DNA from: a virus
Lineage: Duplodnaviria > Heunggongvirae > Uroviricota > Caudoviricetes
Reading direction: 5' to 3' (one strand)
Length of the DNA: 23,498 nt
Virus record (IMG/VR): IMGVR_UViG_3300030021_000018
Coordinates: 1 to 23,498 of that record
The notes under the pieces are model-generated. The model ran no database searches. It was not told where the DNA came from and saw only the letters and a program-made list of their open reading frames with translations. The position numbers were made by a program, and so were the translations under genes. How positions within the stretch are numbered: position 1 is the first letter of the stretch; each line of letters opens with the position of its first letter. This document shows positions 1-23,498 of this stretch, in pieces.

Positions 1-783
1 ATGGAAGACCGTGAACGCTTCCTGAACGCCCGCGACACCCTGCGTGCGTTGCTCGATAACAATATCGTTCCGGTAATCAATGAGAACGATGCTGTCGCTA
101 CGGCAGAGATTAAGGTCGGCGATAACGATAACCTTTCTGCGCTGGCGGCGATTCTGGCGGGTGCCGATAAACTGTTGCTGCTGACCGATCAAAAAGGTTT
201 GTATACCGCTGATCCGCGCAGCAATCCGCAGGCAGAACTGATTAAAGATGTTTACGGCATTGATGACGCACTGCGCGCGATTGCCGGTGACAGCGTTTCA
301 GGCCTCGGAACTGGCGGCATGAGTACCAAATTGCAGGCCGCTGACGTGGCTTGCCGTGCGGGTATCGACACCATTATTGCCGCGGGCAGCAAGCCGGGCG
401 TTATTGGTGATGTGATGGAAGGCATTTCCGTCGGTACGCTGTTCCATGCCCAGGCGACTCCGCTTGAAAACCGTAAACGCTGGATTTTCGGTGCGCCGCC
501 GGCGGGTGAAATCACGGTAGATGAAGGGGCAACTGCCGCCATTCTTGAACGCGGCAGCTCCCTGTTGCCGAAAGGCATTAAAAGCGTGACTGGCAATTTC
601 TCGCGTGGTGAAGTCATCCGCATTTGCAACCTCGAAGGTCGCGATATCGCCCACGGCGTCAGTCGTTACAACAGCGATGCATTACGCCGTATTGCCGGGC
701 ACCACTCGCAAGAAATTGATGCAATACTGGGATATGAATACGGCCCGGTTGCCGTTCACCGTGATGACATGATTACCCGTTAA
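1..783 (+). CDS. proB: Glutamate 5-kinase, C-terminal portion (5' end lies outside the window)
   Basis: ORF runs from base 1 to a stop at 781-783; translation ends ...[17 protein letters not shown], matching my memory of the ProB C-terminus including its PUA-like tail; proA follows 11 nt downstream as in the proBA operon. Confidence 0.93.
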
Positions 784-794
784 GGAGCAGGCTG

Positions 795-2048
795 ATGCTG
801 GAACAAATGGGCATTGCCGCGAAGCAAGCCTCGTATAAATTAGCGCAACTCTCCAGCCGCGAAAAAAATCGCGTGCTGGAAAAAATCGCCGATGAACTGG
901 AAGCACAAAGCGAAATCATCCTCAACGCTAACGCCCAGGATGTTGCTGACGCGCGTGCCAATGGCCTTGGCGAAGCGATGCTTGACCGTCTGGCACTGAC
1001 GCCCGCACGGCTGAAAGGCATTGCCGATGATGTGCGCCAGGTGTGTAACCTCGCCGATCCGGTGGGGCAGGTAATCGATGGCAGCGTACTGGACAGCGGC
1101 CTGCGTCTTGAGCGTCGTCGCGTACCGCTGGGGGTTATTGGCGTGATTTATGAAGCGCGCCCGAACGTGACGGTTGATGTCGCTTCGCTGTGCCTGAAAA
1201 CCGGTAATGCGGTGATCCTGCGCGGTGGCAAAGAAACGTGTCGCACTAACGCTGCAACGGTGGCGGTGATTCAGGACGCCCTGAAATCCTGCGGCTTACC
1301 GGCGGGTGCCGTGCAGGCGATTGATAATCCTGACCGTGCGCTGGTCAGTGAAATGCTGCGTATGGATAAATACATCGACATGCTGATCCCGCGTGGTGGC
1401 GCTGGTTTGCATAAACTGTGCCGTGAACAGTCGACAATCCCGGTGATCACAGGTGGTATAGGCGTATGCCATATTTACGTTGATGAAAGTGTAGAGATCG
1501 CTGAAGCATTAAAAGTGATCGTCAACGCGAAAACTCAGCGTCCGAGCACATGTAATACGGTTGAAACGTTGCTGGTGAATAAAAACATCGCCGATAGCTT
1601 CCTGCCCGCATTAAGCAAACAAATGGCGGAAAGCGGCGTGACATTACACGCAGATGCAGCTGCACTGGCGCAGTTGCAGGCAGGCCCTGCGAAGGTGGTT
1701 GCTGTTAAAGCCGAAGAGTATGACGATGAGTTTCTGTCATTAGATTTGAACGTCAAAATCGTCAGCGATCTTGACGATGCCATCGCCCATATTCGTGAAC
1801 ACGGCACACAACACTCCGATGCGATCCTGACCCGCGATATGCGCAACGCCCAGCGTTTTGTTAACGAAGTGGATTCGTCCGCTGTTTACGTTAACGCCTC
1901 TACGCGTTTTACCGACGGCGGCCAGTTTGGTCTGGGTGCGGAAGTGGCGGTAAGCACACAAAAACTCCACGCGCGTGGCCCAATGGGGCTGGAAGCACTG
2001 ACCACTTACAAGTGGATCGGCATTGGTGATTACACCATTCGTGCGTAA
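795..2048 (+). CDS. proA: Gamma-glutamyl phosphate reductase
   Basis: 417-aa ORF starting [21 protein letters not shown]..., recognisable as full-length E. coli ProA; GGAG-type RBS (aaGGAGcaggctgATG) upstream. Confidence 0.96.
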
Positions 2049-2162
2049 ATAAAACCGGGTGATGCAAAAGTAGCCATTTGATTCACAAGGCCATTGACGC
2101 ATCGCCCGGTTAGTTTTAACCTTGTCCACCGTGATTCACGTTCGTGAACATGTCCTTTCAGG

Positions 2163-2238
2163 GCCGATATAGCTCAGTTGGTAGAGCAGCGCATTCGTAA
2201 TGCGAAGGTCGTAGGTTCGACTCCTATTATCGGCACCA
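2163..2238 (+). tRNA. thrW: tRNA-Thr, anticodon CGU, with encoded CCA
   Basis: 76-nt sequence GCCGATATAGCTCAGTTGGTAGAGCAGCGCATTCGTAATGCGAAGGTCGTAGGTTCGACTCCTATTATCGGCACCA folds as a cloverleaf by eye: 7-bp acceptor stem GCCGATA/TATCGGC, anticodon loop TTCGTAA, T-arm GGTTCGA. Location directly after proA matches thrW. Confidence 0.95.
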
Positions 2239-2252
2239 TTTAAATCAATAAG

Positions 2253-3416
2253 TTACACATCATTAGTACCTTCCTTATTTTTTGACTGGGACAAATTTGG
2301 GACCGATGGGTTCAGGATCGAGTCTATTTGCCGTGCGTGTTCGGTAAGGTGATTAGGTGCAAGGTGAGCATATCGACGAACCATTTCGATAGACTCCCAG
2401 CCTCCCATTTCCTGTAACACTGACAACGGGACTCCGGCTTGAACCAGCCAACTTGCCCAGGTGTGTCTCAAGTCGTGAAATCTGAAATCATCAATACCAG
2501 CCCGTCTCAGCGCCGCTTTCCAGGCTGTGTTTGCGTCATACCGCATCTTCCTTACTGTTGGCGCTTTCGTTCCGTCTGGTTTGGTACAGCTTTCCTTGTA
2601 CACAAATACCCAACGGTGATGATTCCCGATTTGTTTTTTCAATACGCGACATGCAGTATCATTCAGCGCAACGCCAATTGCGCGGTTTGATTTACTCTCT
2701 TCCGGGTTTATCCATGCCACCCGGCGCTGCATATCTATTTGTTGCCATTCAAGGTTGATGATGTTCGAGCGTCTTAAGCCTGTTGCCAGTGCAAATTCAA
2801 CAACAGACTTTAATGGCTCCGGACATTCATCAATCAGCCTTTGTGCTTCATGGGGCTCCAGCCAGCGGATCCGTTTATTCTTTGGTTGAGGCACTTTAAT
2901 AATTGGTGCCTTATCCAGCATTTTCCATTCACGCTCTGCGGCTCTTAGTAGGGCCTTTATAAATGAAAGATGCGTAGCCTTCGTTGCAACGGACGCTGGT
3001 TTTGGCGTGTATTCTGGAACAGGTTTCCCTTTTTTTCTGCATGCTTCTGCCCTGAGTTTCCAGTTTTCCTCATGACGCCGGTTCGTCATTTTCTGCATTG
3101 CTGAATAAATTTTTGATTCAGTAATGTCTCTTAGTTGCATTCCTGCGAAATGTTGAAGCCAGAATCCGATCCGGCTTTTGTCATCGTCCAGTGATTTTTT
3201 ATGTGCTTTCTCTTCAAGCCACCTGACACACGCTTCCTCGAACGTTATATCAGGTATTTCACCAAGTTTGCTGACCCGCCATGCTTCAGCCTTTAGCTTG
3301 TCATGGAGTTCTGTCGCCTGCCTTTTGTCCTTTGTTCCAAGAGACTGTTTAAATCTTTTACCGTTCGGCAATGTGAAACTGGCGTACCATATTTCACCTC
3401 TGCGGAAGAGTGACAT
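2253..3416 (-). CDS. int: Tyrosine-type site-specific integrase (P22 Int-like)
   Basis: 387-aa ORF; N-terminus [33 protein letters not shown] and C-terminal catalytic region ...[42 protein letters not shown] (R..H-x-x-R..Y pattern) are typical of tyrosine recombinases; adjacent to the tRNA attachment site. Confidence 0.93.
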
Positions 3417-3643
3417 TTTCTTTCCTCTGTTATGCCATCACCCGCGCTCACCTGGACAGTATGCAGCGGAGACTGAAGAGCCGCAATGCAGGCTTGTCGT
3501 GTTGTGAGGTAAGGAGATTTATTCTTAGTGGGATCTTTGCGTGTTGCCTGAAGACGCCCTGTGCGTATCCAGTTAATGGCAGTCGGTCTGGATATCTTGA
3601 GAAAATGACAGGCCTCATCTAGTGTGAGGCTGTATGGCTCCAT
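3293..3643 (-). CDS. xis: Excisionase / DNA-binding protein (Xis), overlapping the int start by about 120 nt
   Basis: ATG at 3643..3641 preceded by GAGGTG (gaGGTGaaataATG); product [37 protein letters not shown]... has an N-terminal HTH typical of Xis/AlpA-type proteins; it sits immediately upstream of int on the same strand. The upstream in-frame extension to 3727 is rejected because it lacks an RBS and overlaps the next gene. Confidence 0.7.
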
Positions 3644-3948
3644 TATTTCACCTCTTGTTGTGACATTGTTGAAAAATGGATACCTGCTCGTTGCTGCCAG
3701 ACGATCCAACCGAGAGTCATATCCCATGCCATGTATTCGTTATCGCCGTTTTTTGCTCTCCGACGATCTACTAAGTCACCGAAACGCTTTTCCATGAATA
3801 ATTCATAAGCTTCGCGTTCATCTGGTTCTACTTCCAGAGATAGGAGTGCGATTTCATAAGCACGGCGCTCAATATCGTCTCGCACGTCAAGGCTGCTGAT
3901 ACGCTCTTTAATTTCTTTAATCAGTTCTTTGTCGGTAAAAGTGGTCAT
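3643..3948 (-). CDS. Hypothetical early-left protein (101 aa, acidic)
   Basis: ATG at 3948..3946 with GGAG 5 nt upstream (ccGGAGgctggagcataATG); its stop overlaps the xis start (TAATG), giving a tight operon with xis and int. No family recognised. Confidence 0.6.
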   Translation of the reverse strand: MTTFTDKELIKEIKERISSLDVRDDIERRAYEIALLSLEVEPDEREAYELFMEKRFGDLVDRRRAKNGDNEYMAWDMTLGWIVWQQRAGIHFSTMSQQEVK

Positions 3949-4310
3949 TATGCTCCAGCCTCCGGTGCTTTTGGCATTACTGCCCAGTGAGTGATATTGA
4001 CGTTTTCAAGGTCCCCGACCTGAAATGTCCACTGCCATTCTCCGGTTTCTTTTTGTCCCCAGGTGTACCAGAGAGAACGCCAGCCAATTAGCCAGCCTTC
4101 TCCGTTAGCATCGAATAACAAAACACTTTCATTTGCTGGTGGCAGTTCAGTTGACACTGGTATTACTTTGTTTTCCTGTGCTGCACATTTAGCTTCAAGC
4201 GCATCGAATTTACGCACCAGGTATTCAGCATCTGTTTCATTCACTTTCAGATCTCGCGGTACACATCTCCCACGAAGAAACCCTTCCATTTCTAAAACAT
4301 TCATGCGCAT
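3948..4310 (-). CDS. Hypothetical early-left protein (120 aa, Trp-rich C-terminal region)
   Basis: ATG at 4310 with GGAG upstream; its stop overlaps the start of the next gene by 1 nt; C-terminal WxxW-rich segment (GWLIGWRSLWYTWGQKETGEWQWTF). No confident family assignment. Confidence 0.55.
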   Translation of the reverse strand: MRMNVLEMEGFLRGRCVPRDLKVNETDAEYLVRKFDALEAKCAAQENKVIPVSTELPPANESVLLFDANGEGWLIGWRSLWYTWGQKETGEWQWTFQVGDLENVNITHWAVMPKAPEAGA

Positions 4311-4837
4311 TTGCGTAACTCCGATAACTCGTTAAAACGTTCCATAAACATCCCGTAGGCATGGCCCGGTGCCTGTGGAATCACTTTGAACATCTCTGTT
4401 GCCGGGATACCTTCCAGTACAGGCCAGAAAGAGCCATCATCAAGCCCGAGATCGCGGCGTTCGGTTGCCAGCATAATGAGATCGGCATATTTCACTGGCG
4501 TGCTCATAACAGGAGGTAACCCGTATTTCTCACGTATTACGGCGTCTATTTTTTCTTCCATCCGTTTATAGTCAGGAAGAAGTCGTTTCAGTGGTGCGGG
4601 GATGTCCTGGCAATATGCTTCTGTTGCATCATGCATTAAAGCTTCAAAAGCAAATTCCTGTGGCACCAGCTGGCTGCAAAGCACCGCATGTTGGGCGACA
4701 CTGTAGAAGTGTGAAAGATGTCCTGCAAAGCGACAGATATTTGAAAGGGAAACCGCGATATCGTTAATAACGATGTCGTCTTTATTTATCCTGTCATAAT
4801 AAAAATGCTTCCCGGAAAAAGTTTTAATAAATGACAT
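4301..4837 (-). CDS. HD-domain phosphohydrolase (YfbR-like 5'-deoxynucleotidase family candidate)
   Basis: ATG at 4837 with GGAG RBS (cgtGGAGaacaaaATG); the product contains H...HD metal-binding signatures (LSHFYSVAQHAV...LMHDATEAY). The GTG at 4864 offered by the ORF track lacks an RBS. Confidence 0.7.
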   Translation of the reverse strand: MSFIKTFSGKHFYYDRINKDDIVINDIAVSLSNICRFAGHLSHFYSVAQHAVLCSQLVPQEFAFEALMHDATEAYCQDIPAPLKRLLPDYKRMEEKIDAVIREKYGLPPVMSTPVKYADLIMLATERRDLGLDDGSFWPVLEGIPATEMFKVIPQAPGHAYGMFMERFNELSELRKCA

Positions 4838-4864
4838 TTTGTTCTCCACGTATATGCGCTGCAC

Positions 4865-5381
4865 CGCGCTGAATTCGGGTAAAAGGAAGCCCTCACCGTC
4901 CGGCGATTATTGAGTCATTTACATTTCCATAAATGCCCCCGTAGGGGCGGTTAGTTTCTCCACAAAACAGAGAAGAACACCTGCGGTGGCAGCCGCCCGG
5001 ATGGATTGGGTTATGAGCCCGTCGTCCGGTGATGCTCTTCTCTGTTTTGTAAAAAGGACGGTACCAGCCGGAAGCAAGGGTACAAGCTGGTACCGCCAAG
5101 ACTACACACAGCATAAAGTTGTGGTGCCGGGTGCCTCCCGGTGCCTGGCGAAGGTTGCACACCAGGCGGGTGGGTATCCACAGAAGGTCGACTGTCAGCC
5201 TCAACCTTAACCCGCGTGCGCTGAGCCGCATTCACCACAACGCTAAGGATTCTCTCTGGTTGAAAATACTTAGCTGTTATGTGCCTGCTTTTAGCCACAT
5301 CAGGCGAGGTGGACCTAGTTATTCCCCAACAACAAGGATTCGGTTAATCTGGTTATCCCCAACAACGCAAAAGGAAAAGAA
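4865..5381. other. About 0.5 kb GC-rich non-coding region with nested inverted repeats (candidate structured RNA and/or divergent promoter region)
   Basis: No ORF with a plausible RBS; track ORFs here overlap one another in several frames. Perfect 15-bp inverted repeat 4962-4976 / 5036-5050 (acaaaacagagaaga / tcttctctgttttgt); 10-bp stem 5059-5068 / 5086-5095; long-range 9-bp pairing 5118-5126 / 5233-5241; several GC-only hairpins (4945-4958, 5127-5141, 5143-5167). Confidence 0.5.
5318..5366 (+). repeat. Two direct copies of GTTAT(T)CCCCAACAAC about 34 bp apart, just upstream of the 5382 start codon
   Basis: gttattccccaacaac at 5318-5333 and gttatccccaacaac at 5352-5366. The second copy contains TTATCCCCA, one mismatch from the DnaA-box consensus TTATCCACA. 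Confidence 0.6.
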
Positions 5382-5816
5382 ATGTCCGGTAATATCTATA
5401 CGCTGTACAAATCCCACTGTGAAAATGTTGGAAAGTATCGGGGCATTGAAATCAGTGGGGTAGTGTCATCAGTCGAAATAAGCAAAGTTGAATCAAGGGC
5501 AACATTACTTACTCTTTTGGACCTTGTCTTACATGAGCACCGGAAGAAATTCGGCACTCCCTATAATCAGTTGAATGGGAAAAAGGCTCTGGTTCACCTT
5601 ATTCTGATGAAGCATCACTGGATGCCAAAACAGATTAATGAGATGAAATTTGATGAACTTCTTCTTTCAATTCAGGATGAACTCACACTTGATAAAATAA
5701 GCGTAACCGCCCAGAAATTTTTAGATTATCGAGACTGGAGATCACAAATTCATCACTTTGATGATTTTGACGAAAATGAATGGGATCCTAATTTGTCTGC
5801 ACAATATCTAAAGTAA
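5382..5816 (+). CDS. Orphan hypothetical protein (144 aa) in an AT-rich segment
   Basis: ATG at 5382 preceded by AAGGAAAAGAA; a 435-nt open frame in visibly AT-rich DNA, where long ORFs are unlikely by chance; no homolog recognised. Confidence 0.65.
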   Translation: MSGNIYTLYKSHCENVGKYRGIEISGVVSSVEISKVESRATLLTLLDLVLHEHRKKFGTPYNQLNGKKALVHLILMKHHWMPKQINEMKFDELLLSIQDELTLDKISVTAQKFLDYRDWRSQIHHFDDFDENEWDPNLSAQYLK

Positions 5817-5994
5817 CATCCTGTGATAAAACCGTGATTTCCTGATCCAGTTTTTTTAAGGAGTCTATTGTTTCCTGTCGATAAGACAGCACTTCACGAA
5901 GCTGGTTTATAGCTGCCAGCTTCTTTGTCATCCACTCATAAATTTCCTCATCTGTGTAGCCAGGCGCGACGATTTTGGGTTCTGTTTTGTGCAT
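5788..5994 (-). CDS. Small hypothetical protein (68 aa, predicted coiled coil) at the position where an N-like gene would sit
   Basis: ATG at 5994..5992 with GAGGAG 8 nt upstream (ttGAGGAGatgtgaaATG); the ORF-track TTG start at 6009 is rejected. Its 3' end overlaps the 3' end of the 5382..5816 gene by 29 bp (convergent). No arginine-rich N-type motif. Confidence 0.5.
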   Translation of the reverse strand: MHKTEPKIVAPGYTDEEIYEWMTKKLAAINQLREVLSYRQETIDSLKKLDQEITVLSQDVTLDIVQTN

Positions 5995-6052
5995 TTCACA
6001 TCTCCTCAAGTTATCAGTTACTTGTTGATGGGGACCAGATTGTTAAAGAGCT

Positions 6053-6078
6053 AAGCGTCCTGTAGGGCGCTTTTTTGT
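6053..6078 (+). terminator. Candidate intrinsic terminator (plus strand)
   Basis: aagcgtcc-tgta-gggcgctt stem-loop followed by ttttttg (6071-6077); orientation is right for stopping rightward transcription before it runs antisense into cI. Confidence 0.5.
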
Positions 6079-6241
6079 TGCTAACGAATCATCCTGGACT
6101 TCATATGCCCCAGGCGGCTACTTCGTGGGCGTCCTGCCTGTTCGTTATCTTTGATATAAAATCTAACTTAACTTAGTTATTATGGCAAGAGAAAACACCA
6201 AACTTTTCTTAGTTCGGTGCCTTAGTTAGAGAAGAGAGGTC

Positions 6242-6868
6242 TTAGAGTTCGTATTGAACTCCTTTGACTACACCAATGATAAGGCAATTACCATTGATAG
6301 GGATGTTGGGATACCGAGGATTTAATGGCACTAAAAACTTTTGAGGGCCATCGATGACTAATTTTTTTACTGTAGCTTCGTTTGTTCCATCAAGTCGAGC
6401 GATGACTATTTTTCCATGACGAGGTTCTGCATCTGGATCTACAATCACTGTTGCGCCTTCTGGTATTGTTGGGAGGCCATTAGGGTTAGTCATGGAGTCA
6501 CCTTTAACCTCTAATGCAAATGAGTTATCACCAATCTTTAATGATGTATCTACCCACTTGTCCACTTCACTAAACACTTCTGCTGCCCTGCACTCAGTAA
6601 ACTGCCCAGCCTGAACCCACGATATTACAGGAACTCTGCGCATGTTTGTGACGAGTTTGCCTTCAAACTCAGCACCATAAAGAATGTAATCTATTGACGT
6701 ATTGAAGAACTTCGCTAATTTCGAAAGTGCCTCCCCACCAGGGGTATTGATGTCTTTCTCCCAGTACCCCACAGCAACGTCGCTTACTCCACAAAATTTA
6801 CCCAATTCTTTCTGGGACGTTCCGGTAACTCTTCTCAGAGCTTTTATACGCTGACCAACCGTTTCCAT
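6242..6868 (-). CDS. cI: CI/C2-type phage repressor (HTH plus S24 LexA-like autopeptidase domain)
   Basis: 208 aa; N-terminal HTH (QKELGKFCGVSDVAVGYWEKD), C-terminal S24 signature with GDSM and downstream Lys (EATVKKLV); divergent from a Cro-like gene across a 97-bp operator region. Confidence 0.9.
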   Translation of the reverse strand: METVGQRIKALRRVTGTSQKELGKFCGVSDVAVGYWEKDINTPGGEALSKLAKFFNTSIDYILYGAEFEGKLVTNMRRVPVISWVQAGQFTECRAAEVFSEVDKWVDTSLKIGDNSFALEVKGDSMTNPNGLPTIPEGATVIVDPDAEPRHGKIVIARLDGTNEATVKKLVIDGPQKFLVPLNPRYPNIPINGNCLIIGVVKGVQYEL

Positions 6869-6965
6869 AGGAGCACCATTTCTTGAATTGCTAAGTAATC
6901 TTAGTTTTTATTGACCAAAGATAGATTTGTAATTAGCATCTAATAAAACTTAGTTTGGAGGGCGT
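6869..6965. promoter_or_regulatory. Immunity operator/promoter region (OR with divergent PRM/PR candidates)
   Basis: Palindromes ctaagtaatcttag (6891-6904) and attagcatctaat (6932-6944) sharing CTAAG/CTTAG-type half-sites; TTGACC (6911-6916) with a weak -10 candidate TAGCAT 17 bp downstream, oriented toward cro; GGAGGG RBS before the cro ATG. Confidence 0.6.
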
Positions 6966-7166
6966 ATGACAACTGACGATATCGAAAGCTACTTCGGCAG
7001 TATTGAGAAAGTTGCTGCTTTTTTCGGCATAACAACTGAAGCCGTTTATCAGTGGCGAAACCGTCCGGGCCAGTTAATTCCAAAAGGACGTGCAGCAGAA
7101 GCTGCATATAGAACTTGCGGACGGTTGCCATTTAAACCTGAGCTTTATGAAAAATCTAATGGATAA
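6966..7166 (+). CDS. cro: Cro-like HTH regulator
   Basis: 66-aa ORF divergent from cI, with a GGAGGG RBS; small size, basic C-terminus and position are as expected for Cro. Confidence 0.8.
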   Translation: MTTDDIESYFGSIEKVAAFFGITTEAVYQWRNRPGQLIPKGRAAEAAYRTCGRLPFKPELYEKSNG

Positions 7167-7755
7167 ATCGATTAACAGAAACCACAGAACGATGAGGCTA
7201 ACCGTGGGTAAGCATCACTGGAAAATAGAAAAACAGCCTGAGTGGTACGTGAAAGCTGTCAGAAAAACTATCGCGGCGTTGCCGGGTGGTTACGCTGAAG
7301 CAGCTGACTGGCTGGATGTAACAGAAAACGCATTATTTAACCGCCTTCGTGCCGATGGCGATCAGATTTTCCCGCTGGGATGGGCAATGATTTTGCAACG
7401 TGCTGGTGGAACTCACTTCATTGCTGACGCTGTGGCGCAGTCTGCAAATGGCGTCTTTGTGTCTCTTCCTGACGTCGAGGATGTGGACAACGCCGATATT
7501 AACCAGCGCCTGCTGGAAGTCATTGAACAGATTGGCAGTTATTCCAGACAGATTCGTTCGGCAATCGAAGACGGTGTGGTGGAACCGCATGAGAAGACAG
7601 CAATTAACGACGAGCTGTATCTCTCAATTTCGAAGCTGCAGGAGCATGCAGCACTGGTCTACAAAATCTTTTGCATTTCAGAAAGTAATGACGCCCGCGA
7701 GTGTGCAGCTCCGGGCGCCGTGGCGTGTCGTGACTGTGGAGAAACTAACGCATGA
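7147..7755 (+). CDS. CII-like early regulatory protein (family assignment tentative); start codon uncertain (7147, 7192 or GTG 7204)
   Basis: Long ORF immediately downstream of cro, in the canonical cII position. The family is my recollection of CP76/YdaT-type phage regulators and is not confirmed; the GTG at 7204 has the best RBS (GAGG 6 nt upstream). Confidence 0.5.
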
Positions 7756-8090
7756 ACAGTTTAACAACACACTACCGTCGCTCGCAACTGATTGCGCTTC
7801 CTGTACCGGGTGGAAAAGCGAAGGTGGAGTATTGCTATGCAGTTAATGTACCAGGTGACAGGGAAATTGTAACCCACAGCTTTGCTGAGTGGGCTGTGGG
7901 TGATTTCAACCGGCAGAAGGAGACAGTCCTTTGCGACAAGTTAACCGCTGGTTCAAAGATCACTACGGAGTGCCCGTCAGAGTCATTCGTTGGGAGCCGG
8001 AAACACAACGTGTTATCTACCTCCGCGAAGGCTATGAGCATGAGTGCTTCAGCCCGCTCGAACAGTTTCGTCGTAAATTCAGGGAAATAG
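7752..8090 (+). CDS. Hypothetical protein (112 aa), ATGA-coupled to the upstream gene; C-terminal half is low-complexity and may not be real
   Basis: Start overlaps the upstream stop (ATGA at 7752-7755). The N-terminal half looks protein-like; the C-terminal half ([24 protein letters not shown]) looks like frame noise, and a better-looking ORF exists in another frame (see findings). Confidence 0.4.
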
Positions 8091-8099
8091 AGGTCGGTC

Positions 8100-9041
8100 A
8101 TGAGCACTAAATTAACCGGCTATGTATGGGATGGTTGCGCTGCATCAGGCATGAAATTATCCAGCGTGGCAATTATGGCCCGCCTGGCTGATTTCAGTAA
8201 TGACGAAGGTGTGTGCTGGCCATCAATTGAAACCATTGCCCGCCAGATTGGCGCGGGAATGAGTACCGTCAGAACGGCTATCGCACGGCTGGAAGCAGAA
8301 GGCTGGTTAACGCGTAAGGCGCGTCGCCAGGGTAACCGCAATGCGTCGAATGTTTATCAGCTTAACGTTGCGAAGCTTCAGGCAGCGGCATTTTCTCAAC
8401 TGTCAGATTCTGACCCGTCAAAATCTGACGCATCAAAATCTGACCCGTCAAAATTTGATGCGTCGAAATCTGGCAAAAAAGCGGGTTTTCACCCGTCAGA
8501 ATCTGGCGGGGATCCGTCAGTAAAATCAAAACATGATCCGTCAGATAAAAAAACTTCTCGTCCGGACGCTTCGCAACCGAACACGCAGACGGATGAACAG
8601 GATTTTTTAACTCGCCATCCTGATGCGGTTGTATTCAGCCCTAAAAAGCGCCAGTGGGGAACGCAGGATGATTTGACCTGCGCACAGTGGCTCTGGAAAA
8701 AAATCATCGCCCTGTACGAGCAAGCCGCCGAATGTGACGGCGAGGTGGTTCGTCCCAAAGAACCGAACTGGACAGCCTGGGCAAACGAAATTCGCCTGAT
8801 GTGTGTGCAGGATGGTCGTACTCACAAACAAATCTGCGAGATGTACAGCCGCGTCAGCCGCGATCCGTTCTGGTGCCGTAACGTGCTCAGCCCGTCGAAG
8901 CTGCGGGAAAAATGGGATGAGCTTTCCCTGCGCTTATCGCCGTCCGTCAGCACGTACACCGAAAAACGCGAAGACCCGTACTTCAAATCCAGTTACGACA
9001 ACGTGGACTACAGCCAGATCCCGGCAGGATTCAGGGGGTGA
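8100..9041 (+). CDS. Replication initiator, lambda O-like (N-terminal DNA-binding domain, low-complexity linker encoded by the iterons)
   Basis: ATG at 8100 with GAGGT RBS; the gene contains an internal array of 15-bp direct repeats followed by an A-rich tract, the hallmark arrangement of lambdoid ori inside the O gene; N-terminal wHTH-like region. Confidence 0.8.
   Translation: MSTKLTGYVWDGCAASGMKLSSVAIMARLADFSNDEGVCWPSIETIARQIGAGMSTVRTAIARLEAEGWLTRKARRQGNRNASNVYQLNVAKLQAAAFSQLSDSDPSKSDASKSDPSKFDASKSGKKAGFHPSESGGDPSVKSKHDPSDKKTSRPDASQPNTQTDEQDFLTRHPDAVVFSPKKRQWGTQDDLTCAQWLWKKIIALYEQAAECDGEVVRPKEPNWTAWANEIRLMCVQDGRTHKQICEMYSRVSRDPFWCRNVLSPSKLREKWDELSLRLSPSVSTYTEKREDPYFKSSYDNVDYSQIPAGFRG
8411..8560 (+). 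repeat. Origin-like iteron array inside the O-like gene
   Basis: Four contiguous 15-bp iterons: tgacccgtcaaaatc (8411-8425), tgacgcatcaaaatc (8426-8440), tgacccgtcaaaatt (8441-8455), tgatgcgtcgaaatc (8456-8470), each with an internal TGAC..GTCA dyad. Degenerate CCGTCAG copies follow up to about 8545, then the A-rich tract gataaaaaaact. Confidence 0.8.
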
Positions 9042-9043
9042 TC

Positions 9044-9532
9044 ATGAGTCTTTTGAATGAAGTTCAGAAATTCATTGAAGCCCATCCGGGATGTACTTCC
9101 GGAGACATTGCGGATGCTTTTGCAGGTTACTCACGGCAGCGCGTTCTGCAGTCAGCAAGCAAGTTACGTCAGAGTGGGCGTGTGGCTCACCGTTGTGAAG
9201 GAGATACACGCAGACATTTCCCGCGCCTGACTGAGAGAGCGCAGGAACCGGAACCACAACCAGTTCGAGAAACCAGACCTGTGCGCAATTTCTATGTCGG
9301 CACTAACGATCCACGGGTGATTTTGTGCCTGACCCGCCAGGCTGAAGAACTGGAGTCCAGGGGCTTATACCGTCGTGCTGCAACCGTGTGGATGGCGGCA
9401 TTCCGTGAAAGCCACTCCCAGCCAGAACGAAACAATTTTCTGGCGCGTCGTGAGCAGTGCTTACAGAAAAGCAGCAAGCGCGCTGCATCGGGTGAAGAGT
9501 GGTATCTGTCAGGGAATTACGTGGGGGCTTAA
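9044..9532 (+). CDS. Hypothetical regulator with a PerC-like C-terminal region (tentative)
   Basis: ATG at 9044 with a GGGGG RBS; the segment QAEELESRGLYRRAATVWMAAF resembles the PerC/Pch activator signature as I recall it; N-terminal region is wHTH-like. Not verified. Confidence 0.5.
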   Translation: MSLLNEVQKFIEAHPGCTSGDIADAFAGYSRQRVLQSASKLRQSGRVAHRCEGDTRRHFPRLTERAQEPEPQPVRETRPVRNFYVGTNDPRVILCLTRQAEELESRGLYRRAATVWMAAFRESHSQPERNNFLARREQCLQKSSKRAASGEEWYLSGNYVGA

Positions 9533-10185
9533 TGAGTAATAAATATTGTCAGGCACTGGTGGAACTGCGGAACAAACCAGCCCATGAACTGAAGGAAGTG
9601 GGCGATCAGTGGCGCACGCCGGACAACATTTTCTGGGGAATTAACACCCTGTTTGGCCCGTTTGTTCTGGATCTGTTCACTGACGGTGATAACGCCAAAT
9701 GTGCCGCGTATTACACGGCGGAAGACAACGCGCTGGCGCATGACTGGTCAGAACGCCTTGCGGAGCTTAAAGGTGCTGCCTTTGGTAATCCCCCATACAG
9801 CCGCGCCAGTCAGCATGAGGGGCAATACATCACCGGCATGCGTTACATCATGAAGCATGCCAGTGCCATGCGTGATAAAGGCGGGCGCTATGTTTTCCTG
9901 ATCAAAGCTGCCACCAGTGAAGTGTGGTGGCCGGAAGATGCGGACCATATTGCTTTTATTCGCGGGCGTATTGGTTTTGAACTGCCTGCCTGGTTTATCC
10001 CGAAGGACGAGAAGCAGGTGCCGACAGGTGCTTTCTTCGCTGGTGCTATTGCTGTTTTCGACAAGATCTGGAAGGGACCGGCAATCAGCTACATCGGGCG
10101 CGATGAACTTGAGGCATGTGGTGAGGCGTTTCTGGCGCAGGTTCGCCAGCAGGCGGAAAAACTGGTCAGGGAGATGGCGGCATGA
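9532..10185 (+). CDS. Phage Dam-family N6-adenine DNA methyltransferase (orphan)
   Basis: Start ATG overlaps the upstream stop (TAATG); the product contains the NPPY amino-methyltransferase catalytic motif (AFGNPPYS) and an N-terminal region typical of the phage Dam family. Confidence 0.85.
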   Translation: MSNKYCQALVELRNKPAHELKEVGDQWRTPDNIFWGINTLFGPFVLDLFTDGDNAKCAAYYTAEDNALAHDWSERLAELKGAAFGNPPYSRASQHEGQYITGMRYIMKHASAMRDKGGRYVFLIKAATSEVWWPEDADHIAFIRGRIGFELPAWFIPKDEKQVPTGAFFAGAIAVFDKIWKGPAISYIGRDELEACGEAFLAQVRQQAEKLVREMAA

Positions 10186-10508
10186 CGACGTTAACTCAAT
10201 GCCAGCAGCAGGTGCTGGATATGCTGATTTCTTATCAGAAAGAACGTGGTTTCCCGCCAACCAATCAGGAGGTGGCAACCATGCTGGGATACCGTTCAGT
10301 GAATGCAGCGGTGGAGCATCTTCGCGCACTGGAGAAAAAAGGCGTCATCACGATAAAGCGTGGCGTGGCCCGGGGGATCACGCTTCATACCGCAGTGAAG
10401 GACGACGACAGCGAAGCGGTCGGTATCATCCGCGCACTGCTTGCCGGTGAGGAGAACGCCAGGTTGCGTGCAGCCCACTGGTTACATGAGAGGGGCTTGA
10501 AAGTATGA
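10182..10508 (+). CDS. LexA N-terminal DNA-binding-domain-like protein (no peptidase domain)
   Basis: 108 aa; LTQCQQQVLDMLISYQKERGFPPTNQEVATMLGYRSVNAAVEHLRALEKKGVI resembles the LexA winged-helix DBD; ATGA-coupled to the upstream gene. Confidence 0.6.
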   Translation: MTTLTQCQQQVLDMLISYQKERGFPPTNQEVATMLGYRSVNAAVEHLRALEKKGVITIKRGVARGITLHTAVKDDDSEAVGIIRALLAGEENARLRAAHWLHERGLKV

Positions 10509-10894
10509 AGTTGATCCTTCCTTTCCCGCCCAGTGTGAACACGTACTGGCGACACCCCAACAAAGGGGCGTTTGCTGGTAAGAGCCTGATAAGCGCGGCG
10601 GGGCGAAAATTCCAGAGCGCGGCGTGTGCCGCAATAGTTGAGCAGTTACGTCGTCTGCCAAAACCAACGTCGGCACCTGCTTCAGTGGAGATCGTGTTGT
10701 TTCCTCCGGATAACCGGATCCGCGATCTGGACAACTATAACAAGGCGCTGTTTGACGCCCTGACCCACGCGGGTGTGCGGGAAGACGACAGTCAGGTGAA
10801 AAGAATGCTGGTTGAGTGGGGACCGGTTATCCCGAAAGGGAAGGTCGAGATCACTATCAGTAAGTTCGAGAAAACGGCGGGTGCAGCCGCCTGA
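10505..10894 (+). CDS. rusA: RusA-family Holliday junction resolvase
   Basis: 129 aa with the conserved acidic motif DLDNYNKALFDAL and overall RusA-like layout; start overlaps the upstream stop (ATGA). Confidence 0.85.
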   Translation: MKLILPFPPSVNTYWRHPNKGAFAGKSLISAAGRKFQSAACAAIVEQLRRLPKPTSAPASVEIVLFPPDNRIRDLDNYNKALFDALTHAGVREDDSQVKRMLVEWGPVIPKGKVEITISKFEKTAGAAA

Positions 10895-10913
10895 TTAAGA
10901 GGAGAAACGAAGT

Positions 10914-11723
10914 ATGAATAATCTGATGGTCATTGATGGTATTGAAGTTCGTCGTGATGCTTATGGGCGTTACAGTCTGAACGATCTGCATCGCGCAGCA
11001 GTAGCATCTGGTGCAAATGCCAGAACCAAGGAGCCAGGAAAGTTTCTTTCCAGCCAACAAACTGTTGAGCTTGTTCATGAATTGACCAACACCCAGAATT
11101 TGGGTGTTGACCCGGTGAGTGTGATTCATGGGGGAAATGAACGGGGAACGTATGTCTGCAAGGAACTGGTGTATGCCTATGCAATGTGGATCAGCCCGTC
11201 ATTCCATCTGAAGGTGATCCGTACTTTCGACATGGTAACCAGCGCACCGGAAAAATTATCCGGACAGGCTGCTGACAAGATGCAGGCTGGTGTGATTCTG
11301 CTGGACTTTATGCGCCGGGAATTAAACCTGTCTAACTCTTCAGTGCTTGGTGCCTGTCAGAAACTCCAGGAGGCTGTTGGCTTACCGAATCTGGCACCGC
11401 GCTATGCCATTGATGCTCCTGCTGATGCACACGATGGCTCAAGTCGCCCGACACTGTCACTGAGTGCACTGCTGAAACAGTATGGTATCCGCCTGACGGC
11501 TAATCAGGCATATCACCAGATGGTGAAGCTGGGGATCGTTGAACAACGCGAACGATACAGCCGTACCGCGATTAACAACATCAAAAAATTCTGGTCGCTG
11601 ACGGCGAAAGGCTGCATGTTCGGCAAGAACATCACCAGTCCTGCAAATCCGCGCGAGACGCAGCCGCATTTCTTCGAATCCCGATTCCCTGAGCTGTTAA
11701 AACTGCTCGATACCGTTCATTGA
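10914..11723 (+). CDS. KilA-N domain protein
   Basis: N-terminal region (NNLMVIDGIEVRRDAYGRYSLNDLHRAA...GTYVCKELVYAYAMWISPSFHLKVIRTF) matches the KilA-N DNA-binding domain pattern; RBS GAGGAGAAACGAAGTATG. Confidence 0.65.
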   Translation: MNNLMVIDGIEVRRDAYGRYSLNDLHRAAVASGANARTKEPGKFLSSQQTVELVHELTNTQNLGVDPVSVIHGGNERGTYVCKELVYAYAMWISPSFHLKVIRTFDMVTSAPEKLSGQAADKMQAGVILLDFMRRELNLSNSSVLGACQKLQEAVGLPNLAPRYAIDAPADAHDGSSRPTLSLSALLKQYGIRLTANQAYHQMVKLGIVEQRERYSRTAINNIKKFWSLTAKGCMFGKNITSPANPRETQPHFFESRFPELLKLLDTVH

Positions 11724-11724
11724 G

Positions 11725-12720
11725 GTGACCGTGAGAGCACTACTGACCCCTGAAATTGCCCCGCGTATGGGGATTGTATTGTTCAGGCCAGGTTCAGAGC
11801 TGATGCCCCTGTTTATGCAGGGGCGTGTCCTGCTGGAGCCTGAGCCGGAACGTTATTCATCTTTCGCCAGTGGTGCCGTTCCGGCGGCATCACAACCGCT
11901 GGCGGATGATCCTGCCGTTCGGGCCGTGTTCCGCAATGAGGCAGTGATCCGTCGTGCTGGTGGCGTGGAATGTCTTGAAAGCTGGTTACTTCGTGAAAAG
12001 GGCTGTCAGTGGCCTCATTCCGACTGGCACAGCGAGAACATGACCACAATGCGGCACGCTCCGGGAGCAATTCGTCTGTGCTGGCACTGCGATAACCAGC
12101 TGCGTGACCAGTTCACGGAACGGCTGGAATCAATGGCAACGGATAACTGTGCCCGCTGGGTGTTGTCTGTTGTGCGTCGGGATCTCGGTTTTGATGATAG
12201 TCACGTTGTGACAATGCCGGAACTGTGCTGGTGGCTGATTCGTAATGACCTGGCGGATGCCTTACCGGAAAGTGCAGCCCGTAAGGCACTGAGATTACCA
12301 AAGCCTATTGTGCCGTCTGTCACCCGGGAAAGTGACCTTGTGCCTTCGGTTCCTGCCACCAGCATCATCCAGGATAAGGCGAAAAAGGTGCTGGCGCTGA
12401 AAGTGGATCCGGAGTCGCCGGAGTCTTTTATGTTACGCCCAAAACGTCGCCGCTGGGTTAATGAAAAGTACACGCGCTGGGTTAAGACACAGCCGTGTGC
12501 ATGTTGTGGAAAGCCCGCTGATGATCCCCACCACCTGATAGGTTACGGTCAGGGTGGAATGGGAACAAAAGCGCATGACCTTTTTGTGTTGCCTTTGTGC
12601 AGAAAGCATCACGACGAGCTGCATGCGGATACCGTGGCATTTGAAGAAAAGTATGGCTCCCAGCTGGAGCTGATATTTCGTTTTATCGATCGCGCGCTGG
12701 CAATTGGCGTGCTGGCCTGA
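11725..12720 (+). CDS. DUF968-family protein with a C-terminal HNH-like Cys/His cluster; exact start uncertain (GTG 11725 or 11731)
   Basis: The C-terminal CACCGKPADDPHHLIGYGQGGMGTKAHDLFVLPLCRKHHDELH is the characteristic DUF968 motif found in lambdoid prophages (Qin ydfU-like). Confidence 0.7.
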   Translation: MTVRALLTPEIAPRMGIVLFRPGSELMPLFMQGRVLLEPEPERYSSFASGAVPAASQPLADDPAVRAVFRNEAVIRRAGGVECLESWLLREKGCQWPHSDWHSENMTTMRHAPGAIRLCWHCDNQLRDQFTERLESMATDNCARWVLSVVRRDLGFDDSHVVTMPELCWWLIRNDLADALPESAARKALRLPKPIVPSVTRESDLVPSVPATSIIQDKAKKVLALKVDPESPESFMLRPKRRRWVNEKYTRWVKTQPCACCGKPADDPHHLIGYGQGGMGTKAHDLFVLPLCRKHHDELHADTVAFEEKYGSQLELIFRFIDRALAIGVLA

Positions 12721-12738
12721 TTTTTTCGGAGAAAGGTG

Positions 12739-13104
12739 ATGCGTGATATTCAGATGGTTCTTGAGCGTTGGGGGGCATGGGCGGCGAGTGACAGTTCAGG
12801 AGTAGACTATTCGCCTATAGCTGCTGGGTTTAAGGGACTTCTTCCCTATACAAGCAAAACACGTCAGGCTTGTTCAGATAGTGATGCATTAATTATTGAA
12901 GGTTGTCTTGCTCGTCTAAAGCAAAAAAGGCCAGACGAACATTCGCTTCTTGTTGCCCATTACCTATACGGTATCTCTAAAAGAAAGCTCGCCAAAGCTC
13001 GTAAAAAGGATGAGAAACTAATACGCATTGAGATACAGATGGCTGAGGGGTTTATTGAAGGCTGTCTCTCAATGCTTGATCTTTGTTTGGAAATGGACCA
13101 ATAG
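12739..13104 (+). CDS. Late-gene antitermination protein Q (short QuuD-like type)
   Basis: About 121 aa, ATG with GGAGAAAGG RBS; the N-terminus MRDIQMVLERWGAWAASDSSGVDYSP matches my memory of short lambdoid Q antiterminators; it sits upstream of the lysis module. Confidence 0.75.
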   Translation: MRDIQMVLERWGAWAASDSSGVDYSPIAAGFKGLLPYTSKTRQACSDSDALIIEGCLARLKQKRPDEHSLLVAHYLYGISKRKLAKARKKDEKLIRIEIQMAEGFIEGCLSMLDLCLEMDQ

Positions 13105-13127
13105 ACTACAAGAATAGCAACTGCCGC

Positions 13128-13550
13128 TCAGCTTTGCGGATCGGCAGTTTCTGATGGTGTAATGTTACGCGCAGATGTTTCAAGTATAGATTCCCTTCCG
13201 ATTGATACCAAAATTTCGATTGTTCTTGCTTTAGCCTGCATCAATGTTGATTTTATTTCAGGACTTAAGTGGTCAGATCGTAACTGCTTCTCAATCTCAG
13301 CCAAATCACGCTTGCATTTTGCTCTTTTGGCTGCGTCTTCTGGAGATTCGAAACCATGTCTCGAAATGAACCAATTCATGACGTAAGTTAAAGTTGCCGC
13401 AACACCCGGTACTAATGCGTAGGCTACAGTTCGCCACACGCTATTAGGGTCGGTTAAAATCGCGCTAACAAGAACACTTAAAATTGCTCCCCAACCACCA
13501 GTTGAAAGGGTAGCTTTTCCTGTGCTTAGACCTTTAGTTTGAGAATTCAT
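13128..13550 (-). CDS. Small predicted membrane protein (140 aa, two hydrophobic helices then a charged helical tail); last gene of the opposite-strand cassette
   Basis: ATG at 13550 overlapping the upstream stop (ATGA); hydrophobic segments GGWGAILSVLVSAILT and VAYALVPGVAATLTYVMNWFI; AT-rich codon usage unlike the flanking phage genes. Confidence 0.7.
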   Translation of the reverse strand: MNSQTKGLSTGKATLSTGGWGAILSVLVSAILTDPNSVWRTVAYALVPGVAATLTYVMNWFISRHGFESPEDAAKRAKCKRDLAEIEKQLRSDHLSPEIKSTLMQAKARTIEILVSIGRESILETSARNITPSETADPQS

Positions 13551-13816
13551 TTTCGTTTTGAATTCTCCGCAATTGCCTCATCAATGAGGGTTGTTAGCAT
13601 TTTTCCCTTTTTACTTGGAACTTTTATTACTAGCGTTTTGGTCACTCCGGAATCTTCATCGTGATATCGGAATTCGAAGACTTTTGTAGGGAATAGTCGA
13701 CGCCAAAGCAAGGCTGACGCTGAATAGCAAAAACGACTAAAGGCAGGGATGATCATTATCACCCCTATCCAGAAGATCAGTTGTGCTATCTGCATGTTTA
13801 GTGTCACTTTTGTCAA
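13547..13816 (-). CDS. Small predicted membrane protein (up to 89 aa; start may be the internal ATG at 13795)
   Basis: Hydrophobic N-terminal helix IAQLIFWIGVIMIIPAF followed by a basic soluble tail; the frame is linked to its neighbours by 4-nt overlaps. Confidence 0.6.
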   Translation of the reverse strand: MTKVTLNMQIAQLIFWIGVIMIIPAFSRFCYSASALLWRRLFPTKVFEFRYHDEDSGVTKTLVIKVPSKKGKMLTTLIDEAIAENSKRK

Positions 13817-14682
13817 GCCTCAGCAGGGCGTTTTCGTTTTACTTTGGTTATAGCATACTTGGTTGTGGCATTTCGCGCAGTGAAAGTTTTTATAGTTTTT
13901 AGCTCAACAACAAACAAATCTTCTTTTGTAAAACTGATGATTCCGTTTTGAACTTGGTGTATAAACAACTGATCTTCAAAGGTAACAGCATGCTCTTCGC
14001 CTAAATAATCGATTCTCCAACCCTTTGTACCCTCGAAGTTGATCTGTACGAATCTAACATTGACTTCTTCTACAGACTCTTCTTTTTCAAGTAGTGTGCC
14101 TCTAGGCAGCGGTTTGATCTCTTCGGTTTCACTTCCTTCAAGACGAACGACTTCTTCGCCTTCATCATTCAGCACCTTAAATACTGCTCCTTGTTTGCCG
14201 TCTAATGGTGCACGAACTACATTCACAAGGGCATCACGGACTTCTGGATCTGTTACTAACTTAGCCACTGAGTCATGGCAAACAATTTCTTCCCCTTCAA
14301 GCTCAAGAACAGATTCTTCTGTTCCTGCCCGTTTTGTTACCGAAATTACTTTCTTGCTGCCCAGTTGGCGGATTAGTGATAATGCTGGAGCTCCAATAGT
14401 AGCCCCGGCTATCCCTGTTAGGCCAATCACTTTTGCTACGTCGACGGCATGAGGAACAAGCTCCATCATCGTATAGGATACGCCGAGTGATCCCGCTTCA
14501 GCTGGATTAGTAACCATTAACTTAACGGTTTGTTGGCCGTCATTAAGTCTTTTATCAGCTGCTGATATTAAATCTGCCATCGAACCTATGGAAATGCTTA
14601 ATGTTTTGGCATCAATTTTATGCTGTGCTAATTCATTATCCTCTGCATCGTAGAAGATCTGAAAAGAAGTTGTTTTAGTCAC
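13813..14682 (-). CDS. Hypothetical acidic soluble protein (up to 289 aa; start codon uncertain, GTG at 14682 or ATG at 14580); first gene of the opposite-strand cassette
   Basis: Long open frame in AT-rich DNA; acidic, Glu/Val-rich C-terminal half; no family recognised. Confidence 0.7.
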   Translation of the reverse strand: MTKTTSFQIFYDAEDNELAQHKIDAKTLSISIGSMADLISAADKRLNDGQQTVKLMVTNPAEAGSLGVSYTMMELVPHAVDVAKVIGLTGIAGATIGAPALSLIRQLGSKKVISVTKRAGTEESVLELEGEEIVCHDSVAKLVTDPEVRDALVNVVRAPLDGKQGAVFKVLNDEGEEVVRLEGSETEEIKPLPRGTLLEKEESVEEVNVRFVQINFEGTKGWRIDYLGEEHAVTFEDQLFIHQVQNGIISFTKEDLFVVELKTIKTFTARNATTKYAITKVKRKRPAEA

Positions 14683-14804
14683 TCTTTGCTCGCTATGTCT
14701 TGATTTTTTTCCACAAAATACCTTTTTTTGGTGTAAAAAACATTATCGCGGTCCGCAAAAATTGCGTTACTGTGTTAAGAGTGATTACTTCGTCACACAG
14801 CTTA

Positions 14805-14830
14805 AACCCGCCGTCGAGCGGGTTTTTTTA
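14805..14830 (+). terminator. Intrinsic terminator candidate (possible tR'-like element of the late promoter region)
   Basis: acccgc-cgtcga-gcgggt stem-loop followed by ttttttta; plus-strand orientation, about 120 bp upstream of the next plus-strand gene. Confidence 0.55.
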
Positions 14831-14952
14831 TACCTGTAAACCTGGTGCAGTACGGTAAACACGCTGGTGGTCGTGAATACTGACTTTTTATCTTGCTGGC
14901 TTTTTAGACAAGAGTTATTGGTATGTCATGTTAACCATGAAGGTAAAAAGAC

Positions 14953-15222
14953 ATGCTAAAACAGCAAGATATGACAGAAACGGCGAAAGTTGTTTTTAAT
15001 GAATTAAACGGCAAACCGGCAACAGTCGGGGAGATAGCACAAAACACATACCTTTCACGCGAACGCTGTCAGTTAATACTGACCCAGCTGGTTATGGCGG
15101 GGCTGGCAGATTATGTGAAAATGGGCGGCTGGTGGGTGTTGGTAGCACCTGCCAGCCATTCGCTCATGCTTACTGGTCACAAGCGAACCATGGCCCACTG
15201 CTTTAGCGCAAAAGCAGAGTGA
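14953..15222 (+). CDS. Small hypothetical protein (89 aa), possibly a winged-helix DNA-binding protein
   Basis: ATG with AAGG RBS (aAGGtaaaaagacATG); lies directly upstream of the second methyltransferase gene. Confidence 0.5.
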   Translation: MLKQQDMTETAKVVFNELNGKPATVGEIAQNTYLSRERCQLILTQLVMAGLADYVKMGGWWVLVAPASHSLMLTGHKRTMAHCFSAKAE

Positions 15223-15249
15223 GCCTACCAGAGTTACGCTTACTGATCC

Positions 15250-16302
15250 ATGAAAAATACTGTAAAAATAAACAGTGTTGATTTAATCAACGCTGATTGC
15301 CTGCATTTTATTCAGTCCCTGCCTGATGACTCCATTGATCTGATTGTTACCGATCCGCCGTACTTCAAAGTGAAGCCCAACGGCTGGGACAATCAGTGGA
15401 AAGGGGACGAAGATTACCTGAAGTGGCTGGACCACTGTCTGGCCCAGTTCTGGCGGGTACTGAAACCAGCCGGAAGCCTTTACCTGTTCTGTGGACATCG
15501 CCTGGCATCTGATATCGAGATCATGATGCGTGAACGTTTCAACGTTCTTAACCATATCATCTGGGCGAAGCCGTCCGGACGATGGAACGGGTGTAATAAA
15601 GAAAGCCTGCGGGCATATTTCCCCGCTACAGAGCGCGTTCTGTTTGCTGAACATTACCAGGGGCCATATCGCGGCAAAAGTGACGATTATGCGGCAAAAG
15701 AAAGGGAACTCAAACAGCACATAATGGCACCGCTGATTTCGTATTTCAGGGATGCTCGTGCCGAACTGGGTATAACGGCAAAACAGATTGCCGAAGCCAC
15801 TGGTAAGAAAAATATGGTTTCCCACTGGTTTGGTGCCAGTCAGTGGCAGTTGCCGAATGAGGCTGACTACCGGAAGTTGCAGGCACTGTTTTCCCGTATA
15901 GCGGCAGATAAATTTCAGGAACAACAACTGGAACAACCACACCACCAGCTGGTGGCATCTTATGATTCACTGAATCGCAAATATTCTGAATTGCTGGATG
16001 AGTTTAAAACTCTCCGGCGCTATTTCTCCGTATCAGTTTCCGTGCCTTATACCGACGTCTGGACGCATAAACCCGTTCAGTTCTACCCGGGTAAACATCC
16101 GTGTGAGAAGCCTGCGGATATGCTCCGGCAAATAATCAGTGCCAGTAGTCGACAAGGCGATCTGGTTGCTGATTTCTTTATGGGATCCGGTTCCACAATA
16201 AAAGCGGCAATGGCGCTGGGGCGTCGGGCGTTAGGTGTTGAACTTGAGTCAGAGCGGTTTAATCAGACGGTGAAAGAGGTAAGTGAACTGGTGGGGAAAT
16301 AA
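15250..16302 (+). CDS. DNA methyltransferase, N6-adenine/N4-cytosine amino-MTase (beta-class motif order)
   Basis: Catalytic DPPY motif near the N-terminus (IVTDPPYF) and an AdoMet-binding FxGxG motif near the C-terminus (DFFMGSGST); about 350 aa; no adjacent restriction endonuclease gene. Confidence 0.85.
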   Translation: MKNTVKINSVDLINADCLHFIQSLPDDSIDLIVTDPPYFKVKPNGWDNQWKGDEDYLKWLDHCLAQFWRVLKPAGSLYLFCGHRLASDIEIMMRERFNVLNHIIWAKPSGRWNGCNKESLRAYFPATERVLFAEHYQGPYRGKSDDYAAKERELKQHIMAPLISYFRDARAELGITAKQIAEATGKKNMVSHWFGASQWQLPNEADYRKLQALFSRIAADKFQEQQLEQPHHQLVASYDSLNRKYSELLDEFKTLRRYFSVSVSVPYTDVWTHKPVQFYPGKHPCEKPADMLRQIISASSRQGDLVADFFMGSGSTIKAAMALGRRALGVELESERFNQTVKEVSELVGK

Positions 16303-16378
16303 TTCTGGTGGCCACGTTGCGTGGCCTTTTTATTTCCAACACAGCACCCGCAAATATCGCGAGGTGAGAGATGACGAA

Positions 16379-16714
16379 ATGCCTCATAACCCAAATACCT
16401 GGCCGGACTGGCTGGAGTTGTTTCAGAGCTGGTGGCGTGGAGATACGCCGCTGGGCGCAGTGATTATGTCGATTGTTATGGCTGGTTTGCGTATTGCCTA
16501 TTTTGGTGGTGGTGGCGGCTGGAAACGAAAAACACTCGAAATTTTGCTCTGTGGCGCTCTGACGCTGACCTTTGCATCCGCTCTTGAGTATGTCGGATGG
16601 CCTAAATCGCTTTCTGTTGCCATTGGTGGTGGGGTGGGGCTGATCGGGGTCGATGCAATTCGTGGGGCTGCAATGCGAGTAATCGGTAATAAGTTTGGTA
16701 GTTCTAAGGAGTAA
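16379..16714 (+). CDS. Holin, lambda S-like class I
   Basis: About 111 aa with hydrophobic segments and a charged C-terminus; the pattern aligns by eye with lambda S (…LR..Y.GGG…IGxDxI…KxFGxxK…); directly upstream of the endolysin. Start assigned to ATG 16379; an in-frame GTG at 16364 is possible. Confidence 0.8.
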   Translation: MPHNPNTWPDWLELFQSWWRGDTPLGAVIMSIVMAGLRIAYFGGGGGWKRKTLEILLCGALTLTFASALEYVGWPKSLSVAIGGGVGLIGVDAIRGAAMRVIGNKFGSSKE

Positions 16715-16717
16715 TTT

Positions 16718-17194
16718 ATGCAGGTACTAAATTCCCAGCGTAAAGCTTTCCTTGATATGGTGGCTTGGTCAGAAGGAACGGATAACGGACGACAACCGAC
16801 ACGTAACCACGGTTATGACGTTATTGTCGGTGGTGAACTCTTCACTGATTACTCCGATCACCCTCGCAAACTTGTCACGCTAAACCCGAAACTCAAGTCA
16901 ACAGCCGCCGGACGTTACCAGCTTCTTTCACGCTGGTGGGATGCTTACCGTAAACAGCTTGGCCTGAAAGATTTTTCTCCAGAAAGCCAGGACGCTGTAG
17001 CTCTGCAGCAGATTAAAGAGCGTGGCGCTTTACCGATGATTGACCGTGGCAATATTCGTCAGGCAATCGACCGTTGCAGCAATATCTGGGCGTCGTTACC
17101 TGGTGCAGGTTATGGTCAGTATGAACATAAAATCAGTGACCTGATTGCACGGTTTGAAGAGGCTGGTGGGGTGGTAAATGAAGTTGAGCTATAA
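16718..17194 (+). CDS. Endolysin, lambda R-type lytic transglycosylase
   Basis: 158 aa; NQRKAFLDMVAWSEGTDNGRQPTRNHGYDVIVGGELFTDYSDHPRKLVTLNPKLKSTAAGRYQLLSRWWDAYRKQLGLKDFSPESQDAVALQQIKERGALPMIDRG is nearly the lambda R sequence as I remember it. Confidence 0.95.
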   Translation: MQVLNSQRKAFLDMVAWSEGTDNGRQPTRNHGYDVIVGGELFTDYSDHPRKLVTLNPKLKSTAAGRYQLLSRWWDAYRKQLGLKDFSPESQDAVALQQIKERGALPMIDRGNIRQAIDRCSNIWASLPGAGYGQYEHKISDLIARFEEAGGVVNEVEL

Positions 17195-17570
17195 GCTGGT
17201 TATCGCTGCATTCTTCTTTACTGTCATCGGTTCTTTCATCTGGTCTGCCAACCACTACTACAGCAAATATCAGCACGAAAAGAAACGTGCTGATGAGGCT
17301 GTACAAAATGCCAAATCGGCAACTGTCATTACCAATAACGTCCTGCAATCACTGCAAATCGTCAATACAGTTCTGGAGGCTAACCAGCATGCAAAACAGC
17401 AGATCACACTGGAGTCACAGAGAACCCAGGAAGATATCAAAGTGGCTGTTGCGGATGATGATTGTGCTTCACGTCCTGTGCCTGCTGCCGCTGCTGACCG
17501 GTTGCGGAAGTACGCGAACAGTTTACGTGCCTATTCCGGCGGTACCGTTGCCAGCAAGCCTGACTACTGA
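17178..17570 (+). CDS. Rz-like inner-membrane spanin (i-spanin)
   Basis: N-terminal transmembrane segment (LVIAAFFFTVIGSFIWSANHY), coiled-coil-like periplasmic domain, position immediately after the endolysin with a 17-nt overlap. Confidence 0.75.
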   Translation: MKLSYKLVIAAFFFTVIGSFIWSANHYYSKYQHEKKRADEAVQNAKSATVITNNVLQSLQIVNTVLEANQHAKQQITLESQRTQEDIKVAVADDDCASRPVPAAAADRLRKYANSLRAYSGGTVASKPDY

Positions 17571-17727
17571 AACTCCCCAGCCAGTTATTCCCGATCCTCT
17601 GACCTATGGGGCCAGCCTGGATCTGAATGTGAGCCTGCTTTCGGCGTTGGGACAATGCAATATTGACAAAGCGGGGATTAGAAGTATCGAGATGCGCCGT
17701 AACGTTTTGCTGGCAGCAGGCAAATAG
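17455..17727 (+). CDS. Rz1-like outer-membrane lipoprotein spanin (o-spanin), overlapping the 3' end of Rz in the +1 frame and extending beyond it
   Basis: Lipobox LLTGC (…LCLLPLLTGCGS) followed by a proline-rich mature region; the start could be the in-frame TTG just upstream (17449), which would supply an Arg in the signal peptide n-region. Confidence 0.65.
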   Translation: MMIVLHVLCLLPLLTGCGSTRTVYVPIPAVPLPASLTTETPQPVIPDPLTYGASLDLNVSLLSALGQCNIDKAGIRSIEMRRNVLLAAGK

Positions 17728-17753
17728 TCTGGACAAAGAACAGGAATATATTT

Positions 17754-18104
17754 ATGCCTCCTCGAACCCCAAAAGCCTGCCGCGTTCGCGGCTGCCCCCA
17801 TACCACCACTGACTCGTCAGGCTATTGCGAAAGGCACAAAAGCGAAGGCTGGAAGCAATACAAGCCAGGCCAGTCCCGTCATCAGCGCGGTTATGGTTCG
17901 AAGTGGGACAGTATCCGCGCGCGCGTCCTGAAGCGTGACAAAGGTTTATGTCAGTTATGTCTGCGTGCCGGTGTGGTGCGTGAAGCTAAAACCGTTGACC
18001 ACATCATCCCTAAAGCGCATGGCGGCACCGATGCAGACAGTAATCTGCAGAGCCTGTGCTGGCCGTGCCATAAGACGAAGACGGCCCGTGAACGGCTAAA
18101 GTGA
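17754..18104 (+). CDS. HNH endonuclease (packaging-associated)
   Basis: Cys-rich N-terminus (CRVRGCPHTTTDSSGYCERH) and HNH core (DHIIPKAHGGTDADSNLQSLCWPCH); located directly upstream of terS/terL, as is typical in HK97-like cos phages. Confidence 0.85.
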   Translation: MPPRTPKACRVRGCPHTTTDSSGYCERHKSEGWKQYKPGQSRHQRGYGSKWDSIRARVLKRDKGLCQLCLRAGVVREAKTVDHIIPKAHGGTDADSNLQSLCWPCHKTKTARERLK

Positions 18105-18129
18105 TAATAATTCTCAACTGCCTGAGGGG

Positions 18130-18190
18130 AGGGGCGGGTCAAATCCCTGTGGCCTGACGTCTTCCGGACTGCCCGCCCCATCGTTTTTTT
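18130..18190 (+). terminator. GC-rich long hairpin followed by a T-run (terminator-like; could alternatively relate to the packaging site)
   Basis: Perfect 8-bp GC arms ggggcggg (18130-18137) / cccgcccc (18171-18178) enclosing a 33-nt loop with internal pairing, followed by atcgttttttta. Confidence 0.4.
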
Positions 18191-18229
18191 ATACCCGCGA
18201 AAAATGAAATTTAACCAGGAGTGCCGCAT

Positions 18230-18724
18230 ATGGCTGGAACGGCGGGGCGTTCCGGGCGTCGCCCCAAGCCAACGGCGCGCAAGGCGCTGGCCGGAAACCC
18301 CGGCAAGCGAGCCCTGAATAAAGATGAACCTGTTTTTACGCCCATCAAAGGTGTTGAGCCACCGGAGTGGTTCGCAGAAGAAAATCTCCCTCTCGCCACG
18401 ATCATGTGGCAACTGACAACCAAAGAACTCTGCGGTCAGGGCCTGTTGTGCGTGACTGACCTCGCGGTGCTTGAGCGGTGGTGCGTGGCCTATGAGTTCT
18501 GGCGACGTGCCGTGAAAAATATTGCCATACAGGGCAACACCATCACCGGTGCAATGGGCGGCAGGGTCAAAAATCCGGAGCTGACCGCCAAAAAAGAACA
18601 GGAGTCCGAGATGAGCAGCACGGGGGCAATGCTCGGACTCGACCCCAGCAGCCGCCAGCGTCTGATTGGCCTGGCGGGGCAGAAGAAAGCCACTAACCCG
18701 TTTCTGAAAATCATCGAGTCATGA
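18230..18724 (+). CDS. Terminase small subunit (P27-family type)
   Basis: ATG at 18230 with AGGAG RBS 9 nt upstream; basic N-terminus ([27 protein letters not shown]), about 165 aa, directly upstream of and ATGA-coupled to terL. Confidence 0.8.
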
Positions 18725-20454
18725 GCCGGAAATCTTACCCCAACGTAAATGCTGCCAATCAGTATGCCCGTGATGTTGTGCGCGGAAAGATTGTGGCCTG
18801 CCAGTTTGTGATTCAGGCCTGCCAGCGCCATCTTGATGACCTGATGGCGGAAAAAAGTAAGTCGTTTCGTTACCGCTTCGACAAGGACCTGGCTGAACGG
18901 GCTGCCAAATTTATTCAGCTGTTGCCGCACACCAAGGGAGAGTGGGCATTCAAGAGGATGCCCATCACGCTGGAGCCGTGGCAGCTCTTTGTGATCTGCT
19001 GTGCGTTTGGCTGGGTCAATAAAGGCTCCCGGCTGCGCCGCTTCCGGGAGGTGTATACCGAAATCCCCCGTAAGAACGGCAAATCGGCAATCTCTGCCGG
19101 TGTTGCCCTGTATTGTTTTGCCTGTGATAACGAGTTTGGCGCGGAAGTGTATTCCGGTGCCACGACAGAGAAACAGGCGTGGGAAGTCTTTCGCCCGGCG
19201 CGACTGATGTGTAAACGCACACCCATGCTGACGGAAGCGTTCGGGATTGAGGTTAACGCCTCAAACATGAACCGTCCGGAGGATGGCGCGCGGTTTGAAC
19301 CGCTGATCGGTAACCCCGGTGATGGTTCATCACCCCACTGTGCCGTGGTGGATGAATATCACGAGCACGCCACCGATGCGCTTTATACCACGATGCTTAC
19401 CGGGATGGGCGCGCGACGTCAGCCACTGATGTGGGCCATCACCACCGCCGGGTACAACATTGAGGGGCCGTGCTACGACAAGCGGCGGGAAGTTATCGAG
19501 ATGCTCAACGGTTCGGTACCCAACGATGAACTGTTCGGGATCATCTATACCGTTGACGAAGGCGATGACTGGACCGACCCGCAGGTGCTGGAAAAAGCTA
19601 ACCCGAATATTGGTGTGTCGGTTTATCGCGAGTTTTTGTTAAGCCAGCAGCAGCGTGCGAAAAATAACGCCCGTCTGGCAAACGTCTTTAAAACAAAACA
19701 CCTCAATATCTGGGTGTCGGCGCGTTCGGCGTATTTCAACCTGGTGAGCTGGCAGAGCTGCGAGGATAAATCACTGACCCTTGAGCAGTTCGAGGGGCAG
19801 CCGTGCATTCTGGCCTTTGACCTGGCGCGTAAGCTGGATATGAACAGCATGGCGCGACTTTATACCCGCGAGATTGACGGTAAAACGCATTACTACAGTG
19901 TGGCCCCGCGTTTCTGGGTACCGTATGACACGGTGTACAGCGTCGAGAAAAATGAAGATCGACGGACAGCCGAACGCTTTCAGAAATGGGTGGAAATGGG
20001 CGTTCTGACCGTTACCGATGGTGCGGAGGTGGATTATCGCTACATCCTCGAGGAGGCCAAAGCGGCGAACAAAATCAGCCCGGTCAGTGAGTCACCCATC
20101 GACCCCTTCGGGGCGACCGGGTTGTCACATGACCTTGCTGATGAAGACCTGAACCCCATCACTATCATTCAGAACTACACCAACATGTCCGACCCGATGA
20201 AAGAGCTGGAAGCGGCAATTGAATCGGGGCGCTTTCATCATGATGGCAATCCCATCATGACCTGGTGTATCGGCAACGTGGTCGGCAAAACCATTCCGGG
20301 TAACGATGATGTGGTGAAGCCCGTCAAAGAGCAGGCGGAAAACAAAATCGATGGTGCAGTTGCGCTGATTATGGCGGTTGGCAGAGCCATGCTGTACGAG
20401 AAAGAAGACACGTTGTCTGACCACATTGAGTCCTATGGGATCCGCTCGCTTTAA
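18721..20454 (+). CDS. Terminase large subunit
   Basis: 577 aa; ATPase region (…[13 protein letters not shown]… Walker A-like) and C-terminal nuclease region; in the canonical position between terS and the portal gene. Confidence 0.93.
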
Positions 20455-20465
20455 CTGAGGTAATT

Positions 20466-20648
20466 ATGATCATGCTGATTCTCGCGCCTCTGGTGGGCGT
20501 GCTGGGGGCGCTTTTGCTGGCGTATGGTGCCTGGCTGATTTATCCCCCGGCGGGGTTTGTGGTTGCCGGGGCGTTGTGCCTGTTCTGGTCGTGGCTGGTG
20601 GCGCGATATCTCGACCGTACACAGTCGTCTGTCGGCGGAGGGAAATAG
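20466..20648 (+). CDS. Small hydrophobic protein (60 aa) between terL and portal
   Basis: ATG with GAGG RBS (ctGAGGtaattATG); two hydrophobic helices; its stop overlaps the GTG start of the portal gene. Confidence 0.45.
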
Positions 20649-21889
20649 TGTTCTTTTCTGGATTATTTCAACGAAAAAGTGACGCACCGGTGACCACGCC
20701 AGCAGAGCTGGCGGATGCTATCGGGTTGTCCTACGACACCTATACCGGAAAGCAGATCAGCAGCCAGCGGGCCATGCGACTGACGGCGGTTTTTTCCTGC
20801 GTCAGAGTGCTGGCAGAGTCGGTCGGGATGTTGCCCTGCAATCTGTATCACCTGAACGGCAGCCTGAAGCAGAGAGCCACCGGCGAACGTCTGCATAAAC
20901 TGATCTCCACGCATCCCAATGGCTATATGACGCCGCAGGAGTTCTGGGAGCTGGTGGTCACCTGTCTGTGCCTGCGGGGAAACTTTTACGCCTACAAAGT
21001 GAAAGCATTTGGCGAAGTGGCTGAACTGCTGCCCGTCGATCCCGGCTGTGTGGTACCGAAGCTTAACAGTAGCTGGGAGCCGATCTATCAGGTCACATTC
21101 CCGGATGGCTCCACGGATGTACTGAGCCAGGAGGATATCTGGCATGTGCGCACGCTGACGCTGGACGGACTGGTGGGGCTGAATCCCATCGCCTATGCCC
21201 GCGAGGCAATATCGCTGGCAGCTGCGACCGAAGAGCACGGGGCCAGACTGTTCAGCAATGGCGCGGTGACGTCGGGTGTGTTGCGTACAGAGCAGACGCT
21301 GTCAGATCAGGCTTATGAGCGCCTGAAGAAAGATTTTGAGGAGCGTCACACCGGGCTTGGCAATGCTCACCGCCCGATGATCCTTGAGATGGGGCTGGAC
21401 TGGAAGTCGATGGCGCTGAACGCCGAGGACAGCCAGTTCCTGGAAACCCGCAAGTTTCAGCTTGAAGAAATCTGTCGTCTGTTCCGGGTGCCGTTGCACA
21501 TGGTGCAGAACACCGATCGCGCCACCTTCAACAATATCGAAGAGCTGGGGCTGGGATTTATCAACTATTCACTGGTGCCGTATCTGACCCGCATCGAACA
21601 GCGGATCAACACCGGACTGGTACGAAAAAGTAAGCAGGGCGTTTATTACGCCAAATTTAACGCCGGGGCGTTACTGCGCGGGGATATGAAGTCCCGTTTT
21701 GAAGCCTACGCCACCGGGATCAACTGGGGAATTTACTCTCCCAATGACTGCCGCGACCTGGAAGATATGAATCCGCGTCCCGGTGGTGATGTCTATCTCA
21801 CACCGATGAACATGACCACGAAACCCTCCGATGGCAGTAAAGCCGGTAAGCAGAAGGATAACGCCAATGCAGACGAAACAACGTCTTGA
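20648..21889 (+). CDS. Portal protein, HK97 family
   Basis: GTG at 20648 preceded by GGAGGG with a 5-nt spacer; about 413 aa; follows terL; overall pattern typical of HK97-type portals. The longer track ORF from 20576 is rejected. Confidence 0.88.
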   Translation: MFFSGLFQRKSDAPVTTPAELADAIGLSYDTYTGKQISSQRAMRLTAVFSCVRVLAESVGMLPCNLYHLNGSLKQRATGERLHKLISTHPNGYMTPQEFWELVVTCLCLRGNFYAYKVKAFGEVAELLPVDPGCVVPKLNSSWEPIYQVTFPDGSTDVLSQEDIWHVRTLTLDGLVGLNPIAYAREAISLAAATEEHGARLFSNGAVTSGVLRTEQTLSDQAYERLKKDFEERHTGLGNAHRPMILEMGLDWKSMALNAEDSQFLETRKFQLEEICRLFRVPLHMVQNTDRATFNNIEELGLGFINYSLVPYLTRIEQRINTGLVRKSKQGVYYAKFNAGALLRGDMKSRFEAYATGINWGIYSPNDCRDLEDMNPRPGGDVYLTPMNMTTKPSDGSKAGKQKDNANADETTS

Positions 21890-22517
21890 TGTACCGCTGA
21901 GTCTGAAATCTGTCAGTGACTCCGGTGAGTTTGAAGGGTATGGCTCCGTCTTTGGTGTAAAGGACAGCCACGATGATGTGGTGATGTCCGGGGCATTTGC
22001 TGCTTCCCTGCGGGCGTGGAGTGACAGAAAAGCGTTACCTGCGCTGCTCTGGCAGCACCGCATGGATGAACCCATCGGTGTTTACACCGAAATGAAGGAA
22101 GACGATGTCGGGCTTTACGTCAGGGGACGGTTGCTTATTGATGATGATCCCCTCGCAAAACGCGCACATGCACACATGAAGGCCGGTTCGTTAACCGGCC
22201 TTTCTATTGGGTACGTCCTGAAAGACTGGGAATACGACCGGAGCAAAGAAGCCTTTCTGCTGAAAGAAATCGACCTCTGGGAAGTCAGCCTGGTGACGTT
22301 CCCGTCTAACGACGAGGCGCGGATCAGCGACGTCAAGAACGCACTGGCCCGCGGGGAAATCCCCGAACAGAAAAAAATCGAAAGAGTCCTGCGTGATGTC
22401 GGACTCTCCCGTACCCAGGCCAAAGCATTCATGGCCGGGGGCTATGGCGCACTGTCCCTGCGCGACGCTGAGGATGTGAGCTCTGCACTGAATGCACTGA
22501 AAAATCTGAACTTCTAA
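21867..22517 (+). CDS. Prohead maturation protease, HK97 family
   Basis: ATG at 21867 with AAGGA RBS, overlapping the portal 3' end; about 216 aa, with sequence features typical of HK97 prohead proteases; position between the portal and capsid genes. Confidence 0.85.
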   Translation: MQTKQRLDVPLSLKSVSDSGEFEGYGSVFGVKDSHDDVVMSGAFAASLRAWSDRKALPALLWQHRMDEPIGVYTEMKEDDVGLYVRGRLLIDDDPLAKRAHAHMKAGSLTGLSIGYVLKDWEYDRSKEAFLLKEIDLWEVSLVTFPSNDEARISDVKNALARGEIPEQKKIERVLRDVGLSRTQAKAFMAGGYGALSLRDAEDVSSALNALKNLNF

Positions 22518-22531
22518 TCAGGAGAAATACG

Positions 22532-23498
22532 ATGGCGGTAGATATTAAAGATGTCGAACAGGTCGCGCAGGAACTGCAGCAGAAGTTTGACGACTTCAAA
22601 GCAAAGAACGACAAGCGCGTGGATGCGATTGAGCAGGAAAAAGGCAAACTTGCCGGGCAGGTGGAAACCCTGAACGGGAAACTCAGCGAGCTGGAAAATC
22701 TCAAAAGCGACCTTGAAAAAGAGCTGCTTGAGCTGAAACGTCCGGCAGGTGGTGCGCAAAATAAACTGGCCACAGAGCACAAAGAGGCGTTTGTGGGCTT
22801 CCTGCGTAAAGGCCGTGAAGACGGTCTGCGCGATCTGGAGCGCAAGGCATTGCAGGTGGGCACCGATGAAGACGGTGGCTATGCCGTGCCGGAAGAACTG
22901 GATCGCAACATTCTTAACCTGCTGAAAGATGAAGTTGTGATGCGTCAGGAAGCCACGGTGATCACCGTTGGCGGTTCCGACTACAAAAAACTGGTGAATC
23001 TGGGCGGTACGGCTTCCGGATGGGTGGGGGAAACGGATACGCGATCCCAGACTGCCACCTCCAGACTGGAGCTGATTGAACCTCTCATGGGGGAAATCTA
23101 CGGCAACCCGCAGGCTACCCAGAAAATGCTGGACGATGCCTTCTTCAACGTGGAGGCCTGGATCAACAGCGAGCTGGCAACCGAATTTGCCGAACAGGAA
23201 GAAATTGCCTTTACCTCAGGCGATGGCACCAAGAAGCCGAAAGGGTTCCTGGCGTATGAATCCACCGATGAAACCGACAAGGTCCGGGCGTTCGGCAAAC
23301 TTCAGCATATTGTATCCGGCGAAGCGACCGCGGTGACCGCAGACGCCATTATCAAACTGATTTACACGCTGCGTAAGGCACACCGCACTGGCGCGAAGTT
23401 CATGATGAACAACAACAGCCTGTTTGCCATCCGTCTGCTGAAAGACACCGAGGGTAACTATCTGTGGCGTCCGGGGCTGGAACTGGGGCAGCCGTCCT
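22532..23498 (+). CDS. Major capsid protein, HK97 fold (5' portion; gene continues past the window end)
   Basis: ATG at 22532 with AGGAG RBS (cAGGAGaaatacgATG); open to the window end, so absent from the ORF track; N-terminal coiled-coil delta-domain-like segment followed by capsid-like sequence. Confidence 0.85.
   Translation, partial: MAVDIKDVEQVAQELQQKFDDFKAKNDKRVDAIEQEKGKLAGQVETLNGKLSELENLKSDLEKELLELKRPAGGAQNKLATEHKEAFVGFLRKGREDGLRDLERKALQVGTDEDGGYAVPEELDRNILNLLKDEVVMRQEATVITVGGSDYKKLVNLGGTASGWVGETDTRSQTATSRLELIEPLMGEIYGNPQATQKMLDDAFFNVEAWINSELATEFAEQEEIAFTSGDGTKKPKGFLAYESTDETDKVRAFGKLQHIVSGEATAVTADAIIKLIYTLRKAHRTGAKFMMNNNSLFAIRLLKDTEGNYLWRPGLELGQPS

Follow-up and report, generated by a model that had tools for sequence, protein, structure and literature searches.

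A candidate small RNA of the STnc100/PasD type, built like the DicF precursor, in the early-left operon of an SfII/SfV-like prophage

What is encoded by a GC-rich interval of half a kilobase, crowded with inverted repeats, in the early region of a prophage? The question arises in a stretch of 23,498 nucleotides (virus record IMGVR_UViG_3300030021_000018), referred to here as the window, which holds a prophage of the SfII/SfV-like type at thrW. The interval (4865-5381) lies between a cI-like gene (6242-6868) and a yfdR-like gene (4301-4837), and next to a gene for a 144-aa protein. A preliminary description of this DNA placed the start of the yfdR-like HD gene at 4837, which is most likely right and agrees with the PGAP annotation of yfdR. 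It took the interval itself for a structured RNA and named as options a long 5′ leader, a cis-acting antitermination element, and a stand-alone non-coding RNA possibly acting with the 144-aa protein, along with a DNA-level site. We find that the interval is genuine non-coding RNA sequence on the minus strand. Judged from sequence comparison, it appears to be a divergent member, which has escaped annotation until now, of an sRNA type known from prophages, STnc100/PasD, with the build of the DicF precursor.

Results

Stable structure on the minus strand

GC content peaks at 0.57 across positions 4950-5249, compared with 0.37-0.46 in the flanks. A repeat finder recovered every helix listed in the preliminary description and one in addition (I2):

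4962-4986 with 5026-5050: inverted repeat I1, arms of 25 nt that are 84% complementary and pair perfectly over the outer 15 bp
5242-5254 with 5262-5274: inverted repeat I2, the additional one
5059-5068 with 5086-5095: inverted repeat I4, 10 bp, perfect
5118-5126 with 5233-5241: inverted repeat I5, 9 bp, perfect, 106 nt apart

By chance, about 6e-5 perfect 15-bp inverted repeats (loop of at most 120 nt) are expected in 517 random bases. Both strands of positions 4930-5300 were folded, as the preliminary description had proposed, and stability went far beyond that of shuffled sequences. The minus strand was best at -166 kcal/mol (z = -6.83, equaled by none of 100 shuffles), which is 14 kcal/mol better than the plus strand (-152 kcal/mol, z = -4.03). 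Read on the minus strand the element runs leftward, in the sense of the early-left operon.

The interval contains three overlapping open reading frames of 112, 95, and 114 aa, and PGAP annotates it as a frameshifted hypothetical gene. We rejected a protein-coding reading: none of the three frames matches a Pfam or PHROG family, and the 112-aa frame, whose start is the AUG within the conserved GGUGAAUGCGG motif, closes after seven codons in the ST64B homolog. The proposal of a structured non-coding RNA is now backed by the fold statistics, by a covariance-model match, by compensatory changes in relatives, and by the lack of a coding signal. Three features were absent from the preliminary description, namely the minus strand, the U-tract that turns the 10-bp stem into a terminator, and the Rfam match.

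A core domain of the STnc100 type

No RNA family had been matched to the region at first. The Infernal/Rfam scan suggested at that stage does find one, STnc100 (RF02076), below threshold. The alignment is full length and not truncated (model positions 1-206 of 206), covers 5271..5048 on the minus strand only, and scores 43.4 bits (E = 5.3e-8 in a search of 801 nt, 1.6e-6 in the whole window). The gathering threshold is 47 bits, and a scan in gathering mode returns no hit. Copies of the core in early operons all fall below this cut-off (33-42 bits). All structural landmarks of the family are nonetheless present:

5118..5241, minus strand: STnc100-type core domain, from the Rfam model, covariation, and RNAalifold
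5241..5233 with 5126..5118, minus strand: P1, the closing helix, which is the 9-bp long-range pairing I5
After the 5′ strand of P1, minus strand: junction GGUG-AA
5230..5213, minus strand: P2 hairpin with a bulged A, followed by variable inner hairpins
5141..5127, minus strand: P5 hairpin CCGGG-AGGCA-CCCGG, abutting the 3′ strand of P1

The pairing is borne out by relatives. P1 ends in GGUG/CACC and has changes on both sides at five of its nine pairs among fifty relatives. P2 reads UGCGGC-UCAGC-GC-A-CGCG, with the geometry of the canonical UCCCCC-UGUGC-GG-A-GGGG but three pairs swapped. Its cells are paired in 91 per cent of cases, and the whole stem is exchanged between subtypes (UCCCCC/GG(A)GGGG versus UGCGGC/GC(A)CGCG). 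P5 is identical in sequence to STnc100, and dicB-type copies carry a compensatory CCUGG/CCAGG. Across fifty distinct relatives 90.6 per cent of cells are paired, compared with 40-49 per cent when the partners are slid, and ninety-eight cells have changes on both sides, which 0 of 500 shuffles match. RNAalifold predicted the same P1, P2, and P5 from thirteen window-type relatives. The covariation analysis called for in the preliminary description thus yields compensatory changes in three helices (P1, P2, and P5) among about 100 distinct relatives, in which GGUGAAU, the P2 loop with its bulged A, and CCGGG-AGGCA-CCCGG are identical. The most conserved nucleotides of the core sit in junctions and loops, which suggests a bound partner or a tertiary fold.

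A candidate seed and a terminator

Downstream of the core on the minus strand are two further parts:

5098..5117, minus strand: single-stranded stretch UUUAUGCUGUGUGUAGUCUU, a candidate base-pairing seed, unpaired in the minimum-free-energy and centroid folds
5051..5097, minus strand: intrinsic terminator with stem GGCGGUACCAGC/GCUGGUACCGUC, from the fold, including the 10-bp stem I4

The terminator hairpin proper spans 5097..5057 and UUUUU follows at 5055..5051. Its loop of about 17 nt is unusually large, and it was overlooked by our terminator scan, which allowed loops of 3-8 nt only. This is also where the STnc100 model has its 3′ end aligned, and the DicF model covers UUGGCGGUACCAG (5110..5056; 19.4 bits, E = 0.15) without reaching its cut-off of 48 bits. 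In relatives, other hairpin and U-run terminators occupy the same position. Sixty-one of the 138 copies with enough flanking sequence have a terminator within 120 nt of the core, as do 45 of the 76 outside the window subtype.

An octamer, UGCUGUGU, is kept in six lineages (the window, ST64B, phiES15, L024, L093, and L113) that carry at least three unrelated terminators. The predicted targets of a UGCUGUGU seed are CA-rich sites such as CUACACACAGCA. Within the window the seed showed no complementarity beyond that of shuffled seeds, apart from the trivial antisense strand. Its duplex energy with ftsZ was no better than that of shuffles, in a crude test that also fails to single out DicF.

An extended hairpin with a tRNA-like apex

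The 15-bp repeat I1 forms the next part:

4962..5050, minus strand: extended hairpin H, 89 nt, just downstream of the terminator

H consists of a stem of ~20 bp topped by two small hairpins (-45.5 kcal/mol, z = -7.3); there is an A-tract at the 5′ end, and the 3′ end has UUUUGU. We dropped the idea that wobble pairs favor the minus strand for H, as the energies on the two strands are equal (-45.4 and -45.5 kcal/mol). Reading of the sequences shows that ST64B retains the stem; one of the changes there is compensatory and two are wobble-preserving. Possible roles for H are those of an RNase III site, of a second terminator, and of an element to which a protein binds.

The apical hairpin at 5021..5008 reads CGGGCUCAUAACCC, the anticodon arm of initiator tRNA-fMet, with fourteen contiguous identical nucleotides that make up three G-C pairs and the CUCAUAA loop. 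This 14-nt arm is the longest substring that H has in common with K-12 metY. The versions of H in ST64B, P1, and SJ46 retain U33, CAU, and the G-C pairs, but there is no similarity to the tRNA outside the arm, and the arm in H stands on a 20-bp helix. As a likeness of sequence, it may be coincidental. A tRNA or tmRNA identity for the element was rejected: ARAGORN and Rfam find only tRNA-Thr at 2163-2238 (thrW).

Flanking parts and operon setting

Three smaller parts complete the module:

5275..5312, minus strand: box of 38 nt, CCACCUCGCCUGAUGUGGCUAAAAGCAGGCACAUAACA, conserved and only weakly structured, which marks the 5′ edge of the module
5242..5274, minus strand: hairpin GCUAAGUAUUUUC...GAGAAUCCUUAGC, directly abutting the core (inverted repeat I2)
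4935..4949, minus strand: small G+C hairpin GCCCC-UACG-GGGGC, from folds, at the 3′ edge of the module

Cronobacter phage phiES15 has the box with 97 per cent identity across its 38 nt, Salmonella phage 118970_sal3 has it too, and homology begins exactly at CCACC in four unrelated upstream contexts. A nut-like hairpin was considered for the box and rejected, as it folds no better than shuffles (z = -0.6) and by eye resembles neither boxA nor boxB. At the position of the abutting hairpin, ST64B, sal3, phiES15, and P1 have hairpins of unrelated sequence. A mosaic junction lies at the other edge, at about 4937-4948, just past the small G+C hairpin; in SfIV the homology is lost at query position 73-84. 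At this edge another hairpin is found in ST64B and mEp460, followed by the ribosome-binding site of the next gene. A hairpin always precedes that site.

In every relative (ST64B, sal3, phiES15, PPompW, K-12 Qin, and P1 ban) the element is oriented with the early operon, downstream of a cI/dicA-like repressor gene. A scan of the minus strand in 5272-5400, ahead of the box and of the core, gave no sigma-70-like promoter, and four different upstream contexts have, by eye, no -10 element in common. A putative early-left promoter lies near 6188-6160, and its transcript would cross the 144-aa gene antisense. This synteny fits a DicF-type setting, in which the RNA would belong to an operon under a cI/DicA-type repressor and have no promoter of its own. 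Joint action with the 144-aa protein, as first suggested, is not supported, as SfII, ST64B, phiES15, mEp460, and P1 have the RNA without that gene. The window holds no second copy of the element, for example near the Q-like gene, and no N-like protein was found between the cI-like gene and int.

Relatives and modular exchange

Matches to the interval are present in 2784 of 5426 complete E. coli genomes (about half), and 1131 have most of it. Genomes with the element have a median of one copy, which rules out a dispersed repeat or MITE. E. coli K-12 also has the core, unannotated, in the spacer that separates dicF from dicB, and so does phage P1 in its ban operon. Some copies lack a terminator and stand directly upstream of a start codon, that of dicB (K-12 and PPompW), tciA (P1 and SJ46), or another small ORF. 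Since such leader copies exist, the core may itself serve a function in cis (stability, processing, or translation). In CPS-53 of E. coli K-12, yfdP-yfdQ-yfdR are present and the RNA is absent, with the match confined to 49 nt upstream of yfdR.

The terminator and H form a 163-nt module that travels together and is 94.5 per cent identical in mEp460 and Stx2c phages. In the Stx2c phage it follows a 5′ domain that is 89 per cent identical to the DicF precursor domain of K-12. In P1 and SJ46 the homolog of H sits upstream of the core.

Comparison with known phage RNAs

STnc100, which includes EcOnc27/sRNA103 of E. coli O157:H7, shares with the element its length of ~200 nt, the closing helix, the GGUGAAU junction, the bulged A and U-N-N-G-C loop of P2, the CCGGG-AGGCA-CCCGG hairpin stacked on the closing helix, and a single-stranded stretch followed by an intrinsic terminator. 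Both are borne by prophages in Enterobacteriaceae. The element differs in its P2 (GCGGC/GC-CGC instead of CCCCC/GG-GGG), inner hairpins, and seed. It also sits in the early-left operon with the box and a hairpin in front, whereas canonical STnc100/PasD copies lie in the late region near Q and lysis genes. Many canonical STnc100 copies have a -10-like TANNNT hexamer at a fixed distance upstream of the closing helix, which suggests a promoter of their own. In strain EDL933 eleven STnc100 copies are transcribed and one has been verified by Northern blot (PMC5331693), and EcOnc27/sRNA103 is bound by Hfq (PMC12711010).

PasD1 and PasD2 of EPEC E2348/69 are prophage sRNAs of 172-173 nt, Hfq-dependent on Northern blots and with targets known from RIL-seq (PMC8550237). 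They were judged homologous to STnc100 by Zhu et al. (2026). Using the coordinates of Pearl Mizrahi et al., we find that both start at a GCAUGGUGAAU closing helix, as the core does here, and that the 5′ end of PasD1 is exactly the start of that helix. The PasD seed is UGUGAG, compared with UGUGUGUAG in the element, both G/U-rich and shortly before the terminator. In a pairwise comparison the element and PasD are only about 43 per cent identical, however, and PasD lacks the CCGGG-AGGCA-CCCGG hairpin. PasD sits between Q and lysis genes with an apparent promoter of its own (TTGACT, 17 nt, TTAAAA) just upstream of the 5′ end.

The DicF precursor (RF00039) of the Qin dicBF operon offers the same setting, an operon repressed by a cI-like repressor. 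Its layout is also shared, with a GUUGUGG-type closing helix, a single-stranded seed, and a terminator that starts UUGGCGGUAYCAG in a unit of ~190 nt. DicF is cut from the polycistronic dicBp RNA in a 190-nt form (RNase III) and a 53-nt form (RNase E), with no internal promoter (10.1101/2023.04.14.536235). The element is not itself DicF: true DicF in K-12 and PPompW scores 76.7 bits with the model that gives 19.4 bits here, the seed differs, and the place of the 5′ domain is taken by the STnc100 core, found downstream of dicF in K-12.

Discussion

We consider it probable that the element is a ~190-nt sRNA unit, made of a structured 5′ domain, a UGCUGUGU seed, and a terminator, that is cut from a repressor-controlled early-left transcript. 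With homology, structure, strand, terminator anatomy, operon position, and modular exchange observed, we infer transcription, processing, Hfq binding, and regulation in trans. The leftward transcript from the early-left promoter would contain, in order, the box, the hairpin, the 124-nt core, the 20-nt seed, and the terminator. Termination at 5051-5055 would set the 3′ end, and, by analogy to DicF, RNase III and/or RNase E would process the 5′ end to give the unit (5241..5051); a shorter species of seed plus terminator is possible in addition. In this product the terminator and U-tail would be bound by Hfq, and the G/U-rich seed would pair with host or phage mRNAs. H would probably act on read-through transcripts and keep the sRNA and the HD-xis-int mRNA apart, either as a site cut by RNase III or by terminating transcription a second time. 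Of the three options in the preliminary description, the stand-alone non-coding RNA comes closest, except that the RNA is apparently embedded in the early-left operon and not free-standing.

One may instead read the region as a cis-acting leader or processing module, in which the core, perhaps together with the box and H, acts on its own transcript only, with any short RNA a by-product. It might protect the 5′ end, direct cuts by RNase III or RNase E, or tune read-through or translation of the downstream early-left genes. The terminator-less copies before dicB, tciA, and another small ORF speak for it, as do the concentration of conservation in junctions and loops, the hairpin always ahead of the next ribosome-binding site, and the continuous helix of about 20 bp in H, the size of an RNase III substrate. 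Yet six lineages, that of the window among them, have a conserved single-stranded octamer and then a strong terminator after the core, the anatomy of a trans-acting sRNA; the terminator would stop the very transcript that a leader should serve; and Hfq binding and RIL-seq targets are on record for family members of this build. We therefore regard a purely cis-acting module as rather unlikely. Antitermination, one of the options first named, fares worse. In that case the RNA would modify RNA polymerase and thereby carry early-left transcription past the terminators downstream. Like HK022 put, the element is a structured RNA near the start of an early operon, with terminators downstream, in a lambdoid phage in which no N-like protein was found. 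However, put measures about 70 nt, has two stems arranged in a V, and binds to the zinc-binding domain of beta′ (PMC9378689), whereas here a closed multi-branch structure of 124 nt is followed by a terminator, which relatives use. An identity with put was rejected, as there is no blastn match to the HK022 immunity region and putL is unrelated by eye. The verified relatives PasD and STnc100_4 are discrete RNAs of 170-210 nt whose 3′ ends lie at the terminator immediately behind the core, so this terminator is not suppressed by the core, and canonical copies are located in late operons that Q antiterminates. A put-like role is highly improbable.

In a further reading the hairpins would serve only to halt early-left transcription until antitermination sets in, and the RNA itself would have no function. 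Such a tandem transcription stop or insulator, a barrier like tL, is suggested by the strong hairpin and UUUUU with a second long palindrome following at once (A-tract 5′, UUUUGU 3′). It explains neither the conserved seed nor a 124-nt core with covarying helices and invariant loops shared by lambdoid phages and P1, and we think it very unlikely. The last reading, to which we give hardly any credence, takes the region for the remains of a protein gene or for a site that works as DNA, either a palindrome bound by a protein or a joint of recombination. In its favor are the mosaic junctions at both module ends, the frameshifted PGAP gene, and the equal energies of H on the two strands, which leave room for a DNA-level role of H in particular, as the preliminary description allowed for the region, though nothing argues for it. 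Against it, changes in relatives keep RNA pairing, also where the pair is a wobble, only one strand is matched by the covariance model, the ORFs have no Pfam or PHROG match and the 112-aa frame is not kept in ST64B, and a median of one copy per carrying genome is not that of a dispersed repeat.

A broader reading, which we hold to be unlikely as a whole, takes the region as one instance of a set of independently exchangeable RNA modules (box, core, seed with terminator, and H). The core would be a processing or protein-binding domain serving sRNAs as well as the leaders of the host-toxic genes dicB, kil, and tciA, and H would display a mimic of the anticodon arm of tRNA-fMet. Such a mimic might attract a factor that recognizes tRNA-fMet; it could, for instance, be a ligand of MetRS or the 30S P site, or act as a decoy that draws in VapC-type anticodon nucleases such as those of Shigella and Salmonella.

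For annotation, the locus is a case in which standard Rfam thresholds miss an STnc100-type RNA and spurious hypothetical proteins are called in its place. For the family, it extends STnc100/PasD from the late region to a repressor-controlled early-left operon, ties it to the classic DicF cassette through direct modular exchange, and brings to light that the leader of the P1 ban operon and the spacer between dicF and dicB in K-12 contain the same conserved structured domain. Testable leads on how phages process and protect RNAs embedded in operons come from this core and from the hairpin that resembles tRNA-fMet. If the sRNA is indeed made upon induction or spontaneous derepression, serotype-converting and Stx-type prophages would have a further route by which to reprogram host mRNAs.

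A structured RNA on the minus strand

The interval 4865-5381 had been described, from its sequence, as a non-coding region dense in inverted repeats. A repeat search found every one of these repeats where it had been placed, and an additional hairpin at 5242-5274. A perfect 15-bp inverted repeat, such as the one present here, is expected about 6e-5 times in an interval of such size. Folding of 4930-5300 (371 nt) gave -166 kcal/mol (z = -6.8) for the minus strand and -152 kcal/mol (z = -4.0) for the plus strand. The three overlapping ORFs in the interval matched no Pfam or PHROG family. The AUG start of one of them, a 112-aa ORF, falls inside a conserved RNA motif, and phage ST64B closes this frame after seven codons. 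Given the repeats, the strong fold, and the lack of support for the ORFs, the earlier observation holds, and the region is non-coding. Public annotations over the RNA read 'hypothetical protein' (SfII_35) or 'frameshifted' pseudogene (PGAP), at 4893-5231 on the minus strand of the window and at 5029-5367 and 4055-4374 in two relatives (L001 and L002). Because ST64B does not keep the reading frame, these calls are probably spurious.

At curated Rfam thresholds, a tRNA was the sole match. In E-value mode, 5271..5048 (minus strand) aligned to the complete STnc100 model (RF02076) with 43.4 bits (E = 5e-8 locally, 1.6e-6 for the whole window), below the family cut-off of 47 bits. The preliminary description had found no matching RNA family; a full-length, if sub-threshold, match now replaces that statement. 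The features of the window are as follows.

Features of the window
2163-2238, tRNA-Thr, adjoined by the prophage
2253-3416, minus strand, integrase
4301-4837, minus strand, yfdR-like HD 5'-deoxynucleotidase, last gene of the leftward early operon
5050..4962, minus strand, H, a separate 89-nt hairpin that includes the 15-bp repeat and begins one base past the U-tract
5055..5051, minus strand, UUUUU following a terminator stem of 12-13 bp, the centre of which is the previously noted 10-bp stem (5059-5068 with 5086-5095)
5233-5241 with 5118-5126, minus strand, helix P1 closing the STnc100 core, previously noted as a 9-bp long-range pairing
Inside helix P1, minus strand, P2, variable inner hairpins, and the invariant P5 (CCGGG-AGGCA-CCCGG), previously noted as further hairpins
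Flanking 4865-5381 opposite the HD gene, plus strand (rightward), 144-aa gene (ECs1072 family, phrog_5286)
6242-6868, minus strand, LexA-like repressor
6966-7166, plus strand, P22-type Cro

The terminator (UUGGCGGUACCAG) is covered by a weak DicF-like match. The interval is a genuine structured-RNA locus, read from the minus strand: a diverged variant, placed in an early operon, of the known STnc100/PasD family of prophage sRNAs, with the architecture of the DicF precursor. Two other roles suggested earlier, as an antitermination element or as a partner of the 144-aa protein, are unsupported.

Conservation and covariation of the core

Scanning viral contigs with a sequence pattern gave about 140 copies of the core, of which 98 are distinct, with three P2 subtypes: the canonical UCCCCC/GG(A)GGGG, UCCUUUC/GAAAGGG, and the UGCGGC/GC(A)CGCG of the window. 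In a motif-anchored alignment of 50 distinct cores, P1, P2, and P5 were paired in 90.6 per cent of cells, compared to 40-49 per cent with slid partners, though the search pattern itself fixed part of P1 and P5 and the informative positions are the whole of P2, 6-10 with 70-74 in P1, and 53 with 63 in P5. Both-sided changes occurred in 98 cells, and the observed values were reached by none of 500 shuffles. RNAalifold predicted the same three helices independently from thirteen window-type relatives. Some prophage contigs (L018, L022, L035, L044, L057, L090, L097, L102) carry two STnc100-type cores on the same strand, 370-1000 nt apart.

The interval had matches in 74 phage records. Of 5426 complete E. 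coli genomes, 2784 matched it, and 1131 of these hold at least 80 per cent of it, the median being one place in each genome. In a species-level genome set, the exact window-type motif was found only in Escherichia, Shigella, and Enterobacter, apart from two stray matches in Veillonella and Collinsella metagenome bins that are probably contamination.

Genomic position

The prophage in the window is lambdoid and belongs to the SfII/SfV/SfIV type. The region upstream of the HD gene is 4865-4934; in SfIV, two inserted genes lie between it and the RNA module. In all annotated relatives the element lies sense to an early operon, downstream of a cI- or dicA-like repressor gene:

Early-operon copies of the element
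ST64B and 118970_sal3: 5' of yfdP-like, DUF2303, and HD genes
Cronobacter phage phiES15: 5' of kil
PPompW and E. coli K-12 Qin: in the dicF-dicB spacer; in MG1655, a complete STnc100-type core (L012 2455-2590, about 1649454-1649589; unannotated, with a sub-threshold Rfam score of 34.4 bits)
Phages P1 and SJ46: within the C1-controlled ban operon, as an H-like hairpin and then an STnc100-type core directly 5' of tciA (phage P1 NC_005856, L005 2380-2660, about 69956-70236; likewise in SJ46, L006)

These copies score 33-42 bits, all under the Rfam cut-off, which accounts for their lack of annotation. For canonical STnc100 and PasD, the location is instead close to Q and the lysis genes (Zhu, Shabalina and Storz 2026). 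In the K-12 core the closing helix is GUGAUGUGGUG/CACUGCAUCAC; this core also holds the motif GGUGAAUGCGGCUGAGCGCACGCGG and the hairpin CCUGG-AGGCA-CCAGG, and ends about 25 nt short of the dicB start codon. The phage P1 core is co-directional with an annotated dicF-like region and tRNA genes, and predicted upl promoters would run antisense through it and the H-like hairpin. The GGGNUCAUAUCCC hairpin recurs in phage P1 at L005 2178.

Several other features surround the element. Direct repeats TTAT(T)CCCCAACAAC (5320-5334 and 5352-5366, within 5313-5381) lie 32 nt apart just 5' of the ribosome-binding site of the 144-aa gene; they occur only in relatives with this gene and are candidate operator or promoter elements for it. 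The 144-aa gene and a 73-aa ORF on the minus strand (phrog_1744) converge with a 29-nt overlap (5788-5816), and past the 73-aa ORF there is a terminator-like hairpin on the plus strand (6053-6072), so both transcripts would be extensively antisense to each other. Early-right regions contain C4 antisense RNA in ST64B only (79.7 bits) and IsrK in ST64B and 118970_sal3 (64-67 bits), at full Rfam significance (L007 409-597, L008 48-124), an example of how densely small RNAs are packed in such phages.

Sequences flanking the core

Two arrangements follow the core. In most canonical copies, and in the window, ST64B, sal3, phiES15, and three further contigs (L024, L093, L113), it is followed by 20-35 single-stranded nt and an intrinsic terminator. 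The octamer UGCUGUGU in this stretch is kept across the window-type group despite unrelated terminators, a pattern that usually marks an sRNA seed. In the other arrangement a ribosome-binding site comes directly after the core, ahead of dicB, tciA, or an ORF with the N-terminus MIAHHFG; for dicB and tciA the core also serves as leader. Several terminator-less canonical cores (L040, L044, L056, L106, L109, L120) have a conserved stretch, ...GAACGTAACGG...CCTGGTAAATCGGTAGCTCGGAC, about 60-100 nt 3'.

Hairpin H is predicted to be very stable, at -45.5 kcal/mol (z = -7.3). Its stem is kept in ST64B with compensatory changes, and it is homologous to the hairpin 5' of the core in phages P1 and SJ46. 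Since its energy is equal on both strands, its strand is assigned solely by context. The lower stem, of about 20 bp, is the size of an RNase III substrate, and with its A-tract and UUUUGU flanks H could be a second terminator. One of its apical hairpins (5008-5021, minus strand; CGGGCUCAUAACCC) shares 14 identical nt, including the three G-C pairs, with the initiator tRNA-fMet anticodon arm (K-12 metY). All four apex variants (window, ST64B, P1, SJ46) keep these three G-C pairs together with U33 and CAU; the likeness may be mimicry or coincidence.

A 38-nt box (5312..5275, minus strand) is 97 per cent conserved between E. coli/Shigella prophages and a Cronobacter phage (also L009 2896-2933 and L008 2845-2882). 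It is always at the 5' edge of the RNA module: in four different contexts, homology begins exactly there. The box was essentially unstructured in a fold test, and we recognised no promoter or nut-like features in it.

Proposed processing and relation to DicF

The early-left transcript would probably start at a TTGCCA-17-TAGATT site (6188-6160), placed there because a promoter scan found no minus-strand promoter-like site closer to the element. From homology and anatomy we infer that it would run through box, hairpin, core, seed (5117..5098), and terminator, and that termination and 5' processing would give a unit of about 190 nt, possibly with a shorter RNA of seed and terminator. Together with Hfq, the released RNA would act on mRNAs bearing CA-rich complements. 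A search for seed targets in ftsZ and the window itself gave nothing above shuffled controls.

Relatives of this RNA are expressed. PasD1/2, sRNAs of 172-173 nt, depend on Hfq in Northern blots; they have targets in RIL-seq, and their UGUGAG seed sits directly 5' of the terminator (PMC8550237). In EDL933, eleven STnc100 copies are transcribed, one of them confirmed by Northern blot (PMC5331693), and the Hfq-binding EcOnc27/sRNA103 overlaps an STnc100 copy 3' of stx2B (PMC12711010). The 5' end of PasD1 lies at its closing helix GCAUGGUGAAU, with what we read as a TTGACT-17-TTAAAA promoter ahead. Many canonical copies have a -10-like TANNNT hexamer at a fixed distance 5' of the closing helix, which suggests that they are primary transcripts.

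DicF has no detected internal promoter; the polycistronic dicBp transcript yields forms of 190 nt (RNase III 5' end) and 53 nt (RNase E 5' end) (10.1101/2023.04.14.536235). Counted from the first base of helix P1 (5241) through the last U of the U-tract (5051), the window unit is 191 nt, matching the long DicF form in size. At the same locus, mEp460 and Stx2c-converting phages (L133 and L134, about 2800-2500, minus strand) have the closing helix, terminator, and H of the window (163 nt, 94.5 per cent identical), but the interior of the 5' domain differs and the seed is AGCCACUGCUU rather than UUUAUGCUGUGUGUAGUC. The Stx2c phage interior is 89 per cent identical to the K-12 sequence just 5' of dicF, where the 190-nt DicF precursor has its 5' domain. 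As these phages keep the terminator and H with another interior, the STnc100 core and the DicF-precursor domain are exchangeable 5' modules before one terminator and H module.

Follow-up and report, generated by a model that had tools for sequence, protein, structure and literature searches.

A convergent accessory gene pair beside the repressor of an SfIV-like prophage: a candidate defence and self-immunity cassette

The described system closest in layout to the locus studied here is the Tab/anti-Tab pair of the Pseudomonas phage JBD26, a Mu-like phage in which tab lies between terS and terL. The anti-tab gene belongs to the late operon and tab is placed on the opposite strand with a promoter of its own (PMC10884400); the Tab defence is not maintainable without the counter-defence (Patel et al. 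2024, PMC10884400). In the GenBank record of JBD26 the two genes, atab (+) and tab (-), converge and have 47 bp in common, and each of the two proteins has 83 residues. Both the target of Tab (the tape measure protein) and its phenotype are known. In phi80 and its relatives, the Tai/Ati system has taiEcA opposed within the Q operon and the small atiEcA in the operon, an arrangement called a "noncontiguous operon" (He et al. 2024, PMC11364771), and late read-through driven by Q lowers the level of Tai (PMC11364771). These two genes (204 aa and 76 aa) are divergent and overlap at their 5' ends. Phages deleted for the counter-defence gene, phi80 delta-ati and JBD26 delta-atab, show a lowered titre or escape mutants in which the defence gene is inactive. 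The TERi system of the Listeria phage phi10403S (TerI, anti-TerI1 and anti-TerI2) uses a conserved promoter slot with alternating cargo genes (bioRxiv 10.1101/2025.02.27.640495). Here the host is Gram-positive, and terI (65 aa) lies wholly within a complementary gene.

Defence morons are also found near the lambdoid repressor: RexAB in lambda, and SieB/Esc with the sas antisense RNA in P22, with RexB and SieB being membrane proteins. BstA-aba of BTP1 is a prophage defence moron with built-in self-immunity (PMC8585504). In all three, the genes lie between cI/pL and the early-left genes, expression takes place in the lysogen, and self-immunity is built in through a DNA element or a product of internal translation, not through a separate convergent gene.

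The window that we analyse, meaning the whole stretch of 23,498 nucleotides, carries proA and the tRNA-Thr(CGU) gene thrW (2163-2238), next to which lies a lambdoid prophage of the SfIV type inserted at thrW. Its integrase (2253-3416, - strand) and the early-left genes yfdT and yfdR are on one side of the gene pair, and the LexA/S24-type cI repressor (6242-6868, - strand) and cro (6966-7166, + strand) are on the other; the region shares 98-99.7% identity with Shigella phage SfIV and with several E. coli phages and prophages. Gene A (5382..5816, + strand) encodes 144 residues from an ATG start and is opposed to the pL operon. Gene B (5788..5994, - strand) encodes 68 residues from the ATG at 5994, is the first reading frame that a pL-like promoter reads into, and runs in the direction of the early-left operon; a longer form of 73 residues would start at a TTG (5788..6009, - strand), and PGAP annotates the 68-residue ATG form. 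The Shine-Dalgarno region of A is AAGGAAAAGAA (5371..5381, + strand) and that of B is GAGGAG (6002..6007, - strand), 7 nt upstream of its ATG. The open reading frame listing and our reading of the sequence confirm what an earlier note on this DNA had reported, namely the two reading frames, both ribosome-binding sites and a convergent 3' overlap of 29 bp (5788..5816). The note had also described the pair as an AT-rich block unlike its flanks, and this holds mainly against the left flank: G+C is 0.37-0.42 over 5250-6000, compared with 0.50-0.57 on the left (4800-5400) and about 0.45-0.51 further out, whereas the cI region to the right of the pair, at 0.37-0.45, is comparably AT-rich.

Judged by layout, the A/B pair matches Tab/anti-Tab, and Tai/Ati and TERi more loosely; Tab/anti-Tab and Tai/Ati are analogues in architecture and not members of the same families. 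As in JBD26, two small proteins are encoded by genes with convergent, overlapping 3' ends, with the putative defence gene opposed inside a lytic operon and the putative counter-defence gene co-oriented with it, although the lengths differ (144/68 against 83/83 residues). Like Tai/Ati, the pair belongs to enterobacterial lambdoid prophages and has the candidate defence gene opposed to the lytic operon, but it is convergent instead of divergent. No significant match is found between A or B and JBD26 gp31/gp30 (Tab/anti-Tab) by hmmsearch and blastp, or between A or B and phi80 Orf63/Orf64 (Tai/Ati). With RexAB, SieB/Esc/sas and BstA-aba the pair has its position in common, the proteins being unrelated, and A and B are predicted to be soluble in contrast to RexB and SieB. 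By analogy with these systems, the reading that we prefer, at a rough probability of 0.45, is that A may be a defence or exclusion effector expressed in the lysogen and B an antagonist of A, made in the lytic phase, that would confer self-immunity. The support for this reading, at that same tentative level, comprises the linkage of the two genes, purifying selection, the rule of their orientation, the terminators, the pL-like promoter with its operators, the asymmetric decay of the partners and the precedents described above. Weighing against it are the empty PADLOC and Pfam scans, the weakness of the best promoter candidate for A and the few loci at which B is missing or damaged.

Protein families and predicted folds

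The two genes had been called orphans, and this description is wrong. A belongs to the NCBIfam family NF033230 ("ECs1072 family phage-associated protein"), scoring 157.8 bits where the cut-off is 70 and aligning over residues 4-144 with profile positions 2-142, and matches phrog_5286 at full length (1.5e-90, residues 1-144 of 144). B matches phrog_1744, also at full length (6e-35, residues 1-68 on profile positions 1-68). The entries NF033230, PHROG 5286 and PHROG 1744 hold names only, with no function, partner relationship or architecture recorded. PGAP annotates both A and B in E. coli; the SfIV record carries no annotation for B, though the SfIV DNA encodes a copy that is 97% identical, and in the prophage Sp4 of O157 Sakai a B-like reading frame lies unannotated beside ECs1072, the namesake of the A family. 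Literature searches by accession, PHROG or NCBIfam identifier return nothing. The name ECs1072 occurs in a single microarray table, where this homologue of A is among the genes whose expression changes at a growth transition of Sakai in glucose minimal medium (PMC2241611), a weak indication and the sole expression hint for the family.

An exhaustive HMMER search for A yields 65 cluster representatives at E<=1e-3, most of them 145-155 residues long and 25-40% identical. In their alignment H72 and W134 are invariant, and R54, L64, G66, A69 and W80 are nearly so. The AlphaFold2 model of A (pLDDT 93.7) is all-helical, four or five short helices coming after a long helical hairpin, a predicted fold that is without a known relative. 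For B, a word-indexed protein search gives mostly matches above 90% identity, and those of low identity, being frameshifted or error-laden metagenome calls, were left out. Its homologues beside the diverged A genes have in common an N-terminal motif, (E/Q)P(Y/I)(F/V)xxPG...E(L/I)x(D/E)W(L/M), followed by a heptad-like helix, and the single-sequence AlphaFold2 model of B (pLDDT 89.9) has a short N-terminal strand pair and then one helix of 53 residues (15-67).

Comparison with known functions gives the same picture. Pfam has nothing for A or B, and a scan of all 51 A-family members returns no consistent family; the PADLOC-DB 2.0.0 profiles do not match A or B, in either the window or the Proteus copies; A matches no housekeeping phage function; and no toxin or antitoxin domain is found in either protein in Pfam, NCBIfam or PADLOC. 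A HEPN-like Rx4-6H motif was looked for in the A-family alignment and is absent on inspection. Both proteins are soluble and hydrophilic by composition (GRAVY -0.47 for one and -0.50 for the other), acidic to near-neutral, and show no membrane-toxin character. B is acidic (pI 4.8). The earlier note had seen B in the place of an N-like first leftward gene, and we reject B as an antiterminator of the lambda N type: its charge, its single long predicted helix and the presence of its homologues in pR and late operons do not suit such a role, and B is no analogue of N.

Linkage, selection and loss of partners

A convergent homologue of B is present at all but one (L004) of about 103 A-seeded loci, which form 12 clusters at 80% A identity and come from Escherichia, Proteus, Providencia and Enterobacter. 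The pairing persists at low similarity, where A identity has fallen to about 25-35% and B identity to about 23-33%. Beside each of the diverged A homologues (32-35% identity) of Proteus, Enterobacter, Providencia and metagenomes, a small B-homologous reading frame on the opposite strand converges on the 3' end of A. The arrangement is far beyond chance: 12 clusters from several genera preserve it. A sub-type in Providencia and Proteus has three genes, a short B and then B', a B-like paralogue of 190-202 residues that overlaps the 3' end of A, both converging on A; the two immunity proteins of TERi offer a parallel to this variant with B and B'. Among 5426 complete E. coli genomes, A is found in 421, B in 414 and the cassette in about 415, a frequency of about 8%, and the DNA that flanks it is found in 2819 (52%).

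Selection was estimated by the Nei-Gojobori method on nine diverged pairs. Outside the overlap, omega is 0.08-0.20 for A residues 1-115, from the two of the nine pairs in which dS is not saturated, and 0.07-0.35 for B residues 1-55, from six pairs. Among E. coli alleles, the changes in A are synonymous only, and those in B are 3-5 synonymous against 2 non-synonymous. A and B are both under purifying selection and are therefore both real protein genes; the conservation and constraint of both, with the lack of a housekeeping match for A, go against the outcomes that would have spoken against an accessory pair. Within the overlap, the A frame is constrained (0.15-0.56 in eight pairs and 1.05 in the ninth) and the tail of B is not (0.45-1.6).

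Among the relatives, the overlap spans 29-110 bp or is replaced by gaps of 52-471 bp, and its length varies because only the overlapping tail of B is unconstrained. The emphasis that had been placed on the 3' overlap holds in part: the convergent orientation is conserved, and the extent of the overlap is not. Judged from the aligned loci, the conserved feature is convergent orientation relative to the lytic operon and not the 29-bp overlap, which we reject as a conserved functional element and which would be a by-product of tight convergent packing.

Does this linkage reflect a joint function? One could suppose that B is an ordinary early or late gene and A an unrelated moron for lysogenic conversion or anti-defence that was inserted behind it by chance, and that the two travel together only through their overlap. 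Some loci speak for such independence. B persists without A at many loci, and its alleles recombine apart from A: in E. albertii, A is 72% identical and the N-terminus of B is 98% identical, and different B alleles and repressors adjoin identical A proteins, the same A being found beside at least three repressor types. The co-occurrence, however, persists where there is no overlap, across three operon types and several phage backbones, and with both proteins diverged to about 25-35%. This persistent linkage without overlap argues against independence, as hitch-hiking would not survive such rearrangement, and we regard independence as very improbable.

The loss of partners is asymmetric. Of the 137 B-seeded loci, 90 have a convergent A and B, and 44 have B only, despite room for A. 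These 44 keep remnants of the 3' end of A and represent several independent deletions or pseudogenisations. A stands without B at the single locus named above (L004); another locus (L105) has only a truncated B-like reading frame of 49 residues; and in E. albertii an intact A adjoins a B that appears to be frameshifted. These three cases are uncomfortable for a strict rule that the defence cannot exist without the counter-defence, and the retention of B after the loss of A could equally mean that B has a function of its own.

Transcription signals and operon placement

The statement that no terminator lies between the two genes is literally true, and yet hairpins in the sense of A are found inside B (5898-5923) and beyond it (6053-6072). 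The first (dG -14.2) is followed by TTTGTCATC, and the resulting intrinsic-terminator-like element with its T-rich tail (5898..5932, + strand) falls inside B codons 22-32. Equivalent hairpins lie inside B at 26-83 nt past the A stop in 11 of the 12 lineages, with dG of -11.5 to -14.8 kcal/mol, and in the twelfth lineage (L012) the hairpin is at +154, inside the longer B-like reading frame B'. The B codons that contain the hairpin in the main group specify KAALEE(R/Q)L. Across the 18 distinct sequences of this group, pairing is kept in 94% of the cells, with double changes in three of the pairs; the 17 G.U wobbles can form on the A-sense strand only, as they would be A.C mismatches in the B-sense RNA. 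It is well supported by these comparisons that A has its own predicted intrinsic terminator embedded in the codons of B.

A second and stronger A-sense terminator (6053..6079, + strand; hairpin 6053-6072, then TTTTTTG) lies upstream of B and is likely a backstop that shields the pL/cI region from rightward read-through. No comparable B-sense terminator is found between B and A, so that a leftward transcript must cross A in antisense before it reaches the STnc100-like block and the early-left genes.

Upstream of A, the segment 5313..5366 (+ strand) contains a direct repeat, GTTAT(T)CCCCAACAAC, at 5318-5333 and 5352-5366. A convincing sigma-70 promoter for A is not found in the window: the promoter scan gives none, and the best candidate, TTCCCC with a 17-nt spacer and TAATCT, is weak (PWM score 5.4). 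An inverted repeat covers the ribosome-binding site of A in several lineages.

The signals upstream of B are of another kind. A pL-like promoter (6160..6188, - strand; -35 TTGCCA at 6188-6183, 17 nt, -10 TAGATT at 6165-6160) reads into B, and is overlapped by half-palindromes of the CTAAG-N4-CTTAG type (repeat families D1, D2 and D5) in an OL-like operator region (6153..6232). Since these promoter-overlapping repeats recur in the cI-cro intergenic region (6888-6955), they point to a pL/OL arrangement, and from this arrangement B is predicted to be an immediate-early gene under repressor control. An antisense coupling of the two genes, as the earlier note had proposed, is plausible, with B behind an operator-controlled pL-like promoter and its transcript bound to cross A.

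These signals also bear on the question of whether the pair may be an addiction module, in which A would be a toxin checked by B (or the reverse), or by antisense pairing of the RNAs where the 3' ends overlap, and would stabilise the prophage. The tight linkage of the genes, with one partner small, could be taken in this sense, as could the decay of the larger partner with the small one kept, as is the case with orphan antitoxins. The layout also resembles the convergent 3'-overlapping transcripts of txpA/RatA and bsrG/SR4 in Bacillus prophages. The two genes, however, are not co-transcribed, and an autoregulated operon is impossible in a convergent layout, for which the classical toxin/antitoxin operon that had been considered is unfit. 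Should the repression of pL in the lysogen silence B as well, the "antitoxin" would be missing at the very time when it is needed, and A occurs once without B. A type II operon would not have convergent genes, and recognisable toxin or antitoxin domains are lacking in both; a type I system has a hydrophobic membrane toxin and a non-coding antisense RNA, whereas A and B are both hydrophilic, protein-coding and under purifying selection. The convergence of the genes, the predicted repressor control of B and the absence of toxin features argue against a classical toxin/antitoxin system, and an addiction module of any such kind seems to us quite improbable.

Returning to the reading of A as an effector and B as its antagonist, we consider where the cassette is found. 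It occupies three kinds of site. The first is directly after a pL-like promoter next to cI (the window, SfIV, E. albertii, Providencia/Proteus); the second is in the pR operon between cII and the O replication gene (O157 Sakai Sp4); and the third lies between a Q antiterminator gene, of the Antiterm or the antitermQ/DUF1133 type, and a holin gene, the holins belonging to at least three Pfam families. In one Proteus lineage the pair is directly upstream of holin and lysozyme genes, with no Q gene in the fetched flank. At the pL, pR and Q-to-holin sites alike, and in all 12 clusters, B follows the direction of the operon and no gene but A opposes it. The sequence signals establish A as a separate predicted transcription unit directed against the lytic operon, and B as a gene that is in this operon and co-oriented with it.

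In the window, the cassette fills a variable cargo slot (5313..6082) between the conserved STnc100-like block and the pL-proximal segment, as delimited by blastn breakpoints at 5312 and 6083-6085 against SfV, SfII and mEp460, and at 5366 and 6035 against PhiR29_1. Other cargo in the slot includes orf33 in SfV, a + strand reading frame of 63 residues in SfII and an HTH_17 protein in mEp460. The terminator at 6053-6079 is inside the variable slot relative to these three phages; PhiR29_1 shares it together with 5313-5366 and has a different + strand gene between them. This sharing by the SfIV type and PhiR29_1 suggests that a slot for rightward expression is conserved and its cargo exchanged, and it is by this layout that we liken the segment and its terminator to the alternating-cargo promoter slot of TERi. 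The earlier suggestion of a moron-type accessory pair is borne out by the other cargo found in SfV, SfII, mEp460 and PhiR29_1 and by the recurrence of the pair at the Q-to-holin moron site. There is good support for regarding the pair as a genuine accessory cassette of two genes, mobile and equipped with strand-specific transcription signals.

The same orientation rule could reflect a regulatory part in the choice between lysis and lysogeny, with the transcription of A, or its protein, damping leaky read-through of the lytic operon in lysogens and B lifting this brake once the operon fires. That in each context A opposes, and B runs with, the pL, pR or late operon would suit such a toggle, as would terminators that are strand-specific. 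The inverted repeat over the A ribosome-binding site in several lineages suggests an additional control of A, and Q expression in phi80 lowers Tai levels, so antisense effects of such a kind exist. Against this, the cassette is dispensable and patchy, being far rarer in E. coli genomes than its flanks (about 8% against 52%), and unrelated alternative cargo is found in the same slot. A self-contained accessory function is a more parsimonious explanation than a brake that would serve equally well in the early-left, early-right and late operons of unrelated phages, and the strong protein-level constraint on A (omega 0.08-0.2) would be needless for pure transcriptional interference. We therefore regard the toggle as improbable.

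A possible defence and self-immunity module

How would A and B work together as effector and antagonist? In the lysogen, the repressor would silence pL and only A would be made. A may then act against superinfecting phages by exclusion, by abortive infection or by interference with assembly. Upon induction, transcription from pL (from pR, or Q-dependent late transcription, in relatives) would lead to the production of B, a small acidic protein with a single predicted helix, which would neutralise A, probably by binding to it. The lytic read-through would at the same time run antisense to A and may lower its expression, by transcriptional interference or by RNA pairing. If B neutralises A and read-through lowers its expression, the prophage would therefore escape its own weapon. 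In a bolder form of this proposal, A would be the founder of a new family of anti-phage effectors with a fold that differs from all viral structures solved or predicted so far and B its dedicated protein inhibitor, with additional wiring at the RNA level through the terminator of A within the helix codons of B and through lytic read-through antisense to A, and the whole would work as an immunity switch that is indifferent to the lytic operon in which it sits, be it pL, pR or late; we consider this bolder form possible but doubtful.

The family is common. Besides its occurrence in about one in twelve complete E. coli genomes, it is found in SfIV, a Shigella serotype-converting phage, in Sp4 of O157:H7 Sakai and in prophages of Proteus, Providencia and Enterobacter. 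In spite of this frequency the A/B family is uncharacterised, and B is often left unannotated. The individual families are already catalogued; the relationship of the two as a pair and their architecture are not recorded there. The locus is a clean case of dual coding, in which one strand specifies a protein helix and the opposite strand a strand-specific terminator, and the orientation rule, of a gene opposed to the lytic operon with a small co-oriented partner, can serve as a search heuristic for more such systems. If the proposed model is true, A and B would be a new effector/inhibitor pair in the small group of prophage defences that come with their cognate self-immunity, in an architecture that would be portable between early-left, early-right and late operons.

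The structured block to the left of the gene pair

We begin by considering the GC-rich structured region (window positions 4937-5312) that lies to the left of the convergent pair formed by A, the 144-aa ECs1072-family gene, and B, the 68-aa gene. Its best Rfam match, on the minus strand at 5048-5271, covers the full model of STnc100 (RF02076) with 43.4 bits and an E value of 1e-7, the gathering score being 47; a weak DicF-like match is found in the same region. The block is labelled by PGAP as a "frameshifted hypothetical protein" and is kept in about half of the complete E. coli genomes. It is probably a prophage sRNA, either processed from the early-left operon or co-transcribed with it.

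Comparison of window positions 4701-4948 with SfIV and SfV (1453-1700 and from 2993 onward) shows that the window lacks a segment of about 1.3 kb, found in these two phages between yfdR and the structured block and carrying yfdQ/yfdP-like genes, orf31 and orf32. This gap is a deletion or a mosaic difference in the early-left operon.

GC-rich non-coding blocks akin to that of the window also stand beside A homologues in other prophages: at L004 (4635-4758), the only compared locus with A but no B, and at L105 (about 4140-4600), which has a truncated 49-aa B-like ORF. The L004 block, which by itself matches 934 E. coli genomes, lies on the opposite side of A compared with the arrangement in the window. 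The A/B cassette and the sRNA-like block seem to have insertion neighbourhoods in common.

Repeats upstream of A

At L022 (about 3950-4000), and also at L027, L013 and L016, the start codon of A is directly preceded by a long inverted repeat that overlaps part of the Shine-Dalgarno sequence of A. The arms (such as CCCCGTTTGATATTGT...ACAATATCAAACGGGG) measure 12-16 nt and enclose a loop of about 15 nt; they vary in sequence among lineages while their complementarity is kept. The repeat could serve to control A, either as a hairpin in the RNA or as an operator. The window has no inverted repeat over the start of A. Upstream of A it carries a direct repeat, GTTAT(T)CCCCAACAAC, in two copies (5318-5333 and 5352-5366), and this segment is found as well in phage PhiR29_1, where it precedes another plus-strand cargo gene.

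B-like genes beyond the window

In the Providencia/Proteus variants, a second, longer B-like gene of 190-202 aa with the motif GDEPFVY..L..WLEQQ (minus strand; L012 4284-4892, L106 3733-4305, L107 3784-4392) is placed between the short B and A, overlapping the 3' end of A by 167-227 bp; it is missing from the called genes of L012. An unannotated B-like ORF is also found in prophage Sp4 of E. coli O157:H7 Sakai (L246 19168-19677, plus strand), flanked by the cII-like ECs_1071 on one side and ECs1072 (now ECs_5703) on the other. This ORF follows the direction of the pR operon and extends deep into ECs1072 in antisense.

Alternative cargo and accessory neighbours

The slot that holds A and B is occupied in PhiR29_1 by a different gene (L247, about 1930-2454, plus strand), counter-oriented like A. 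Its product, a coiled-coil protein with a CxxC...CxxC zinc-ribbon-like C-terminus, has no match in Pfam or PADLOC, and the gene is a candidate for a further lysogen-expressed moron. In one viral contig (L028), a PemK/MazF-like toxin gene (4102-4503, minus strand) adjoins the A/B cassette, which suggests that the A/B neighbourhood gathers accessory or defence genes.

Follow-up and report, generated by a model that had tools for sequence, protein, structure and literature searches.

The window analysed here, the whole stretch of 23,498 nucleotides from an E. coli prophage, carries a block of three genes in reversed orientation, inserted after the gene of the late-gene activator Q and ahead of the late promoter. 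This cassette is probably an anti-phage module of the prophage, expressed in the lysogen and of the abortive-infection or exclusion type, and it appears to be a three-gene proteobacterial variant of the gp29/gp30 system of the mycobacteriophage MichelleMyBell. It would most likely protect the lysogen against other phages because it is a distant, enlarged relative of that system. A system of this kind with three genes, two of them for membrane partners (B and C), has not been described before, nor has its occurrence in Proteobacteria.

Gene content and insertion site of the cassette

As the original prediction had it, three open reading frames lie on the minus strand. Gene A (13813..14682, GTG start) encodes a cytoplasmic acidic protein of 289 aa (pI 5.1), the putative gp29-like, PDC-S42 or LAPAL-family core component; gene B (13547..13807) encodes about 86 aa, and gene C (13128..13550) 140 aa. 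The features ascribed to the products are also found: A is acidic, B has one N-terminal hydrophobic helix, and in C two hydrophobic helices precede a charged tail. The start of C overlaps the end of B by an ATGA (13547-13550), which is present again in most of the 72 related loci. A similar 4-nt overlap had been claimed for A and B, but this one needs a TTG start of B at 13816, with a product of 89 aa. The closest clades share a GTG start at 13807, which yields 86 aa and leaves a gap of 5 nt past the stop codon of A.

In comparisons with orthologues, pN is far below pS for A, B and C, and dN/dS is 0.02-0.27 where computable (0.02-0.06 for gene A). None of the three is therefore a chance open reading frame, and this includes B (pN 0.08 vs. 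pS 0.56 against locus L016), which is left out of the RefSeq PGAP annotation. Together, the three genes make up a single operon, closely packed, conserved and under strong purifying selection. The block has a G+C content of 41.9%, vs. 50.6% for the window, and only 3.7% of stretches of the same size are that low. The AT-richness described earlier is thus evident against the window, the DUF968 gene (55%) and the methylase gene (49%), whereas the contrast with Q is weak, since Q itself has only 44.2% G+C. An Rfam scan of 12600-15400 gave no match over noise.

The whole inserted block spans 13105..14732 (1.6 kb), as defined by the blastn breakpoints against cdtI and PhiR5_1. It follows directly on the antiterminator gene Q on the plus strand (12736..13104; Pfam Phage_antitermQ, 3.3e-53), which is convergent with the cassette here and with C in every enterobacterial locus examined. 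In PhiR5_1, the end of a related Q gene is joined straight to window position 14733 and the cassette is missing. In cdtI, which has the same Q, an unrelated two-gene cassette fills the space between window positions 13097 and 14735; it consists of orf54 (DUF6731, 313 aa) and orf53 (147 aa, about four TM helices), also a soluble-plus-membrane pair, for which no homology to A or C was detected. In phiP27 the same site holds L22, a relative of PD-Lambda-1 (2e-89), on the plus strand. These phages thus share the insertion point with the cassette, while their cargo is unrelated in sequence to A, B and C. The cassette is a mobile insertion at a site where sister phages carry other defence cargo. The earlier view of a horizontally acquired accessory module at a moron site is well supported, and the comparison with related prophages that had been proposed shows the expected indel. 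The junction between Q and the late promoter appears to be, for this Q type, an exchangeable defence slot.

On the other side of the block, the sequence of 14733..14832 (plus strand) is kept in PhiR5_1, cdtI and phiP27 regardless of the cargo. It contains the palindrome GCGGTCCGC, the sequence TGTTAAGAGTG and an intrinsic terminator with a T run at 14804-14825, called by a terminator scan, and by analogy with lambda it is the probable pR'/tR' region. The cassette itself lies outside the late transcription unit of the phage and runs in the opposite direction. Its own 5' leader and probable promoter region (14683..14732, minus strand) is the last inserted DNA before homology resumes, and contains the -10-like candidate TATTTT at 14720-14715; in 21 diverse loci, a hexamer TA(A/T/G)(A/T)TT keeps a constant distance to the conserved palindrome. 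A generic promoter scan gave no more hits than in shuffled sequence, with none upstream of A and TATTTT not called, and a confident sigma-70 promoter upstream of A was not found. Nothing came of a possible connection with the svsR sRNA paper.

Protein A, its family and its distribution

The original prediction recognised no canonical lambdoid function in any of the three products; at database level, A does have matches. This protein matches the PADLOC model PDLC05015, candidate PDC-S42, over residues 4-287 (E 8.2e-33), the NCBIfam model NF053583 (LAPAL_fam) with 202 bits at a curated cutoff of 60, and phrog_3243 (3e-60), and its N-terminus lines up with those of its homologues. Since PDLC05015 is matched by A and by all 60 diverse relatives checked, A and PDC-S42 are one protein family. 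The link of A with DUF7946 (PF25678) is indirect, as A itself has no Pfam hit at E<=1 and 17 of 60 relatives match this domain (best E 2e-8). Three database labels can therefore be brought together in one family: the candidate in PADLOC, the 'putative structural protein' of NCBI and the DUF in Pfam.

When the 60-member family profile was compared with MichelleMyBell gp29 by hhalign, a probability of 98.75% was obtained (E 1.5e-16, 273 aligned columns). BLASTP gives 28% identity over the C-terminal 80 aa (E 1e-8), and gp29 itself matches the PADLOC PDC-S42 model (1.6e-16). The family-invariant residues W222, D237 and F240 lie within the conserved C-terminal block that aligns with gp29; a Gly-rich hydrophobic stretch at about residues 80-108 of A is conserved as well. 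As judged from these alignments, A is a full-length homologue of gp29. The literal LAPAL motif is absent from the window protein, which reads 'TLSISIGS' at the place where distant members have 'DLAPALLA', and no catalytic motif was recognisable in A. The AF2 model of A (pLDDT 83.5) found no fold match in the PDB, so that the structure search once suggested for this protein brought up no solved relative; Foldseek against BFVD returned only a DUF6575 protein, with an E of 2.6e-8 but a TM-score of only 0.33, which can be used as a lead only. Neither Pfam nor PADLOC matches A to DUF6575, a named domain in one validated system (Vassallo et al. 2022).

In the literature searched, nothing came up under PDC-S42, 'LAPAL motif', DUF7946 or the RefSeq accessions; no paper there names PDC-S42, and its link with gp29 is absent. 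The gp29/gp30 system is attributed to Dedrick et al. 2017 (Nat Microbiol 2:16251), and I take genes 29 and 30 to be the defence genes of MichelleMyBell on the basis of the DefenseFinder model name (MMB_gp29_gp30) and of secondary sources. The MichelleMyBell prophage lowers the plating efficiency of Tweety by 4-5 orders of magnitude (PMC8549241), with a behaviour typical of abortive infection, in which adsorption and injection proceed (PMC6426606). According to one secondary source, gp29 is toxic on its own and gp30 is a putative membrane protein (PMC11856565). PDC-S42 was independently nominated by guilt-by-embedding within BREX, DISARM and type I RM systems (Payne et al., bioRxiv 10.1101/2024.01.29.577857); it is a single-gene PADLOC candidate, whereas gene A always comes with two membrane partners, for which PADLOC has no model. 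The family is now tied to an experimentally supported defence system, which DefenseFinder finds only in Actinobacteria.

The gp29/PDC-S42/LAPAL superfamily comprises about 1,800 clusters at 50% identity from Proteobacteria, Firmicutes and Actinobacteria, and most members of the wider family are solo cytoplasmic proteins without a membrane partner. The A-B-C trio was found in 72 other loci, in lambdoid, P2-like and PM2-like temperate elements, and the order A, B, C is kept in all 73 loci of the trio clade (window counted); solo genes occur only in the distant LAPAL subfamily. In E. coli the cassette is rare and patchy: it is found in 31 of 5,426 genomes, and a variant in 12 more. Strains 120899 and EC21Z-078 are examples of natural E. 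coli lysogens. As a member that is tractable in E. coli, it opens the mechanism of the gp29 family to standard coliphage panels and genetics.

Many relatives are found in lysogeny modules. Of 124 distant loci, at least 29 have a gene for a cI/LexA-type repressor directly upstream of the family gene and co-oriented with it, and the same position is seen in three loci of the trio clade (L071-L073). Phage A2 has the family gene between endolysin and int; in a Listeria phage it belongs to the int/repressor module. A Vibrio homologue, labelled 'MMB_gp29_gp30__gp29' in GenBank, is followed by B-like and C-like open reading frames, with an integrase adjacent. Two other arrangements count against the main reading: in the distant loci L006 and L075 the trio is co-oriented with endolysin/holin genes and directly upstream of them, and in some Mu-like phages a solo gene lies inside the head-gene block.

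The membrane partners B and C

B has one N-terminal TM helix with a conserved Pro, the motif 'LLWRRLFP' and a basic cytoplasmic domain, and directly follows A in all 72 related loci. C is predicted to form a two-helix membrane hairpin (residues 18-31 and 38-65, approximately) with a Pro in the second helix, followed by a helical, cytoplasmic and highly charged tail (13 K/R and 13 D/E); its charge distribution is consistent with an N-in/C-in topology. The AF2 model of C is all-helical and of low confidence (pLDDT 58), and was therefore used for helix boundaries only. C is kept in all related loci, where its homologues are all named 'hypothetical' and are without a Pfam domain. No known family was matched by either protein, for B in Pfam, PADLOC, PHROGs and NCBIfam. 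Two unannotated membrane partners are thus added to the family, one of them uncalled by RefSeq.

The cassette resembles gp29/gp30 in that the gene of a soluble protein (gp29, 310 aa; A) is tightly coupled to that of a small membrane protein behind it, and in that the two systems are carried by prophages apart from the structural and replication modules. It differs in having three genes instead of two, in the phylum of the host, and in its position, which is the lysis/integrase interval in MichelleMyBell and the Q/late-promoter junction here. With its 67 aa, gp30 is a bare two-TM hairpin that, like the hairpin of C, has a Pro in its second helix. In C a helical tail of about 75 aa comes on top, and the bitopic B is an additional protein. 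By hhalign of the family alignments, the similarity to gp30 has a probability of 1.8% for C and 0.1% for B, although short TM proteins are hard to compare, and either analogy or extreme divergence would fit; as neither has detectable similarity to gp30, the membrane half of the analogy is one of architecture alone. The B-like and C-like reading frames in Vibrio could not be taken as homologues either, the best comparison (B vs. the Vibrio B-like frame; E 0.004, probability 8.7%) not being significant.

A likeness in architecture also exists with RexA/RexB and Sbash gp30/gp31, which likewise combine a prophage-encoded soluble protein of about 280-290 aa with small inner-membrane protein(s). In lambda, rexAB lies directly behind cI, just as many relatives of A lie behind a repressor gene. 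Homology with RexA/RexB was rejected: A is not RexA-like (DUF4747 fold), a RexB-like partner with four TM helices is absent (C has two, B one), and BLASTP of C against RexB gave nothing. For RexAB and Sbash gp30/31, membrane depolarisation is the proposed mechanism (PMC6426596).

Proposed function and alternative explanations

A defence or exclusion role of the cassette, as first suggested, is a prediction supported by the homology of A to gp29 and PDC-S42 and by the relatives in lysogeny modules. The term 'undescribed' used at the time fits the three-gene form with B and C, but not the A family, which is catalogued and has one member in a published defence system. A would be the cytoplasmic core that senses a component of an infecting heterotypic phage, and since solo relatives work without partners, it is probably intrinsically toxic as well. 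The bitopic B and the N-in/C-in hairpin of C with its helical tail may tether A to the inner membrane, keep it in check, or carry out its signal. The activated complex would then compromise the membrane or the energy state, and the infected cell would fail to make phage, as proposed for RexAB and Sbash gp30/31. Upon prophage induction, convergent transcription of the early operon through Q could, speculatively, silence the cassette. A wider reading, which I put forward tentatively and with less than even confidence, is that the superfamily is among the most widespread repressor-linked prophage defences, in many temperate viruses a functional counterpart of Rex. The trio would then be its unrecognised membrane-coupled version, in which two inner-membrane proteins turn the activation of a gp29-like sensor into membrane failure, and which moves as a unit between lambdoid, P2-like and PM2-like (non-tailed) elements.

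Alternatively, B and C could act with A in superinfection exclusion at entry, blocking DNA injection or transit without killing, like P22 SieA, T4 Imm and Charlie gp32. Both B and C are small proteins of the inner membrane, the cassette is found at accessory positions of prophages, and the Listeria homologue adjoins a gene annotated 'putative superinfection immunity protein'. However, this fits poorly with a family in which most proteins are cytoplasmic and solo, and in the one characterised relative, which is described as abortive-infection-like, injection is not prevented; I therefore regard it as unlikely.

The reported toxicity of gp29 alone, the tightly coupled small partners, reminiscent of toxin-antitoxin organisation, and the patchy occurrence in E. 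coli would also suit a toxin-antitoxin-like addiction, prophage-maintenance or host-physiology module with prophage stabilisation as its main role. This is improbable, as Pfam, NCBIfam and PADLOC gave no match to a TA family for this 289-aa protein and its two membrane partners, and sister cargo at the same site is a relative of a defence gene. Toxin-antitoxin and abortive-infection roles are compatible with each other.

It is very unlikely that the three genes are a lysis-associated set, in which C would be a class II-like holin or antiholin, B a regulator and A an accessory factor of lysis timing. C is small and does have the two TM helices and the charged C-terminus seen in class II holins, the cassette adjoins the lysis region in the window, and the trio precedes lysis genes in L006 and L075. 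However, the cassette faces away from the late operon, upstream of the late promoter and terminator region, both in the window and in every enterobacterial locus, and a holin, a lysozyme and a third lysis-region gene are already present in the phage. Elsewhere the trio lies beside repressors or integrases, far from lysis genes, and sister phages lack the cassette.

A role of A in virion structure or morphogenesis, to which its name in NCBIfam ('LAPAL motif-containing putative phage structural protein') points, is suggested by its NF053583 match and by several Mu-like prophages in which the solo gene lies between a 414-aa head-region frame (called F-like by eye) and a putative protease/scaffold gene, but is highly implausible. 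A is homologous to a defence protein, is transcribed against the late operon and gave no tblastn match in 50,697 deposited phage genomes. It is missing from sister phages that share Q and the late genes, and it has relatives within lysogeny modules and in a PM2-like element without a tail. A known hotspot of accessory (anti-CRISPR) genes is the Mu-like G/I interval. The 'structural' naming of these genes in RefSeq is probably misleading.

The cassette as cargo behind Q

The cassette consists of three minus-strand genes, here called A, B and C, inserted at 13105-14732 between the antiterminator gene Q (12736-13104, plus strand) and the late-promoter region. Comparison with related phages supports the earlier proposal of an accessory module at a moron site. 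In phage cdtI, Q and the downstream genes are the same as in the window, and homology stops at window position 13097 and restarts at 14735; the slot (window 13098-14734) is instead filled by two reverse-strand genes unrelated to the cassette, orf54 and orf53 (3425-4813 in the cdtI locus). The former encodes 313 aa with a match to Pfam DUF6731 (1.7e-10), the latter 147 aa with about four transmembrane helices, an architecture that resembles RexA/RexB, and neither matches any PADLOC model. In PhiR5_1 there is no cargo at all, the end of a related Q gene being fused directly to the equivalent of window position 14733. Phage phiP27 carries in the same slot a plus-strand gene of 409 aa, L22 (1978-3207 of that locus), annotated as 'GIY-YIG nuclease family protein', the C-terminal half of which matches the PADLOC model PD-Lambda-1 (2e-89), a validated defence system (Vassallo et al. 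2022, PMC9519451). The site thus acts as a slot in which defence genes are exchangeable.

The right flank (14733-14832, plus strand) is common to PhiR5_1, cdtI and phiP27 regardless of cargo, and contains the palindrome GCGGTCCGC, the motif 'TGTTAAGAGTG' and an intrinsic terminator (14804-14825) followed by a T run. By analogy with pR'/tR' of lambda, this block probably holds the late promoter that depends on this type of Q, together with a terminated short leader RNA. The cassette therefore has the Q stop codon on one side and the probable late promoter on the other. It runs against the early as well as the late operon, and Q is convergent with it in every enterobacterial locus examined; given this convergence, one may speculate that rightward transcription from the early operon would shut the cassette off upon prophage induction. 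A -10-like hexamer, TA(A/T/G)(A/T)TT, is found on the minus strand at 14720-14715 and at the same position in 20 further loci (21 diverse loci in all), frequently with TG just before it. On the cassette strand its offset from TGCGGACCGC is fixed at +37, though the spacer sequence varies by locus. In many loci its plus-strand reading is a -35-like TTTACA, and the hexamer may thus act for the cassette, for the late promoter or for both. Further downstream, at about 15110-15113 within a plus-strand open reading frame (14953-15222), the closest E. coli prophages have about 45 additional bases relative to the window. The small open reading frame 5' of the methylase gene is 89 aa long in the window and 64 aa in RefSeq, and is a TrmB-like regulator according to the phiP27 annotation.

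Anatomy and conservation of the three genes

Open reading frame analysis places the three genes where the original prediction had them, and the anatomy described there is largely right. Gene A (13813-14682, minus strand, GTG start) encodes an acidic protein of 289 aa (pI 5.1), B a protein with a single N-terminal hydrophobic helix, and C a protein of 140 aa with two hydrophobic helices and a charged tail, which is helical and holds 13 K/R and 13 D/E residues. Of the two claimed 4-nt overlaps, the ATGA overlap between B and C is present, but the one between A and B exists only if B begins at the TTG at 13816. In a comparison with 72 related loci the closest clades share a GTG at 13807 as the start of B, which gives a protein of 86 aa and a 5-nt gap between A and B. 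The claimed AT-richness holds against the window (41.9% vs. 50.6% G+C), and only 3.7% of equal-sized windows have a G+C content as low; the claimed contrast with Q is weak, Q itself having 44.2%. The lowest G+C content of the window, below that of the cassette, is found at 5251-7000 (0.39-0.42) and matches the prophage repressor/immunity region.

Using tblastn and open reading frame analysis, I found the order A-B-C kept in all of the 72 other loci, with junctions that overlap or nearly abut. The loci, drawn from IMG/VR prophages and from genomes and including some of Pseudomonas, Xenorhabdus and Providencia, have A proteins that range from 100% to 27% identity. In alignments across these loci, B shows a transmembrane helix with an invariant proline and the motif 'LLWRRLFP', and C shows 'GGxGA', a proline in the second helix, 'RHGLExPE' and 'RDL..I.KQL'. 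Against orthologues with an A identity of 70-92%, pN is far below pS for A, B and C (for B, 0.08 vs. 0.56). A, B and C are genuine genes that form one unit, and B is conserved and subject to purifying selection although PGAP leaves it uncalled in every E. coli RefSeq record examined (in NZ_CM151364, 12851-13112 corresponds to window 13547-13816). In one Providencia stuartii locus (L007, 5962-6847) an apparent frameshift divides the A homologue into open reading frames of 183 and 128 aa, with B and C intact; this may be a decaying copy.

The window is a lambdoid prophage of E. coli; of 5,426 complete E. coli genomes, 31 have prophages that share 99.7% identity with it across 12700-15300. A cassette variant of about 68% identity occurs in 12 additional E. 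coli genomes. Plasmid records hold 2 of the 44 matching places, one of which (H84) is this variant in a 43-kb record (NZ_CP174001.1), possibly a phage-plasmid.

The family of A and its relation to gp29

A Pfam scan of A gave no match, nor did a tblastn search with it against 50,697 deposited phage genomes. However, A matches phrog_3243, the PADLOC candidate PDC-S42 (8.2e-33) and, at 202 bits over a cutoff of 60, the NCBIfam model NF053583 (LAPAL_fam), named 'LAPAL motif-containing putative phage structural protein'. An exhaustive profile search (E<=1e-3) yielded 1,820 clusters at 50% identity; of the 150 best-scoring hits listed, nearly all are full length, at about 290-310 aa. All of the 60 diverse members tested match the PDC-S42 model and 17 match Pfam DUF7946. 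PDC systems are candidates nominated for being embedded within loci of BREX, DISARM or type I RM systems. A distant subfamily, which carries the literal 'DLAPALLA' motif, occurs in Bifidobacterium prophages and a PM2-like temperate element of Vibrio as well as in Lactobacillus phage A2 and a Listeria phage. The conserved positions of A (Y11, D12, H21, D24, G64, S65, G87, R149, P159, W222, D237 and F240) correspond to no known catalytic motif.

The Vibrio homologue was labelled 'MMB_gp29_gp30__gp29' by its depositors, which is a DefenseFinder model name, and I therefore compared the family with gp29 of mycobacteriophage MichelleMyBell (310 aa). It aligns over its full length with the A-family profile (hhalign probability 98.75%, E 1.5e-16, 273 columns), window A alone aligns with its C-terminal domain (E 1e-8), and gp29 itself matches the PDC-S42 model (1.6e-16). 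PDC-S42, LAPAL_fam and gp29 are thus one family. The MichelleMyBell prophage reduces plating of phage Tweety by four to five orders of magnitude, from which Tweety escapes through gp54 repeat variants (Hatfull, PMC8549241), and the system was called typical of abortive infection (Montgomery et al., PMC6426606). According to a secondary source, gp29 is toxic, gp30 is a putative membrane protein and the mechanism is unknown (PMC11856565); DefenseFinder detects the pair in Actinobacteria only. The comparative evidence and the homology support the proposed reading of the cassette as an accessory module, probably with a role in defence. It was also called undescribed, which applies to the three-gene form and to both membrane proteins, but not to the core family. 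With the cassette, a widespread but mechanistically opaque family of prophage defence genes gains a tractable model in E. coli.

As to mechanism, A lacks a signal peptide and could be a cytoplasmic sensor and effector. The existence of solo relatives suggests that the core activity resides in A. By the positive-inside rule, the 55-residue basic domain of B and both ends of C are predicted to be cytoplasmic and could bind A, for which a conserved, hydrophobic Gly-rich segment at about residues 80-108 (KD19 maximum 1.64, low pLDDT) is a candidate contact. Infection by a heterotypic phage would activate A, after which B and C would collapse membrane integrity or energy and so abort the infection, as proposed for RexAB and Sbash gp30/31 (PMC6426596). 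MichelleMyBell gp30 is a 67-aa two-helix transmembrane hairpin overlapping the 3' end of gp29. B and C show no detectable relation to it or to RexB, so that the membrane half of this model derives from architecture.

Genomic neighbourhoods of the wider family

Across 124 non-redundant loci one neighbour is by far the most frequent, a same-strand gene immediately upstream at a distance of 60-170 nt; going upstream, it comes first in 29 loci and second in 10. A Pfam scan of 39 such neighbours, including those upstream of the A-B-C loci L071-L073, L005 and L064, found HTH_3 in 33, Peptidase_S24 in 25 and Phage_CI_repr in 7. Lambda rexAB occupies the same place behind cI. In the distant LAPAL subfamily the A homologue is solo, with no B-like or C-like open reading frame 3' of it. 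Other positions are likewise linked to lysogeny: the gene lies between endolysin and integrase in phage A2 and within the int/regulator module of the Listeria phage, adjoining a 'putative superinfection immunity protein'. In the PM2-like temperate element of Vibrio, the non-tailed phage 10N.286.45.F8_PE001 (Vinavirales, 3480-5084), an A homologue is followed by two membrane proteins, one B-like (83 aa) and one C-like (161 aa), beside the integrase; the trio would therefore move between unrelated virus realms. P2-like prophages of Pseudomonas have the trio flanked by an HTH regulator on one side and by apparent tail-end genes (gpD-like and tape measure, judged by eye) on the other. The RefSeq product name of A, 'structural', is probably misleading and is corrected here. 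It may originate from a few Mu-like prophages, in which the solo gene has the portal and an F-like head open reading frame (the latter judged by eye) on one side and a putative protease/scaffold gene on the other, an interval known as a hotspot for accessory genes.
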